Positions 1 through 64,000 of a DNA stretch of 64,000 bases are shown here, piece by piece (within the stretch, counting starts at the first letter, position 1; each line of letters opens with the position of its first letter). Source of the DNA: Promethearchaeota archaeon (lineage in GTDB: Archaea; Asgardarchaeota; Lokiarchaeia; Sigyniarchaeales; SOKP01); NCBI GenBank assembly GCA_048938855.1, contig JBHLLT010000009.1, forward strand, positions 1 to 64,000, written 5' to 3'. The translations under genes were made by a program, and so were the position numbers. The notes beneath the pieces are model-generated. The model was not told the origin of the DNA, did no database searches, and worked only from the letters and a program-made list of their open reading frames with translations.

Positions 1-9
1 GATTTTATA

Positions 10-894
10 ATGAAGAATGATTCAATTAAAGGAAACGATGAAAAAGATATATCTGTTGATATCACTAGAATTCCTATGACCTCTAATGGTTTCAGATGGA
101 CTTTTACATCAACAATTCTCTATCTTATTTTACATATTTTTACCCTTATTATGCCAACCGTTATGATATTAACTTTTTTCAGTTTTGCATTGGATTCACA
201 AATTTTTCATTGGAGAATATTACTGATTTTTATTGATATAATGGCATGGTGGGGATCTTATCTTATTATAAGTTTACTCCTTGGTAAATTATTTCTAATT
301 TTACTTAAATTAATTCACAAACCTGTTGAAGGTCTATTTAAAATTGAAAGGAAAAACCGAGACTATTCATATTTCTGTTATAGGATTGCAGTTAAAAAAT
401 TCATTTTCTGGATTTGGAATAATTTTTGTTTTCCATGGGTCAGTAACTTTGCTTTCAAAATGTGTGATGTCTCAGCAGATTTCAAAAGTACAATGTTTGA
501 TGGCTGGAGTGATGTAGAATTTATTGAATATGGCAATAATATCATGATTGGACAAGGAGCTCATATCTTTTCAAGTATTATTATTAGAATTGAAAACCAA
601 GATTATTTGTTGATAAAAAAAGTTGTCATTGGTGATCATGTTGTTTTGGGTGGCAATTCAATTGTAGCACCAGGAACGATAATAGGAAAAGGAACGACGT
701 TAGGTGTATGGACAGTTACTCATATTAATCAAAAATTAGAACCTAATTGGATATATTTTGGTTCTCCTGCTCGAAAGTATCAACCCACTCGAAATGCAAT
801 TGAAGAAAGTAAAAAAAAAGCAATGAGAAGGATAGTCGATACAGGTGAGAAAATACCATACGATATTGATCAATTTAAAAACAAAAATATGTAA
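10..894 (+). CDS. Membrane protein with C-terminal left-handed beta-helix (hexapeptide-repeat, acyltransferase-like) domain
   Basis: Two or more N-terminal hydrophobic segments, then hexapeptide repeats (IEYGNNIMIGQGA, VVIGDHVVLGGNSIVAPGTIIGKGTTLG) and terminal YFGSPAR motif. Confidence 0.75.
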   Translation: MKNDSIKGNDEKDISVDITRIPMTSNGFRWTFTSTILYLILHIFTLIMPTVMILTFFSFALDSQIFHWRILLIFIDIMAWWGSYLIISLLLGKLFLILLKLIHKPVEGLFKIERKNRDYSYFCYRIAVKKFIFWIWNNFCFPWVSNFAFKMCDVSADFKSTMFDGWSDVEFIEYGNNIMIGQGAHIFSSIIIRIENQDYLLIKKVVIGDHVVLGGNSIVAPGTIIGKGTTLGVWTVTHINQKLEPNWIYFGSPARKYQPTRNAIEESKKKAMRRIVDTGEKIPYDIDQFKNKNM

Positions 895-950
895 TTTAAC
901 ATTTCTCAATGGTTTATATCTAAGTGCTTTTTCTCATTAAGGCTAAATAG

Positions 951-1634
951 CTATTTATTCTTTCTATTTTTTAAACTCTTTAGTGCTTTTTGTTCTAATA
1001 ATCGTGAATATGTCTCCCATTTATCAGGTTCTCCCGGGTATTTTCTTTCTATAACAAATCGACAATTTTCAGCTCCAGCGGGTATAGTTTGCTTAAATTC
1101 TACTTGAAAGTCTGTCTTTAAAACTTTATCTCTAAAATAATTGAGAATACCTTGGACTAGATATCTTTGCACCCTGCAATCAAATGCAGAATAAATATCT
1201 TGGAGTGGACACCATAAAATATTAAATGAACACGTATCATTATTGTCAATCGTAGGATCTTCTATGGATGTCCATGCTTGAGTATTAATTATAGTAGCTA
1301 AAAAACTCATTATTTCTATATCGGGAACATCGGGAGGAATGTCAACATTTTCCGCAATTTGTCTTCCCATTTCATATCCTGTTTTTATTAAAGCATCGTT
1401 TACTACTTTTTGGCCTTCAATTCCGAATCGTGCTTCATTTTCTTTTAAAATATTAATAACAGCTAATGACATAAACAACCCAAACTGAAGTAGCGAGGTT
1501 GGATCAAAATCCTCTCGATTGATAACATCTTCTCTGAATCGATCTAAAGCAGCCTTAAAAGGTTCTCCAAAATTAATTTTATTCCAGTTTTTTTCTTTCC
1601 TTGGTGCCCCTTTTAAAATTCCTTCTTCTTTCAA
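951..1634 (-). CDS. V4R / L-2-amino-thiazoline-4-carboxylate hydrolase-like domain protein
   Basis: G+E+G helix, WCPL...DC...TIPAGAENCRF cysteine pattern; TTG start preceded by AGGAGAG. Confidence 0.55.
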   Translation of the reverse strand: MKEEGILKGAPRKEKNWNKINFGEPFKAALDRFREDVINREDFDPTSLLQFGLFMSLAVINILKENEARFGIEGQKVVNDALIKTGYEMGRQIAENVDIPPDVPDIEIMSFLATIINTQAWTSIEDPTIDNNDTCSFNILWCPLQDIYSAFDCRVQRYLVQGILNYFRDKVLKTDFQVEFKQTIPAGAENCRFVIERKYPGEPDKWETYSRLLEQKALKSLKNRKNK

Positions 1635-1757
1635 ATTAAATCTCTCCTGTTTAATTGCACGTAATTTATGTATTATAAGATAAAAAGTAAAGAGATATAT
1701 ATTAAGTTTAAAATTATTACTTATTACGATTATTAGAAATTAAGGATATGATAAATT

Positions 1758-2504
1758 ATGTATAAAATAGTACTTTTACGGCATGGGGAAAGCACTTGGA
1801 ATAAAGAAAACAGATTTACTGGTTGGACTGATGTAGACCTTTCAGAAAAAGGAATTCAAGAGGCAAAGGAAGCCGCTAAATTATTGATAGAAGGAGGATA
1901 TACCTTCGATATTGCCTATACCTCTGTATTAAAGAGAGGAATTCGTACATTATGGATTGTTTTAGATGAGATGGACTTGATGTGGATTCCTGTTTATCGA
2001 TCTTGGCGTTTAAATGAAAGGCATTATGGGGCTTTGCAAGGTTTTTATAAATCTAAAATGGCAGCTGAAGTAGGTGAAGAACAAGTTTTAATATGGAGAA
2101 GAAGTTACGATATCCCTCCCCCAGCTCTTAAAACAACTGATCCAAGATATCCAGGAAATGAAAAAAAGTATGCAGAACTAAAACCAGAAGAAATTCCTCT
2201 GACTGAATGCTTAAAAGATACTGTAGCAAGAGTACTACCTTATTGGCACGAGCTAATTAGCCAAACTATAAAGTCTGGCAAGAAAGTTTTGATTTCTGCG
2301 CACGGAAATAGCCTTAGAGCACTTGTAAAATATCTTGATAACATGCCTGATGAAGAAGTTGTGAAATTAAATATTCCAACGGGAATACCTTTAATATATG
2401 AGTTAGATGATGAGTTAAAGCCAATTACTCATTATTATCTCGGTAATCAAGAAGAGATTCAAAAAGCAATAGAAGCAGTTGCCAGCCAAGGAAAAGCAAA
2501 ATGA
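1758..2504 (+). CDS. gpmA: 2,3-bisphosphoglycerate-dependent phosphoglycerate mutase
   Basis: [48 protein letters not shown] motifs. Confidence 0.97.
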
Positions 2505-3049
2505 GGAGTAAAAGTTTTAGAAAAACTAATTCTATTTTAATTTTATTCACCCTTATTTCAATTTTTTTTTATATACCTGTTCCAATAGTTATAGCACAAA
2601 GTTATAATAACATCAGCGTTGAAACCGCACATAATATGATAAGTAATAAAACTCAGTTTCCTAATTTGGTCATACTTGATGTCAGAGAACAATGGGAATA
2701 TGATGAAAGTCATTTATGTAATAGTACACTAATTCCACTTTCGGAAATTAACACTAGAATAGACGAATTGGAGCCATATAATCAGACTGAGATAATTGTA
2801 TATTGTCGATCTGGAAGCAGAAGTGCACAAGCAAGCCAAAATCTTGCGGATAATTACAATTTTACTAAAATTTATAATATGTTAGGTGGAATAAGTGCCT
2901 GGATTAGTGCAGGTTATGAAGTATGCAATGGACAAGTCCAGCCTGTCATCTCATTCCCAGGGTTACTATTTCTTTCAAATCTAATAGCGGTATCTGTCTC
3001 TCTTGCATTATTAGCCTGTAGAAAAAATAAGATTAAAAAAAAAAGGTAA
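2501..3049 (+). CDS. Exported, membrane-anchored rhodanese-domain protein
   Basis: N-terminal signal/[12 protein letters not shown], active-site loop [16 protein letters not shown]-terminal TM plus basic tail; ATGA overlap with gpmA. Confidence 0.85.
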
Positions 3050-3066
3050 TTTATTTATAAAGTAAA

Positions 3067-3378
3067 TTACTCCCATTTCATTCCAGCCATTTCATATGAA
3101 TCTGAAACGCCAATTAAAAGCTCAACTGTCATATGGAAACCTTCAAACTGTAAACCAAATGGACTAAAATATTTCCAGATTTCCTTGCTTGCCTCTTCTA
3201 ATTTTCCTCTTTCTGTATATATTAAATGATATTGTTTCATACCGTTATTTCCGGCGGGAGTATTAAAAACTCTCCATTTTGTAACATATGGTATCTCTCG
3301 TGGTTGTTTTAGATACATCTTGCCGATCTCCATACCTTTATGAATTGGATACCAAGTTGTTACCATCAAAACACCCAT
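3067..3378 (-). CDS. Hypothetical protein, tandem paralog A
   Basis: 103 aa, colinear with 3577..3888 (KQPREIP-KWRVFN-GMKQYHLIYTERGKLEEA). Confidence 0.85.
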   Translation of the reverse strand: MGVLMVTTWYPIHKGMEIGKMYLKQPREIPYVTKWRVFNTPAGNNGMKQYHLIYTERGKLEEASKEIWKYFSPFGLQFEGFHMTVELLIGVSDSYEMAGMKWE

Positions 3379-3424
3379 AGTTAGTTATAACCTCACACTA
3401 TTTTAAAAATTGGATTTGAAGTAT

Positions 3425-3456
3425 GTAGTTATCTATTACAATTTTATTTAAGAATT
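3425..3456 (-). promoter_or_regulatory. Duplicated promoter block, copy 1 (BRE/TATA-like AATTCTTAAATA on minus strand)
   Basis: 32 bp gtagttatctattacaattttatttaagaatt, identical to 3934..3965 and at an equivalent position upstream of each paralog. Confidence 0.7.
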
Positions 3457-3576
3457 TCCATTTATGTAAAAATCATATTAAAGAATCAAGTGATAGAGCA
3501 ATATCATTTTAGGGTACTAAAAAATGTAAAATTAAATAGATCTAAAAAAAAGATATTAATTAATTTAATAATTGAA

Positions 3577-3888
3577 TTACTCCCATTTCATTCCTATCAT
3601 CTTATAGGAATCTGAAACTCCAATTAGATTTTCAAATTTTATATAATACCCCTCAATTTGTGTTAAAAACGGTGAAAAATATTTATAAACAGCCATTCCT
3701 GCTTCTTCTAATTTTCCTCTTTCCGTATAAATTAAGTGATATTGTTTCATACCGTCCTTTGCGTCAGCACAATTAAATACACGCCATTTAGTAATATGGG
3801 GAATTTCTCGTGGCTGTTTTAAAATCAATTTCGCAACATCCATAGTCTTATGGGGTGGATACCAACAAGTTACGAAAATTATGCCCAT
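3577..3888 (-). CDS. Hypothetical protein, tandem paralog B
   Basis: 103 aa paralog of 3067..3378. Confidence 0.85.
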   Translation of the reverse strand: MGIIFVTCWYPPHKTMDVAKLILKQPREIPHITKWRVFNCADAKDGMKQYHLIYTERGKLEEAGMAVYKYFSPFLTQIEGYYIKFENLIGVSDSYKMIGMKWE

Positions 3889-3933
3889 AATTCATCAATA
3901 CCTTATGTTTTTTTTGAATTGGATTTAATGTAA

Positions 3934-3965
3934 GTAGTTATCTATTACAATTTTATTTAAGAATT
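3934..3965 (-). promoter_or_regulatory. Duplicated promoter block, copy 2
   Basis: Identical 32 bp to 3425..3456. Confidence 0.7.
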
Positions 3966-4049
3966 ACCATTTTTGTAAATTTTATTTTATTAGCAAAGAA
4001 TATATGTATTAGGGCAAATGTTGTATAATAGATTGAAAGGTGTTTTAAC

Positions 4050-4856
4050 ATGATAAAAAAATCTTTTTTAGATAATCCAATTGTCTCAAATCAAATCTTT
4101 TTCCCTCCACAATTTATATCTCCAAACTTATCTTCTGCTATGTATTCACATTCATTTATTAAAGAATTGCGCTTTAAAATTACTAAAAAAATTACATTAA
4201 TAGGGTATTTCTATTTAAATGATGAAAATCTTCCCACTATTCTTTTATTTCACGGAAATGGGGAATTAGCTGCTGAGTACTATGGTTTAGTCGATTTTTT
4301 TTTTGATTGTGGTGTGAATTTAGCAGTTGTTGATTATCGCGGTTACGGTTCTAGTTCTGGTAGACCAATCTTTAGTGGCTTGATTTCTGATGCCATGCCA
4401 ATTTATAATGGTTTAAGAGATTGGATTGTTAGAAATAAGCTAAATAATTCAATATTTATTTTGGGGCGCTCAATAGGGAGTGTTCCAGCCTCAGAAATCG
4501 GAGCTCATAATCCAGATAATCTAAGGGGAATAATATTTTCAAGTGGATATGCAAGTTTATACTATATGATGACAGAAATATTCAGAGTTACTGGTCCAGA
4601 TGTCACTCCTGAGGGTTTAAAAGAATATTCCAATGATACAAGAATTAAAAACTTTCAAAAATCAGTATTAATAATTCACGGTACTCAAGATTTTTTGATT
4701 CCTTATACGGAAAGCGAATCAATTTACAATCATATTCCTGAAGGAGTTGAAAAGAAATTAATTTTAATTGAAGGTGCTGATCATAATAATATTTTCTCAT
4801 TTAAAGAAGAATATACTGCTCCATTGAAAGAATTTATTAATAAAAATAAGAAGTAA
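4050..4856 (+). CDS. Alpha/beta hydrolase (ABHD12/13/17-like)
   Basis: LFHGNGE, DYRGYGSS, nucleophile GRSIG, IIHGTQD, GADHN. Confidence 0.9.
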   Translation: MIKKSFLDNPIVSNQIFFPPQFISPNLSSAMYSHSFIKELRFKITKKITLIGYFYLNDENLPTILLFHGNGELAAEYYGLVDFFFDCGVNLAVVDYRGYGSSSGRPIFSGLISDAMPIYNGLRDWIVRNKLNNSIFILGRSIGSVPASEIGAHNPDNLRGIIFSSGYASLYYMMTEIFRVTGPDVTPEGLKEYSNDTRIKNFQKSVLIIHGTQDFLIPYTESESIYNHIPEGVEKKLILIEGADHNNIFSFKEEYTAPLKEFINKNKK

Positions 4857-4960
4857 TAATCTGCTAATTTCTTATCAAAAATTGGACTAATTATCATTTT
4901 ATAATTATCCCACTTTCTCTATAATTAGAATTTAAGGAATTAATTTTAGGTGATTCGTTT

Positions 4961-5278
4961 CTGACTGAAAAAAGTATCAATTTTTGTCCATATTGTGGAA
5001 AGAAGATACCTAAATCTTATAATTATAAGACATTTTATTGTTGTTTCTGTGGAAAAAAATTTCGATACAATGAAGAAGATGTGGCAAAGAATGTTCAATG
5101 TATAATTTGCCACAGAATTGTTGACCCAAACAGGCATAAAAATATTAGATGTCCCTATTGTGGAAGTATGTATCATCTTACTTGTGTTTCCTCTTGGTTA
5201 TTAAGATATAATGCATGTCCTATGTGTCAAAATGTTTTTCTCTATCCAAACAAAATTATTTCTATAAGGAAAGAATAA
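4961..5278 (+). CDS. Zinc-ribbon + RING-finger (C4HC3) protein, putative E3 ligase; probable CTG start
   Basis: The frame of 5081..5278 is open 40 codons further to CTG at 4961, 7 nt after AGGTGA; adds CPYC...CCFC; RING pattern CIIC-CPYC-H-x2-C-x3-W-x6-CPMC. Confidence 0.75.
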   Translation: MTEKSINFCPYCGKKIPKSYNYKTFYCCFCGKKFRYNEEDVAKNVQCIICHRIVDPNRHKNIRCPYCGSMYHLTCVSSWLLRYNACPMCQNVFLYPNKIISIRKE

Positions 5279-5299
5279 AAAAAGAAAAAAAGATTGAAA

Positions 5300-5938
5300 T
5301 TACTTATTTCTTAACATAAAGATTCCTGTTTCTACAAACCAGAATAAGTTAGCAAAAAGAAATAACCATTCTGAAATCGCTTTAGCTTCAACAAGTAAAG
5401 TTGACTCTATTCTATTGACTATAAATAGTATTAAGTATAAAATGAAAAAGAAAGCTACAATTACGTTCAATAATGCTTGCCATAATGGGAATTCTGATAA
5501 TTTATATTCAATGTAGGCATAACCAAATAAATAAATAATCCCTGGAAAGAAAAAAATATATTGTGCCAGCGTGTGCATAACATAAAAATCACTCACGTTG
5601 AATAATGCAATCAATATAAGGCCTATAGCTGAAATTAATCCTAAGATACAAGCAGTTCCAGTACTCTTGGTAGAAGCCCCTTTTTTCTGCAAGTATTTAG
5701 TAAACCCGATTATGAATGGTATCATAAATAATCCTGTTATAACCCAAAAGATAACGAAGTAGATAGCTAACATGTTAATAGCAGGTACAGCTAAATAACT
5801 AATAGTAACATCAACGAAATTGAAACTAGGATGTACTAACATTGCCGGAATTGCTCCTATAAGAAATATTACAACTCCAATTATCCCAAAATAACTAGCA
5901 TGAAGTTTTTCAAAAATCTTATCAAATTTTTCTAGCAT
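5300..5938 (-). CDS. DUF998 / Frag1-DRAM-Sfk1-like membrane protein
   Basis: Six hydrophobic segments, TISYL, conserved H before TM4, terminal SEW motif. Confidence 0.65.
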   Translation of the reverse strand: MLEKFDKIFEKLHASYFGIIGVVIFLIGAIPAMLVHPSFNFVDVTISYLAVPAINMLAIYFVIFWVITGLFMIPFIIGFTKYLQKKGASTKSTGTACILGLISAIGLILIALFNVSDFYVMHTLAQYIFFFPGIIYLFGYAYIEYKLSEFPLWQALLNVIVAFFFILYLILFIVNRIESTLLVEAKAISEWLFLFANLFWFVETGIFMLRNK

Positions 5939-6436
5939 TTCTTATCAATCTGATTTTAAAATTAATTTTTAAAAATATATAGATCAGAAGTAGTATTTAT
6001 ATTTAATAGAATAAGAAAAAGAGCCGATAGATTAACTATTAAAATAAGAATTCAGATAATAAAATTTGCTGAAAAGTTAAATTCTCTTCTTTAAAAATTA
6101 AATTTTATCTTCCAGAATAAGTATCTGGAGCAGAATCTTTTCTAAAGATGATTGCAAAAGGTAGAATTAAATTTGAAATGCCAGAACATCATCTGATCTA
6201 GCTAATTTATCATTTTTAATTTGAATTTTTTTTATTTAATACCTTTAAGTCCACTTGTTATCTCACATTGATTTCTTAATAATATTTCAATAAAAAATCA
6301 ATCCTTTAAATTGAAAGACTCGACAATTTTAGTGATAAATCATGTATTATCAGGGCAAGCTGTATATATTATATCTTTACCAATCCAACCCTCGATTTTT
6401 AATTATAATAATCTTCGCTTTTGACATGATTTTTAT

Positions 6437-6745
6437 TTAATCCTCTATTCTTTCTATTTTAAAAACTACAGGTCTTACTCCGTCACTACACGTATCATAA
6501 ATTATCCCATCTTCTGCCCAATGTTTATAATTACCACCAAGTCGTAAAACATTTACACTACGAGTCAAGTCTGCCCATGCCCACCAGCAGAAACCCTCTG
6601 GCATTTCTCTATTCTCACTAATCCATTCTTGTCCATCTTCAAATGAACATTTCTTTATTTTTTCTCCATTAGGAGTTACATATTCATACCCAAATACATC
6701 TTCAGGACTAAACCGTTTTATGACTGTTATTTTTATTTTTGTCAT
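6437..6745 (-). CDS. TIGR04076-family protein, paralog A
   Basis: KITVIKR...C...GQEW...PEGFC.WAW.DL...CSDGVRPVVFKIERI. Confidence 0.85.
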   Translation of the reverse strand: MTKIKITVIKRFSPEDVFGYEYVTPNGEKIKKCSFEDGQEWISENREMPEGFCWWAWADLTRSVNVLRLGGNYKHWAEDGIIYDTCSDGVRPVVFKIERIED

Positions 6746-6874
6746 TCTCCTACCTTTCCCTCAACATTTTTAAGTTCTATGATATTAGATCTCAATCTAT
6801 TAGGGTTCAAATAAAAATAATGAAATTCCATAAATAAACTAATGATATCCAACACTTTAGACACAATTTACACC

Positions 6875-7183
6875 TCAATCCTCAATTCGCTCTAATTTGA
6901 AACACACAGGTCTTAATCCATCAGAACAAGCATTATAACTTACACCTTCCTCCCACCAGTCATTAAATGTGCCACCAAAACGTAAAACATAAAGATATCG
7001 AGCTAAATCTAACCAAGCTCCAGCACAAAAATCTTTTGGCATTTCTCCACTTTCAATTATCCATTCCTGTCCTTCTTTTAAGGGGCATTTTTCCACTATT
7101 TTACCAGCAGGATTTTTATATTCATGTCCTAGAACTTCTTCTGGACTAAATCTTTTTATAACTGTAATTTTAACTTTTGACAT
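6875..7183 (-). CDS. TIGR04076-family protein, paralog B
   Basis: Same motif set; 102 aa, colinear with paralog A. Confidence 0.85.
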   Translation of the reverse strand: MSKVKITVIKRFSPEEVLGHEYKNPAGKIVEKCPLKEGQEWIIESGEMPKDFCAGAWLDLARYLYVLRFGGTFNDWWEEGVSYNACSDGLRPVCFKLERIED

Positions 7184-7391
7184 TCTAAATCATCTCCAAG
7201 TATAGAATAAACTTTTTAATTTTTTATTAAGGTTGAAATTAAAACTAGGCTTAATTAATCCTAATTATTTCAAATAATGAAATCTAACAATTTATAGTTT
7301 GAAACACTGGAGTTCGATGAAACTTTGAATAAAAGCTGAACTTTGCGGATTTTGACTTAGTAAAATTAAAAAAAAGGTGATAATTTAGTGA

Positions 7392-8804
7392 TTATTCGCT
7401 TTTAATACGGGAGATAATTATTATCCCTATTCCCATTATAATACCAACTGCTATTATTGCCCAACCATATGCTGCTTTACCAATTAAACTGATGGATAAC
7501 AGTACAGTTCCCCAAATGAAGGGTCCTAATGCTGAAGAAAATTTACCACTTAATTTGGAAAATCCAAAAAATTCTCCAAATTTTTCTTTGGGAGCAAGCT
7601 CTACTATCATGATTCGTTGTGCAGTCCATGTACCTCCTAGTGCTGGACCAGCTATAATCCCCATTATAAGAGTTAAGATAAAGGGGAGATTTAAACCAAC
7701 TTCGATAGATGATGTAGAAAATATTAGTATTACAGCTATAGTTAATGATATTCCCCACATAGCACCAACTAGGATAAAAGTATTTTTAGCTCCATGCTTT
7801 TGACCAAATTTACCAACAAAATATGTAAAGACAACTGCTGACATTGTAAAGATAATTACTAAAAGCAAAGCATAAAAGTTTGATCCACCTGCCAAAATTA
7901 ATCCATCAGTGACTATTATTATCATATATGCAACTATTACATTAGCGATATCCACAACAAAGAAATACCCAATAATAAATATAAACATTGATTTATGTTT
8001 TCTAACATCTTTAAATGTACTCCTCAATTGTTTGAAAGTATTCCTAACTAATGTAATTATAGGTGGTCTTTTACCGACTTTCTGCTTTTCACGTACATAG
8101 AGAAATGGAATCGCGCATACTAAAAAAAGAACCATTGGTATAACAAAACTAAACCAGTATCCAGCAAACCCATACTGTATTGGAGGATCTGTTACTTGTG
8201 GTTGAATTGATATTAAATCGCCTAAAAGCAATGTTAATGGGAGCATAAATAATAAAACGAGAATTGTCCCCAAATAGCCCCAAGCAACCCCAAACCCTGC
8301 AACTTTTCCTATATCATCCCTTTTAGCTATAAATGGAAGCATTGCATCATAAAAAACTAAACTAAATTGATATGCAATATTTGCAATTACATAAAACAGC
8401 AAAACAGTCGTAATATCATGCGTAAACCCAATTAAACTCGCAAAAAGAAGAATAATTCCTGTTAAACCTATTATAAATGGTTTTCTCTTTCCTACATTAT
8501 CGCTTAAGGCACCTAAAATAGGTACACATATAGCAACTGCAAGTTGCATCAAGGTAGTAACTGTACCAAAAAGAAAACTGACACTTCCATAGCTCATTCC
8601 ATATTCTAATTGACCAATCACTAGTACATATTTATTAATAATAAAACTTACAATGGCCATAGAATAAATTGTATTCGCTAGGTCATACATTGCCCAAAAG
8701 AAAATATTTTTCCTAGAAGTTGTGGTTTCGTATTCTACTTCCTCATTTAAAATAATTTCAGAAGGTGTTTTTACATCGATTTCTTCTCTTGACATATATT
8801 TCAC
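7392..8804 (-). CDS. MFS transporter (UMF1/Atg22-like)
   Basis: WAMYDLAN, PILGALSD..GKRK, FYDAMLP, GEFFGFS; about 12 TM. Confidence 0.9.
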   Translation of the reverse strand: MKYMSREEIDVKTPSEIILNEEVEYETTTSRKNIFFWAMYDLANTIYSMAIVSFIINKYVLVIGQLEYGMSYGSVSFLFGTVTTLMQLAVAICVPILGALSDNVGKRKPFIIGLTGIILLFASLIGFTHDITTVLLFYVIANIAYQFSLVFYDAMLPFIAKRDDIGKVAGFGVAWGYLGTILVLLFMLPLTLLLGDLISIQPQVTDPPIQYGFAGYWFSFVIPMVLFLVCAIPFLYVREKQKVGKRPPIITLVRNTFKQLRSTFKDVRKHKSMFIFIIGYFFVVDIANVIVAYMIIIVTDGLILAGGSNFYALLLVIIFTMSAVVFTYFVGKFGQKHGAKNTFILVGAMWGISLTIAVILIFSTSSIEVGLNLPFILTLIMGIIAGPALGGTWTAQRIMIVELAPKEKFGEFFGFSKLSGKFSSALGPFIWGTVLLSISLIGKAAYGWAIIAVGIIMGIGIIIISRIKSE

Positions 8805-9070
8805 TTTTCATTAGATTTAATTTATGAATATTAGTGAAATTTCATTTTCTTAAAAATTTTATGTAAATATATTTTATTTTAAACCATAAATATGCTTTAA
8901 CCTTTATATTTAAAGGAACGTCTACTGTTGGATTTCTTCTTAAAAGAACTTTAAATTTTAGATGTTTGACTTTCTCAAATATTTTAAAATATCTTAGTAT
9001 CAAAACGCTTAATTTTTTTAAGAATAAATTATATAAATCTGGCCGTAATTAAAAATTACGATTATCATAT

Positions 9071-9979
9071 TTGGGAACGTTAAAACGTTCCAAGGATGAT
9101 TTGAAAAATTTTATTGTCATTATGGATGATTTTGACCATTTAAGTCAGTTATCGAGGAGTTTAGGCAAATATTTAATAATCACATTTACTTTCTCATGGC
9201 TTTTTTGGGTACCTAGTTTACTTTCTTCTTTCCAAATAATTCCACATGAGCCAATATATAATCTTTTATTGGTTGTTGGAGGATTTGGACCATTTGTGGC
9301 CAGTTTTTCTTTAACTATTAAAGAAGGTGGCAAGGAGGGAGCAATTGCTTTATGGAGTAAGGGTTGGCATTGTGAGAAAAAATTATATTTGCTTATTTCT
9401 CTAACAGCTATACCATTATTATGTATTAGTGCTTTATTTCTGGCAAACATGTTTGAAGGAGGAACAATATTTGAGTATATAGATCAGTATCGATCTGGGT
9501 ACATTTTCACTGAAATCTTTGTTATGTTCTTTTTTAGTGGACCTATTCAAGAAGAATTTGGCTGGAGAGGCTATGCTCTATATTATCTTCAATCTAAATT
9601 TAATGCTTTTGAGTCTAGCTTAATTCTTGGAGCTATTTGGAGTTTCTGGCATTATCCATTATTTTTTATAACTGGTACAGCTTTATTTAATCAAAACTTT
9701 TTCAGTTATACCATCTCATTACTCGCTTTATCTATTCTTTTCACTTGGTTAAATAATAACACTAATGGAAGTATTTTAGTGGCTATCTTCTTTCATACAT
9801 CAATAAATACAACGTATTCCCTATTTCTCTATAGAATTACCCCTTTAGGTAGTATTTACTTTATCATACTTCTTGATATTTTTATGGTTACAGTTTTAAT
9901 ACTTTTTGGCCAAGAAAAATTAAAGTGGTCTACTAGAAAGGGAATAAATTCTACAAAATTGCCTAAGAAAACGTATTAA
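9071..9979 (+). CDS. CPBP-family intramembrane glutamic endopeptidase (Abi/CAAX type II); start possibly 9122
   Basis: EEFGWRGY, WSFWHYP, AIFFH motifs. Confidence 0.9.
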   Translation: MGTLKRSKDDLKNFIVIMDDFDHLSQLSRSLGKYLIITFTFSWLFWVPSLLSSFQIIPHEPIYNLLLVVGGFGPFVASFSLTIKEGGKEGAIALWSKGWHCEKKLYLLISLTAIPLLCISALFLANMFEGGTIFEYIDQYRSGYIFTEIFVMFFFSGPIQEEFGWRGYALYYLQSKFNAFESSLILGAIWSFWHYPLFFITGTALFNQNFFSYTISLLALSILFTWLNNNTNGSILVAIFFHTSINTTYSLFLYRITPLGSIYFIILLDIFMVTVLILFGQEKLKWSTRKGINSTKLPKKTY

Positions 9980-10152
9980 GTCAATTTTTCAGAAAATTTT
10001 ATTATTATTGATTTAACTTAGTGTCTTTAGTTCAATTATTATTTAACACATAACGTTTAGAAGTAGAATTAAAATAATTAACATATACACAAAAGTATAA
10101 ATACCAAAAAGAAAAAGAATATTATCACTGAAATAATTTTTGAAATCCTTTT

Positions 10153-11946
10153 ATGGAAAAAAAAAATTTAGCTATTATAATATTAGTAGTTGTATTAGCT
10201 TTTTCTGCTATAGGGAATGTTATTCTTGGAACTATTATGGTACATCTTGAATTCGGGGATCATGGAGAATATCTTAAAGTTGCAAGGTCAGAAAATCCTA
10301 TTACTATGGATCCAATAGATTGTTGGGATGCGGCATCAAATGCTATGTTTGAGCAGGTCGTTGAAACATTACTTACTTATGATTTAACTGATCCGGAGTT
10401 CCCAATTATTGGAAGGCTTGCAGAATCATGGTATTGGTTTGATAATAAAACAATTGTATTTCAATTAAGGGAAAATACATTTTTTCATGACGGGTCAAAA
10501 CTTACTGGAGAATGTGTTTTACATACTTTCGAAAGAATTAATTTCTTCGGTAATGCAACAGGAACCTTAGATCCCGATCTATATGTGATGGCTGCACCAC
10601 ATTCTCTTTATAAATTTCCTAATAAACCACCAGGGTTAACACCTATCTTTAATCATACCTTAAGTTTTGTTAATCCTATGGATGAGTTGGAAGTTACTCT
10701 CGTTCTAAATGCTCCATTTGCTCAAGCTGAAGGGTTATTAGCTTTTACTGCTAGCTCAATTGTGCATCCTGATTCTACTCCATCAGATAGAATGTTAGTT
10801 CTTGGTGAAGATTTAGTCATTGGAACAGGCCCATTCAAATTAGTGAGACTTGTTCCAAATTCAGAGGTACGGTTTACCCGTTGGGAACGATACTGGAGAA
10901 CTGGTGCCTATTTTGATGGTGTTGTATATATTTATTATAGAGATGAGATTACCGCAAACAATGCTATGATAGCCGGAGATATTGACTGGTTAGGTAAGGG
11001 ACTTGTGTCACTTAAACCTCAGTTTGAAGCGGATCCAGATATAACTGTAACTGGAGATGGAATTCATGATTACATCAATGGCTCTTCTTATGGATATATT
11101 GAGTTTAATTCTGAAATCATTAATATAACTTGGAGAAAAGCGATATCATACGCATTTAACTATAGCTATCTTATTAAAGAAATCCAACAAGACACAGTTA
11201 TAAGGGCTCATTCCCTAGTACCTCCTGGGTTTCCCGCACATAACGCATCTGTAAAAGCTGCTAACTATGATATACCAAAAGCAAGGCATTATATGCAGAA
11301 AATGGGTTATGGATATACCGCTGGAGTTCCTTGGCAAGTAGGCTCTCAATTGGGAGATAAATTTTTTCCTGGTAGTGATGAAAATCTCTGGAAGGCCGCA
11401 GAATTTATTCCAACAACAAATGCATCAGGATGGATATTGCCCACAGCTAATTTTACTAATAATGCTTTTAACTTCCAAACCTTTTTAGGTTCTCATTTCC
11501 TTAACCTCCTTATCCAACGATTTTCAGAAGATATAAATCTAATTGGAATAAAAATCGCTCCATATGTGTCGTCTTTTGATGAATTTTTGGACAACACATT
11601 TTATCATCGCGAAAATCTTCATCTTTATTTTTCAGCATGGGCTCCTGATTACTTCGAGACATTTAATATGATAGATCCTTTAGTCAATCCAAACTCATTA
11701 GCGAACTTCGGTGGAATTAACGAACCTGAAATAAATACTCTCTTGGATCTCACCGCAGCTGAAACTGATACACTTCAAAGATATGAATACTATGAAAAAC
11801 TTCAGTCTTTAATCCACGACAAATATTTCTTTCAAATGCCCTTATTTTACCCAAAAACTTACTATGTCCACGCCGCAAATGTGAAAGGCTTCCCTTATAA
11901 TTCTATAGGGAGTGTATACTGGTATCCTTGCTACCGCGAACAGTGA
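10153..11946 (+). CDS. ABC transporter substrate-binding protein, family 5 (peptide/nickel type)
   Basis: N-terminal TM, TMDP, VETL, LAESW, FQLREN..FHDG, GTGPF, RKAISYAFN, WAPDY. Confidence 0.9.
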   Translation: MEKKNLAIIILVVVLAFSAIGNVILGTIMVHLEFGDHGEYLKVARSENPITMDPIDCWDAASNAMFEQVVETLLTYDLTDPEFPIIGRLAESWYWFDNKTIVFQLRENTFFHDGSKLTGECVLHTFERINFFGNATGTLDPDLYVMAAPHSLYKFPNKPPGLTPIFNHTLSFVNPMDELEVTLVLNAPFAQAEGLLAFTASSIVHPDSTPSDRMLVLGEDLVIGTGPFKLVRLVPNSEVRFTRWERYWRTGAYFDGVVYIYYRDEITANNAMIAGDIDWLGKGLVSLKPQFEADPDITVTGDGIHDYINGSSYGYIEFNSEIINITWRKAISYAFNYSYLIKEIQQDTVIRAHSLVPPGFPAHNASVKAANYDIPKARHYMQKMGYGYTAGVPWQVGSQLGDKFFPGSDENLWKAAEFIPTTNASGWILPTANFTNNAFNFQTFLGSHFLNLLIQRFSEDINLIGIKIAPYVSSFDEFLDNTFYHRENLHLYFSAWAPDYFETFNMIDPLVNPNSLANFGGINEPEINTLLDLTAAETDTLQRYEYYEKLQSLIHDKYFFQMPLFYPKTYYVHAANVKGFPYNSIGSVYWYPCYREQ

Positions 11947-11999
11947 ATTAATAAGAATAAAGTTAATATTCACTGAATTTTAATGAGAATTACAAATCA

Positions 12000-12206
12000 T
12001 TAAAATTCTCGCCTTAAAATCATTCTATATTCAGGATCTCTTTCTTTAAATGGGATTTTCTCAGTTCCTGAATAAATATCAGAAGATTTATAGATTTTAA
12101 AAAGTTTTGAGAAAGGGATGATGATATCAGAAATTTTATAATGTTCCTCAGCAATTTTTTTCCTAAATTCCTTATCATAGAACTTGTATATTTTTCCTAA
12201 ACTCAT
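12000..12206 (-). CDS. Small hypothetical protein
   Basis: 68 aa, 13 nt downstream of the RHH gene, purine-rich GGAAGTGA RBS-like sequence upstream. Confidence 0.55.
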   Translation of the reverse strand: MSLGKIYKFYDKEFRKKIAEEHYKISDIIIPFSKLFKIYKSSDIYSGTEKIPFKERDPEYRMILRREF

Positions 12207-12219
12207 CTATATCACTTCC

Positions 12220-12645
12220 TTATTCTTTTACAATAAGCTTTCCTCTATATCGGAGTTTAACTCCAAGTTTTTCCAACTTGTTTTTATAATCGAATATTAT
12301 TTCTCTAAGAATTTTACGACTTATACCTAATTGTTCTGCTAGGATTTCTGATTCAATCTCATTAAATAGATCAGAATATTTTACCAATTTCTGAATTGAT
12401 TCTTGGACAACTTGATTGTAATCTGTTATTTCAATTTCTCTTGTAATATCTGTTAAATCAATATCATAGTTACTTTTTAATAACTCTGGGTTACCTTCTA
12501 CCCAGTTATGGACAATATTTCGAACTGTTTCTGAACGAGATTGTTTCCTTTTATCAGCCATCAGATTGAGTACTTTCTCATCAAATGCATCAAGACTGAA
12601 AGTAATCCTAGATAAATCAGATGATCTTTTTGGTTCTGATGGCAT
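12220..12645 (-). CDS. Ribbon-helix-helix (CopG-like) protein with C-terminal winged-helix/PCI-like domain
   Basis: RITFSLD...L...A......SRSETVRNIV; C-terminal IESEILAEQLGIS. Confidence 0.7.
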   Translation of the reverse strand: MPSEPKRSSDLSRITFSLDAFDEKVLNLMADKRKQSRSETVRNIVHNWVEGNPELLKSNYDIDLTDITREIEITDYNQVVQESIQKLVKYSDLFNEIESEILAEQLGISRKILREIIFDYKNKLEKLGVKLRYRGKLIVKE

Positions 12646-12729
12646 TTTTTTATATTACCGACAAAAATTCATTGCTTATTAAGATCATTTTTTTTCAAAT
12701 ATTTAAATATTTGCACAAATGATGAATTA

Positions 12730-12749
12730 ATGCATCACTGAAGATGCAT
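12730..12749. promoter_or_regulatory. Inverted repeat ATGCATC-N6-GATGCAT next to a TATA box in a divergent promoter
   Basis: Perfect 7-bp arms; TATTTATAAA follows at 12751. Confidence 0.5.
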
Positions 12750-12821
12750 ATATTTATAAATGAAGAGGATCATATAATATTCATATACTATTTGTATGTC
12801 ATTTGAATATTATACGGTTGT

Positions 12822-13472
12822 TTGTGTAAAATGTTAGAACTTTATACCCCTCAATATGAAGAAATAAACACTAAAGAACGTATAACAATCGATCTAATAA
12901 AAGATGGCCAAGAATTCTTGCAGCAGTTTGATATTAATACTGGACTTTTACTAGATACAATTTCTGTAGTTTATAAGTATCTAAGGAGTAATGGAAAAAT
13001 CCCTCATAATTTGTTCAAATTTTTTATTGGAGCATATTATATCATTTCACGACACCCTTTTGCTTTTCCAATGCATGAAACTAAAACGGATTTTTGTGAG
13101 AAATTTAATATTCCAATTAGTGCATTGGATTATTGCGTAGAACGAATAGTGAATTCTTTAAACTACATTAAAATCTTGGATGATAAGAATTTTCCATATT
13201 TTGTGGACCCAAAACGTGATATTAGCTTAAAATTCATTAAAAATCTCATCAAATCTAAAGTGGATAAGGCAATGATGACTTTTTTAATATATAATCGACC
13301 AATTAACTCACAAATTCTTACCGAAGAATTAGTAAATGAAGCTATTTTTGAGCAAAATGCTTTCCCTGAAGAATTATTTAGACAATTATTTGAAATCGCA
13401 TTTGAGTATGTTGAAAACGGATTTCAGGATTATAAGGAATATGTAAGAATGCAGAAAAAGTATTTCATATAA
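12822..13472 (+). CDS. Hypothetical protein with a cyclin/TFIIB-repeat-like fold (start probably 12831)
   Basis: GAYYIISRH..P...TKTDFCEKFNIPISALDYCVERIVNSL resembles the TFB core repeat (AAIYIA.R....TQ.EIA...GV...TI......L...L). Confidence 0.5.
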   Translation: MCKMLELYTPQYEEINTKERITIDLIKDGQEFLQQFDINTGLLLDTISVVYKYLRSNGKIPHNLFKFFIGAYYIISRHPFAFPMHETKTDFCEKFNIPISALDYCVERIVNSLNYIKILDDKNFPYFVDPKRDISLKFIKNLIKSKVDKAMMTFLIYNRPINSQILTEELVNEAIFEQNAFPEELFRQLFEIAFEYVENGFQDYKEYVRMQKKYFI

Positions 13473-13486
13473 TTAAATTAAGAATT

Positions 13487-13795
13487 CTAATATTTGATTG
13501 CCTCAGGTCTACTTATTTCTTCCTTTTGTATATAATAATGGCTCCCAATGATCATCATAGTTAATCCTATCAAAGCACTTAATATTGTAGACCACCCATA
13601 CTGCATAAACCACAAACTCCAATAAGTTGTTGGATCCAATGGAACACAATAAGTACTAGAGGGAGTAGGGATACATGGTGTTATAACTTCGCCAAAAATA
13701 AGTGTTAAAATAGTGTTAAATGAAAAGAAATAAGATCCTAAAATTAATAAAACCATACCTTTAGTTTTACTTCTAAAAGAACTCACATCCTTCAA
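13487..13795 (-). CDS. Small two-TM membrane protein, paralog A
   Basis: KGM.LLILG TM, loop C-x-PTP-x4-C-x-P, W.MQ.GW, second TM. Confidence 0.75.
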   Translation of the reverse strand: MKDVSSFRSKTKGMVLLILGSYFFSFNTILTLIFGEVITPCIPTPSSTYCVPLDPTTYWSLWFMQYGWSTILSALIGLTMMIIGSHYYIQKEEISRPEAIKY

Positions 13796-13963
13796 TTTTA
13801 CATTATTGTAAACAATGAATTAAGATTATAAATAACTATTTAATGTTTTCTCAAGAGATCTTAATATTTCATAGATTTCAATTAAATTATTTTACTATGA
13901 TTATAAGGCATATTTAAGAATACAGTAATAACATTTTATATAATTTAAATGGCAATTCTAAGG

Positions 13964-14248
13964 CTAAAATATTTCATAATTGTCTAATTTCTTTATTAAG
14001 ACAAGATAGCGACTTCCAATAATGATTAGAATTAATCCTCCTAATGCAATTAATATGGTATACCATCCGTGCTGCATTAACCATACTCTCAAATAATTTA
14101 ATGGTTCTACTGGAGTACAACTTAGGCCATATGGAGTTGGACTACAAACTACTCTAACAGTATCAACTAAAATTGACATAATGGGATTAACAGAAAAGAG
14201 ATAAAATCCTAAAATAAGGAAGATCATACCTTTTACTTTATTTCTCAT
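13964..14248 (-). CDS. Small two-TM membrane protein, paralog B
   Basis: Same architecture and Cys-PTP-Cys loop as 13487..13795. Confidence 0.8.
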   Translation of the reverse strand: MRNKVKGMIFLILGFYLFSVNPIMSILVDTVRVVCSPTPYGLSCTPVEPLNYLRVWLMQHGWYTILIALGGLILIIIGSRYLVLIKKLDNYEIF

Positions 14249-14478
14249 GTATAATCACATTACTTTATTTTACATTATTGTAAGCTAAAAATTAAGATAA
14301 TAATTAGGTATTTAAGAATTTCTAATGTAATTCTGTAATTTCATAATATCTAAAATGAGATTTTAAAGTAATTTTTCATATCGAATTTTTAATATCCCAT
14401 TCTTGAAGAGCTAGTACAATGTTTAAAAACGGTTTTCCAACAACAGTTAAATTATCTATTTAACTGATCCAATGGCAT

Positions 14479-15321
14479 TTATGTGCCATATAAACTTTTA
14501 CTCCCCAATAATGAATCAACCTTAGAAAATAAACCTAATATCAGACTTAGTTCCTTTTTCGACATTAAACTCCTACTAAGAACATTTCGAAATGCAAAGA
14601 AAACATTATCTTTTTTATAGGTTCTTACTTTTAGTTTTTTAATTATTTCCTTAATTATATTTAATAATATTAATCGTTCTTCTCGAGAGGCAATTAAAAC
14701 GGGATGTTCTCCGCGTCCGATGGTAATTATATTTATTTTTTTAAATATTTCATATAAAATAATTCCACAAGCATGAGATAAATTTAATGCTGAATATGTA
14801 TTACTTGTAGGTATACGTAAAAGTATATCAGCAAGACCAATTTCTTCATTTGTTAGACCTCGTGATTCTTTACCAAAAAGAATAGCAATTTTTAGAGGAT
14901 TAGCTGAAATTGGGAGCTCTAAATCTTCTGGGAATATAGCTAATCTCCTAATATTTGAATGACTCTTTCCTCGAGCTGTTGTTGCAATAATATAATCATA
15001 CTTTTTAAGGAAGGCTTTAAATTCTTTTAAATGGTTTTTCGGATTATTTATTTCTATAATTTCTGAATTAGAAAGAATTTCCTTTCCATGCATAGCAAAA
15101 CCTTGAGTTTCATAACTTAGGATAGTATCAATATTTTCATTTGGATTAAAAATGACAAGCTTATCAAAATTGAAATTCTCCATGACACGTGCGATAGAGC
15201 CAATATTTCCTGAGTGCTCAGGTTGTACTAACACTACTGTAAATGAAAGATTTTCATAATCTTTAACTCTATGAGTTCCTTGAAAGGAAGAAATCTCTCT
15301 CATTGTATTTTTCTTATTCAT
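14479..15321 (-). CDS. SpoU/TrmH-family RNA methyltransferase (TrmJ/LasT-like)
   Basis: VVLVQPEHSGNIGSIARVMENF, LFGKESRGLTNEE, IPT...YSALNLSHA. Confidence 0.92.
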   Translation of the reverse strand: MNKKNTMREISSFQGTHRVKDYENLSFTVVLVQPEHSGNIGSIARVMENFNFDKLVIFNPNENIDTILSYETQGFAMHGKEILSNSEIIEINNPKNHLKEFKAFLKKYDYIIATTARGKSHSNIRRLAIFPEDLELPISANPLKIAILFGKESRGLTNEEIGLADILLRIPTSNTYSALNLSHACGIILYEIFKKINIITIGRGEHPVLIASREERLILLNIIKEIIKKLKVRTYKKDNVFFAFRNVLSRSLMSKKELSLILGLFSKVDSLLGSKSLYGT

Positions 15322-15365
15322 TTTTATTAATTCCCTATTTTTATAATGAATTATTTATAAACATA

Positions 15366-16196
15366 TTACTCTTCAAAAAACTCTAAGATTAGTTTGTTTA
15401 CTTCTGAAGCTCTTGAAACTGTCATAAAATGTCCAGCTTTTTCAATTATCTCTAATCTACTATTGGGTAACCTTTTATTCATTTCAATCATTGAAGATTT
15501 AGGTATTAATCTATCGTGAGAAGCAGAAATTAATAATGTTTTATTTTTAATTTTGTCTAAATGATCAAACACATTATGCATCATCAAACCATTACCTTGA
15601 TTAATGATATCTTGAGCCCTTGAAGGATTAATAGTGCTCTGTTCTATTAAATCTTCCAATGAAAAAGCATTATGAAATTTCCTTTTTGGATTTTTTTTGA
15701 GTTCTTGTCGGAATCTTTGATGGAAAATAAACATAGATTTATTCCAAAACGCTTTAACTGGATCATTTTTAATTAATTCTATTTCTTTAATTCGATTTCT
15801 AATTGCTATCTCAACAGCAGCTTCTTCGTCAAATTTTGCATTCGTTGCTATTAAAACTAGTTTTTTTACAATATCAGGATATTTTAAAACAAAATTTTGA
15901 GCTATCATACCACCAAACGATCTCCCAACTAGATGCGTTGATTCAATTGCTAACTTGTGTAATAAATCCTTTAAATCTTCTACAAACATATCCATAGTAT
16001 AGAGGTAATTTGGCCTATCAGTTTTTCCTGTTCCTCTTATATCAAATATTATCGTTTTATATTTTTTACTTAATTCTGTTAGCTGGGGTTTCCAAATTTC
16101 TTTTTTTGAACCAAAACCGTGAATAAATATGATTGGAAATCCTGCTCCTTTAACATCATAAGAAACATTAATTCCATTAACAAATGCAAAACTCAT
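15366..16196 (-). CDS. Alpha/beta hydrolase (PcaD/MenH-like)
   Basis: FIHGFG, DIRGTGKTD, GRSFGG, HDRLIP, AGH. Confidence 0.9.
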   Translation of the reverse strand: MSFAFVNGINVSYDVKGAGFPIIFIHGFGSKKEIWKPQLTELSKKYKTIIFDIRGTGKTDRPNYLYTMDMFVEDLKDLLHKLAIESTHLVGRSFGGMIAQNFVLKYPDIVKKLVLIATNAKFDEEAAVEIAIRNRIKEIELIKNDPVKAFWNKSMFIFHQRFRQELKKNPKRKFHNAFSLEDLIEQSTINPSRAQDIINQGNGLMMHNVFDHLDKIKNKTLLISASHDRLIPKSSMIEMNKRLPNSRLEIIEKAGHFMTVSRASEVNKLILEFFEE

Positions 16197-16361
16197 TATA
16201 TTACATAATAAAACATTTAAAATAAGTTCTTTAAATGGAAGATATAAATATGTGAAGTCGCATTAACTAATTATATTATTGATTTTACAGTTCTAAGTTA
16301 CTTTACCTATATTACTGAAAAATCGTATTTATTAAATTATAATTGAATTGGTTTGCATTAA

Positions 16362-16958
16362 ATGCCAGTTTATAAAAATATTGTAGAGTTCCTTGAATTC
16401 ATTAATATCAGCAACGAAAAGTTCACCTTATTTGAATGGAAACCACAAAGATCATTTCGAAGATTTGATTTAGATTTAAATATAGTAAAAGAAAATCCTA
16501 TTAGTGATATCTTTTTTCATAGAGATAAAGGAAATATGAAACTAGTTTATATCCGTAAACATAATCTAATATACACAGTAGGTGCTAGTCCAGCGGTTCA
16601 ATATCAACTTTTGGAAGCTTTATTAGAATATATTGATTTAAAATTTAATGAGATTTTTGATGTAGGAACAATCTTATCATATGGAGATCTTTCACCTGGG
16701 CTTTTTGACAAAGAATTTAATCCAATTATTACCCATATTATTTTAAATTTTGCAAAATTAGGATTAGTTAAGCGAATTCAAGTAGAATGCAGAGTTTGTG
16801 GAACAGTTTTACCTTTATTTGTAAAAAAAAGTTTTATTGAAAATGCAGAATCTTATCCTGTTCCGATTGTATACAGTCACCGTGGTCATGCAGTTCTTTG
16901 CTTCATTGACAAGAATTATCAACATAGAGGAGTAGAACTAGTAAATATCACCGGTTAA
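16362..16958 (+). CDS. Longin-like domain protein with C-terminal CxxC/His zinc-binding-like domain
   Basis: KLVYIRKHNLIYTVGAS...LLEALLEYIDLKFNEIF resembles the longin beta4-beta5-alpha2 core; C-terminal CRVC...HRGH...FIDKN..RGVE. Confidence 0.55.
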   Translation: MPVYKNIVEFLEFINISNEKFTLFEWKPQRSFRRFDLDLNIVKENPISDIFFHRDKGNMKLVYIRKHNLIYTVGASPAVQYQLLEALLEYIDLKFNEIFDVGTILSYGDLSPGLFDKEFNPIITHIILNFAKLGLVKRIQVECRVCGTVLPLFVKKSFIENAESYPVPIVYSHRGHAVLCFIDKNYQHRGVELVNITG

Positions 16959-17036
16959 GATAAAACGGTAATCATTGAGACTTTTTCTTAAATCCTCAAT
17001 AATGAATTTTAAAAGCTTAATTAAAATAATATACAT

Positions 17037-18098
17037 ATGGAAGAAAATCAAAATTCCAATAAATCACCTGAGCAACCATTTTTTGAGGAGATAGTTAAAA
17101 AGACCAAAACAGGTATAACTTTTCCTAAAGCACTAAGAGATGATTTCTTTAAGGGAGATGTTGATGTATATTTTAGACTAGTTATTCCTGTAGAAAAGGA
17201 TAAAATTGTGTTAGAAATATTATCAGATGATGAAGTAAATGAAATTTCAAAATCATTGAAGTCAAAAAAATCTACTAGCACGTCAAAACCATTGGTTGAA
17301 AAAAAGGAAGGATTTATCAAGAAGACTACAGGCCCCGTCCCCGCATGGGGAGAATATTTTGTTTATGATTTCGATGCTAAAGACAAGGTTATTCCTATTT
17401 TAGAATCTGCTTTTTATAAATTTGCAGAAACACCTGTGAATCTAGAAGATGCAATGGGACGTGTTAAATATGCTTTAGTATCTTTTCTTTCCTCCACAAA
17501 AACTGAAAATGCTAAATTGTATTTTGCAATAGAAAAGTTTCTAATAGATATAATTGAGAAATTTGATCAACCCAATTTGTTAGATTGGATTTTCGAAAAG
17601 ATTATACCAAATATCGAAAGTAAATTTCTTTACGAACAAGCTCTTCTGGAACTTGTTGAAGCTAGTCTGAAATTTAAAAGATGGGAAAAAGCTGAGTTAT
17701 ATATTTTCTATGTATTGAAAAATATTGATAGTTACGCTAAATCGGAGATGTATAATATAATGAATTCCTTTAAAATGCTAGTTAAAAAAGTTAAATATGT
17801 AGAAAGATCAGACAAAATTGATATTTTACTTAAAGAAAAATTACTTGAATATAGTAAGGGGGTTGAAGATACTGATTACAAGATTCAGATTATAGAGTTT
17901 CTTGAAGATTTACAGTATATTGAACTCGCGTATGATCTGGCAAAAAGGGTTCAAGTTAACCTCCCTCCTGAAAGTATGAAAATAGAGGAGATTAGAAAAA
18001 TTGTAAGAAGGTTACATACAACTCCTATAAGTGAGAACAAACCAAATTCAAGCTTAGATTTTGAAGATGAAGGAGATGAAGAAAAAAATGAAGACTAA
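17037..18098 (+). CDS. AbrB/SpoVT-like N-terminal domain fused to an alpha-helical repeat region
   Basis: VKKTKTGITFPKALRDDF...V.F......KIVLE; downstream all-helical TPR/HEAT-like pattern; acidic tail. Confidence 0.5.
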   Translation: MEENQNSNKSPEQPFFEEIVKKTKTGITFPKALRDDFFKGDVDVYFRLVIPVEKDKIVLEILSDDEVNEISKSLKSKKSTSTSKPLVEKKEGFIKKTTGPVPAWGEYFVYDFDAKDKVIPILESAFYKFAETPVNLEDAMGRVKYALVSFLSSTKTENAKLYFAIEKFLIDIIEKFDQPNLLDWIFEKIIPNIESKFLYEQALLELVEASLKFKRWEKAELYIFYVLKNIDSYAKSEMYNIMNSFKMLVKKVKYVERSDKIDILLKEKLLEYSKGVEDTDYKIQIIEFLEDLQYIELAYDLAKRVQVNLPPESMKIEEIRKIVRRLHTTPISENKPNSSLDFEDEGDEEKNED

Positions 18099-19327
18099 TC
18101 GGAATTATTTTCTTTTTGTTCAGAAGCTTTCTTGAGTTCTTCCTCAACTCTTTTCATTTCAACATCTTTAATTTTTTCTTCTTTTTCTTTAATGGATTTT
18201 TCTTTAAGTTCCAACTCAACTTGTGATAAAGCCTTTTCCTTTTCCATTAATTCTTCCTTTAATTTTAAAGCTTTTTCCCTCTCTATGATTTCTTTCTCTT
18301 CTAATTCCTTTTCTTTTTCTTCTAATTCTAATTTCTTTTTCTTGATTTCTAGATCTTTCTTTTTTAATTCAAGTTCTTTATCAATGATTTCTTCTTCTTT
18401 TTTCTTTAACTTTTTAGGGATTTTTATTTCTTTTTCTTCACCTATATCACTTTCCTTTTCTAAGATCTCTTCTTTAAGTTTTAAGACTTCCTCTTTTTTC
18501 TGTATTACCTTTTCTTCTATTTCTTTCTCCTTTTCCTTTAATTCCAATTTCTTTTTCTTAATTTCAAGTTCTTTCTTTTTTAATTCAAATTCCTTATCTA
18601 ATATTTCGGATTCTTCTTTTCCTAAAATGGTCTCTTTTTCTACTTCCGTAGATGGTTCAGCTTCTTCTTCGACAATTTCATCAATTTTATCAACAGACAC
18701 AATTGATTTTAATATTTCATCAATCAATTCCTTAATATCTTCATTTTTAGGAGATTCTGATATTTCCTTAGCATAATCAGCTAATAGTCTTGTCATTAAT
18801 TTAGGAGATTTTAATCCTATAGCTTTTAAAGTCTGAAGAGCTTTTTCTACAACAAAATCTTTTTCATCATTTAATTTTGCTAGAATAGATTTAATAAGAG
18901 ATTCATCATCTATAATAGCTTCTCCTCCTAACATATAAATCAATAATTGCAGAGCTTCTTCTCGAACGTTTGGATCATCTGAATTTATTAAATCTTCGCT
19001 ATATGGTAGAAAGAGATCGCATTCCTGTTCACAGATTGTTTTTAACAGCAATAAAAAAGTAAATCGTAAAACGGGATCTCGTTTTGATAAATGTTCTAAC
19101 AAAGATGGAATATCTATTACTAGATTTTCAATTAAGAAACGTAAGACAGTACGTCCACCATGCAACGTTAAGAGAGTTTCTATGACATTTTCAAGTCTAT
19201 CTAAGAAATTATTTTTAGCATCTCCAATATAAAGTGCTATGATATTAACAGCATCATCAAATCTCCCATCTTTTACAAAATCTTTTACTTGAAGTAGTTC
19301 TACTGGTTCTTTTTCAATTTCATTCAT
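18095..19327 (-). CDS. HEAT-repeat protein with long Lys/Glu coiled-coil tail
   Basis: LSKRDPVLR, LINSDDPNVREEALQLL, LNDEKDFVVEKALQTL; C-terminal half K/E heptads. Confidence 0.8.
   Translation of the reverse strand: MNEIEKEPVELLQVKDFVKDGRFDDAVNIIALYIGDAKNNFLDRLENVIETLLTLHGGRTVLRFLIENLVIDIPSLLEHLSKRDPVLRFTFLLLLKTICEQECDLFLPYSEDLINSDDPNVREEALQLLIYMLGGEAIIDDESLIKSILAKLNDEKDFVVEKALQTLKAIGLKSPKLMTRLLADYAKEISESPKNEDIKELIDEILKSIVSVDKIDEIVEEEAEPSTEVEKETILGKEESEILDKEFELKKKELEIKKKKLELKEKEKEIEEKVIQKKEEVLKLKEEILEKESDIGEEKEIKIPKKLKKKEEEIIDKELELKKKDLEIKKKKLELEEKEKELEEKEIIEREKALKLKEELMEKEKALSQVELELKEKSIKEKEEKIKDVEMKRVEEELKKASEQKENNSD
18236..18620 (-). repeat. Internal tandem duplication within the coiled-coil tail (approximate bounds)
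   Basis: EILDKEFELKKKELEIKKKKLELKEKEKEIEEK...LKLKEEILEKE repeated as EIIDKELELKKKDLEIKKKKLELEEKEKELEEK...LKLKEELMEKE. Confidence 0.8.
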
Positions 19328-19344
19328 TTAATCACCATTTTATT

Positions 19345-20298
19345 TTAAATCCAAATTATATAATATTCCGAATAAATGCGGGATGCAAAATTAAGTATTA
19401 ATCTTAAGTCTCGATATCTTAGTTTTAATTTATCTCCTTCTTCATTATAATTGTTTGTTAAGAGACTTATATGTAAATTAATTTCTAAATTTTGGTTAAT
19501 ATCTTCATGCAAACTAATTTGATCACAATATTGTGTTAAAGCATTTAGATCCTCCCAAAAAGTATTCCAGAAATACTCATCTGCTTTGGTACTATTATCT
19601 TGTAATGGTTCTCGGGAAATATTTGTTAATATTTCATAAGGAACTTTGAGTGAAATTTCAACGTGTTTTGAAGGCATAAACGCCAAATTTATTTCTGGAA
19701 AATAAATATTTGCATAAAGTTGACAGATTCCATTTAAGAGTTCAAGATTCGTGATATTTTCACGATTAGCATTGCAAAGAACATATTTTTCATTCAAAAA
19801 GATTATATGTATTCGATCTTCAAATTTAAAGATTAAATGGTTTTCTGTCTTAAGATAGTCAAACTTTTCATTTCTGTTATGAATTCTATCTTCAAAAATC
19901 TTGTATGCTTCTTCCAATTTATTAAGCGAGATATATTTATTTAATTTTCGGTAATCACCATGGAAAAAAACATCTAAAAAATCAATTAAATATAGGTACG
20001 CATCAAAAGGTCTGTATATTACTGTTTTATTTCGAAAAAACCTCTCAACAACCCCTTTATGAACGCTATAACAAAATTTTGGCAAATCATCAATAAGCAG
20101 CCCACTTTTAATGCGAAGTTTTAACAAATGCCGCCTTGAACATTTTGGTTGTAAAGTACAGGCAATTCTATCCGGTTGACATTCCTCAAAACATAAATTA
20201 TCTATAGTATTACGCAGTAATTCGATTAATTCCGCTTTATTTTTTGTATCTGACTCATTGTCTAGGTATTTTAGAATGTCAGTCGAATGAAGTGGCAT
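19345..20298 (-). CDS. Hypothetical protein with N-terminal Cys cluster
   Basis: 317-aa ORF, CFEEC-x6-C-x5-C; 17 nt upstream of the HEAT gene. Confidence 0.75.
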   Translation of the reverse strand: MPLHSTDILKYLDNESDTKNKAELIELLRNTIDNLCFEECQPDRIACTLQPKCSRRHLLKLRIKSGLLIDDLPKFCYSVHKGVVERFFRNKTVIYRPFDAYLYLIDFLDVFFHGDYRKLNKYISLNKLEEAYKIFEDRIHNRNEKFDYLKTENHLIFKFEDRIHIIFLNEKYVLCNANRENITNLELLNGICQLYANIYFPEINLAFMPSKHVEISLKVPYEILTNISREPLQDNSTKADEYFWNTFWEDLNALTQYCDQISLHEDINQNLEINLHISLLTNNYNEEGDKLKLRYRDLRLILNFASRIYSEYYIIWI

Positions 20299-20504
20299 CG
20301 TTAAGAAGCTCTAATTTATTCTTTTATTTATTTAACCTATGAAATACAAATTATTAAAATCTAATATTTTTTATTATTCTTCTAAATATATTTAAAAGAA
20401 CAATAAAAATTACATTTGTATAATTATAAAAAATTATTAATTAACTAATCTTCTATTCATATAATAATAAAAATGTCCAATTATCATAATTAGGTTGAGA
20501 GATT

Positions 20505-22088
20505 ATGTTAAGACAAATTCATATCTTTCTAGAATCAGAATTATTGTTTGTTAAAAACTACGCAAAAGCTCTTGGAAGCGAGGAATTAAAGAACGTCAAA
20601 GCCATTATACAAAAATATATCGATATGCCAATGCCAGGGAAGACTTTTAAAAGACCTATATCTAACTTTCAAATTTTCCATAGAGCCTATGAAAATCTCT
20701 ATTTTTTGTTTATAACGGATATCGTAGATTCTCTTCAATATATTGATACAATAATGAAAAATACGATAGAAAAATTTAAAGAGTTCTTCCCAAATCCATC
20801 AGATATCGATCAGAATGAAACTGTCTTGGAAAATTTTAATCAATATTTAAACAACATTCAAAAAGAACTTCATTCTAAGATTGCTATAATTGGCCCAGCA
20901 TATTCAGGTAAAACTACTCTTTATAATATGTTAAGAACCGGGGAAGAGAAACCCCATATGGATTTTGCAAAAACCTCAACTCTCGAAATTAATGGTATAT
21001 CTTTTGATTTATGGGATTTTCAATTGAATGATAATTTTTCTCTTTTATGGTCGAAATTTGTCCGTGGTTCTGATTTATTGATACTTTTTTTCAATTTAGC
21101 TAATTATAATTTAAAAATGATGAATTTCTTTTTAAATCTACATAAAAATGAAAGTAATTACTCTAAACTATTGATAATTGGAAATAAAAGGGATTTAGTA
21201 GAAGATACTGATCTTAAAAGAATAAGAAATGAGCTAAGTATTCCTGAATTTAAAGAAATATCGTTAAATAACCCAGATGCGAAATCTGAGATAAAAGAAT
21301 ATATTACTGAAATTCTTGGCTTAAAAGAAGAACTCCCTGAAAATTTTGAACGCCTTGTTAAAGAAGCAGATAATTTAGTATTAGGAGGAAAAAAGATTCA
21401 AGCATTAGCGAAATATAAGGAAATATCGGTTTTAAGTGAACCATATCAAAATATTATGTTTACTAAGAATTTAAAGCAAAAAATTGATGATCTCAATCAA
21501 AAAATAAAACAAGACTTAGATAAAAGAAAAGAATTTGAAAAAGCTAAAAAATTTGAGGTTGCAAAACCACTACTATTTACACGAAAAGTAACAGTAAAAC
21601 CCCTCCCTACATCAAAATCTTTAGGTAAACCTCCAGATCAAGAACCTTTAGAAAAAGAACTTACCACTGTACCAGAAAGAGCTCCCCAAAAACTTGTCTC
21701 GTTTCAACAATTAGAAAAAGAACAGGAAATTATATCACCAAAAGTCACAAAACCCCAATTAAAAGTCATAAAAAAGATACCCCCGCCTAAAGAAATAAGA
21801 AAAGAAACATCTCCTGCAAAAACAACTGATTCTTCTGCCCCTAAAGCAAAAATGCCATTGGAACTATTTGGAGATCATGAAGATATAAAAAAGGACATGG
21901 GAAAACCCCTTATTATAGATTTCACTAAACAGTTACAAAAATTGATTACTGAAAAAGGAAGTTCACTTAGCTTGAATTTGTGTGAAAATCTAATATCCGA
22001 ACTACAAAAAACTTTAGGTAGACCTTTAACCATTGAGGATATTAAATTAGCAGCTGATTTCTTTGTTAAACAAGAAAAATTATCTTAA
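20505..22088 (+). CDS. Longin + Ras-superfamily small-GTPase-like multidomain protein
   Basis: N-terminal longin pattern (FQIFHRAYENLYFLFITD), G1 GPAYSGKT, degenerate G3 WDFQL, G4 NKRD, then helical bundle and Pro/Lys-rich linker. Confidence 0.8.
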   Translation: MLRQIHIFLESELLFVKNYAKALGSEELKNVKAIIQKYIDMPMPGKTFKRPISNFQIFHRAYENLYFLFITDIVDSLQYIDTIMKNTIEKFKEFFPNPSDIDQNETVLENFNQYLNNIQKELHSKIAIIGPAYSGKTTLYNMLRTGEEKPHMDFAKTSTLEINGISFDLWDFQLNDNFSLLWSKFVRGSDLLILFFNLANYNLKMMNFFLNLHKNESNYSKLLIIGNKRDLVEDTDLKRIRNELSIPEFKEISLNNPDAKSEIKEYITEILGLKEELPENFERLVKEADNLVLGGKKIQALAKYKEISVLSEPYQNIMFTKNLKQKIDDLNQKIKQDLDKRKEFEKAKKFEVAKPLLFTRKVTVKPLPTSKSLGKPPDQEPLEKELTTVPERAPQKLVSFQQLEKEQEIISPKVTKPQLKVIKKIPPPKEIRKETSPAKTTDSSAPKAKMPLELFGDHEDIKKDMGKPLIIDFTKQLQKLITEKGSSLSLNLCENLISELQKTLGRPLTIEDIKLAADFFVKQEKLS

Positions 22089-22266
22089 TTATTAAATTTT
22101 TTAAATCTAAAATTTTAAATCTATTTTATTAGTTCAATAAAAGTTCACAACACACTTCTTTTAAAATAATTCTATATTCAAATAAATAATAGCATATATC
22201 TTATGCAAATTTTTACCTATTTTTGGTAAAATATAATTTAAAAATATTCAAACAGAGTGTTTAAAA

Positions 22267-23763
22267 ATGAGTGCTATTAAAGAGCTTCGTGAATACTTTA
22301 CTGAATTGATGAGGCTGAATTACATACAAGCTTTACTTGGTTGGGATCAGGAAGTTAATATGATGAATTATAAATCGGTTAAAGGAAGATCAGAACAACG
22401 AGCACTAATGACTCAACTAATTCATAAACGATTAATATCAGAAAAAGCAGGATCCTTAATAAAAAAGGCAGAAAAGATGAATAATCTTAACGAAATTGAT
22501 TCAGCAATGCTTCGAGAAGCTAAAAGGGTATATGATCAAGAAACTAAATTGCCAGAAGAGCTAGTAGTAGAAATAACTAAAACAGCTGCTTTATCTCAGC
22601 AAACATGGCAAAAAGCAAGGCAAGAAAAAGACTTCGAATCTTTTATCCCTTTACTAGAGAAAACTATTGAATTGCAGATAGAAAAAGCAGAAAAACTTGA
22701 AACTCATCCAGATTTATATTCTACTTTAATAGATTTATATGAGCCAGGAGCAACGTATAATTCCATTGCCAAAGTCTTCGATCCAATAAAGCCAAAGCTA
22801 AGTGATATTGTAAAGAAACTTAACTCTTCATCAAACAAGCCGGATGATTCAATATTACATAAAAATTATGATATCGATAAACAATTCGAACTTAGTTTTG
22901 AATTAATTAAAAAATTTAATTTTGATATAGGTTATGGTCGTCAAGATAGATCAACGCATCCATTTACTCAATCGTTAGCTCCATTAGATGTGAGAATTAC
23001 TACCAGAACAACAGAAAATTTCCTAAATGAATGTATATTTGGTACTATTCATGAATGTGGACACGCTCTTTATGAGATGGGTATTAATGAGGAATTGCAT
23101 GACACAATTTTATGTACTGGTACTTCAATGGGAATCCATGAATCTCAATCACGAACCCTAGAAAACTATGTCGGACGAAGTAAAGAATTTTGGACATATT
23201 GGTATCCTAGCTTTCAAGAGTATTTCCCTGAAAATTTAAAAAAATATCCTTTAGAGGAATTTTATAGAGCTATAAATATTGTTAAACCTTCTTTTATTAG
23301 GGTAAATGCGGATGAGGTCTCCTATGGTTTACACATTATCCTTAGATTTGATTTAGAAAGGGATCTAATTGATGGAAAAGTCCGAGTAAGTGAATTACCT
23401 GAAGTATGGAACTCTAGATTTGAAGAGTTACTAGGGATTATTCCACCTGATGATAAGGAGGGTGTATTACAAGATATACATTGGTCTATGGGATACTTTG
23501 GTTATTTCCCCACTTACTTTCTGGGGACATTGTACGGAGCACAAATCTATAGTAAAGCTTTAGAACAAATTCCAAAATTACCCGAGGAATATAAGAAAGG
23601 TGAATTTTCCAACATTGTAAAATACTTAAGAGAAAATATTCATCATCATGGCGCAGTTTATAGAGCTGAAGATTTAATTAAAAGAGTTACAGGAGAAAAT
23701 TTAAATCCTGAATATTTCTTCAATTACGTAGAGAAGAAATTTTACCCTATCTATGGATTATAA
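22267..23763 (+). CDS. M32 carboxypeptidase (carboxypeptidase Taq family), paralog A
   Basis: LLGWDQ, HPF, HECGHALYE, HESQSR, IRVNADE, QDIHW, GYFPTY. Confidence 0.95.
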   Translation: MSAIKELREYFTELMRLNYIQALLGWDQEVNMMNYKSVKGRSEQRALMTQLIHKRLISEKAGSLIKKAEKMNNLNEIDSAMLREAKRVYDQETKLPEELVVEITKTAALSQQTWQKARQEKDFESFIPLLEKTIELQIEKAEKLETHPDLYSTLIDLYEPGATYNSIAKVFDPIKPKLSDIVKKLNSSSNKPDDSILHKNYDIDKQFELSFELIKKFNFDIGYGRQDRSTHPFTQSLAPLDVRITTRTTENFLNECIFGTIHECGHALYEMGINEELHDTILCTGTSMGIHESQSRTLENYVGRSKEFWTYWYPSFQEYFPENLKKYPLEEFYRAINIVKPSFIRVNADEVSYGLHIILRFDLERDLIDGKVRVSELPEVWNSRFEELLGIIPPDDKEGVLQDIHWSMGYFGYFPTYFLGTLYGAQIYSKALEQIPKLPEEYKKGEFSNIVKYLRENIHHHGAVYRAEDLIKRVTGENLNPEYFFNYVEKKFYPIYGL

Positions 23764-23913
23764 TTTTATATTTTATTATTTCAAATTATATTTCTTTTTT
23801 TTATATCAATCTCGTTAAATTCTAATTATTAGAGCAAAAAACCGAAATCTTTTTGTAGAACATTACCTAGCATTCTCTATATATTTTACTTATAACTTTG
23901 AAGTGATTAAAAT

Positions 23914-25404
23914 ATGAATGCTATGAAAGAACTTTGGGAGTATTTTAATGAAATAATGCAACTTAGTTATATTAGCGCTATTTTAGGTTGGGATCATCAT
24001 GTCAATATGCCGAAAGGATCAGTAAAAGGAAGAGCTGATCAGATGGCGTTAATGCAAAATATGATTCATTCACGAGTAAAGTCTAATAAAACAAGCAATT
24101 TGATCAAAGAAGCTGAGAAATTAGACGGCTTATCTGAAACTGAATTAGCCATGATACGTGAGGCGAAACGAGAATATGAACATGCAACTAAGATTCCCGA
24201 TGAGTTAGTTTCTGAAATCGCTAAAACATCGTCCTTAGCACATATAGAATGGGAAAAAGCAAGAGAAAAAGGTGATTTTTCAATATTTAAACCTTATCTT
24301 GAGAAAATTATTAAGTTACGAATAGAATTTGCTGAAAAACTTGATACTGGACCAACACTATATTCTACATTACTAGATTTATTCGAACCAGGGGCTACTT
24401 ATGATTGGATATTAAAAATCTTTAATGGATTAAGACCAAAATTAGTAAAGATTGTTGAAAAATTAAATAGTGCTTCCGATAAACCTAATCAATCAATTTT
24501 AAAGAAACATTACGATGCTGAAAAGCAATGGCAATTAAGTCTTGATATTATAAAGAAGCTTAACTTTGATTTTAATACAGGGAGACAAGACAAAGCTACA
24601 CATCCTTTTACTATTTCTTTATCCTCAATAGATACAAGAATTACAACTAGAATACGAGAAGATTTCCTTCCTGATTGTCTTTTCTCAACTATTCATGAAT
24701 GTGGTCATGCTTTATATCAAATGGGTTTTAAAGAAGAAATTCATGGAACAATTTTAGCAGAAGGATGTTCTATGGGTATTCATGAATCCCAATCGAGATT
24801 ATGGGAAAATATTGTAGGTCGAAGTAAAGAATTTTGGAAATATTGGTATCCTATTTTTCAAAAAACTTTCCCAGAAAATTTAAAAGATTATCCTATGGAA
24901 GAATTCCATCGATCCATAAATGTGGTACAACCATCATTTATCAGAGTAGATGCAGATGAAGTAACTTATGGATTACATATAATATTACGGTTTGAATTAG
25001 AGAAAATGATAATTGAAGAAAATTTACAAGTGAATGAATTACCAGAATTATGGAATGCTAAAATGGAAGAATTATTAGGAATAATACCCCCCAATAATGC
25101 TCTGGGAGTTTTACAAGATGTTCATTGGACTTCAGGATTCGGTTATTTCCCTTCTTATGCACTCGGAAATCTCTACGCTGCTCAAATTTATAACCACGCC
25201 TTAAAACAAAATCCTAGTCTTCCCCATGATTATGAAAAGGGTGAATTTTCCAATCTTTTAGATTATTTGAAAGAAAATATTCATCAACATGGTTTAATTT
25301 ACAGAGCACCAGATTTAATTAAAAGAATTACTGGAGAAGATTTAAATCCTGACTATTTTATTAAATATGTCGAAACTAAATACTATCCAATTTACGGAAT
25401 TTAA
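23914..25404 (+). CDS. M32 carboxypeptidase, paralog B
   Basis: HPF, HECGHALYQ, HESQSR, IRVDADE, QDVHW, GYFPSY. Confidence 0.95.
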   Translation: MNAMKELWEYFNEIMQLSYISAILGWDHHVNMPKGSVKGRADQMALMQNMIHSRVKSNKTSNLIKEAEKLDGLSETELAMIREAKREYEHATKIPDELVSEIAKTSSLAHIEWEKAREKGDFSIFKPYLEKIIKLRIEFAEKLDTGPTLYSTLLDLFEPGATYDWILKIFNGLRPKLVKIVEKLNSASDKPNQSILKKHYDAEKQWQLSLDIIKKLNFDFNTGRQDKATHPFTISLSSIDTRITTRIREDFLPDCLFSTIHECGHALYQMGFKEEIHGTILAEGCSMGIHESQSRLWENIVGRSKEFWKYWYPIFQKTFPENLKDYPMEEFHRSINVVQPSFIRVDADEVTYGLHIILRFELEKMIIEENLQVNELPELWNAKMEELLGIIPPNNALGVLQDVHWTSGFGYFPSYALGNLYAAQIYNHALKQNPSLPHDYEKGEFSNLLDYLKENIHQHGLIYRAPDLIKRITGEDLNPDYFIKYVETKYYPIYGI

Positions 25405-25425
25405 TTTTTTTTTTTTTTTTTTTTT
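25405..25425 (+). terminator. Oligo-T archaeal terminator (T21)
   Basis: 21 consecutive T immediately after the stop codon. Confidence 0.6.
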
Positions 25426-25495
25426 AAAGTAAATATTTGGTAAAGATTTATTTTAATATATTCTTAATTTTAAGAAAGAAGTTATGTATTAATCT

Positions 25496-26089
25496 ATGCT
25501 ATTACAGATAAAAAAATTTTCTGAAAAATTATTACTGCCTTTAGGTAAGAAATTAATAAAAGTACCTGCTAATTATCTCACATTATTCGGTTTGATATCG
25601 GCAATAATCACCTTTTTTGGATTCATTTTTCATTGGTTAATAATTATAATCGTTTTTCTTTTTATTACAGAATTTTTTGATCAATTAGACGGAGTAGTAG
25701 CAAGACTTCAAGGTCCTACGCTATTAGGAGGTTTTTTAGATTCTACGTTAGATAGGATCGGAGATTTTTTTTTATTTGTTGGAATTATTTTTGGAGGATA
25801 TACAACACTTGAAATTGGTATTTTAGTTCTTGTTGGGGCTTTCTTAACTTCATATACTAGAGCTAAGATTGAAGCGTTAGGAATAGATAATTTATATGGT
25901 GTTGGGATACTAGAAAGAACTGATCGAGTGCCAGTATTATTTATTGGATCGATATTGCAGATCTGGTTTACCACAGCCCTATGGTGGACCATGATCTTTT
26001 TAGCAGTTGGAACAAATATAACTGCCCTACATAGAATTATCTATGCTTTTCGTAAACTTCCTAAAAAAGAAACAGAAAAAAAAGAATAG
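25496..26089 (+). CDS. CDP-alcohol phosphatidyltransferase (archaetidylinositol-phosphate-synthase-like)
   Basis: ANYLT, DQLDGVVAR...GGFLDSTLDRIGD, SYTRAKIE, ERTDR. Confidence 0.9.
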   Translation: MLLQIKKFSEKLLLPLGKKLIKVPANYLTLFGLISAIITFFGFIFHWLIIIIVFLFITEFFDQLDGVVARLQGPTLLGGFLDSTLDRIGDFFLFVGIIFGGYTTLEIGILVLVGAFLTSYTRAKIEALGIDNLYGVGILERTDRVPVLFIGSILQIWFTTALWWTMIFLAVGTNITALHRIIYAFRKLPKKETEKKE

Positions 26090-26101
26090 GTTAATTAATT
26101 C

Positions 26102-28378
26102 TTAAGTTTTAATCCTGTTTATCTTTTTCCTGAATAAAATAACTATAAAAATTAACGAAGGCATGATTAAAATACATATCCAGGAGATAATAGTCTCAGG
26201 AATAACATTAACTGCTTGTAGAATATCTTCAATAACACCATAGGGTGCAAGTGAGGCTCTAGCATTAAATGCAACTACTAAATCCAATGTGGGATGAACG
26301 AATATTACTTGACCCTGATAACCCTCTGCTGTGAATCCATTTAACTCTCCAGAAATCCACCATTGGAAACCATATCCAGTTAAAAATCCCGAAGGACCAA
26401 ATCCATTGACTGGAATTCCCTCAATATGGTTTCTTGAAGAATAACTTATCCATTGAGGCGAAATTATTTGTAATGGGTTAAGTGGTCCTCCTTTCCACAG
26501 TCCTTTATCTAAATATAATTGACCAAGTTTTGCCATATTCCGAGGAGTCAAAAAGAGTCCTATTCCTCCATATGAATCACCATTAGTATCTGTCATCCAT
26601 ACAACATCATTATCCTCAATTCCCATTGGCCTAAAAAGATTTTCTAAGCCAAATTCTCTAGCAGATTTTCCTGTTGTTTTTTTAATAATAGCAGAAAGTA
26701 AATGCGATGCCCCAGAAATATATTGAAATATTGTTCCTGGTTCTGCTAACATAACCTTATCAAGCACGTATTGAACACTATCCGGACTAAAATACATTCT
26801 TCTTAAATCATCGTTACTAGGTTCTTCATGCCAAGTTATTCCCGAAGTCATAGTAAGTAAGTGTTTGATGGTCAAATTCCTCTTACGAGAATCAACATTA
26901 GAAAAATTATATTCTGGAAAGAAATCAATGACATGTTGATTTATGTTATTGATAAATCCTTTACTGATTGCTATCCCTATCAGAGCTGATGTAAAACTTT
27001 TGGTAGCTGAGAATAGAACATGCTTTGAATTGCGTGTGTAAATATGATTCCCGTCATTGTAATATTTTTCAAAAATTAATTTACCATGACGTATAACTAC
27101 TAAACCATGGAGTAAATGACTCCAATCTTCACTAATTTCACTTAATAAAGATGAATCCATCCACTGAGCCTCTGGAGTGGATGTTGGCCAATAATCAATT
27201 TGTCTATTATTAGAAATTGAAGCAAAATCTCCCCATAACTTAATAGTCCAATCCCAACTTCCAGAAGCTAGAATTGAACCATCAGGAGAGAAATCAATAG
27301 ATTCAATAATATGATTATGCCCTTGCAATGTTTCTATAACATTTTTATTAGGTATGTCCCAAAGTTGAATTGAAGAATTTTGCATATCCCCAAAGGCTTC
27401 CCAAAAAGTATTAGGTTTTGGCCAATAATCCAGATCACCTACAGCAGCAGCTAAAATTGAATTGTTATTAGAAAAAGCCACTGACCATATTTCTTGATTA
27501 GGAGATGAAAACTTTTCTAATAATTCACCAGAACTTATGTTCCAAAGGTTAATACTTTTATCAAAACTGCCAGATGCTAGTATTGTTTCATCTGTTGAGA
27601 GCGATATTGATGAAACAATAAATGTATGATTTTCAAAAGATTTAATCTCATTACCGGAGCTAACATCCCATATTTTAACATTATAATCCCAACTACCTGA
27701 AGCTATCCATGATCCATCTTTTGAAAATAATACAGAAGTTACAGCATTAGTATGTCCTGTAAAATTCTGTATTACATCTCCATTACTTACATTCAACAAT
27801 TTTAGAGTATCCTCTTGTGGTTGAGAGAAAGTTCCACCCCACTCTCCTCTTCCCACAAGTAATGATTTTCCATCTGGAGAAAATGCTAAATCCATAGCAA
27901 TGTAAGGAGATATTGACCATGATTGTATTAATGAACCTGTGGACAAATCCCAAAGATTTATCTTTTTTCCCCAACCCCCAGATGCTAAAATTGAGCCATC
28001 TGGTGAGAATGCTAATGATATTACACTATAATAATGACCTTCTAGAGTATTTAAGACTTCACCACTAGAGACATCCCATAATTTAATACTCCCATCATGG
28101 CTACCAGAGGCTAAAACCTGGCCATCTGGTGAAAATATTACCTTTTGAACCTCCCAACCGTGTCCCGTCAAATTAGCGAAGTTTTTATTATATTTAGTTG
28201 AGGTACGGGGGGGATATAAATCATCACCGTATGGGTTTTGAGAACGTGTACCAGTATATTTTGTATTTAACCAAGGAAAGGGAAAAAATGTCAATCCTAA
28301 TAATAATATAGAAAGAAAAATAATTTTTTTAGTATCGATTTTCAACATAGATTCATTCACCATGAATATTGAATTCAA
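26102..28378 (-). CDS. Membrane-anchored WD40-repeat / beta-lactamase-like serine hydrolase fusion
   Basis: N-terminal TM/signal; about seven GH...FSPDG..LASGS.D..IKLWD repeats; SATK (SxxK), LLTMTSG, FQYIS, YGFQWW, AEGYQGQ; C-terminal TM plus basic tail. Confidence 0.9.
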   Translation of the reverse strand: MNSIFMVNESMLKIDTKKIIFLSILLLGLTFFPFPWLNTKYTGTRSQNPYGDDLYPPRTSTKYNKNFANLTGHGWEVQKVIFSPDGQVLASGSHDGSIKLWDVSSGEVLNTLEGHYYSVISLAFSPDGSILASGGWGKKINLWDLSTGSLIQSWSISPYIAMDLAFSPDGKSLLVGRGEWGGTFSQPQEDTLKLLNVSNGDVIQNFTGHTNAVTSVLFSKDGSWIASGSWDYNVKIWDVSSGNEIKSFENHTFIVSSISLSTDETILASGSFDKSINLWNISSGELLEKFSSPNQEIWSVAFSNNNSILAAAVGDLDYWPKPNTFWEAFGDMQNSSIQLWDIPNKNVIETLQGHNHIIESIDFSPDGSILASGSWDWTIKLWGDFASISNNRQIDYWPTSTPEAQWMDSSLLSEISEDWSHLLHGLVVIRHGKLIFEKYYNDGNHIYTRNSKHVLFSATKSFTSALIGIAISKGFINNINQHVIDFFPEYNFSNVDSRKRNLTIKHLLTMTSGITWHEEPSNDDLRRMYFSPDSVQYVLDKVMLAEPGTIFQYISGASHLLSAIIKKTTGKSAREFGLENLFRPMGIEDNDVVWMTDTNGDSYGGIGLFLTPRNMAKLGQLYLDKGLWKGGPLNPLQIISPQWISYSSRNHIEGIPVNGFGPSGFLTGYGFQWWISGELNGFTAEGYQGQVIFVHPTLDLVVAFNARASLAPYGVIEDILQAVNVIPETIISWICILIMPSLIFIVILFRKKINRIKT

Positions 28379-28518
28379 AATATTATGACGGGTTAAAAAT
28401 AAGTGCCTTTCTTACACTCTTTTCTTCCTTATGAAATTTGGATTATTAGTTACTATTTAAAGATTTGGTTTTCGTGAATTATAGACCTAAAAAAAGTGAA
28501 CAAAAAATGTTGTTTTTT

Positions 28519-29844
28519 CTATAAAAATTCTAATAGCTTTTCTAAATCAAATAATCCATTTGCTTCAGCTTCACGTGCTTTTTTAAGAAGATTAGTAGCA
28601 TTTTTACTTTTTTCGTTTATTCCAATTGGTTTTATTGTCAATTTATTCATATCAAAAGGATACATATCAGCTACTTTCGTTAAGTTTCTTGCTACTATTT
28701 CATAATTTTTAATAGCCTTATCTAAATATGGTTTCAAATTTAAGTTTAGCCGATTTTTAGCTTCTTGTAAGAAATTCACAGCTTCTTGGCGGCATTCTGC
28801 CCAAACTCTAGAATTATATGCATGACCAAATTGTTCCGCATTACCACTTTTTACCCACTTAATCCATCTATCAAAGCCTGCCAATCCAGAACTATAACCT
28901 GAATAAATCCAATCTTTTGGATTTTTGGAGTGCTTTAGAACCATTTGAAGAGCCTTTTTAACTTGAGTAGAGTGATCAACTTGAGTAGTTGTTTTCTTAA
29001 CAGAATATAACCTTATAAACATTTCACCTATATCTTTCCAAGGTTTAGGTCCAGCACCTTCTTCTTGGAAATATCCCTTATAATAATATCCCACATTATC
29101 ATAGCCGTAGATTACATAAAATTCTTTAATTTCTCCAATTTGCCAGCCATAGCAAGGGTTATTTTGATCTATTGATGATTTTACAAACTCCCATCCATTC
29201 TTTACTTTCTCCCGATAATCTGGATAGCAGGCTTCTGCAAAATATTCATCAATTTTTATTCCAATATTTTTTGTTAATTCAATTATCATTTCATTTTTCC
29301 AAGCTGTTGGTCCGCTAGGGCATATATTGTCTCTTATATTGATAATAAATGCATGACCAGTAATTCCAAATAACCATGATTTTGAGAGATTGACCCCGAG
29401 ATATTCTATACAGCCATGCAATGAAGCTAATTGAGACACCCAATATCTTTTAAATTCTATATTACTCAGCATTTTAATATTTGATAAGAATTTCATATAT
29501 TCTTGACTTAACGATTTGCGTGAACCTATATCACTAAATTGTGATTCTTTATAGAGTGCAATTGTATTGCGAACTAAAATTTTACCATCCTCAGTAATTT
29601 CATAATGTCCTCTCTCAACTCTTTTAATTAATTTTAGATTTTCAAGTTGAGATAAATGGTTTGCAAGTGCTGTTTTGCTTAGTTCTGTGAGTTTTTTCAA
29701 ATTAGAAAAATCGCAATTATTTTCAAGACATAAAAATTTTAGAATATGTAACCTTTTAGGATGGGCTATTGCTTTAAAGTATTCTGTTATATTTACAATT
29801 TCACCATCAGAAATCTTAAACTGATCCTTTTCATCAGAGTCCAT
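28519..29844 (-). CDS. ArsR-family winged-HTH regulator with large C-terminal (BtrH/peptidase-like) domain
   Basis: FKAIAHPKRLHILKFL...LSKTALANHLSQL; C-terminal WLFGITGHAF, CPSGPT, VIYGYD..GYY. Confidence 0.7.
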   Translation of the reverse strand: MDSDEKDQFKISDGEIVNITEYFKAIAHPKRLHILKFLCLENNCDFSNLKKLTELSKTALANHLSQLENLKLIKRVERGHYEITEDGKILVRNTIALYKESQFSDIGSRKSLSQEYMKFLSNIKMLSNIEFKRYWVSQLASLHGCIEYLGVNLSKSWLFGITGHAFIINIRDNICPSGPTAWKNEMIIELTKNIGIKIDEYFAEACYPDYREKVKNGWEFVKSSIDQNNPCYGWQIGEIKEFYVIYGYDNVGYYYKGYFQEEGAGPKPWKDIGEMFIRLYSVKKTTTQVDHSTQVKKALQMVLKHSKNPKDWIYSGYSSGLAGFDRWIKWVKSGNAEQFGHAYNSRVWAECRQEAVNFLQEAKNRLNLNLKPYLDKAIKNYEIVARNLTKVADMYPFDMNKLTIKPIGINEKSKNATNLLKKAREAEANGLFDLEKLLEFL

Positions 29845-29937
29845 ATTATTTTAATATTATAGATTTTTGACATATAAACTTATTCATAAAAAAGTTAAAT
29901 ATTAGAACTATTTGTCATGAATAATATTGAATCTATT

Positions 29938-30600
29938 CTAAAACTGTTTCTTACTAAATAAGATTAAGTTTAATATCATTATTCCCGTTGTAAGCGTTAT
30001 TCCAAGAGTCAAGGCTAAAAATTGAGGATTTAAGCCCTCTATAAAGATCGTAGGTAAAATGATAAGAGTTGATAATTGACTGCCTAAATATACTGATAAA
30101 ATTGCTGCTACTGGCACAGATGATACTAGCACACCAAAGAAAATTCCAATTGAGCATGTAATCGCCATTGAAGAAAGTCCGATAATTAAGGAATTAATAG
30201 TTCCCTCCCACTCAATTCCAGTTAGATTGCCGGTAATTCCATCAATTATAAGACCTATTGAGAGAGAGATTAATATAGCAATGATTAAACACGAGTATAC
30301 AGCAATAAATTTAGCTAAGATTAAACTACTACGTCTAACTGGTCTTATTAGAAATAATTCATATACATGGCGATTTTTTTCACTAACAATTGAAGTACTT
30401 AACATTATTGCAGAAAGTGTTCCCCCTATACTTGTAACAACTATTGATACTAAAAGTGAAATTGGCATCCCTTCCATCTGAGTTGGATCAATAAATTGTA
30501 ATAATAATGACAAAATAGGCATACCGAACCATAATACAATCATGACCTTAGATTTTGCATAACCCTTCCATTCGTCCAAAAAAAGCAGTATTAAACTCAT
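29938..30600 (-). CDS. ABC-2 type permease
   Basis: Six TM; SIVSEK....ELFLIRPVRRSSLILAK. Confidence 0.85.
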   Translation of the reverse strand: MSLILLFLDEWKGYAKSKVMIVLWFGMPILSLLLQFIDPTQMEGMPISLLVSIVVTSIGGTLSAIMLSTSIVSEKNRHVYELFLIRPVRRSSLILAKFIAVYSCLIIAILISLSIGLIIDGITGNLTGIEWEGTINSLIIGLSSMAITCSIGIFFGVLVSSVPVAAILSVYLGSQLSTLIILPTIFIEGLNPQFLALTLGITLTTGIMILNLILFSKKQF

Positions 30601-31547
30601 TCAACTTTACCTCCTACATATTTTATATAAACTTCCTCGAGGCTAGGTTTTAGAAGACTAAAGCTTCTAATATGGCATTTTTGCTCCATCAATTTATTTA
30701 AAATATTATTTATTATTACATCAATATCAACTTCAGAGTCCATGTGAATTAATTGCCTATTAGTATTGGTACTTTCAACCAAGTTAATGCCAGATAATTC
30801 TTCCAATTCCTCACAAAGAGGAGTATTTTTTGCTACAATAATTTCTAATACGTTTCCTACACGAAAACTTGTTTGGAGTTCTTCTGGAGTTCCTATTTTC
30901 ATTATTTGACCCTTGTTTAAAATTCCAATTGTATTCGCGATATCTTGAACATCACTTAGAATATGGGACGAAAATAGAATAGTGATTCCACTTTTTGCTA
31001 ATGTTTTTATAATTTCTTTAAATTGATATCGCATCTGGGGGTCTAAACCAGTTAACGGTTCATCCATTATTAAAATTTCAGGTTCATGAAGTAGAGCTTG
31101 TCCTAATCTTAATTTCTGTACCATACCACCTGATAAATGGACTATTTTTTTATAACGAAAATCTTGAAGTCCAATTAATTTTAAAATTTCTTGAGTCCGA
31201 TCCTCAAGATAATCAGAATTAAGCCCTGATAGGCGTCCAAACGTTTTGAATGCATGATTAACAGTCCGCCATTCCTGAAACCCTGCTTCTTGGGGATGGT
31301 AACCAATAAGTTTATGTAGATTTTTGTGGCCTTTTTGAATATCTTGTTCATAAATATATGCTTTTCCACTAAATTCTGTTATAAGACCTACTAAAATCTT
31401 AATCGTAGTCGTTTTTCCCGCACCATTTGGGCCAATATAGCCAAAAACTTCTCCCTTATCTATTGTAAAAGAAATATTGTCTAATGCGAGTAAGTCTTTA
31501 AACTTTTTTGATACATTCTTGAATTCAATGCAAATTTCTTTTTTCAT
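30597..31547 (-). CDS. ABC transporter ATP-binding protein (start likely ATG 31547)
   Basis: GPNGAGKTT, LSGGMVQK, ILIMDEP, SSH; 4-nt overlap with the permease. Confidence 0.95.
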   Translation of the reverse strand: MKKEICIEFKNVSKKFKDLLALDNISFTIDKGEVFGYIGPNGAGKTTTIKILVGLITEFSGKAYIYEQDIQKGHKNLHKLIGYHPQEAGFQEWRTVNHAFKTFGRLSGLNSDYLEDRTQEILKLIGLQDFRYKKIVHLSGGMVQKLRLGQALLHEPEILIMDEPLTGLDPQMRYQFKEIIKTLAKSGITILFSSHILSDVQDIANTIGILNKGQIMKIGTPEELQTSFRVGNVLEIIVAKNTPLCEELEELSGINLVESTNTNRQLIHMDSEVDIDVIINNILNKLMEQKCHIRSFSLLKPSLEEVYIKYVGGKVE

Positions 31548-31699
31548 TATTAGAGTAGATTCTATTTTTATTATTAAGTTAAATAAATAATGATCTATTT
31601 TCAACAAAATGGATATATAAACATACTGTAATTTTATTGAAAATGCTAGAATTAAATTCTTTATTCAAGATTAAGAAATTATATAGTATTTTTATAAAC

Positions 31700-32854
31700 T
31701 TATTCTTTTCTTAATCTAGGAGGAGGTACATATACTGTTCTTGATCCTTCTAATAACTTTATAGCATTTTCTGGACAAAAATAAGCACATACACCACATC
31801 CAATGCATAGATCCTTGTCAACTTCTGCTTTATTATTATCATCTCCTTGAACAGCATCTACTGGACATTTCTCAAGACATGTTCCGCACCCAATACATTT
31901 GTTTTTATCAATTTCTGCTAAGAAATTAGTCGAGTTAATCATAGCAACTGTTCCTGTTCTCCACCAGTCAAAAGTCCCACAACAATATTTACAGCAATTA
32001 CAAATACTAGTTTCAGGTTGCGAAATGTCAGAGTGCGGGTGCCAAGCTTTATGAACTAACCCATCCTTTTTTGAAGCCTCTAATATTGAAAGTGCTTCAT
32101 TTTTTGAGATTAACCTTCCAAATCCTTGCTCTGCTACAAATCTAGCAGATTTTCCGAAAGTAAAGCAATTTTCTCTAAGATTAGTTTGTTTGCAAGGATT
32201 TGATAGTAGATCTTGATGATGTCTACAAAAACAGTGTCCCACAGCAATATCATCAAACTTATTAATAATTTCTTCTACTTTTTGTGAGATCATTATTTTT
32301 TCTATTGGAACGTCTAATTCTTCATTAACAGCGATCTTAATTTCTTCACCACCAATATTATTATCTGAGAAGGAAACAGTTCTATCCATTGGAGGCATAT
32401 TCTCAAACAAAGGCAAAATTGTATTGTAATTCATCTGGACGAAATCTCCCATTTCATTAAATAACTTTTCAAATAGTCGCGCCATTTCCTCATTTTCTTT
32501 ATTAAACTCAATTTTTTTCATAAAAGAGTACTCGAACGCCCCAACCATAACTAAAGGCATCAATCTGTAGACCATTTTGCCTTTAGAGTTGGGTTGATTA
32601 AATATAAATCCCTTTTTAGCTAAAATCTCAACATGAGTCTTTATCTCATTTTCAGACATTTTACTACACTTTTTAAGTTGTTCCATGGTCTGAGATGGTT
32701 TATTTTTAAAAGCTAAGATAAAATCTAATTGATCTTCCTTTATCAGCATTTTTAGTAATTGGATCATTGTGTTATTTATAGGAAGTGGAAGAAAGCCAGC
32801 TTTAATCAATGTTCTTGCAACCTTTTGATATTTTAAATCTGACATTTTTATCAA
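31700..32854 (-). CDS. 4Fe-4S dicluster ferredoxin-domain protein with N-terminal wHTH-like region
   Basis: HCFCR, CNCCKYCC, two CxxCxxCxxxCP motifs. Confidence 0.85.
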   Translation of the reverse strand: MIKMSDLKYQKVARTLIKAGFLPLPINNTMIQLLKMLIKEDQLDFILAFKNKPSQTMEQLKKCSKMSENEIKTHVEILAKKGFIFNQPNSKGKMVYRLMPLVMVGAFEYSFMKKIEFNKENEEMARLFEKLFNEMGDFVQMNYNTILPLFENMPPMDRTVSFSDNNIGGEEIKIAVNEELDVPIEKIMISQKVEEIINKFDDIAVGHCFCRHHQDLLSNPCKQTNLRENCFTFGKSARFVAEQGFGRLISKNEALSILEASKKDGLVHKAWHPHSDISQPETSICNCCKYCCGTFDWWRTGTVAMINSTNFLAEIDKNKCIGCGTCLEKCPVDAVQGDDNNKAEVDKDLCIGCGVCAYFCPENAIKLLEGSRTVYVPPPRLRKE

Positions 32855-32869
32855 AAACTAATCATTATT

Positions 32870-33670
32870 TTATAATCTTACTAATCTTTTTCCCTTAAAA
32901 AACAAAACTACAAGTATTACAATTGTGTAAAATATTATTAGATAGATCAGATCTCCATTATGGGGTACTATGATCATAAAAGTCATGAAATTGTAGACTG
33001 TATGAAAAATAACGGCAATCAAGATACTTCTGTTTGTATTATTATATACCCATGTGTATAATATTGATAAAAATATGACTTCTAATAAAAAAAGAAAGAA
33101 ATCAGGAATTCCTCCTAAACCATGGGGATCACCAGCAATGAACCAGACTGGTAAATGCCACAAACCCCAAATTGCACCTATAATTAAGCTCGAGACAAGG
33201 GCACTCGTTTTTGCTTGAAAACAATCAAGAGCGTATCCCCGCCAACCAAATTCTTCACTAAATCCTCCTGCAAAAAATGCTGTTAATAAATAACTGATAA
33301 TCACCCAAGGTTGAGATACCCAAGGTAAAATTGGAGGAGTTCCTTGAAGTAAGATAATGAGTAGGGATGAAACGACAAATAGAGTTGGGAAAAAGAAAAT
33401 AGTAATTAATAACCATCTGATGTCTATGTTCACATTCCAAAATCTTTTCCATAAAGCTTTTATCCCCCCCTTTCTTTCATTAATGTAAGATATTGAGAAA
33501 GCCCCCACAAATGGACCGTAGCCCCCTATAATAAATAATACAGAAAATAAGGGATTAGAATATCCTGATTGAGATATTACAGATGGTAACCATAATAACC
33601 AAGTCCAAGCAAACGTGATTAGCAAAAATAGCAATACATTACGGATTTCAAATTGTTTAATTTCATTCAT
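32870..33670 (-). CDS. CPBP-family intramembrane glutamic endopeptidase
   Basis: EEFGWRGY, WGLWHLP, AVIFH. Confidence 0.9.
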   Translation of the reverse strand: MNEIKQFEIRNVLLFLLITFAWTWLLWLPSVISQSGYSNPLFSVLFIIGGYGPFVGAFSISYINERKGGIKALWKRFWNVNIDIRWLLITIFFFPTLFVVSSLLIILLQGTPPILPWVSQPWVIISYLLTAFFAGGFSEEFGWRGYALDCFQAKTSALVSSLIIGAIWGLWHLPVWFIAGDPHGLGGIPDFFLFLLEVIFLSILYTWVYNNTNRSILIAVIFHTVYNFMTFMIIVPHNGDLIYLIIFYTIVILVVLFFKGKRLVRL

Positions 33671-33880
33671 TTTTAATATATTTTATTTTTCTTATTGCTT
33701 TACAATGCTGATTTTTTAATATTTTGTATCAATACCAGTTAAGTATTAAATTATGGTTTAGAAATATTAATTCATATTTTAATTTGAATATAGGAAAATT
33801 ACATACAATTTTGTTAAAGTAAACTTTTTATAGATAATAGTTTCCATTATGAAGTAATACAAATATAGGTATATATAGAC

Positions 33881-34030
33881 ATGGAAGAATTTAGGAAAAA
33901 ACCAGATTATTCTAATGAAGAAGAAATTAATAAAGCTATAGGGCACATTCTCTGGGGTGATAAAGCTAAACCTTATTCAATGCGACGCTTGATTTTTGGA
34001 TTTATTAAAAAAAAATTAGGAGGAAAGTAA
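33881..34030 (+). CDS. Small ORF (49 aa, MEEFRKKPDYSNEEEINKAIGHILWGDKAKPYSMRRLIFGFIKKKLGGK), not in ORF track
   Basis: ATG preceded by ATAGGTA; its stop lies 4 nt before the corrinoid ATG and its 3' end contains the AGGAGG RBS of that gene. Confidence 0.55.
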   Translation: MEEFRKKPDYSNEEEINKAIGHILWGDKAKPYSMRRLIFGFIKKKLGGK

Positions 34031-34034
34031 GATT

Positions 34035-34679
34035 ATGGGAAATAAGGAGGAATTAATGGAAGCTATAATAGATTTGGATGAGGATAAAGCTTATAGTTTA
34101 GTCAAAAAATTAATTGAAGATGGTGATTCTCCAAGTGATATTATTGAAATTCTTAGGAGGGGAGTAGAAGTAATTGGAGACAAATTTAATAAAAAAGAGT
34201 ATTTTTTAGCTGAATTAGTGATGGCAGGAGAAATTTTTTCTCAATCTACCGAGATTCTTGAGCCATATATGAAAGAAAATACTGAACCTAAAGCTAATTT
34301 AGAAACAATAATTATTGGTACGGTAAAGGGAGATGTTCATGACATTGGAAAAAATATTTTTGTTACTCTTCTAAAATCAGCGGGTTATAATGTAATTGAT
34401 CTAGGAGTGGATATACCTCCTAATAAATTCGTCGAAAAAGTGCGAGAAACTGGAGCCAAAGTAGTTGCTTATTCAGGGCTTTTAACTGTTGCTTTAGAGT
34501 CCATGAATGCAACAACTAGCGCATTAGAAGCTGCTGGTCTTAGGCAGAATTTGAAAATAATAATTGGAGGGCTACCTGTTGATGAACTCTGGATGAAAAA
34601 AGCAGGAGCAGATGCTTTTACTGATAATGCATTTGAAGGTGTGAAGATTGTTAATAATTGGTTAAGAGGTGGAGCATAA
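34035..34679 (+). CDS. Corrinoid (cobalamin-binding) methyl-carrier protein
   Basis: B12-cap domain (GVEVIGDKF...YFLAEL), GTVKGDVHDIGKN, SGLLT, IIIGG. Confidence 0.93.
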   Translation: MGNKEELMEAIIDLDEDKAYSLVKKLIEDGDSPSDIIEILRRGVEVIGDKFNKKEYFLAELVMAGEIFSQSTEILEPYMKENTEPKANLETIIIGTVKGDVHDIGKNIFVTLLKSAGYNVIDLGVDIPPNKFVEKVRETGAKVVAYSGLLTVALESMNATTSALEAAGLRQNLKIIIGGLPVDELWMKKAGADAFTDNAFEGVKIVNNWLRGGA

Positions 34680-34680
34680 C

Positions 34681-35835
34681 ATGGATCAAATAAAAAAGGA
34701 GGCAATGACAAGTGTCGAAAGAATGCTTACTGCTATGGATTTGAAAGAGCCAGATAGGGTTCCAGTTTGGCCATTAATTGACTTTATGCAAACCAAATAT
34801 CTTGATAATATAACAGCCGAAGACATGCTTAATAATCCTGATAAAGCTCAAGAAGCGATGGAATGGATTTACCATAAAATGGGTGGTTTTGATATTGCTA
34901 TGGCAGGAGGGGGAATGTACATGCAATATGTAAATCCTTTTCCTGACATGTTTTCTGTGTATTATCTAGATTGGCAAATGCCTGGTCGACAATTAGATCC
35001 GAATGTACCCCCTCAATTAGCTGAAAGAGCATTATCTAATCCATTTCTTAAGGCTGAAGATTATGATAGGATTCTTAAAGAGGGATTTTTTTGGCTTGCT
35101 AACTTTAATACTTATAAAATGAGTGATATGATGAAACTTCCGAAAATAGCTCCCAAAGTGGTTGAGTATACAATTAAATGGTGGGAGCATTTTCAGGTAC
35201 CAACATTTAATGATGGTGCAGGTAGCACTGTATTTGATTTATTATCTACATTTCGAGGATCAACAAATTTTATGAAAGATATTTATCGGCATAAAGATAA
35301 GATAATTGAAATTTGCGATAAATATACAGATGATTTTATACGTATGGGTGAATATGGGATTACTCAAAGTCACGGAAAAACTTTATTAGTTGGAGCAGTA
35401 CGAGCGAGTGCTGATTTTATATCAATAAAACATTTTGAGGAGTTATTTTGGCCCTACTTTAAAAAAACTGTTAGTACATACGTAAAAAAGGGATATATTA
35501 TTCAAATGCATATGGATACTGATTGGACAGATCGTTTACATTATTTACTTGAGTTACCTAAAGGAAAGCTTTATCTTCATATGGATGAAAGAACAGATAT
35601 ATTTAAAGCTAAAGAAGTGCTTGGAGGACATATTTGTATTGAGGGAAATCTTAAACCATCATTGTTTACCATTGGAACACCAAATATGGTTGAAAAACAA
35701 GTAAAGAAAATTATTGATGAATGTGCTGACGGTGGCGGTCTTATCGTCGGCTCTGAAATTCCAGATAATGCAAAATTGGAAAATCTAAAAGCCATGTGTG
35801 ATACATGTAAATCCTATGGAATGTATAGAAAATAA
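34681..35835 (+). CDS. Uroporphyrinogen-decarboxylase-family protein, putative methylcobamide methyltransferase (MtaA/CmuA-like)
   Basis: EPDRVPV, RG...FMKD, FEELFWP, HMD, AKEVLG...CIEGN, GGLIVG..IP.NAK.EN; GGAG RBS before ATG 34681. Confidence 0.8.
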   Translation: MDQIKKEAMTSVERMLTAMDLKEPDRVPVWPLIDFMQTKYLDNITAEDMLNNPDKAQEAMEWIYHKMGGFDIAMAGGGMYMQYVNPFPDMFSVYYLDWQMPGRQLDPNVPPQLAERALSNPFLKAEDYDRILKEGFFWLANFNTYKMSDMMKLPKIAPKVVEYTIKWWEHFQVPTFNDGAGSTVFDLLSTFRGSTNFMKDIYRHKDKIIEICDKYTDDFIRMGEYGITQSHGKTLLVGAVRASADFISIKHFEELFWPYFKKTVSTYVKKGYIIQMHMDTDWTDRLHYLLELPKGKLYLHMDERTDIFKAKEVLGGHICIEGNLKPSLFTIGTPNMVEKQVKKIIDECADGGGLIVGSEIPDNAKLENLKAMCDTCKSYGMYRK

Positions 35836-35954
35836 CTCTTTTTTTTTTTTAATTTAATTATCTATTAATAAGTATGTTAAAATTGAGTTCCATACAATTT
35901 TAAAAGTAAATAACATTTAATTCTATTCTATATTGTAATTATTGAGGGATTTTC

Positions 35955-37274
35955 GTGGTAAATGTTTTAATAATTGGACATGGTGCAAGAGAACACGTTA
36001 TTGGTGAAACTCTTGTTAAAGGAGGAGCAAAATTATTCGCATTTATGAGTTTTAAAAACGCTGGATTAGAAGATTTGAGTCGTGAAATAAAAATTCACTC
36101 AGAAACAGATTTCATGGAAATAATTAATTTTGCTCAAAACAAAAAAATTGATTTTATCGTAATTGGTCCTGAAGCTCCATTAGTTGTTGGAATTGTTGAT
36201 GCTTTAGAAAAGGGAGGAATCCCATGTGTTGGACCCAAAATTGAAGCTGCACAATTAGAAGGTTCAAAGGTATTTGCTAGGTATTTATTAGATAAATATA
36301 AAATTAAATCAAACGTTAGAAGTAGAGTTTTTGATACTATTAATGGACTTGAGAGTTACGTTAAAGATGTGGGTGAAGAAAATATTGTGATAAAACCAGA
36401 AGGACTTACTGGGGGAAAAGGGGTTAAAGTTTTTGGAGATCACTTATTTTCAAAATCAGATATTTTAAATTATTGTCAAGAGTTAATAAAAAATAAAAGT
36501 CGATTTCTTGTCGAAGAAAAATGTGTAGGAGAAGAATTTACCTTACAAACTTTTGTTGATGGAAAAACTGTAATCGGTTCTCCCTTAGTTCAAGATCATA
36601 AAAGAGCATATGAAGATGATAAAGGCCCAAATACGGGAGGAATGGGATCTTACTCAATGGAAGATCATCTTATGCCATTTATTACTCAAGAAGATGTTGA
36701 TAATGCACTTGAAGATATGAAAAAAACAATAACTGCTGTGAAGGCAGAAACTGGAGTAGAATATAAAGGTTTTCTCTATGGACAATTCATGAAAACGGCC
36801 AATGGCCTAAAATTAATTGAATATAACTCTCGATTTGGGGATCCTGAGGCAATGAATGTATTACCTCTCCTTGAAGGAAATCTAGTAGATATTTGTTGGA
36901 GGATAATAAATGGTAATTTATCTCAAAATTTCAATTTTGAAACGAAAGCTACTGTCTGTAAGTATTTAGCTCCAGAAGGATATCCTGTTACTCCTAAAAA
37001 AGATGAAGAGGTCAGAATAAATAGAGAAGAAATAGATAAATCTGGAGCGAAATACTATTATGCGTCTGTGTATCGTGAAGGTGAAAAAATATTCACTACC
37101 ACATCAAGAGCAATGGGAGTATTAGGGATTGCTGATTCTTTAGAAGATGCTGAAAAAATAGCTGAATCAGGAGTTAATTGTATTGAGGGTAAGTTATTTC
37201 ATAGAAAGGATGTAGGCACTTTAAAGTTATTACAGAAAAGGATTGATAATATGAACTCAATTCTTAATAAATAA
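35955..37274 (+). CDS. purD: Phosphoribosylamine--glycine ligase
   Basis: GHGAREH, IGPEAPLVVG, AAQLEGSK, GGKGV, QDHKRAYEDDKGPNTGGMGSY, EYNSRFGDPE. Confidence 0.97.
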   Translation: MVNVLIIGHGAREHVIGETLVKGGAKLFAFMSFKNAGLEDLSREIKIHSETDFMEIINFAQNKKIDFIVIGPEAPLVVGIVDALEKGGIPCVGPKIEAAQLEGSKVFARYLLDKYKIKSNVRSRVFDTINGLESYVKDVGEENIVIKPEGLTGGKGVKVFGDHLFSKSDILNYCQELIKNKSRFLVEEKCVGEEFTLQTFVDGKTVIGSPLVQDHKRAYEDDKGPNTGGMGSYSMEDHLMPFITQEDVDNALEDMKKTITAVKAETGVEYKGFLYGQFMKTANGLKLIEYNSRFGDPEAMNVLPLLEGNLVDICWRIINGNLSQNFNFETKATVCKYLAPEGYPVTPKKDEEVRINREEIDKSGAKYYYASVYREGEKIFTTTSRAMGVLGIADSLEDAEKIAESGVNCIEGKLFHRKDVGTLKLLQKRIDNMNSILNK

Positions 37275-37383
37275 GTGAATAGTATTATAGGATGTTTTCT
37301 TATAAAAATTATCCTTATTAAAGAGTTTTATATTCTATAATCATCAAATTCTAATAATTTCTATACAACCGTTTATTTGAATT

Positions 37384-37860
37384 ATGAATTGGCACGAAAA
37401 AAATGCTGAATTTAATACTTTAATTAAAGAATTATTCCATGAAAAAAATTGGCAAAAAAGAGCTGAAGCTGCTAGGCTCCTTGGGTTAAAAAAAGATGGT
37501 AGAGCTACTAATTTATTGTGTAGAGCTCTTCGAGTTGAAAAAGATCATATAGTAGTTAATAAGATCATTGAAGCGTTGGGAAGAATAGGTGATGGAAGAG
37601 CTACTTTAAGGATTATAGAAAAATTAGCAGAAGAACAAGAAAAAAACGAAATTGATAAATTCAGAATAATTTATATAATAGAGAGTTTAACTAAAATAAG
37701 AGATAGAAGAGCATTATCATATTTAGGGCCTTTATTAGACTCTTCAGATGATGATATTAGAGAATTAACATTAATGGCTTTTGATGTAATAGAACCAAAA
37801 TGGAAAGAAATAATAAAAAGAGAAAGAAATAAATCCATACAAGAAATATTTAAGAATTAA
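37384..37860 (+). CDS. HEAT/PBS-lyase repeat protein
   Basis: WQKRAEAARLLG..KDGRA, IIEALGRIGDGRA, LDSSDDDIRE. Confidence 0.85.
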   Translation: MNWHEKNAEFNTLIKELFHEKNWQKRAEAARLLGLKKDGRATNLLCRALRVEKDHIVVNKIIEALGRIGDGRATLRIIEKLAEEQEKNEIDKFRIIYIIESLTKIRDRRALSYLGPLLDSSDDDIRELTLMAFDVIEPKWKEIIKRERNKSIQEIFKN

Positions 37861-38071
37861 AAGTCCTCATTTTTGTTTACTACTAACAACTAAACTCTTA
37901 ATAAAATATTATTTAAGATTTTAAGATTAAATGTTTTATAGAATAGTAATAGATATTATCTCGGGTAAACTCCAAATAGATAAATATTATATTCTTAATC
38001 GTACAATTTTTATATAAGAAAAGAGTAGTTCTCTTTATTAATATATCATCATCTCAATCCAAAAAAATTAA

Positions 38072-41000
38072 ATGGTGGCGTTTTCAAAAATGACACAAAT
38101 ATATGAAAACTACAATAGACTTGGTCGAGTATTTTCTGAAAATATTGATGATCCAATTTTGATCCTTAATGAGAAGTTTCAATGTGAATATTCTAATTCT
38201 CAATTTTTTCCTGTTGATTGTAAACTTGACGAATTCATACATCAGGAGGATCTAAAACGAATAAATAGATTATTGAAAAATATTTTGAAATTAGGATCTG
38301 GAACAGAAGAAGCTCAAATTAAATATAAGGGAAGCCAATCTAAATGGTTTCAACTTAAGGGAAAAAGCTTTGTTGATGATTTAGCCAATGAAAAAAAAAT
38401 ATTTCTTATTTGTAGGGACATTACAAAATTTAAAAAACTTGAATTTGAGATTAAAGAAAGTCAAGCACGTTTTGGTGAACTAGCAGACTATGTACCAGAA
38501 ATACAATTTTGGAAGCTTCTTCAGACTCGAGAAGGAAAAAGTGTTGTGCAAAAGACTCAAGAAATGTTAGAGTTAGTACTAGATAATATTCCTCAGCTCA
38601 TATATTGGAAAGATACGAATTTGACCTATATGGGATGCAACAAGAATTTTGCGATTTTAAACAACATACAAGAGCCTACTAGCATAATAGGTAGAAAAGA
38701 TGAAGATCTTATCTGGCTTAAAAATAATGTAAGTTTGATTCGGGAAAAAGAAAAAGAAGTTATGAAAAATGATGTTGTTGAATATAATGTAATTGAATCT
38801 CTAACTACAATCAATGGTAAAGATACGTGGTTTGAGATTAACAGAATTCCCTTGCATGATTCAAAAGGTAAAGTAGTAGGTATATTAGTTACTTATGAAG
38901 ATATTACAATTCGTAAGATTGCGGAACAAAAATTAAAAGAATCTGAAGAAAAATATCGTGGGATTCTTGAAAATATAAAAGAAGGTTATTTTGAAGTTGA
39001 TTTATTTGGAAATTTCACCTTTTTTAATGATGCCATATGTGAATTGCAGGGATGTTCGAGAGAAGAATTGTTAAAGACTAATTATGCAAATTTTGTCGAT
39101 GAAGATAATAAAAAGAAAATTACTGAAGTTTATAATAATGTTTTCGAAACAGGTATTCCAAAGAGTAATTTCCAATATGAATTTATTAGAAAAAATGGTG
39201 AAAAAATAACATGTGAATCTTCGGTATATCTGAGGTGTGATCCAGATGGACACCGAATAGGATTCAATGGTTTAGCAAGAAATATTACTGAAAAATATTC
39301 TCTTGAACAAAAAATAAAAGATTCTGAAGAAAAATATCGTACAATTTTCAATTCGAGTCCAGATTATATTTTTATAACTGACATTAAAGGAGATATATTA
39401 GATATGAATCCCGCATTACTAGAACGAATAGGAATAACTCTAGAAGAAGCACGAAATAAGAATTTTTTAGACATTTATGCTGGTGAGAATATTGACAATT
39501 TAAAAACTGTAGGTAACTTAATTATTTCTGGAAACGAGATAAAAGGTGTTGAAATTAAAGGAAAAACAACCAATGGAGAAATTTTTGAATATGAAGTGAA
39601 TGCAGTTCCATTAATGGAAGATGGGCATGTAACCCGAGTTTTAAATTTAGCAAGAGATATAACCCGACGAAAACTGACGGAACAAAAACTGAAAGAGTCG
39701 GAGAAAAGATATCGTCATTTATTTGAGAATTCTCCGTATGCTATATGGCTTATGGATGAAGAAGGTACCATAGTTGATTGTAATTCAACCATGACAAATC
39801 TTCTTTCAGTTTTAGAAATAAAAGATTTGATTGGAAAGAAATTTTCTGAAGTATTATCAGTTTTAAAAAGATCAGATTATCTCGTAAATATATTAAAAGA
39901 CCGATTTAAAAGATTTCTTAAAGGAGAGAAACTAGGACCTTTAGAATTTCAAATTACTCGGATGGATGAAACTAAAGTATGGTTATCAATAACAAGCTCA
40001 TTAGTAAAAATCGGAGATAGAACTCTGACCCAGGCAATCATTAGAGATATAACTGAAAAGAAGAATGCTGAACAGAAATTAAAAGATTCAGAAGTCAAAT
40101 ATCGCCATTTATTCGAAAGTACACCATATTCAATTATTTTAATTGACAGAAAAGGAAAGATAATTGATTGCAATCCCGCTACTAAAAAATTCTTCAATAG
40201 AGAAATTGACACTTTAATAAATAAAAATTTCTTAGACGTTGGAATAAAACCTGGAAAGGTATTGCCTTTATTTAAAGATAGATATCAATCTATCTTAAAA
40301 GGAGTAATTCCAGGACCATTAGAAGTTCAAATTACCAGATCCAAAGATGGAAGTTTAATGTGGATCAGCATTGATGATTCTCTTGTAGAGGTTGGAGGAG
40401 AGGTTATTTTTCAGGTAATAATACAGGATATAACTGAGAAAAAAAATGCTGAGCAAGAATTAAAGAAATCTCAAGAAGAATTAAAGACATTAAATAGAGA
40501 ATTAGAACAAAATATATTGGAAAGAACTAAAGATTTAATTGAATCTGAGCAACAATACCGTACAACAATTAATTCATTAAATGATCCACTTCACGTTGTA
40601 GATAAAGACCTAAGAATTATATTATTAAACTCTGCATTTGATAATTGGCTCGGAGAATTAGGGCTTGAAAAGGATATTGTAGGAAGAACTGTTTTTGAAG
40701 CTTTTCCATTTTTACCCAGCGAAGTTCGTAAAGAATATCAAGAGGTTTTTAATAGTGGAAAAATGGTTATTACAGAAGGAAGCCTTTTTTTAAATAATAG
40801 AGAAGTTTTCACTGAAACGAGGAAATTTCCTATCTTTAGTGAAAATCAAGTTAACCAAGTAATCACTATAATTAGAGATATAACTGAAAGTAAAAAAATG
40901 GAAAATCAATTAATTGAATCTGAAAAAAATTTTCGAAATATGATAACTAATTTAGATGAAGGGTATTATAAAGTTATGTGGAGGGGAAATATATTGTATC

Positions 41001-42037
41001 ATAATCCAGCATTTAGTAAAATCGCAGGGTATGATCCACTTGAAAATTTAATAGGTCAAGAAATCCCTTTCTTCTGGAAAAATCCTGAAGATCAAAATAA
41101 ATATCAAGAAGAATTAAGTAAAAATAGATTTATTCGAAATTATATTGTACCTGTTAGAAAGAAAAATGGAGAAGAAATTGTAGTTCAAGTGAATGCACAT
41201 CTAATAAAAGATGAAAATAACAATCCATTTGCTGTTGAGGGTACTTTTTCTGATATCACAGAAAAATTCAGATTAGAGCAGGAATTATTAGAATCTGAAC
41301 AGAAATTAAGACATCAAAATATTGAATTGAAAAAACTTGATAAAGTTAAAAATGATTTTATTACAATGGCGGCACACGAATTAAAAACACCCTTAATATC
41401 AATTTCTGGATATACTGATTACATTTTGATGAAACATAGAAATAATCTTAATCCAGAAATTACTACCGACTTAACAACTGTTCAAAGAAATGTGAATCGA
41501 TTAGAAGAATTAATGGACCAGCTTTTAGATGTATTAAAGATTGATGAAAACGAATTAAAACTGCAAAAGGAGCAAATAAATGTTAGTACAATAATCAATA
41601 ATTGCCTTGATGAATTAAGTTATTTAATTAATGAAAAATTTCTCGAGATTATATTGAATATTGAACCAGACATTATCATAAATGCAGATCCTAATCGTAT
41701 TTTCACAGTCTTTACCAATCTAATTTCAAACGCCATCAAGTTCACTCCTGATTATGGATGGATTGAAATAAATGTTAAAAAGGAAACCGATCAATATGTT
41801 TTTGAAATAAAAGATAATGGTATTGGATTAGTTGGAGATGAATTTGAAAGATTGTTTAAAAAGTTTGAAAGAATCAAACCCCCTATTATAAATGATCATG
41901 TAAATATCAAAGATTCTGGGACTGGACTTGGGCTCTATATTACAAAAGGTATAATTAATGCACATGAAGGGGAAATTTGGGCTAGTTCAGAGGGAGAAAA
42001 TAAAGGCTCTACTTTCTCTTTCACGTTACCAATATGA
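38072..42037 (+). CDS. Cytoplasmic multi-PAS sensor histidine kinase (about 8 PAS/PAC)
   Basis: Eight repeats ending D/NIT; H-box AHELKTPL, N-box NLISNAIKF, DNGIG, GTGLGL. Confidence 0.95.
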   Translation: MVAFSKMTQIYENYNRLGRVFSENIDDPILILNEKFQCEYSNSQFFPVDCKLDEFIHQEDLKRINRLLKNILKLGSGTEEAQIKYKGSQSKWFQLKGKSFVDDLANEKKIFLICRDITKFKKLEFEIKESQARFGELADYVPEIQFWKLLQTREGKSVVQKTQEMLELVLDNIPQLIYWKDTNLTYMGCNKNFAILNNIQEPTSIIGRKDEDLIWLKNNVSLIREKEKEVMKNDVVEYNVIESLTTINGKDTWFEINRIPLHDSKGKVVGILVTYEDITIRKIAEQKLKESEEKYRGILENIKEGYFEVDLFGNFTFFNDAICELQGCSREELLKTNYANFVDEDNKKKITEVYNNVFETGIPKSNFQYEFIRKNGEKITCESSVYLRCDPDGHRIGFNGLARNITEKYSLEQKIKDSEEKYRTIFNSSPDYIFITDIKGDILDMNPALLERIGITLEEARNKNFLDIYAGENIDNLKTVGNLIISGNEIKGVEIKGKTTNGEIFEYEVNAVPLMEDGHVTRVLNLARDITRRKLTEQKLKESEKRYRHLFENSPYAIWLMDEEGTIVDCNSTMTNLLSVLEIKDLIGKKFSEVLSVLKRSDYLVNILKDRFKRFLKGEKLGPLEFQITRMDETKVWLSITSSLVKIGDRTLTQAIIRDITEKKNAEQKLKDSEVKYRHLFESTPYSIILIDRKGKIIDCNPATKKFFNREIDTLINKNFLDVGIKPGKVLPLFKDRYQSILKGVIPGPLEVQITRSKDGSLMWISIDDSLVEVGGEVIFQVIIQDITEKKNAEQELKKSQEELKTLNRELEQNILERTKDLIESEQQYRTTINSLNDPLHVVDKDLRIILLNSAFDNWLGELGLEKDIVGRTVFEAFPFLPSEVRKEYQEVFNSGKMVITEGSLFLNNREVFTETRKFPIFSENQVNQVITIIRDITESKKMENQLIESEKNFRNMITNLDEGYYKVMWRGNILYHNPAFSKIAGYDPLENLIGQEIPFFWKNPEDQNKYQEELSKNRFIRNYIVPVRKKNGEEIVVQVNAHLIKDENNNPFAVEGTFSDITEKFRLEQELLESEQKLRHQNIELKKLDKVKNDFITMAAHELKTPLISISGYTDYILMKHRNNLNPEITTDLTTVQRNVNRLEELMDQLLDVLKIDENELKLQKEQINVSTIINNCLDELSYLINEKFLEIILNIEPDIIINADPNRIFTVFTNLISNAIKFTPDYGWIEINVKKETDQYVFEIKDNGIGLVGDEFERLFKKFERIKPPIINDHVNIKDSGTGLGLYITKGIINAHEGEIWASSEGENKGSTFSFTLPI

Positions 42038-42181
42038 TTCCTTCTGGTTATAATACACCAATTAAAATTCATTTTCAATTAATTTTTCTTTTATAATAAC
42101 AGAAATTTATTTAACTGTCATGCAATATTATGAATTTTTCATACGAAAAATAGTTTAAAGAAATTTACTTTTAAGACTGAT

Positions 42182-44326
42182 ATGGCTACATTAATCATAA
42201 CAGAAAAAAAAAAAGCTGCAGAAGCAATTTCAAATGCGTTAGGTCCAGCCACGAAACTAAAAATTACTAATAGGTTGGAAACTTATTTCATTTCATCAAA
42301 AGACCTTTATGTTATACCTTTACGTGGTCATCTCCTTGAATATAGAAATACAGACGCATACAAGAGTTGGGCAACTCCACCTCCCAGAGAAATCATAACC
42401 AATGAGAAGGCAATTAAAAAATTTCAAATCAGAGGATCAGGACCATATGTTAAGGTAGTTAAGGATTATGCAAAAAAATGTGACCATGTTATTGTCTCAA
42501 CTGATGCGGATATTGAAGGATGCAATATTGGTTTATTTGATGCACTTCCTTTTGTAAAACAAGTAAACTCTAATATAAAAATATCACAATTATGGCTAAG
42601 TTCACTTCAGAAAAGTGAAATTATTAATAAGTTTAACAACCTTATAATACCAAAATATAGTTGGGGTGAATCAGGAGAAGCACGAGCAATTATAGATGCT
42701 TTCATTGGTTTTTCTGCCACTAGAGAAGTTACAAATACATTGCGTCCATTATTAAACAAATTTAGGGTTAGATTTACATCAATTGGGCGAGTTCAGACTA
42801 GCTTACTCTATTTAATATATCTCAGAGAAAAAGAAATTTTGGATTTTGTTCCAGAACCATACTTTTTAATTGATGCTGATTTAATTCATTCAAAAGGAGT
42901 ATTTAAAGCACACCATCATGAAAATCCCTTCAGCAAAGATCAAGGAACCAAAGCAAAACAAATATATGATAAAATAAAAGATGAAAAAATAGGAAATATT
43001 ATAGATAATTCTAAGAAAGTGACTAAAAGATCTCCACCATCCCCATTGAATACTTCAAAAGCTTTAGTACTTTTAACAAAGAATTTAAAGATTTCTGCTA
43101 ACCGGGCTATGCAAACAATGAACGCCTTATACTTAAATCAAATAATTTCTTACCCTCGAACAGACAGTGATGTTTACAAATTAAATTTTAATCATAAAGA
43201 AATTATACAAAAATTTTCCTCGCATACTCTATTTAAAAGTTATAGTATAGAGTTATTAAAACAAAATAGGGTAATTCCAAGCAAAGGAAAAAAAGATATG
43301 GGAGATCATCCACCAATTACACCCCTTGAAAGTTTGAATACCAATAGTCCTAAATTAGAGAATGATTTACAAAAGAAAGTTTATGATCTACTTGCCCGTC
43401 ATTATCTTGCTCTTTTTGGAGAAGATGCTCTGGAATCTAAACAATCCTTAAAAATTTTGATTAAAGATGAACAATTTAATGCTCAGATTGTTTCTTTAAT
43501 TTCTCCTGGTTTCTTAGAAATTGCTCCTTTTCTCAAACCAAAATATGATACAGAAATCCAAATTGTTGGTGATAAAATACCGATAAAAGAGGTAATATTT
43601 AGTGAAAAAGAAACTACACCACCACCTAACTATACTGATACAACATTACTTAAATTAATGGAAAAAAACCATTTAGGCACGAAATCAACAAGACCAGTTA
43701 TAATAAAATTATTACAAACTCGTAAATTAACTGAACGAATTAGAGGTCATTATAAAATAACTGAATTAGGTATTTTTTTAATTGAAAATTTAATGAAGAT
43801 ATGGCTTCCTTTTTTAAAACCCGAATTTACCAAGAAAGTAGAAATTAAACTTGAAGAGATCAAAGAAAAAACACGACTTATGAAAGATGTTATAAATGAA
43901 ATAAGAAATGAGTTTTTACAACTATTTGATAAGTTTTTAGTAAATAAACATAAATTAGTCTCTACAATAGATAATTACAAAATCGAATACACGATTCCAC
44001 TTACTACTTCAAACTGCCCCTTTTGTAATTCACATCCAATGAAATTCATAAATGCAAAGACTAAAAGATTTTTAGTCTGTTCTGATGATAACTGTAAGCA
44101 GTTTCTATCATTACCTAAAAATGGAAAATTAGAATTACTAGATTCAACTTGCTCAATTTGTAGCTTTAATCTATTTAGAGTATCTCTAAAAAGAAATAAT
44201 AAACTTTATAATTATTATTTATGCCCTAAATGCTGGAATGAGGGTTTGAATGATAAGTCAGGAAAGGGATTTTGTTCAAATTGTGAAGAATTTAAAATTT
44301 TTAAGGGCAAATGTATAAGAAAATAA
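42182..44326 (+). CDS. topA: DNA topoisomerase type IA with C-terminal zinc ribbons
   Basis: LIITEK, TDADIEG, SIGRVQT, catalytic ISYPRTD, DHPPITP, LGTKSTR, multiple CxxC. Confidence 0.92.
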   Translation: MATLIITEKKKAAEAISNALGPATKLKITNRLETYFISSKDLYVIPLRGHLLEYRNTDAYKSWATPPPREIITNEKAIKKFQIRGSGPYVKVVKDYAKKCDHVIVSTDADIEGCNIGLFDALPFVKQVNSNIKISQLWLSSLQKSEIINKFNNLIIPKYSWGESGEARAIIDAFIGFSATREVTNTLRPLLNKFRVRFTSIGRVQTSLLYLIYLREKEILDFVPEPYFLIDADLIHSKGVFKAHHHENPFSKDQGTKAKQIYDKIKDEKIGNIIDNSKKVTKRSPPSPLNTSKALVLLTKNLKISANRAMQTMNALYLNQIISYPRTDSDVYKLNFNHKEIIQKFSSHTLFKSYSIELLKQNRVIPSKGKKDMGDHPPITPLESLNTNSPKLENDLQKKVYDLLARHYLALFGEDALESKQSLKILIKDEQFNAQIVSLISPGFLEIAPFLKPKYDTEIQIVGDKIPIKEVIFSEKETTPPPNYTDTTLLKLMEKNHLGTKSTRPVIIKLLQTRKLTERIRGHYKITELGIFLIENLMKIWLPFLKPEFTKKVEIKLEEIKEKTRLMKDVINEIRNEFLQLFDKFLVNKHKLVSTIDNYKIEYTIPLTTSNCPFCNSHPMKFINAKTKRFLVCSDDNCKQFLSLPKNGKLELLDSTCSICSFNLFRVSLKRNNKLYNYYLCPKCWNEGLNDKSGKGFCSNCEEFKIFKGKCIRK

Positions 44327-44335
44327 AATAGTCTT

Positions 44336-44674
44336 CTAAAAGTAATATTTTGAATCAAAACGGTATGCTGCTCTTGTTAATCCCACGTAATTATCATTTA
44401 GTTTATAAAGCATTTTTCCATTTACAATCTTTTTTTGTAGATAATTGTTTTTTATATAATGATTCAATGATGAAACCATGGTACCCAAAGTAACAGCCCC
44501 TATAAATTCATGTTGCTTTTTTGTAACTCTTATCAATTCTAACTCAGAATGCCACTGTCCATCTAGAAGTGCCATTAATATTTCATTTTTTATAGGAGTT
44601 GTGATATCTTTTATTTTATTAAATAAGTTAGAGTAGTTGGGTTTATAGAATGGATTTTCTTCAAAATCTTCCAT
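44336..44674 (-). CDS. Small winged-helix-like protein
   Basis: IKNEILMALLDGQWHSELEL...helix...YLQKKIVNGKMLYKL wing. Confidence 0.6.
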   Translation of the reverse strand: MEDFEENPFYKPNYSNLFNKIKDITTPIKNEILMALLDGQWHSELELIRVTKKQHEFIGAVTLGTMVSSLNHYIKNNYLQKKIVNGKMLYKLNDNYVGLTRAAYRFDSKYYF

Positions 44675-44792
44675 ATTTTTTTATCTCTTCATATATGATG
44701 AATATAATATGAAATAATATTGAGATTTTTTATTTAACAAAATGTATGATCTCTGTATTATTAAGATATTTTCTCAGTAATACAAAGTAAAA

Positions 44793-45914
44793 TTATAGTA
44801 AATTTGGTGGTATTCCTTCATTATAATATTTCGCACGTGTGATCCAATTTTGAGAAAATTCAGGGATCATTGCTAATATTGAACCACCAATCCAGACAGA
44901 AAAAGTTCGCTCCATTGGAGCAATAATCCGGACTCCAAGATTTTTCTTTTTCCTTCTAGCAAGTTCTAATTCTAACTCCTGATAAATACGAGCTTTTAAA
45001 TTCGGAAACATGGAGGAACCTCCTGAAAGAAAAATGTTGTTTAACAGTTCTGGACGAATGTCCAAATCACATGATTCAATTACATCCATGATTGCGACAT
45101 GTAATGAATCTTCTTCTAACTCAGAGGATGGTTTAAACAATAGTTCTGGAACAACAAATCGCTCTTTATTAAGTGAAATTGTAGAACCATCAGGTAAAGA
45201 ATATTCTTTTTCATATTGTTCACTGCGTTTTAAATCTTCATTATAATCTAATGAAACAAAGCATGCTTTTTCTTTTAAAACTCTAACCAATTCTCTGCGT
45301 ATTGAAGAATCAACAGACCATCCAATTGATTCCAACACTTGTTCCATATAACGAGTTAATACTCTTCCCCCTGTATCTAAGATCCTAACGGCATGCCCTA
45401 ATTTATATCCCTCATATAATGGAACTATTCTTGTATTACTATCCCCAATCTCTACAATTAGGCCAGTTTGGAAACCCCCAGAATATAATGTTAACATTGA
45501 ATCTAACACCGGATAAAAAGCCATACATTGATATCGTTCTAAAAATAATTCAAATATTTTTTCTAAATCTTTATGCGGAAATAACGGATGTACAGCAAAT
45601 AATACATTAACAAGTGTTGGATCCACTCTTAAATTATAAAAGATATAGTCAATTATATTTGCCAAATGAGTCCAATCTACTACAATTCCTTTCTCAATTG
45701 GATGGAAAATCTTATACAATCCGATTGATTGAATCTCATCTCCTACATAAGTCTCATCTTCACGAGACGCTTTACCACTATAATTAACACCAACATCTTG
45801 ATATTTAGGTTTACCAACCATTGTCAGGAATACTTGAGAGGGCGTATCTTCGCCTGCAAATCCAATTTTTGTTGAAAACTGCCCAATATCAAGAACAACT
45901 GTAAGATTTCCCAT
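44793..45914 (-). CDS. Actin-family protein (divergent Asgard actin / Arp-like)
   Basis: VVLDIG..STKIGFAGEDTP, HPIEKGIVVDW, TGLIVEIGD, VPLYEGY, KEKACFV, YSLPDG, ERF.VPELLFKP, LSGGSSMFP, SVWIGGSILA. Confidence 0.96.
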   Translation of the reverse strand: MGNLTVVLDIGQFSTKIGFAGEDTPSQVFLTMVGKPKYQDVGVNYSGKASREDETYVGDEIQSIGLYKIFHPIEKGIVVDWTHLANIIDYIFYNLRVDPTLVNVLFAVHPLFPHKDLEKIFELFLERYQCMAFYPVLDSMLTLYSGGFQTGLIVEIGDSNTRIVPLYEGYKLGHAVRILDTGGRVLTRYMEQVLESIGWSVDSSIRRELVRVLKEKACFVSLDYNEDLKRSEQYEKEYSLPDGSTISLNKERFVVPELLFKPSSELEEDSLHVAIMDVIESCDLDIRPELLNNIFLSGGSSMFPNLKARIYQELELELARRKKKNLGVRIIAPMERTFSVWIGGSILAMIPEFSQNWITRAKYYNEGIPPNLL

Positions 45915-46043
45915 GCCTAAAGATTTCAGAATTTAATTTATGATAATTACCCTAAATAACTATATCTAATATACTATTTTAATTTTTAAAAAATACTAAT
46001 AAAGCTTTGGGTAAAAATAAAAAGAATAAAAATCTTTAGGTTT

Positions 46044-46736
46044 TTATTCTCCTCTCATGATCTTCTTCAAACGATTTAACTCATCTAACATTTCATCTCG
46101 AAGAGAACTCAATCCTCCACCGGCTTTTGGAGCAACTCCGCCTGTTGCAGGTGCAGGAGCTGGTGCAGGAGGTCCGGGTCGTTTTGCAAATGCTGGCGCT
46201 GCTGGTGGTCCAGCACTTGGAGCTTTAGGGGGACCCGCGCCAGGAGGTGCACTGGGAAGCCCACCACTAGGTGGCAATTTTGGAGCCGGAGGTAAAGTAG
46301 GTTTTTTAGGTGGTCCACCACCACTTGGGGGCGCAGTAGGAGGCATTGCTTTTATCGGAGGCCCTGTACCAGGAGGTTTAGGAGCAGAAGGAGGCCCACC
46401 ACTTGGAGGTGCTGGGGCTGCGGGAATAGAAACAGTAGGCGCTGCAGTAGGAGTTGAAGTAGGTGTTCCACTACTTAATAAAGAGAATAAAGTACTAGCT
46501 GCGGCAGTCTTGGCAGTATCACTGCTTGGGGTGACTATTTTTTTAGAGGAAGTACTCACAGTTTGAACCTCTTCAACAACAGAGACTTCTTTCAAATCTT
46601 TTTGAGCTTTTGCCAATGATTTGATAAAATCATTTATTCCTTTTATTGTGTCCTCTAAATCATCAGATAGACTCGTGAGTCCTTTTTTCATAAAATTAAT
46701 TACGCGTTCAATCTTTTTCTGTTCTTTTGAAACCAC
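46044..46736 (-). CDS. Coiled-coil / proline-rich protein with C-terminal WH2-like motif
   Basis: N-terminal amphipathic helices, about 110-aa Pro/Ala/Gly tract with repeated PPSGG, C-terminal SSLRDEMLDELNRLKKI; GTG start after GAGG. Confidence 0.8.
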   Translation of the reverse strand: MVSKEQKKIERVINFMKKGLTSLSDDLEDTIKGINDFIKSLAKAQKDLKEVSVVEEVQTVSTSSKKIVTPSSDTAKTAAASTLFSLLSSGTPTSTPTAAPTVSIPAAPAPPSGGPPSAPKPPGTGPPIKAMPPTAPPSGGGPPKKPTLPPAPKLPPSGGLPSAPPGAGPPKAPSAGPPAAPAFAKRPGPPAPAPAPATGGVAPKAGGGLSSLRDEMLDELNRLKKIMRGE

Positions 46737-47000
46737 GTTCTTCTCAATTCCTCTAATGTTATTAAATAATTGATTAAAGTAAAAATTACTATTTATAATC
46801 TTTATATTTTTATTATATTAATATGTATTTATAATTTTATTCCATTCTTAATCAAGTCTATAAATCTAAATATTACGTAGATCTAGAAAAAACGTTAATT
46901 ATTAAAAAACCTAAACTAATAATATTATATAACATATTTCATTAGTAAGTTTAAAATTATTAATATTTCAATTTTAAGAAATTAAAAAGGTTTGTATAAA

Positions 47001-47267
47001 ATGCCTAAGCGTGAACTGTTCATTAAACGGGTTTATGAAATTGTTAATGAGCTTAAAATCCCCCTAATCGATGAAAGAGTTTATGACAGTGTTAAATTCA
47101 ATACAGGGGCAGCTGTTGCAGCTGTAATTTTCAGGTTTGAGGAAGATGAATCTGTAATCCGTGGATTTCTTGGTCTTGCTGAATATTTTCATACAGTTGT
47201 AATAAAGCGTAAGGATGAATTCTATATTCCCCACGCTTCCATTCTCTTCAGACTTATAAGTGCTTAG
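47001..47267 (+). CDS. Small hypothetical protein (start likely ATG 47001)
   Basis: 88-aa globular-looking ORF followed by T-rich terminator-like tract. Confidence 0.75.
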   Translation: MPKRELFIKRVYEIVNELKIPLIDERVYDSVKFNTGAAVAAVIFRFEEDESVIRGFLGLAEYFHTVVIKRKDEFYIPHASILFRLISA

Positions 47268-47386
47268 GGTGAAGCTTTATCAATTATTAATCCTCCCTTT
47301 CTTTTAAAAAATCTTTTTTTTACTTTTCTTTAATGTAACTATATAATCTATTTATTTTGAGTCAAAAAAGAATGTTTATCTTTATT

Positions 47387-48751
47387 CTATCCTAAAATTC
47401 GCCCTTTATCCTCAATCAATTCATTCATTTTTAAATTTTTATATATCATGGTAATTACAATTGCCCAGATGAATAGTAAATAGAAATTCCGAGGTATTAA
47501 AAGAACTAGAATAGTTCCTATTATGAAATAAAGAAACCATCTTATCCTGACACTTCTATTCTCATCTAGTTGATCCTTGAAATGAAAACTTAGCCATAAA
47601 ATTATAATTGGCACATGAAATGTAAAATAATACTTATAAACACCCCTCGGAAAGAATATGTGAGAAAAAAAAGCGATATATACGATAATATCTAATAGTT
47701 TTAACCAATCCAATGAATTTTGGTAATACCAGCGATGTATCAAAAAAATAACTATAATTTCAATTACAATTATTCCCATCGTAGAGAAACTCAAAAATCC
47801 AATAATATAGAGTATCCAATATGGGAGATTTAACCCTACCAAAAAACTATACCAATGTATCGGAGAATTAAAATTAGGGATATAAAAATCGGGGAGAAAT
47901 GAGAATCCTTGGGAGACGAATATACATTTTATATAACCATAAGGATTAATAATAATCCATGGTAAAGAGCCTAAAAGAATCACTCCAAAAATTATAGCAG
48001 AGTAGATTAATAAATTTTTCAAATATTTAATAATGAATTTTCCATTTCTATTTTTACTAGACTCAATAACCATGTAAGCTAGTATTGGTAAAATAAAGAA
48101 AATAGTAATTTGTTTAAATAAAAAAGAAATTGCCAGTACAATACAAGCAAGGTTGAATCTCTTAATGAATGTTAAGTATAGTGCTGTCATGAAAAATAGA
48201 GTTACAAGCGAAGTGTTTAACAGTAAGCCACCGTTATAAAAGACCAACAACGGGGAAAAGACTGTAGCCAGAAATCCCCATTCCGCAACTTTTTCACTAA
48301 ATTGTGTTGATAGAAATTTATAAATAATAATCGGGAGTAAATTTGTCGAGAATAAAAGAGGAATAAAGATAAGATTAATGTCAATTAAACCTGGCAAGGT
48401 TATACTGTATAGAAAAAATGGGGGATAAATATAATAATACTGGCTAATCCCAACAAATAGATCCCATACAAAAGAAGTCCAATTAGTGTAATTTCCAAAA
48501 TCTGGAAAGAAAGCGGTATATGGTATCCAATTTTCATGTATAAATTTTTGTACAAATGACTGATACCAAAATTGATAATCTTGATAAGGTTCAAGAGAAT
48601 ATCTAAAAAACTCATATAAAACGGAGTTTTGAGAAATTTTGGATAACCAATTGAAATAATTAAATCCTAAAATTAGTATAATCTGGATTGCCAATGAAAC
48701 TGAAAAAGCTAAAATTAACTTTTTGTGCGTTTTAAGATTGCTTAATCTCAT
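47387..48751 (-). CDS. GT-C fold membrane glycosyltransferase (GT87/PIG-M-like)
   Basis: Luminal DY motif after TM1, YIYPPFF, SP...F, FKQ motif, many TM. Confidence 0.7.
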   Translation of the reverse strand: MRLSNLKTHKKLILAFSVSLAIQIILILGFNYFNWLSKISQNSVLYEFFRYSLEPYQDYQFWYQSFVQKFIHENWIPYTAFFPDFGNYTNWTSFVWDLFVGISQYYYIYPPFFLYSITLPGLIDINLIFIPLLFSTNLLPIIIYKFLSTQFSEKVAEWGFLATVFSPLLVFYNGGLLLNTSLVTLFFMTALYLTFIKRFNLACIVLAISFLFKQITIFFILPILAYMVIESSKNRNGKFIIKYLKNLLIYSAIIFGVILLGSLPWIIINPYGYIKCIFVSQGFSFLPDFYIPNFNSPIHWYSFLVGLNLPYWILYIIGFLSFSTMGIIVIEIIVIFLIHRWYYQNSLDWLKLLDIIVYIAFFSHIFFPRGVYKYYFTFHVPIIILWLSFHFKDQLDENRSVRIRWFLYFIIGTILVLLIPRNFYLLFIWAIVITMIYKNLKMNELIEDKGRILG

Positions 48752-48786
48752 TTTTTAGTTATTTATTATCATGACTCATTTATGTT

Positions 48787-49500
48787 TTAAATGTTTACTA
48801 TATAGTGTTTCGATTTACTTATCATCTCTAGTACTTCAGATTCTGGTACGTCATACCAATGTTGATAGGCATCTGCGACAGCAAACCATAATGTATTCCT
48901 TATATCAGGGCAAAAAATCTCATTTACCTCATTTTCTAATCTTTTTATTGTCCTTAAGGGAGCCGTCGGTACAGCAATATAAATTTTTTTAGGATTATAG
49001 GATTTGATCATTTTTATCCCCGCTAACATAGTAAATCCAGAGGCTAATCCATCATCAAGTAGGATGATATTCTTGTTTTGTATGTTTTTGACATATAGTT
49101 TATATATATCTAATTCTCTACTATAATACTTGATTCGATTTTGTATTTCTTCTTTTGTAGTCTCAATAGAATTTTGTATTTCTTTTTGGGTTAGATTTAA
49201 TTGATTCAATAGTAAGTGATTGAATAACACTGTACCATCTGTTGTCATTGCACCAAATCCAGCTTCCGTATTAGATGGGATCTTTAACTTTCTCACAATT
49301 AATATATCATAATAAATATTTAATTGGGAACAGAATCCTTCTGATACTGGAACTCCTCCATTGGGTATGGCATAGCAAAAAAACTCATTAGGAGATTGTG
49401 AGATTTGAATATACAAATCTTTATTCTTATCTTTAATATATTCAGAGAGGATCGTCCCCGCTTCTACTCTAGATTCATATTTCATTAATTTTACCATCAA
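48787..49500 (-). CDS. Phosphoribosyltransferase-family protein
   Basis: IPNGGVPV, VRKL..P.N.EAGFGA, IILLDDGLASG. Confidence 0.9.
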   Translation of the reverse strand: MMVKLMKYESRVEAGTILSEYIKDKNKDLYIQISQSPNEFFCYAIPNGGVPVSEGFCSQLNIYYDILIVRKLKIPSNTEAGFGAMTTDGTVLFNHLLLNQLNLTQKEIQNSIETTKEEIQNRIKYYSRELDIYKLYVKNIQNKNIILLDDGLASGFTMLAGIKMIKSYNPKKIYIAVPTAPLRTIKRLENEVNEIFCPDIRNTLWFAVADAYQHWYDVPESEVLEMISKSKHYIVNI

Positions 49501-49670
49501 ACGCCACTTTATTATAATATTATAATTAGCGGTGTTGAGTTTGTATTAATTTTATACTGTAAACAATATTCTTGTTATTCATAATAAAGACATTATCTGA
49601 TATATTTATATATGTGAAATTGGATTACTATTATAACTATTCTTTAACGTATAATAACAGATGAGAATAT

Positions 49671-50492
49671 ATGAGGAAATCTATCCCAATCTTAATATGT
49701 TTATTAGGGATCTTTTTCTTTGTACCATTTATAAATTTCTCTAGAGCTGCCCCTCCAGATTACATTGGTGTTCAAGTTGGTGAAGAATATTCATGGACAT
49801 TAAATATAAATGCAAATACATTTGCACAATTTGCGACTGATATGGGTCAAACTGTTCCACCGGAACTCTCTATGTTTGCAACCATGGGGGGAATTCAAAT
49901 GAAAGGACAGATCGCTTGGATTAGTAATGAACTTACAAATGCATCTTATAATTATGTTATAGTCAATGTGTCATTCTCAATGTTGGTTCCGGGATACGGA
50001 TGGACGCCATATCCGGCTCCAGGAGAGTATCTCCCCGTTTTTGTTTTGAGTAATGAGACTTCTAATTATTTTAATAATACTATGAACGCAATGAATGATG
50101 TTACTTTAGAACCTCCTTTATATTATGCTTTCCCTTTTTTGATCGTTCCTTATAATCTTAATTGGACCTTAGCTGTCAATGGTTTATTGGACCTTATGAC
50201 CGGTTTTACAGGAGGAATGACTGGAATCACTCTAGAAACGCTAACACACGGATTTAAAATAACAGTACCAGAACAATTGGTAAATGGCTCTACTGTAAGA
50301 CAAACTACATATTCAGCTGAATGGAATGAAAAGGGAGTTTTTGGAGCAGGTTTAATAACATATGGAGGCGCTCCACTGATGTCTGTGAATATTCCTATCG
50401 GAGAAATTCCAGGTTATGAAATCGGTATTTTATTTGGTGTACTTGGAGTCAGTACAGTTGGTATTATCTATTATATAAAGAAAAGGAAATAG
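49671..50492 (+). CDS. Secreted/surface protein with Loki-CTERM-like C-terminal anchor
   Basis: Signal peptide, YIGVQVGEEYSW, N-x-S/T sequons, EIPGY + TM + KKRK. Confidence 0.75.
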   Translation: MRKSIPILICLLGIFFFVPFINFSRAAPPDYIGVQVGEEYSWTLNINANTFAQFATDMGQTVPPELSMFATMGGIQMKGQIAWISNELTNASYNYVIVNVSFSMLVPGYGWTPYPAPGEYLPVFVLSNETSNYFNNTMNAMNDVTLEPPLYYAFPFLIVPYNLNWTLAVNGLLDLMTGFTGGMTGITLETLTHGFKITVPEQLVNGSTVRQTTYSAEWNEKGVFGAGLITYGGAPLMSVNIPIGEIPGYEIGILFGVLGVSTVGIIYYIKKRK

Positions 50493-50560
50493 ACCCCTAA
50501 ATTAAATTTTTTTTTTTTATTATTTTGATTTAAATTAAATAATATACTAATCAGTATTAT

Positions 50561-50830
50561 ATGAACCTTAATGAATCAATTCTGTTTGTATTTTTTATAT
50601 TAATCTTGTTATGGATTATCAAGGCAGATTTTCTTTTCATAATTTTAGGAATTGCTGCATTTTTGTTTTTTCTAATAATTCTTTTCTCAGAAGATCCGTT
50701 AGAAATAACGTTTGCTATTTTAAATTTTTTATTCCTAAATCCCTTGGGATTATTAATAATTTTTATTCCATTGATTTTATATCTCATAAAAGAAGGATTG
50801 AAAAAGAGAAAAAATCAAAAAAGAGAATAA
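50561..50830 (+). CDS. Small hydrophobic membrane protein
   Basis: Three hydrophobic segments plus basic tail; fits the gap between flanking genes. Confidence 0.5.
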   Translation: MNLNESILFVFFILILLWIIKADFLFIILGIAAFLFFLIILFSEDPLEITFAILNFLFLNPLGLLIIFIPLILYLIKEGLKKRKNQKRE

Positions 50831-50836
50831 TTCAAT

Positions 50837-52489
50837 TTATTCAAGTTGATTTAGTTTTCTAATACCCAAATATAACATTAATGCTGCAATTATTCCAGAT
50901 ATTCCTAGATTAGATAATAAAATAAGAATTATACCAATTGAAGCAGCAATGTTAGCAGAAAGAATTGGCATTACAATAAAAAGAGATATCAATAGTGATA
51001 AAACTTGGACTATGAGAATCAAGTACATATTAAAGAATACATCCTTACCTCTTTCCTCAAATAAAGGTTTAAAACATTGAATTGCTATTGCTTCTAATAA
51101 AATTTCTACACAATATAACATAAATGTAAAGAAAAAAACTAAAATTAATATGATATCAATTTGAAATAAAAAAGAAAAAAATGTAGATAAGCCAATATCT
51201 AAAAATAAAATTAAGATGAACATGACATATGCATAAGAGAAAACTAATGAGTTAATTCCACGTGGAGATTTCTTATATATAAATAGTAATTCTTTTGATC
51301 TAATCAGAATTGATATTCCAATTAAAACGCTAAAAATTAAAGCACCTATCCAGGCAATTATCAACACTAATAAAAATTTGTGTTGTAGAATTTCTAAGAT
51401 TAAACTTATACCTAAAGGATTGTCTTCGAGAATTATTGTAGACTGAGATAAGGAAATAGCCAAAAAAACACCTATGAATCCAATAAAAACAGTACTATAA
51501 ATAAGCTTAGCGTAGTTTTCCTTTTTTCTGAGAAAATCTTTAAAATGAATAATTACTAGTCCCTTCCATTTGTTAGGAGTAATTTTAGCTATATAGTGAT
51601 AAAATTTCTTTTCCTTTTGAATAATTTTTGATTTTTTTTCAATAGTTCTTTCTAAATTGTAAAAAATATTAGCCCTTTTATAAGATATATAAAATAACAA
51701 TAGAGGAATAAAAATTGCAAGACCAACATTTAGCCAAATATTCAAGATATATGAAGATACCAAAGCTGGATTTATCAGATATAAAGTAATATTAGAATAC
51801 CAATAAGATGGAAAAAAAATCATCCAAACCTTTAAATTTGGAAAGCTTGATATAAACTCAAATAGAAAGTGGAAAATATAAAAAATTGAAATTACTATAA
51901 AAGATAATATTACAAATACCCAATTTTGTAGTTCCCTTACCCTTTTACTTTTATAGATCCTACTTTCAATCCAATTAGATAATATAGTCCCGAGCAATAG
52001 AGCAAATATAGAAAGAGTAAATGTAATAGCATAAAATCCAATATAGTGAAGGAATCCCATATTAGGGTTTATTTGTCTTAATAAACTTGTACCTAATGGC
52101 CCAATTCCTAATAAAAAGAGAAAGTAAAATGGTAATTGACCAATAAATTCACCTGTGAAAATATCTCCTGGTTTTATAGGAGAAGCAAGGATTATATCTT
52201 TAATTCCGATTTCCATTCTTCTATATAATAGGAATAAAGGATAGATTGTATACATAACAAATAACATCATAAAAGAATATTCTAAGATAAGAGTTATCAG
52301 AGCTTCAAATTGCTCAGTGAAAACCTTTAAAATTTCAGGTAATATCTCATCGAAAATTACAGGCCCCAAAAAAGCAGCCCATAGTAATAATAATGTATAA
52401 ATTATAATGAAAAAAAGTCTGCGATTTTTTCTCACTCTAAATGTTTTAAGGCGAATTTCTTTTTTTGCAATGATTTTCCAAAGAGACAA
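50837..52489 (-). CDS. Polytopic membrane protein (ABC-exporter permease-like, duplicated halves)
   Basis: IAKKEIRL / IIHFKDFLR repeats, ILASPIKP and YKKSPRG loops, about 12 TM. Confidence 0.65.
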   Translation of the reverse strand: MSLWKIIAKKEIRLKTFRVRKNRRLFFIIIYTLLLLWAAFLGPVIFDEILPEILKVFTEQFEALITLILEYSFMMLFVMYTIYPLFLLYRRMEIGIKDIILASPIKPGDIFTGEFIGQLPFYFLFLLGIGPLGTSLLRQINPNMGFLHYIGFYAITFTLSIFALLLGTILSNWIESRIYKSKRVRELQNWVFVILSFIVISIFYIFHFLFEFISSFPNLKVWMIFFPSYWYSNITLYLINPALVSSYILNIWLNVGLAIFIPLLLFYISYKRANIFYNLERTIEKKSKIIQKEKKFYHYIAKITPNKWKGLVIIHFKDFLRKKENYAKLIYSTVFIGFIGVFLAISLSQSTIILEDNPLGISLILEILQHKFLLVLIIAWIGALIFSVLIGISILIRSKELLFIYKKSPRGINSLVFSYAYVMFILILFLDIGLSTFFSFLFQIDIILILVFFFTFMLYCVEILLEAIAIQCFKPLFEERGKDVFFNMYLILIVQVLSLLISLFIVMPILSANIAASIGIILILLSNLGISGIIAALMLYLGIRKLNQLE

Positions 52490-52895
52490 TTAATTTATTC
52501 TCGTTTGCTTTAATTCTCTTCTATTTTAAAATTAATATTGATTAAGAATAAATTGTAATAAATAAATTTGATTAACATATTAGTTCTATAAATTTACTTA
52601 TTTTTAAACTATTGGTGTTATCTGAGTGAAGAATTATTGGTTTATTAATATAAATAATCTTCATCTCAAAATTAACTTCTATCTCTGAAAATTTAAACAT
52701 TTAATTAGATTGATAACTAAATTTTTAAAATAAAATTGTCTAATCTAGTCACAACTAAATATTTATATTATGTATACTTTCCCTATCTTAATTAAAGATT
52801 AACAAATTTTAATTAAAATACAACCTTAAAATATTAACAAAAGAAATGGCTCAAAATAATATCTCTGAAAAAGAAGATTCTGAGGAGGATGGTAT

Positions 52896-53450
52896 ATGGA
52901 GATTCAAGACTCTAAAGGTAAAATTATTAAAGAAACGTTCCCCTCAGAACTCATATCTATTATTGGAGATATCCTAGCAGGGATCCTACTCTCTCTTTTA
53001 ATTTTACCATTTCATAGTTTTCCTATTTTAATCTTAATGGTTCCAGCGCTTCTCTCTTTGAGAGGAAATCTGAGTGGTCCATTCATAGCCAGAACTTCTC
53101 GCGATTTAATTGTAGGAGACTTTAGTAAAAGAACTTGGATTGAAAATGTACTAGCTACTTATTCATTATCAATAATAACAGCAATCTTTATAGGGCTCTT
53201 TTCTATAATTTTAAATTTTATATTCTTTAGACTGTTCATACTTCCAATTGTATATTTTATTCTAATTCCAATGATATCCATTGTTTTAGCACTATTAATT
53301 TCTATTCCTTGCTCAACTGGACTAAATTATTTAGCTTTCAAGAGAGGCTTGAACCCAAATAATATTGTAAATCCTGTTATGACAGCTATTGATGATTTTT
53401 CTACAACATTTTGTTTCCTTTTAACAATAATTATGTTGGGGGTGCCGTAA
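52896..53450 (+). CDS. MgtE/SLC41-type divalent cation transporter membrane domain, subunit 1
   Basis: KIIKET, VPALLSLRGN, GLNPNNIVNPVMTAIDD; GAGGAGG RBS. Confidence 0.85.
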   Translation: MEIQDSKGKIIKETFPSELISIIGDILAGILLSLLILPFHSFPILILMVPALLSLRGNLSGPFIARTSRDLIVGDFSKRTWIENVLATYSLSIITAIFIGLFSIILNFIFFRLFILPIVYFILIPMISIVLALLISIPCSTGLNYLAFKRGLNPNNIVNPVMTAIDDFSTTFCFLLTIIMLGVP

Positions 53451-54002
53451 ATTAAATATTATTTTAAAATTTTCAAAGAGTCAATAATTATTGTGATTAT
53501 TTCTTCAATTGCAGGATTAATCTCAGGTACAGTCCTTTCATTTAGTAGAGATCTATTATATACCATTCCATTGATGCTTTTAATAATTCCTGCATTAAAT
53601 TCATTAATAGGTGATATGGCAACAGTTTTGGTTTCAAGATTAACTACACATCTATATATCGGAACCATACCTCCAAAAATTCAGAAATCGAAAAGACTAC
53701 TAGAAGATTTTTATGGTTTAATTATAACTCTTTTGTTGAGTCTGGCAGCTCTGCTAGTAATAGGTTATGTAGTTGGTATTATCTCTGGTATTAGCATTAT
53801 CCATCCATTATTAATGATTTTTATTATTACATTTACTATTTTATTAATCTTTTTTATTATGTTTGTTACAATGTTTATAGGTGCTATATTCTTATTTAAA
53901 CGAGGAAAAGATCCTAATAATTTTTTAATTCCATTTGTTACCTCCTTATCTGATTTTCTTACGCCATTTTTCTTAATTCTATTTATAATAATATTTATAT
54001 AA
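53451..54002 (+). CDS. MgtE/SLC41-type membrane domain, subunit 2 (probable ATT start directly after the previous TAA)
   Basis: KIFKES lies upstream of the ORF-track GTG; IPALNSLIGD, GKDPNNFLIPFVTSLSD. Confidence 0.75.
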   Translation: MKYYFKIFKESIIIVIISSIAGLISGTVLSFSRDLLYTIPLMLLIIPALNSLIGDMATVLVSRLTTHLYIGTIPPKIQKSKRLLEDFYGLIITLLLSLAALLVIGYVVGIISGISIIHPLLMIFIITFTILLIFFIMFVTMFIGAIFLFKRGKDPNNFLIPFVTSLSDFLTPFFLILFIIIFI

Positions 54003-54021
54003 AATCATAATTATACCAAAA

Positions 54022-55293
54022 GTGAGTGAAAAAAACAATATGACTAAGCTTAGTAAAAAATTTAAATATAAGCCACTTTCTCTTAAAGATATAATCCGTG
54101 AAATGAAGCAAACTATTGATTTAATGATAGATCTGGCTTATAGCGCTATTAAATTTGGAATTAAGGAACTTGCTGATGAAGCATATAAAATGGAACAAAG
54201 AGTTCATGAACTTACTTTTTTACTCAATTTTCAAATTATCCAAGCACATCCCATAGGATTAGATGAAGCAAAAGAGCTAGAACCCATAGTAGTTATGGGA
54301 TATGCAATTGATAAAATTTCTGATGCTCTATCTGACATTGCAAGAGTAGTGTACATTAATACTGATATATCTTATTTTAGTCAGTTATTTAGTGATATTA
54401 GCTATGTACCCGAACCAATAGTAAAAATAACTGTAAGCAAAGGCTGTGAGTTTATTGGACAAAATAGAAAAGAGATCCATTTCAGATCCAAACATGGCGT
54501 TGATTTAATAGCAATACGGAGAGGAGATAAATGGCTTTTTGACAGAGATGAAGAGGTATTAAAAGATGATATATTAATTGTTAAGGGGGAGATACAACCG
54601 ATTATAGATTTAAAAAAAATGAGTATGGATTTAGAGCCTTTTTCCTTTGATATCGAAGAAAAGGAGAAAGAAGACCTACTCGATCTTGAAAATCCCGAAA
54701 TTTGTGAAAAGGTGGAGGAAATTCAGAGAAATTATGTTTTAGTAACAGACATATCAGAGACTATGATTGAACTAGCATTAGCAGCTTTATTTTTTAATAA
54801 TGAAGAAGTTGCTGAAGATGTATTAGAGATGGAGGAACTTATGGATGGGTTAAATATAGCTTTTGAAAAAGATCTCCTTGATTTAGCAAAACTAGTAGAA
54901 GCTCCTCGAGATCTTACGGGTATTATGAGAATTGTGTTCAGTTGTGAACTTATAGCTGACTCTGCAGCTCATATTGCTGAAATAATTATTAAAGGATTTG
55001 AGCCACATAGAATATTACAACAAGCAATTCGAGAGACTGCAGAAATAGTAGTTCGAGAAACATTATCCGAAGATTCTTATTTTAAAGATAAAACATATAA
55101 GGAATTGCAAGATAAACGATACAAGAGAGGATTTCACATAATCGCTTTGAAACGAAAAGACAAATGGATATATCGATTCAAAGATGATTTTATTTTTGAA
55201 GAAAATGATCTCCTTATAGGATTGGGACCTCTAGAAACAGTTATGCAATGGAGGCGATGTGTAAATCCCGAAAAATATAAAGATGAATCTTAA
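54022..55293 (+). CDS. PhoU + TrkA-C (RCK-C) tandem-domain protein
   Basis: MIDLAYSA...E / SETMIELALAAL (PhoU) each followed by GVDLIAIRRG / GFHIIALKR (TrkA-C). Confidence 0.85.
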   Translation: MSEKNNMTKLSKKFKYKPLSLKDIIREMKQTIDLMIDLAYSAIKFGIKELADEAYKMEQRVHELTFLLNFQIIQAHPIGLDEAKELEPIVVMGYAIDKISDALSDIARVVYINTDISYFSQLFSDISYVPEPIVKITVSKGCEFIGQNRKEIHFRSKHGVDLIAIRRGDKWLFDRDEEVLKDDILIVKGEIQPIIDLKKMSMDLEPFSFDIEEKEKEDLLDLENPEICEKVEEIQRNYVLVTDISETMIELALAALFFNNEEVAEDVLEMEELMDGLNIAFEKDLLDLAKLVEAPRDLTGIMRIVFSCELIADSAAHIAEIIIKGFEPHRILQQAIRETAEIVVRETLSEDSYFKDKTYKELQDKRYKRGFHIIALKRKDKWIYRFKDDFIFEENDLLIGLGPLETVMQWRRCVNPEKYKDES

Positions 55294-55307
55294 CTGGAGA
55301 GTTTGAA

Positions 55308-55703
55308 TTGAATGATTTATTAGAAGTTAGACATATTTCTGAGAAAAAAGGTAGAGGGGTATTTGCGAAAATTGACATTCAAAAAGATACTATTATCGAC
55401 ATTGCCTATGTTGTCCCAATTCCAAATAAAGATTATAATAAGATTAGAAAAACAATTTTATATAATTATTGTTATATTTGGGAAGATCCTGAACATATGC
55501 CTGCATTTAGAAATGCTATAACTTTAAGTATAAGTCAATTTATCAATCATTCATTTGAACCAAATGTTAAATATCTTTATGATTATGAGAATAAAGCAAT
55601 TGAATTTTCAGCTATAAGAGATATTACTAAAGGCGAAGAAATCTTAGTAAATTATAATGGACTCGTAGAAGATCAAAGTCCTATGTGGTTTGAAGTAGAA
55701 TAA
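55308..55703 (+). CDS. Stand-alone SET-domain protein-lysine methyltransferase, paralog A
   Basis: KGRGVFAK, FINHSFEPN, RDITKGEEILVNY. Confidence 0.93.
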   Translation: MNDLLEVRHISEKKGRGVFAKIDIQKDTIIDIAYVVPIPNKDYNKIRKTILYNYCYIWEDPEHMPAFRNAITLSISQFINHSFEPNVKYLYDYENKAIEFSAIRDITKGEEILVNYNGLVEDQSPMWFEVE

Positions 55704-55809
55704 TAAATTCTTGAATCTTAAATACTATAGATTACTTTTCTTTATAGAAAAAATTAATTAAAATACATATTTAATTTCAGAATCGATAAGTACTCGATCA
55801 GTTAATTCA

Positions 55810-56205
55810 ATGGATAATCTAATAGAAGTAAGATTTATCTCAGAACATAAAGGAAGAGGAGTTTTTGCAAAAATTGATATAAAAAAAGGAAAAATAATTG
55901 ATATAGCTCACATAATCCAAATTTCTGACCATGATTGGGATTTACTCGAAGATACAGTCTTAGCAAATTATTCTTTTGAATGGGACGATCCTAAAGATAA
56001 AGGAGAATATGACTCTGCAATCTCACTAAGTATTAGTCAGTTCATAAATCATTCTTATAACCCTAATGTTAAGTATCGTTATAATTATAGAGAAAAAACA
56101 ATTGAATATATTTCAATTCGAGATATAACTAAAGGGGAGGAAATTACTGTAAATTACAATGGAAGCCCTTTTGATGAATCTCCCGTATGGTTTAAGATAG
56201 AATAA
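55810..56205 (+). CDS. Stand-alone SET-domain protein, paralog B
   Basis: KGRGVFAK, FINHSYNPN, RDITKGEEITVNY. Confidence 0.93.
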   Translation: MDNLIEVRFISEHKGRGVFAKIDIKKGKIIDIAHIIQISDHDWDLLEDTVLANYSFEWDDPKDKGEYDSAISLSISQFINHSYNPNVKYRYNYREKTIEYISIRDITKGEEITVNYNGSPFDESPVWFKIE

Positions 56206-56206
56206 T

Positions 56207-57076
56207 TCACTTTTTCCTCAAGGATTTTAGTATTTTTAGGTTCATTATATCTTCTTTCATATCTTTACCTTTCGGCGTTTCTAAAATCCCTGGCATATCC
56301 TTAAACCGATCATCATTAATAAAAAAACCAAATGCTTTTTTTCCTATTTTTCCTTGGTCAATATGAGTATGTCTATCTACTCTCGACCCACACTCTTTAT
56401 CTGTATCATTTAAATGGAAAGCGAACAGGTATTTTAAACCAACAATATCATCAAATTCCCTCCACATTTCTTCATATCCTTTTTTAGTTGTAAAATCATA
56501 TCCAGCTGCAAAAGAATGAGCTGTATCAAAACAGATTCCAATTCGACTTTTGTTTTGTATTTTATCTATTATAGTTTTAAAATGATGGAACTTATTTCCT
56601 AATCCTTTCCCTTGTCCTGCAGTGGTTTCAAGTAATATAACTGCCTTTGATGATTTTGTAGCTTCCATTAATTTATTCAAATAATCTGCAATTTGAGTAA
56701 ATGCCTCTAATTTTGTGATTTCATTCTTATCGCTTACTGGGATTACTCCAGGGTGCATATTTTCATATTCAATTTGTAATTGGTCTACTTTGGTAAGCTC
56801 ATCTAGCATAGCATCATATGATTTCTCTAACTTTTCTTTATCTAAGCTCGCTAAATTTACCAGATAACTGTTATGGGAGATTACAGGCCAAATTTCATAT
56901 TTTAGTTCTTCTTTTTTATTTATAAAATTATCAATTTCTTCTTGTTTTAAAGGTCCAGAAGACCAACCTCGGACATTTCGGACAAAAACTTGAATTGCTT
57001 CACATCCTAAATCTCTAGCGCTCTCAAACGCTAAATATTTGCCACCAGAAACACTCATATGAGCTCCGATTCTCAA
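56207..57076 (-). CDS. nfo: Endonuclease IV
   Basis: IGAHMS, HNSYLVNL, HPG, LETTAGQG, CFDTAH, HLND, DRH, ILETP. Confidence 0.95.
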   Translation of the reverse strand: MRIGAHMSVSGGKYLAFESARDLGCEAIQVFVRNVRGWSSGPLKQEEIDNFINKKEELKYEIWPVISHNSYLVNLASLDKEKLEKSYDAMLDELTKVDQLQIEYENMHPGVIPVSDKNEITKLEAFTQIADYLNKLMEATKSSKAVILLETTAGQGKGLGNKFHHFKTIIDKIQNKSRIGICFDTAHSFAAGYDFTTKKGYEEMWREFDDIVGLKYLFAFHLNDTDKECGSRVDRHTHIDQGKIGKKAFGFFINDDRFKDMPGILETPKGKDMKEDIMNLKILKSLRKK

Positions 57077-57217
57077 TGAAATCTCCTAAATAATTTATAG
57101 TAAAACATTATATATAAAAATGAAAAAAAAAAGAATACTTTATCCATTATAAAGTAAATATTTCAAGTTTTAAAAAAAAATTTGAAATTTCATAATTAAA
57201 AATTAAAAGGTTTTACT

Positions 57218-57793
57218 TTAGATTTCTTTTTGCAACAGTTTAGTTGTCTTTAGAATATTAAATCCAAGAATTTCTGCATGTTTTAACCAGATCTCTTGCT
57301 TTAAAACATCACCTGGCTTACTAGCTACAGCTTTTACTCCACATAATTCCCCAGGGACACAAATAATTCCACACGAAAGCATCCATGCGTAAATAGCATT
57401 AATTGCTAATGTTTGACCTCCTGATGTTCCACCACCAACCGCAATAGCTCCACCTACTTTCCCTTCTAAAGGTTTTTCAGCATCTACTGCGTAATGTCTA
57501 TTTAGTAAAGTAAGCAATTGGGCACTTATATTTAGGAAATGAACAGGACTCGAGATAATAATCGCATTACACCAGCGAAATGCATCGTAAATCCCTTGCA
57601 TATCATCATTAATAATGCATGTACCCGTTTCTCGACATGAATTACATGCCTCACACGGTTTGATTTTTAATTCACTTAAAAGATATGTTTTGATTTTCCA
57701 TCCGTCATTTTCAAAAGGTGTGAGAGCATATCTTAAAAGAAGTTCACTATTCCCTTTCTTTCTTGGTGTTCCTGATATTCCAATAACATTCAT
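57218..57793 (-). CDS. Iron-sulfur flavoprotein / NADPH-dependent FMN reductase family
   Basis: GISGTPRKKGNS, CEACNSC....C...DDM, SSPVHF, GGQ. Confidence 0.88.
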   Translation of the reverse strand: MNVIGISGTPRKKGNSELLLRYALTPFENDGWKIKTYLLSELKIKPCEACNSCRETGTCIINDDMQGIYDAFRWCNAIIISSPVHFLNISAQLLTLLNRHYAVDAEKPLEGKVGGAIAVGGGTSGGQTLAINAIYAWMLSCGIICVPGELCGVKAVASKPGDVLKQEIWLKHAEILGFNILKTTKLLQKEI

Positions 57794-57886
57794 ACTTTTT
57801 TTACTTTCTTTTCAGCTCATGGCTATATTATATTTCTATCATTAACAAAAGAGATCTTATCTAGTTTGAGTCAAAGTTCCTTTATA

Positions 57887-57970
57887 TTAACAACATGAAC
57901 TTTTAGATTCATTATCTTCTTTTTCTTCCTTTGTACTTTTTGCACAACAATCTGAATCGTTATCTTCCAT
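57887..57970 (-). CDS. 27-aa acidic peptide with two Cys-Cys motifs (MEDNDSDCCAKSTKEEKEDNESKSSCC), not in ORF track
   Basis: ATG preceded by AGAGGTA RBS; lies between the operator/TATA and the flavoprotein gene. Confidence 0.6.
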   Translation of the reverse strand: MEDNDSDCCAKSTKEEKEDNESKSSCC

Positions 57971-58020
57971 TTTATTTACCTCTATTTTAGAAATTTTTTT
58001 TTATGATTATTAGTTGTTTG

Positions 58021-58040
58021 ATAGTTAGGAACCTAACTAT
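58021..58040. promoter_or_regulatory. Perfect palindromic operator ATAGTTAGG-AA-CCTAACTAT (putative MarR site)
   Basis: 9-bp arms; abuts a minus-strand TTTAAATA box; degenerate copies at 58059-58078 and 58602-58636. Confidence 0.7.
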
Positions 58041-58127
58041 TTAAAGGTTTCGTCCCTAATTATTATGATCCTAACTATTAAGAAAAATCGAATTTGAAAT
58101 AAAACTACCAGATTCTAAAAAAAATTA

Positions 58128-58589
58128 TTACAATCTTAGAGAATTTAACAATTTCTGTAATAGTTCGGCTAACTTCTCTATTTCATCTTGATTAATTTCT
58201 GGACAGCAACCATTTACTATTGAGTTTATTGGAGGGGTAGTATTTTTCAATTTTTTGCCTTTTTCTGTAAGTTTAACGAGAGTACTTCTTCTATCTGCTG
58301 GATTTTTTTCTCGTTTTACTAATTTATGTTCTTCCATAGTATCAACAACCCCAGTGATTGTGGATCTTGTGCAATCACATGAATCTGCTAACTCTTTAAA
58401 TTGCTTTCCATTATTCCTCCATAATTCTCTCAAGATTAAATGCTGAGTAGGAGTTAAATTTAGTTCTTTAATATTTTTGCGTTGTAGTTTTTCATATTTC
58501 TTATTTATCTTGCTAATTAGTTCAAAAACATCTGCAGTCTTTTCAGGACAACATTGGGAATTGTTGCTGTTCTCAGAATTTTCTTTCAT
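58128..58589 (-). CDS. MarR-family transcriptional regulator, Cys-rich
   Basis: LTPTQHLILREL, ELA....TRSTITGVVDTME, DRRSTLVKLTEKG; CC at both ends and CDC in the HTH. Confidence 0.92.
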   Translation of the reverse strand: MKENSENSNNSQCCPEKTADVFELISKINKKYEKLQRKNIKELNLTPTQHLILRELWRNNGKQFKELADSCDCTRSTITGVVDTMEEHKLVKREKNPADRRSTLVKLTEKGKKLKNTTPPINSIVNGCCPEINQDEIEKLAELLQKLLNSLRL

Positions 58590-58752
58590 TTTAACAACTT
58601 TATTATTAGGTACTTAATAGTTAATACCCTTATTAAAGATATGGTTATAGTGCTATATTAAGTTTTCAATCCATACATTGAAGAATCTTTAGAAAATATT
58701 TTATATATTTTGATGTCTTCTTTATTGAGTGATTATTATTAATTAATCCAAA

Positions 58753-59418
58753 TTGAAATATCAATTCAAAGCTATTATGAGTGAACTGCCTCAAGTTCAA
58801 AAATTACATGAAGAACAAATTGAAGAAGCAAGTAGAGTACTTGGTCGAGCTTTTCAAGATGATCCCTTATTTGCTTACTGCATTCCAGATCCTACTGAAA
58901 GAAAGAAAAAATGTGCTATTCATTGCAAATGGCTTATTTTACTTGGGTTTTTGACTGGTGAAGTATATTCTTCATCCAATGATATTGAAGGTGTTGCTAT
59001 TTGGCATCCATATGATATAAAAGAAAAAAATGTAGAAGAACAACCTAAGGAACTCTTGATAAAATTGCGAAAAGTGAGAAAAGAACTATTCTCTGATGCT
59101 TTATACTTAGAAAGAGTAACTAATTTTGAAGAAATAGCAAATTCTTTTCAAAAAGAATGTGTGGATTTTCCTCATTGGTATCTAACTATGGTGGGAGTAG
59201 ACTCTAATCATCAAGGTAATGGATACGGCAGTAAGTTAATAGAAATTAGATTAAATAAATTTGATAATAATAACTTACCGTGCTACTTACATACAGAAAA
59301 CGAAAAAAATATTAAATTTTATGAACAATTTGGATTTGAACTTATTGGAAAAATCAAAATCCCTGATTCAAATGTTGTTTTTCACCCAATGCTCCGAAAT
59401 AAGAAAAAAGAAAATTAA
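58753..59418 (+). CDS. GNAT-family N-acetyltransferase (start likely 58777)
   Basis: RAFQDDP, HWYLTMVGVD..HQGNGYGSKL, YLHTEN..NIKFYEQFGF. Confidence 0.9.
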   Translation: MKYQFKAIMSELPQVQKLHEEQIEEASRVLGRAFQDDPLFAYCIPDPTERKKKCAIHCKWLILLGFLTGEVYSSSNDIEGVAIWHPYDIKEKNVEEQPKELLIKLRKVRKELFSDALYLERVTNFEEIANSFQKECVDFPHWYLTMVGVDSNHQGNGYGSKLIEIRLNKFDNNNLPCYLHTENEKNIKFYEQFGFELIGKIKIPDSNVVFHPMLRNKKKEN

Positions 59419-59421
59419 TAA

Positions 59422-61152
59422 TCAAAATTCGTGGCTATCTAATCTTTTCCAAAACGTCTTTAATTCATCAATTTCAAAGGAGTATTTTAACTCTACAGGG
59501 TGTGAGGGTTCTTCCCTGAAAAATTTTGGTAAGGTATTCATTTCTTGAGTAATTCCTGCTTTCTTATTAAAATCAAGTTCAGTTCTAATAATATCAATAC
59601 CCATTTTAATTATATCCTCTCTTGTTAGAGTTAAATCATACATAGCATTAATTGCTTTTGTTATAATTTCCATGTTTTCATAACTAGGACCAATAAAATA
59701 GCAACAACCCATTAAATCCATTACAGCTGTATAAATCTGTAGTTCGAAAGATAAATCTAGTTTGTTATCGTTTTTAGTTAATTCTCCATAGTCCTTATGA
59801 AGACTTGGAACACGGTTAGCGATAGCTGCTCCTGCTGTATGGTCCGCACCCATAGGTGAAGTAGCATAAGTAACCCCCATTGCTTTAAAAACTCTACTAT
59901 CATACGCTGAGATTCCTTGACCTTTTACTTGTGGAATTCGATCGGCATTGAGGTTTTCTCCTATTATTTTAACACCATTTCCATAAAACTGTCCAACTTC
60001 AGTATTATATCGAATTTCTTTATCTAAAATTTCAAAAACTTTTTCAGCATCTCCCCAATCTATTCTTCCACACTCCATAGCTACACCTACTGTTCCACCA
60101 AATTCAATAGTATCAATGCCTAAATCATCACATAAGTGATCTATTTTCGCTATACTATCTAAATCATCAATCATCAAGTTGCTACCGTTTAACGCCATAG
60201 TTTCATATTCTAAACTTGATGTTATATGATTCCCTTGTTCATCAACCACTAAATTTGAGCATTTAATTACACATGTTGGAGAACAAGCTAGTCTCTTTTT
60301 ACCTCCTCTCGCAACTACAAGTTCATGTAATTTCTCTCCTGAGATGTTTTCAATCTTATCATAGGAACCCATTCTAAAATTCTTTGTTGGTATCCCTCCA
60401 TATCCACTCATGGGTGCCATCATCATAGGTGTACCGAATATTGAAAACTTCTCTTTAGCTTGAGCTAATTCTTTCGCAAAAGGGGTTGAAACTTCTCTAA
60501 ATTTTTTTAAGTCATAAATATTAGCTTTTGATGTTTTTGGAGGTTTGATTACAATTGCTTTGATGTTCTTTGAACCCATAATAGCCCCTAATCCCCCTCT
60601 CGCAGCATGTCTACTTGGATATCCTTCTAAATCATTTGCTCCTACAGTAGCAGATTTCATTAAGTATTGCCCAGCAGGACCAATAGAATAAATTCCAATT
60701 TTTTTACCATATTTTTGTTGTAATATCGAATGGAGTTTATAATTACCTATATTATTATATTCCTCAGCGTTTTCTAAACTAATACCATTATCATCAATTA
60801 AAATAAGTTTTAATGAAGGTGAAATACTTTCTAAAATTAATGCTCGTATACCATGTCTAGCTAACATCATAGCAGGTTTTCCTCCTAAATTAGCTTCCTT
60901 TATTCCATTTGTTAATGGACTTTTCGCTCCAACTGATGTACGAGCAGAACATGGAAATGGAGATCCGGCGAGAAGACCATTTGTAATTATTAATTTATTT
61001 TCCTCTCCCAAAGGATCGCAAAGAGGGGCGACTTCACTATAGATTATAAAAGAACTTAATCCTCTTCCACCAAGTAAGAAATATTTCGAATCTGGAGTAA
61101 TTTCTTCATTTTGAATATTTTGACTCTCAACGTTTATTCTTACTATTTTCAT
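59422..61152 (-). CDS. aor: Aldehyde:ferredoxin oxidoreductase (W/Mo-pterin)
   Basis: LGGRGL, AKSPLT, IGPAG, ARGGLGAIMGSKNIKAI, CSPTCVIKC, EYET, GIDTI, GADH. Confidence 0.9.
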   Translation of the reverse strand: MKIVRINVESQNIQNEEITPDSKYFLLGGRGLSSFIIYSEVAPLCDPLGEENKLIITNGLLAGSPFPCSARTSVGAKSPLTNGIKEANLGGKPAMMLARHGIRALILESISPSLKLILIDDNGISLENAEEYNNIGNYKLHSILQQKYGKKIGIYSIGPAGQYLMKSATVGANDLEGYPSRHAARGGLGAIMGSKNIKAIVIKPPKTSKANIYDLKKFREVSTPFAKELAQAKEKFSIFGTPMMMAPMSGYGGIPTKNFRMGSYDKIENISGEKLHELVVARGGKKRLACSPTCVIKCSNLVVDEQGNHITSSLEYETMALNGSNLMIDDLDSIAKIDHLCDDLGIDTIEFGGTVGVAMECGRIDWGDAEKVFEILDKEIRYNTEVGQFYGNGVKIIGENLNADRIPQVKGQGISAYDSRVFKAMGVTYATSPMGADHTAGAAIANRVPSLHKDYGELTKNDNKLDLSFELQIYTAVMDLMGCCYFIGPSYENMEIITKAINAMYDLTLTREDIIKMGIDIIRTELDFNKKAGITQEMNTLPKFFREEPSHPVELKYSFEIDELKTFWKRLDSHEF

Positions 61153-61304
61153 AGTTGAATTATAGTAGCTAAATTTATTTTATCTTTACCTTTATATCGT
61201 TTATAATATTTTAAAATATTAATCTACCTTCTAGTAAATATAATAAGTCAAAAATACTATTAAATTTCTGAACTTGTTATAAAATTATTGGTGCTTTCTT
61301 TAAA

Positions 61305-61592
61305 TTGATTATTTATGGTCGAAAATCAAAGAATGGTGAATCAAAGCAGAAAAAAAGAGAAATCCTTAAATTTGTCGAAGAATGTGAATTGTTCATTAAT
61401 TTCTTCTTAGGAAAAAATAGAGGGAATGCATTTACAACAAATGTTTTAATGAAAAAAACAGAAATTATTGTTCAAAATCCCGAATTAATGGAATATTTAT
61501 CAAAAAATATAAAGGAAATACTGGAACGAATGGTTAAAAAGGATTTTGCCAACCACATTGAAAAAAATGGGGTATTCTTCTTCCTTCTTTAA
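61305..61592 (+). CDS. Small hypothetical protein (wHTH-like)
   Basis: FLGKNRGNAFT...IKEILERMVKK...GVFFF; start uncertain. Confidence 0.5.
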   Translation: MIIYGRKSKNGESKQKKREILKFVEECELFINFFLGKNRGNAFTTNVLMKKTEIIVQNPELMEYLSKNIKEILERMVKKDFANHIEKNGVFFFLL

Positions 61593-61610
61593 TATTAAAT
61601 ATATTTAATC

Positions 61611-62474
61611 TTAATATTTTCGATTATTATTCTTTTTTTTAGGGATACCATTAGAACATGAAACTCCTACTTGACAAAGACCACAAGCATAAATATCTAT
61701 TCCATAAGTTTGATTTATGAACGGGATCGTACTTATCAAATGTGAAGAGCATTTCATTTTATCATGACCTTTTTCAAATGTTATAGCATTAACCGGGCAT
61801 CTAGAAATACAATCAACACATTCAAAGCAAAATTGATAAGGATCTTTTGGGCGATTAACTGCATCAGATGGTAGTTTTAAATCAATTATCATGCTTCCAC
61901 ACCTCATCGCTTTTCCGCGTGGATTTATAAATCCATCGGATAAGCCAAATGAGCCCATTCCTGCGGCATAACAATTATGTCTATGAGACCAATTTGAGGC
62001 CCAAATCTCTTTGTTAACTTTAAATAATCTTCTATCAAGAGTAGGAGCGAAAGCATTAATTTTTAGTTTATTTAACTCATCTACTAAAAATACTTGGATT
62101 TTCTTATTACATTCTTCACCAAAAAGTCTTGTATTAGCCCATCTTTCTGATGGCATAGTTTTAGAAAAAACTAAATTTTCCTTTTTAGTTTTTTGGTTGA
62201 TTGGAAGAATATAAGCAACCACACTTAGATTTTTATTTTCAAATTTGATATGATTCATTTTACAATACCATCTATAAGCCTCAGAAGGAGTTAAATGAAA
62301 TTCACCAATAATTTTTTTATAATCATAATAAATTGTATCATTTCCATCAGCAATGCCAACAAGCACATTCGGTTCGTATATAAATGAGCCATCGACTTTA
62401 TTCATTCTATTACTCTCATCATCTTTTAAGAATCCATTGATTTTGTCAATAAACCATTCTTTATTTATATCCAT
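61611..62474 (-). CDS. QueG/epoxyqueuosine-reductase-like cobalamin Fe-S protein
   Basis: WSHRH...AAGMGSFGL, CFECVDCISRCP, CGLCQVGVSC. Confidence 0.7.
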   Translation of the reverse strand: MDINKEWFIDKINGFLKDDESNRMNKVDGSFIYEPNVLVGIADGNDTIYYDYKKIIGEFHLTPSEAYRWYCKMNHIKFENKNLSVVAYILPINQKTKKENLVFSKTMPSERWANTRLFGEECNKKIQVFLVDELNKLKINAFAPTLDRRLFKVNKEIWASNWSHRHNCYAAGMGSFGLSDGFINPRGKAMRCGSMIIDLKLPSDAVNRPKDPYQFCFECVDCISRCPVNAITFEKGHDKMKCSSHLISTIPFINQTYGIDIYACGLCQVGVSCSNGIPKKKNNNRKY

Positions 62475-62615
62475 ATTCTTAATCTCTATGGATTTCTTGA
62501 TATTAGTTTAAATCTCAAGTTTTTAATTATTAATTAATTTTGTTCTTAAACTAAAAATTATTTAAAATATTGGACTAACTAAAGAAATTTAATCTTAATT
62601 TAATTTTATAGAATT

Positions 62616-63527
62616 ATGGATGAAATCGATCTCAAAATCATTCTACTCTTAATGAATAATTCAAGACTAACATATAGAGAGATATCAGACCATTTAGCTT
62701 TATCTGTTAATGCTGTATATAAGCGGGTACAAATTCTTATCGATCTAAAAATTATACAAAAATTTACTGCCAGATTGAAGCCTTATGCCATCAATGCTAT
62801 TTATGCGTTCATATTTGGTCAAAGTAATGCTCAAAATATAGATAACGCAATATTAGAATTAGGAAAACACGATAATACTTGGCAAATAATATTGTCTAGT
62901 AGAAATTATGTTTATATTGGGTCAATGTTAGAAAACATTCATCAATTAGATGATTTTTCTTCATATGTGTCTCAAATTCTCGAAATTCAATCTCCAAAAA
63001 TTGGACTTCTTTCAGGCGTACAATATACGACTCCAATACGATATGTTGTTCCTAAGTCAAGATCAATGAACTATGACAAACTTGATTTAGAAATTATTCG
63101 ATCGTTACAAGGAGATTCCCGAAAACCCATATCTGAGATCGCAGATGATGTTAATAGCACAGCAAATACAATTCGACGTCGTTTAGCCAGAATGATTGAG
63201 GAGGGCATAATCGATTTATCTATTAATTTTAATCCTGAAGACTCTAATGATATTTTTTCTTTATTTCAAATAACTTTGAACCCTTCAGTCGATAAAAGTG
63301 AATTTGCTAAGTATCTGAATGAGAAATATGAACCTAATCTCTTCTATTGTTGGACTTTTAGTAATTTGCCAAATCTAGTAGTATGCTGGGTATGGTCAAA
63401 TACAATGAAAGAATTGACTGATTTAGTTGATAGTATAAAACAAGAAAATATTGATTCAATTGTTTTTGATATCATGTATAAAGTGTATTACTTTGATACT
63501 TGGAAAGAAAAATTGTTATATGAATAA
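62616..63527 (+). CDS. Double-domain Lrp/AsnC transcriptional regulator
   Basis: MDEIDLKIILLL..NSR....EI and DKLDLEIIRSLQGDSRKPISEIA HTH repeats. Confidence 0.9.
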   Translation: MDEIDLKIILLLMNNSRLTYREISDHLALSVNAVYKRVQILIDLKIIQKFTARLKPYAINAIYAFIFGQSNAQNIDNAILELGKHDNTWQIILSSRNYVYIGSMLENIHQLDDFSSYVSQILEIQSPKIGLLSGVQYTTPIRYVVPKSRSMNYDKLDLEIIRSLQGDSRKPISEIADDVNSTANTIRRRLARMIEEGIIDLSINFNPEDSNDIFSLFQITLNPSVDKSEFAKYLNEKYEPNLFYCWTFSNLPNLVVCWVWSNTMKELTDLVDSIKQENIDSIVFDIMYKVYYFDTWKEKLLYE

Positions 63528-63560
63528 AAAAATGTTATTTGTATTTGAGATAACTATGAA

Positions 63561-63992
63561 TTAAATTACGCATAGACTTATCCAAATAGTAACTCTTACA
63601 AAATGTATAATATAAGTAGTAATACCTCCAATTAAAATAATCTTCTGTAAATTTTGTTTTTTAAGAGCACCGATTTGATTTATCTCTAATTTCCATAATA
63701 TTAAAGTTGAAATTCCTATAATTCCTACTACTCCTGATAAACATATTTCTGAAAAGAGAAGAAACCATGAAAAAATTGGATTAATTGTACCAAAACAATC
63801 ACCACCCGTACTTGCAAGATAAATTGCTCGAATAAAGAAAAAAATTGGCCCCCCACCTAAAAGAATCCATTTTAATCGATTTAGGTATAAGTGAAAACTT
63901 GAATTTATTAAGTTAATACTATTTTGATTAATCTCTTTTTTAATTTTATGATTATTTACCTCATCTGAGATACTTAAACCAACTTGTTCCAT
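63561..63992 (-). CDS. Hypothetical membrane protein (may extend beyond the window)
   Basis: Three hydrophobic segments. Confidence 0.55.
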   Translation of the reverse strand: MEQVGLSISDEVNNHKIKKEINQNSINLINSSFHLYLNRLKWILLGGGPIFFFIRAIYLASTGGDCFGTINPIFSWFLLFSEICLSGVVGIIGISTLILWKLEINQIGALKKQNLQKIILIGGITTYIIHFVRVTIWISLCVI

Positions 63993-64000
63993 TAATTCTA

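Follow-up and report, generated by a model that had tools for sequence, protein, structure and literature searches.

A near-universal Asgard protein with a proline-rich arm and a near-invariant C-terminal helix, encoded beside an actin-related gene, as a candidate tether for Lokiactin

The window analyzed here is a stretch of 64,000 nucleotides from a Promethearchaeota archaeon (contig JBHLLT010000009.1, positions 1 to 64,000). In it, a gene for a 230-aa protein with a GTG start (46044-46736, minus strand; PRP) lies directly upstream of a gene for an actin-related paralogue of 373 aa (44793-45914, minus strand; ACT2), on the same strand and across a gap of 129 nt, just as a sequence-only reading of this DNA had placed them. 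The parts which that reading had described in PRP were also recovered: an N-terminal heptad coiled coil (residues 2-54, 46575-46733), a short hydrophobic helix with a TLFSLL core (residues 72-88, 46473-46523), a disordered Pro/Gly/Ala spacer (46128-46451) and a conserved C-terminal amphipathic helix with the consensus LRxEMLxELxRLK (residues 209-227, 46056-46112), all on the minus strand. AlphaFold2 predicted the three helices at these residues and disorder in the tract between the second and the third. The T-tracts noticed in the gap (46013-46032, minus strand) start 11-30 nt past the PRP stop codon, and are likely an archaeal terminator that splits PRP from the actin transcript. Divergently from PRP lies the gene of a small conserved protein, UP91 (46992-47267, plus strand), while a 112-aa protein without Pfam match, a winged helix by eye, is encoded directly downstream of ACT2 (44336-44674, minus strand); the gene of the latter is conserved, and sometimes duplicated, beside ACT2 in the host's family.

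The PRP gene is real and under strong purifying selection: of the changes in the last 24 codons of 25 family members, 220 are synonymous and 19 non-synonymous, and stops are present in every antisense frame. The motif LKK[IVT] alone is common, occurring in 236 of the 2,945 ORFs of the genome. The architecture of PRP is nonetheless not due to chance, since no other ORF of the genome has the helix-LK pattern at its C-terminus and the end helix hardly varies across 121 homologues. The invariant residues of the helix are L212, M216, E219 and R222.

The protein proved to be near-universal in Asgard archaea and hitherto undescribed. At least 198 close homologues were found, all unnamed, and a profile of the last 31 residues hit 254 of 301 Asgard genomes (82 of the 90 good ones), nearly always with one copy of the helix per genome. 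The helix is carried in 23 of 30 families, with Odinarchaeum, Harpocratesius, Promethearchaeum, Lokiarchaeum ossiferum, Helarchaeota, Thorarchaeota and Hermodarchaeota as named carriers. End helix and proline-rich arm are constant across the family, the end helix being the sole universal element, and the N-terminus comes in two forms, either a soluble coiled coil, as in the host, or a transmembrane helix with a helical hairpin, as in many other Asgard lineages; the short hydrophobic helix is kept in all members of the soluble type. Swapped anchors on a fixed tip are what would be expected of a tether presenting a docking helix. The N-terminal coil gave generic coiled-coil matches only, and a search of the ESM Atlas returned unnamed Asgard clusters only. 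In one family the PRP helix sits on a 570-aa multi-pass membrane protein (L053:3825-5537, plus strand) and also on a second, soluble protein (L253:835-1587, plus strand; genome G259).

Scanning the genome for proline-rich proteins revealed a second pan-Asgard family, PRP2 (146 aa; C81:70143-70583, plus strand, L074:6144-6584), composed of a coiled coil, a GP6 run and an end helix related to that of PRP (hhalign 87%), and found with a single query in 188 of 301 Asgard genomes. The GP5-6 runs of PRP2 in the host's order attain polyproline lengths that PRP does not reach; there the gene usually follows one for a 209-aa all-helical protein with a weak F-BAR/FCH match (E = 0.31). Some members have poly-Asp tails, without Trp, and in several Asgard proteins a coil, proline arm and end helix of PRP2 type are fused C-terminally to Arf/Rag-like GTPases, one of them in this genome (C34:366198-367445, minus strand, L234), others being P0251, P0272, P0295, P0307 and P0311. 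Run against 1.8 billion representatives, the PRP2 profile retrieved PRP2-like proteins, GTPase fusions and repetitive coils, and no WASP-family protein was recognizable among the best matches listed. In MK-D1, the gene that comes directly after a putative gelsolin-X gene encodes a proline-rich protein of 697 aa in which a PRP2-type helix lies internally (L195:814-2907, plus strand).

The end of PRP had initially been taken for a WH2 motif, an identity that did not hold. The Pfam model PF02205 gave no match (E ≤ 10) in PRP, in 29 C-terminal peptides or in five genomes. WH2 is defined by an L-basic-basic-T/V motif after a helix (PMC9433394), and in 29 diverse members the tetrapeptide of PRP, far from being an invariant LKK signature, was LKKI in 9, LKKL in 5, LKKF in 4, LKAL in 3, IKEI in 2 and others in 6, with LREI among the variants and a T or V end in 0 of 29. 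In the AlphaFold2 model, which is that of the free protein, the helix 209-227 is continuous through the tetrapeptide with a pLDDT of ~90. WH2 domains have a helix break and a linker of about 4 or more residues ahead of the motif; the spacing in PRP is two residues. An R-x-x-L-L-x-x-I-type helix pattern resembling the start of the N-WASP WH2 helix is present by eye in the PRP tip, but when compared to the PRP and PRP2 family profiles the N-WASP WH2 repeats, confirmed from PDB 6UHC and 2VCP, ranked only within the top 9-35% of random windows. The lack of a PF02205 match, the variable LKK and the position of the motif inside a helix led us to reject PRP as a true WH2. LKKT-like actin motifs do exist in Asgard archaea, namely the WH2-like motifs of 2DGel proteins (PMC9433394), which are located after a gelsolin domain and take an extended course along actin, unlike the tetrapeptide of PRP, which is part of a helix and nowhere has T or V as its last residue.

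ACT2 is one of three actin-family genes in the genome and is not Lokiactin, being 40% identical to the Lokiactin of the genome (C79) and about equally far from eukaryotic actin. Its L. ossiferum orthologue, UYP44126.1, falls among the ARPs and is expressed less than Lokiactin; orthologues were found in the host's order only. The roles of Gln137, His161 and the phosphate loop are established in actin biochemistry; with the changes Q137>D and H161>R and an altered first phosphate loop, ACT2 is a catalytically altered paralogue, in which the residues of the barbed-end groove are mostly kept. As for its surroundings elsewhere, in L. ossiferum and MK-D1 the gene immediately upstream of the ACT2 orthologue, on the same strand, encodes a small-GTPase-like P-loop (L210:7726-8295 and L211:7280-7864, both minus strand). 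The third actin-family protein of the genome, of 506 aa, has two zinc-ribbon-like CxxC pairs inserted C-terminally (L003:934-2454, minus strand; G000:C34).

PRP and ACT2 are co-oriented and at most 2.2 kb apart in 58 of 60 genomes of the host's family; of the 58 adjacent pairs, 40 have a gap of 0.5-2.2 kb, which is occupied by a PIG-L-type deacetylase gene at those loci that were read. In the sister family the two genes are adjacent in 0 of 7 genomes (43 and 70 kb apart where they share a contig), and in L. ossiferum and MK-D1 they are separated by 272 kb and ~100 kb. Adjacency is confined to the host's family, and PRP-ACT2 is an old neighborhood and no obligate module. The original proposal of a true WH2 protein acting in a dedicated two-gene module with the adjacent ACT2 could build on this adjacency, on the helix start resembling that of N-WASP WH2 and on the groove residues kept in ACT2, but besides the WH2 tests it has to face a pan-Asgard PRP, present in ~20 families without ACT2, next to an ACT2 confined to one order, the separation of the pair outside the host's family, and the intervening deacetylase gene and T-tracts. 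We consider it very unlikely.

Of the WASP/VASP-like layout suggested from the sequence, the succession of an oligomerization or anchor module, a proline-rich spacer and a terminal helix is indeed conserved, while the family identity found no Pfam match. PRP shares with WASP, WAVE and WASH a putatively oligomerizing N-terminus, a proline-rich region and a terminal amphipathic helix in the same order, and the N-WASP C helix ranked in the top 5% against the PRP profile, this being one of several comparisons. Against the PRP2 profile the C helix of N-WASP scored better, among the top 1.6% of random windows and the top 2.3% of amphipathic ones and in full-length register, a likeness which is borderline given the number of comparisons. 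On the other hand, PRP differs from WASP, WAVE and WASH in having no WH2 match, no extended LKKT/V segment and no acidic Trp tail, as it ends three residues past the helix. It also lacks long polyproline: the prolines occur as PP, as already remarked from the sequence, the longest run being 2 in 112 of 120 homologues with a maximum of 4, and runs of a kind fit for profilin binding were found in PRP2 but in none of these 120. No homology to WHD or CCDC53 was detected beyond generic coiled-coil scores; CCDC53 gave E values of 0.012, 0.025 and 4.9e-4, below the cut-off and no better than generic coil families, and did not single out the PRP2 coil, which may be like HSPC300. Likewise, PRP resembles Ena/VASP in its proline-rich middle and C-terminal amphipathic helix, and host-order PRP2 in its GP5-6 runs, but it has no EVH1, GAB or FAB, Pfam gave no match for EVH1 or PF08776 (VASP tetramer), and the helix is about half as long. 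The comparison of the C-terminal end with WH2 and VASP profiles that had been suggested was thus negative, the PRP tip showing no profile similarity to WH2, the VASP tetramer or actin-bound peptides in Pfam and PDB, where the N- and C-terminal profiles of PRP as well as PRP2 matched generic coiled coils only. No test run here placed PRP in the WH2, WASP or Ena/VASP families.

Ena/VASP proteins end in an amphipathic tetramerization coil, and the end helix of PRP might similarly be a mere self-association coil, with the proline motifs as the functional part and PRP as a multivalent scaffold. An uninterrupted amphipathic helix whose hydrophobic residues form an i, i+3/4 stripe would suit this role, and the spacer does carry short conserved motifs (LPPAPKLPP at 148-156, PxFAKRP at 181-187). 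However, the helix is short for it, at 19 residues, neither the PF08776 nor the CCDC53 model picks it, PRP already possesses a 50-residue coil or a membrane anchor, and the surface residues R213, E219 and R222 are conserved like the core phylum-wide, beyond the usual need of a homo-coil; self-association as the sole role of the helix is hence quite improbable.

A helix present in so many Asgard genomes in single copy should have a partner that is pan-Asgard as well. Lokiactin is pan-Asgard (PMC9834061), as was also found in the genome comparison performed here, and within the host's family it remains 96-100% identical while ACT2 drifts to 62% and the PRP helix is near-invariant. Being both pan-Asgard and slow-evolving, Lokiactin is favored over ACT2, which is neither. 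The vicinity of PRP to an actin paralogue in the host's family and the borderline likeness of the paralogous PRP2 helix to the N-WASP C helix speak indirectly for an actin link too. An archaeal parallel is offered by arcadin-2 of Pyrobaculum calidifontis (PDB 5LY3), which binds the hydrophobic groove of crenactin through a conserved C-terminal helix on an unstructured linker (PMC5173319). PRP is similar in being archaeal, in carrying its terminal helix on a non-conserved linker and in having its gene near an actin-family gene, and dissimilar in its proline-rich arm, its coiled-coil or membrane anchors and its pan-Asgard spread, its binding being only proposed. The C-terminal profile of PRP did not retrieve 5LY3 (E ≤ 10), whose deposited peptide has 17 residues, in a search from which chains of <20 were left out.

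By analogy with arcadin-2 and with WH2 and C helices, we assign a probability of roughly 45% to the reading that PRP is a tether whose end helix docks in the barbed-end groove of Lokiactin. PRP would be an ancient Asgard adaptor, in which the N-terminal module either oligomerizes the protein (coiled coil) or fixes it in the membrane (transmembrane helix and hairpin), and the long disordered proline-rich arm presents a single amphipathic helix to a partner conserved phylum-wide. This partner would most likely be Lokiactin, with ACT2 as a secondary one at most, and the site would be the hydrophobic groove between subdomains 1 and 3, which arcadin-2, WH2 helices and the C helices of WASP proteins also occupy. 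Clustered in an oligomer or in a patch of membrane, the end helices could keep monomers or the barbed ends of filaments close to the membrane, and PRP would thereby act as a tether, a capper or a nucleator.

The families without the PRP helix (f19, 0/5; f22, 0/7; f8, f11 and f13) have the most divergent actin, with 51-69% identity vs. 69-78% in carriers, in a sample of few related, small or incomplete genomes. This co-loss would fit an actin partner, but it is confounded and may be explained by general divergence, since EF-1alpha scores are low in two of these families as well. Gelsolin gave no match in f19, f22 and f8, and none in Odin, where PRP is present; the Pfam model for profilin was too insensitive for a presence profile.

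Alternatively, the end helix may dock on another pan-Asgard protein of membrane remodeling or trafficking, the actin neighbor being incidental; the candidates would include the MIT domain of Vps4, an ESCRT-I-like complex, a small GTPase, a BAR-like protein, UP91 and PRP2. The transmembrane helix and hairpin of the anchored members, and of these only, look by eye like CdvA/Steadiness-box/SHOCT modules (for the context of the CdvA/Steadiness-box family see PMC11188069), with a weak SHOCT match, yet these members have no Pfam CdvA or VPS28 match. The fusion of the PRP2 module to Arf/Rag GTPases and the usual place of PRP2 behind the gene with the weak FCH match also point toward trafficking. Some 6 kb separate PRP2 from the ESCRT cluster of Odinarchaeum, and some 10 kb separate PRP from the ESCRT-III genes of genome G038, but unrelated genes intervene; moreover ESCRT-III is retained in the helix-lacking families f22, f8 and f11, and the leucine spacing of PRP does not fit the MIM1 motif. 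UP91, a very conserved alpha/beta protein of 88-91 aa whose model (pLDDT 90) gave no fold match (best Z 4.4), recurs beside PRP in more distant lineages than ACT2 does, which would suit a partner other than actin, but in L. ossiferum and MK-D1 it is away from PRP and ~10 kb from ACT2. Overall, docking on a trafficking protein seems possible but on balance somewhat unlikely.

The published co-immunoprecipitation (co-IP) of Lokiactin from L. ossiferum (bioRxiv 10.1101/2025.11.30.690169; PMC13716822; PRIDE PXD068820, with the proteome in PXD074767) might have informed on the Lokiactin tether. PRP of this organism is an ORF of 271 aa and 26.8 kDa (CP104013, complement of 729367-730182; L183:10001-10816, plus strand), but the protein deposited in its place, UYP44328.1 (NEF87_000613, L. 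ossiferum B35), is an antisense ORF of 230 aa labeled collagen-like (L183:10111-10803, minus strand). The slot, between UYP44327 and purA (UYP44329), corresponds to GNAMCCOK_00620, an offset checked by the mass of a neighbor, and this identifier is absent among the proteome and co-IP rows listed. Because the identifiers of the paper track the annotation with the antisense ORF, the true PRP was most likely missing from the search database and the co-IP is silent on it; we accordingly rejected the co-IP table as either support or refutation for PRP. Neither the MK-D1 nor the G038 sequence of PRP had an exact counterpart in the protein collection, and similar miscalls may be common. PRP2, in slot GNAMCCOK_02219 according to positional mapping and a neighbor mass check, is abundant in all 16 proteome columns and not among the enriched co-IP rows listed, which speaks against PRP2 and Lokiactin forming a stable complex, although in that experiment a profilin and two BAR proteins likewise fell short of significance (PMC13716822). 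Among the enriched proteins is UYP44320 (GNAMCCOK_00612; log2 1.9, p = 0.001), the L. ossiferum copy of a coiled-coil protein that ends in a zinc-ribbon like the gelsolin X domain (L208:6411-7403, minus strand; G000:C45:99372-100304, plus strand), and which is missing from the paper's table of named proteins.

On a wider scale, it could be imagined that the last Asgard common ancestor possessed two paralogous proto-NPFs, PRP and PRP2, clustering Lokiactin or ARPs at membranes under the control of Arf/Rag GTPases, and that the WH2/C helices of eukaryotes and the small coiled-coil subunits of WAVE and WASH derive from them; we regard this scenario as speculative and probably incorrect in this form. 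New in the present analysis are the phylum-wide count of PRP, the PRP2 paralogue with its GTPase fusions, the co-loss profile together with its confound, and the wrong-strand annotation. PRP was overlooked partly for a technical reason, the wrong-strand gene call in the cultured model L. ossiferum, and this same call makes the question of a PRP-actin link testable with existing public mass-spectrometry data. Profilins and gelsolins are regarded as the mainstay of actin regulation in Asgard archaea (PMC13716822), and in our literature searches neither a nucleator nor a membrane tether of Asgard actin came up. Near-universal, single-copy, anchored and provided with an invariant putative docking helix, PRP is a strong candidate for the missing actin link or for another core function.

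Follow-up and report, generated by a model that had tools for sequence, protein, structure and literature searches.

To our knowledge, Asgard archaea stand alone among prokaryotes in having an actin cytoskeleton that is regulated and eukaryote-like; of their actin regulators, only profilins and gelsolins have, as far as we know, been tested, and we know of no nucleator. Within a 64,000-nucleotide stretch of a Promethearchaeota archaeon genome (assembly GCA_048938855.1, contig JBHLLT010000009.1, positions 1 to 64,000; hereafter the window), a minus-strand gene encodes a second actin-family protein, here called X, in which residues central to ATP hydrolysis in actin are replaced (Table 1). Does X form the dynamic filament of the cell, a different kind of polymer, or a subunit that works with another actin? 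A preliminary description of the locus had taken it to be Arp-like rather than filament-forming.

X is a full-length member of the actin family

X matches the Pfam Actin family (PF00022) at 299 bits against a cut-off of 27, with residues 5–367 covered, and matches solved actins at an E-value of about 1e-85 (phmmer/HMMER). An AlphaFold2 model built from a 77-row alignment reached pLDDT 92 and pTM 0.89, and was used in place of the poor model (pLDDT 60) given by a shallow 28-row alignment; its only uncertain part is the D-loop, where residues 43–49 have pLDDT below 50. The top Foldseek matches are true actins (TM about 0.9, 39% identity). X has an actin-like length, and large Arp-type insertions are absent. 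Together, the full-length profile match and the four-subdomain fold confirm X as an actin family member.

Table 1. Features of the X locus and of related loci. Positions are those of the window unless a locus number (L) precedes them; substitutions use actin numbering.
Feature	Position	Strand	Remarks
Actin paralogue X gene	44793..45914	(-)	Intact 373-codon ORF, 373 aa
Phosphate-1 loop DIGQFSTK, residues 9-16	45867..45890	(-)	DNGSG to DIGQF (N12I, S14Q, G15F); D11, G13, K18 kept; alignment
D-loop region, residues 38-56	45747..45803	(-)	Extended relative to actin and Lokiactin; most variable segment within the family
Sensor loop PIEKG	45687..45701	(-)	K at the methylated-H73 position; alignment and family site table
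Pro-rich loop AVHPLFP	45576..45596	(-)	From TEAPLNP (A108H, N111F); alignment and family site table
Hinge helix VLDSMLTLY	45483..45509	(-)	Q137D; followed by groove lining SGGF (S145G, R147F); alignment
Phosphate-2 loop and catalytic position EIGDSNTRIVP	45420..45452	(-)	DSGDGV to EIGDSN (D154E, G158S, V159N); H161R; alignment
Subdomain 3 surface loop ARRKKKNLG	44934..44960	(-)	4-residue insertion at actin 322-325; loop in the model
C-terminus ending GIPPNLL	44796..44819	(-)	Terminal HRKCF of actin absent
Proline-rich 230-aa gene	46044..46736	(-)	Upstream of X, same strand; helical N-terminus, proline-rich middle, C-terminal helix
Invariant C-terminal helix of the 230-aa protein	46047-46115	(-)	Consensus LR[DE]EML.EL.RLKKIM
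112-aa gene	44336..44674	(-)	Downstream of X; syntenic in 78/80 related loci
Small GTPase genes upstream of X orthologue	L042:575-1165, L152:1790-2359	same as X	MK-D1-like and L. ossiferum
PIG-L deacetylase genes, examples	L116:9146-9892, L088:1024-1770, L041:2662-3408		Between the proline-rich gene and X

Lokiactin is encoded by a separate gene

The source assembly (3.95 Mb, 93 contigs) contains three actin-family genes. A canonical Lokiactin, with DNGTG, EHG and TEAPLNP motifs, Q137 and DIGDGVSHVVP, lies on another contig of the same genome (C79); X is 41% identical to it. Identity to a fungal actin is about 40% for X and 56% for Lokiactin. Typical Lokiactins share about 58% identity with eukaryotic actin and hardly differ between Asgard archaea. 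T/S14, G15, H73, Q137, G158 and H161 are invariant in 11 Lokiactins and all replaced in X. In matched genome pairs, the identity of X is 91, 75, 63, 58 and 51%, against 100, 99.7, 95.5, 88.5 and 90.8% for Lokiactin, so that X evolves several-fold faster. The separate canonical gene and the faster evolution of the X family uphold the preliminary claim that X is not the conserved Lokiactin: X is a paralogue, and the C79 gene fills the Lokiactin role. The third actin gene (L003:946-2466, contig C34) encodes a 506-aa paralogue with CxxC...CxxC zinc-ribbon-like insertions near the C-terminus, which is conserved across the order at 39–78% identity.

In a search of 301 Asgard genomes, X-type matches (48–95% identity) were found in almost every genome from the window's family and also in its sister family within the same order, and in none of the searched genomes outside the order, where the best match to X is the genome's own Lokiactin at about 45%. 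Among the genomes searched, X is therefore restricted to one order of Lokiarchaeia. Its reading frame is uninterrupted in nearly every one of about 130 species, two matches carrying a single stop, and the conservation pattern rejects both a pseudogene and chance as explanations of X. One 34-kb contig filed under ‘Candidatus Nanopelagicaceae bacterium’ (L130, DATKTW010000083.1) carries both an X orthologue at 78% identity and the proline-rich gene; it probably derives from an Asgard genome and was binned wrongly.

Trees were computed with IQ-TREE under LG+C20 from sets of 78 and 37 rows, with an approximately unbiased (AU) test on the 37 rows. The named eukaryotic Arps in the set are Arp1 of Candida and vertebrate Arp-T2-like proteins, without Arp2 and Arp3; the 150 best representatives are mostly unnamed or fused gene models, and the names looked up among them were Arp1, Arp-T2-like and a Hodarchaeota MAG protein. 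In both trees the X sequences are a clade of their own with a long stem (0.8–0.9), separate from the tight Lokiactin clade and from the one that holds eukaryotic actin, Arp1 and Arp-T2-like proteins. X falls near the base, where the branching order is poorly resolved, alongside the zinc-ribbon actins and metagenomic proteins without names; the zinc-ribbon actin and X group weakly in the 78-row tree (SH-aLRT 84), a grouping that the 37-row tree does not resolve. Branching inside the Lokiactin clade had been named beforehand as an outcome that would contradict an Arp-like reading. The maximum-likelihood trees place X outside that clade, but a tree constrained to group X with the order's Lokiactins is worse by 23.3 lnL units and is not rejected in the 37-row set (p-AU 0.15), so X may have originated by Lokiactin duplication. 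Since X is also confined to one order, it may equally well be a Lokiactin duplicate that is specific to the order and evolves fast, or an old paralogue that other lineages have lost.

The nucleotide is probably held while the hydrolysis device is replaced

Residue numbering was fixed by HMMER alignment with yeast and human actins, in which residue 9 of X corresponds to actin D11. The substitutions that the preliminary description had read by eye in the phosphate-1 loop, at H73, in TEAPLNP, at Q137, in the phosphate-2 loop and at H161 are all reproduced by this alignment (Table 1). They are invariant or nearly so in 17/17 aligned members of the window's family, and the same substituted states are kept in at least 120 sequence clusters among the matches listed, at 72–92% identity. 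Further changes seen in the family comparison are R177I with M176R, A138S and G308N. The 11 Lokiactins and three eukaryotic actins compared agree at 144 positions, of which X retains 71 and carries a different conserved residue at 39; these 39 are clustered in the nucleotide cleft and the barbed-end groove.

The retained and the replaced residues fall into two functional sets. D11, G13, K18, G156, R210, K213, E214, G301 and G302 are retained in all X members including the sister family, and most members keep M305 and Y306F; these residues make up the adenosine pocket and anchor the metal and the phosphates. All members differ from actin at S/T14 (Q or E), G15 (invariably F), H73 (K, G or N), A108 (H or N), N111 (F, L or M), Q137 (D or G), G158 (S or A), H161 (R) and R177 (I or F). 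Position 137 is D in 17/17 members of the window's family and G in 2/3 sister-family orthologues; D157 is retained by the window's family and replaced by Ala or Ser in 3/3 sister-family orthologues. We take N111 and R177 to be the gate of phosphate release, the back door. In actin, Q137 holds the attacking water and H161 activates it after a flip enforced by A108 (PMC3587832, PMC10062479). By the family site table, these water-positioning and water-activating residues are absent family-wide, in agreement with the claimed loss of canonical catalytic residues.

With hydrolysis and release residues replaced throughout the family and nucleotide-holding residues invariant, the whole hydrolysis and release device is gone, while the half of the site that holds the nucleotide is under selection. 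Furthermore, Gly137 in two sister-family orthologues and the loss of D157 in three make it unlikely that hydrolysis is the conserved function. The pattern points to a bound nucleotide without polymerisation-coupled hydrolysis of the kind found in actin.

Filament-contact surfaces are partly kept

The contact-residue lists were taken from PMC5314930. X retains YEGY 166–169, PDG 243–245 and D286/D288/R290 (DxDIR 286–290). Other contacts are changed: A204I and E205R are substituted, and the plug is one residue shorter and acidic. The subdomain 3 loop coincides with actin 322–325, a longitudinal filament contact (PMC5314930). A basic insertion, ARRKKKN, had been reported here; the basic stretch is real, but just four residues are inserted relative to actin and Lokiactin, the rest being substitutions, and the loop is basic in the window's family only, not in the sister family. 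Members of the window's family carry charge both in the acidic plug SELEED (X residues 264–270) and in the basic RRKKK of this loop, 2/3 sister-family orthologues carry it in neither, and the third (f2 g11) is partly charged in both. This covariation, a single evolutionary event, is only a hint of a charge pair.

The groove, too, is altered (A144S, S145G, R147F, T148Q, A170K, T351E, M355N), and its lining is invariant over both families. Because the groove is invariant while the D-loop varies, the comparison suggests a conserved ligand distinct from the D-loop.

A proline-rich protein is encoded next to X in one family

Upstream of X in the window lies the gene of a 230-aa proline-rich protein with no Pfam family and no Pfam WH2 match. 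Its conserved blocks are the N-terminal helix, AKTAAASTLF.LLSGG and LPPAPKLPP, and in the alignment its C-terminal helix shows no variation, sister-family members included. The LKKI tail motif is found upstream of X on the same strand, 126–2010 bp away, in at least 67 of 80 related named MAG loci; in most of the remaining loci the tail is present and the X start was missed by the pattern, or the upstream sequence is too short. In the sister family the proline-rich gene is present but 44–70 kb from X, so its linkage to X appears to be a trait of one family only. There, in the MK-D1-like and L. ossiferum genomes, X is directly preceded on the same strand by a gene for a small GTPase of 189–196 aa. 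Relatives often carry a 248-aa PIG-L/LmbE-type deacetylase gene (PF02585, E 2e-21) between the proline-rich gene and X, which is missing from this position in the window. In the window, a hairpin with a T-run lies between the proline-rich gene and X, so the two may be transcribed separately.

Read by eye, the tail MLDELNRLKKI has a helix-to-LKK gap about three residues shorter than that of LLxxIxxGxxLKKV, and its spacing differs in this respect from canonical WH2. A complex prediction of X with residues 186–230 of the neighbour, run without controls, gave a score of 0.00, which counts neither for nor against binding.

Downstream of X, the 112-aa protein has no Pfam match, and its nearest Atlas cluster is named HTH arsR-type, a lead only; it is possibly a winged-helix protein of the ArsR type. 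In one relative (L050) its gene is present in two tandem copies. Intergenic regions around the genes contain no centromere-like iterated repeats, repeats being found only in the proline-rich coding sequence. A gene for a 714-aa protein resembling type IA topoisomerases, with a zinc-finger region at its C-terminus (42182-44326, plus strand), is convergent with the 112-aa gene and syntenic in 72/80 loci. Divergent from the proline-rich gene, a 91-aa ORF (46992-47267, plus strand) without a family match is conserved in 45/80 related loci.

X has an orthologue in cultured L. ossiferum

Using the qPCR primer sequences published for UYP44126.1 of Ca. Lokiarchaeum ossiferum (PMC9834061), we found that the forward primer matches exactly 1 of the 154 genomes of the order, a 6.0-Mb sister-family genome, and that both primers fall inside one 373-aa ORF of that genome. 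The ORF shares 50% identity with X, 66% with the MK-D1-like orthologue and 34.5% with Lokiactin. By this comparison X is orthologous to UYP44126.1, and thereby an ‘Asgard ARP’ in the loose published sense of a non-Lokiactin homologue orthologous to an L. ossiferum protein. UYP44126.1 is one of three L. ossiferum ‘ARPs’ and is low-expressed, with transcripts several-fold below Lokiactin; it figures there as a tree leaf and qPCR target only, and the filaments imaged were identified as Lokiactin (Rodrigues-Oliveira et al. 2022, PMC9834061). The X family is thus already in a published tree, and the descriptive part of the present analysis is incremental. Our literature search found no biochemical or structural study of UYP44126.1, and, for what co-immunoprecipitation enriched along with Lokiactin, the text of PMC13716822 mentions no actin paralogue.

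UYP44126.1 resembles X in having F15 and R161 and in the loss of Q137 and H73. It differs in belonging to the sister family, in Gly at 137, in D157 replaced by Ser, in a 322–325 insertion that is not basic, and in the small GTPase gene that takes the place of the proline-rich gene upstream.

X as a candidate hydrolysis-uncoupled accessory subunit

X keeps the complete actin fold and, with its pocket and anchors intact, most likely holds nucleotide. Every element that couples polymerisation of actin to ATP hydrolysis and timed phosphate release is replaced: the water holders Q137/H161, the flip trigger A108, S14/G15/G158, the sensor H73 and the back-door N111/R177. X would thus be without the hydrolysis clock of actin, which would make it a structural or regulatory subunit of long lifetime, working alongside a Lokiactin that is dynamic and highly expressed. 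X might seed, cap or anchor Lokiactin filaments, or form a short stable polymer of its own, and in the window's family, judging from the conserved neighbourhood, the proline-rich adaptor would be its most plausible partner. We favour a nucleotide-holding, hydrolysis-uncoupled accessory subunit that works with Lokiactin, at a probability of roughly 0.5; more broadly, X is probably an accessory or stable-scaffold actin and not the main dynamic filament of the cell. Counting against this reading are the text of PMC13716822, with no actin paralogue mentioned for the Lokiactin co-immunoprecipitation, and the distance between X and the proline-rich gene in the sister family.

The main rival to this reading is that X self-assembles into a stable polymer, a second filament-former serving as a static scaffold of slow turnover, in which the loss of hydrolysis removes dynamic instability and not assembly. 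X has the length and fold of actin, with true actins as its best structural matches, and without large Arp-like insertions and with longitudinal motifs (YEGY, PDG, D286/D288/R290) kept, self- or co-assembly is possible. The invariant groove lining fits as well, and the charge covariation of plug and 322–325 loop would fit a salt bridge between subunits. The preliminary description had read lost hydrolysis as a sign of no polymerisation; however, a mutant at the Q137-equivalent position of ParM, a member of a distant actin-fold family, polymerises with wild-type kinetics without ATPase activity (PMC3587832), so loss of hydrolysis alone is no argument against filaments. Yet the D-loop, which must enter the groove of the neighbouring subunit, varies more than any other segment within the family, X lacks the C-terminal residues into which it would dock, and four residues are inserted within the 322–325 contact (PMC5314930). 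The low transcript level of the L. ossiferum orthologue relative to Lokiactin, the protein of the imaged filaments, likewise speaks against it (PMC9834061). On balance we hold a self-assembling scaffold to be a serious if doubtful alternative.

Against both readings it could be said that X is an active ATPase with another catalytic pair, Asp138 as general base and Arg162 as transition-state stabiliser, driving a dynamic polymer or a switch. Both residues are invariant in 17/17 members of the window's family, which also keep D11, K18, G156 and D157, and an acidic residue at the 137-equivalent position acts in other actin-fold ATPases (Glu148 of ParM, Glu175 of Hsp70). As such a residue is natural in ATP-hydrolysing ParM, Asp138 and Arg162 could support other chemistry, but Gly at 137 in the L. 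ossiferum and MK-D1-like orthologues, Ala or Ser for D157 in all three sister-family orthologues, and the replacement (by Q and F) of S14 and G15, which hold the beta- and gamma-phosphates through backbone and side chain, render an active ATPase improbable. Less likely still, X and the downstream winged-helix-like protein would be a ParM/ParR-like pair that moves DNA, or X a chromatin-associated, Arp4-like actin. An actin-like gene followed by that of a small putative DNA-binding protein is the order in 78/80 loci, the ArsR-type name of the nearest Atlas cluster would suit a ParR-like partner, and DIGQF of X resembles DIGSY of Arp4/BAF53, which we take to stay ATP-bound; for a ParM/ParR-like pair, however, the intergenic regions lack iterated centromere-like repeats, the small protein, without a Pfam match, could be a mere local regulator, and X is far nearer to actin (40%) than to ParM-type proteins. 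That X is a decaying or functionless duplicate of Lokiactin would accord with its fast evolution relative to Lokiactin, its lost catalytic residues and the AU result for an origin from the order's own Lokiactin. We regard this as scarcely credible, given a frame intact in almost all of about 130 species, 72–95% identity across the whole family with the replaced residues themselves invariant, and transcripts detected in L. ossiferum (PMC9834061).

A more specific form of the accessory-subunit reading is that X and its upstream LKKI-tailed neighbour are an archaeal nucleation-promoting pair, in which a WASP/VASP-like adaptor would recruit or activate X as a nucleotide-locked seed that starts or anchors Lokiactin filaments. 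Speculative as this is, and improbable in so precise a form, a rewired, conserved X beside a proline-rich adaptor is a concrete nucleator candidate that is cheap to test, with one orthologue in cultured L. ossiferum. If true, the pair would be, in function, either a precursor or an analogue of nucleation by Arps, with an origin earlier than eukaryotes or separate from them. If X is instead a static second polymer, this would show a division of labour between dynamic and hydrolysis-independent actins to have arisen in archaea.

Comparison with known actin systems

Lokiactin, encoded in the same genome, shares with X the fold, the length class and a D-loop longer than that of eukaryotic actin, and may be its ancestor (AU p 0.15). 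It differs in keeping all catalytic and sensor residues and in its identity across the order, 88–100% vs 51–91% for X.

Arp2 and Arp3 are, like X, divergent actin paralogues, and they work with the main filament, not as it. They belong to a seven-subunit complex, are activated by proline-rich, WH2-bearing factors and have larger insertions than X. The basic insertion of X, which lies at a longitudinal contact, invites the same comparison. Arp4/BAF53 has an aromatic residue after a DxGS-type phosphate-1 motif, as X does, and is reported to remain ATP-bound, to hydrolyse little and not to polymerise; the polymerisation-blocking insertions of Arp4 have no counterpart in X. In the trees X has no specific affinity to the eukaryotic Arps in the set, Arp1 and Arp-T2-like proteins, from which Arp2 and Arp3 were absent. 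Furthermore, Arp2 and Arp3 retain both Q137 and H161 and hydrolyse ATP (PMC3587832), whereas X has D and R, so the loss of these residues, which had been read as a mark of an Arp, is not an Arp signature. Of the proposal that X is Arp-like rather than filament-forming, what stands is a non-Lokiactin paralogue with replaced catalytic residues; the actin length and the kept contact motifs tell against the remainder, and X as non-polymerising, as a nucleator or capper, or as membrane-binding through its basic loop are hypotheses.

For the invariant tail of the neighbouring protein, the nearest precedent would be arcadin-2, which is encoded beside crenactin and whose C-terminal helix grips the actin groove (PMC5173319). 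Crenactin is distant from X, and arcadin-2 may serve, by analogy, as a model for how such a tail would engage an actin.
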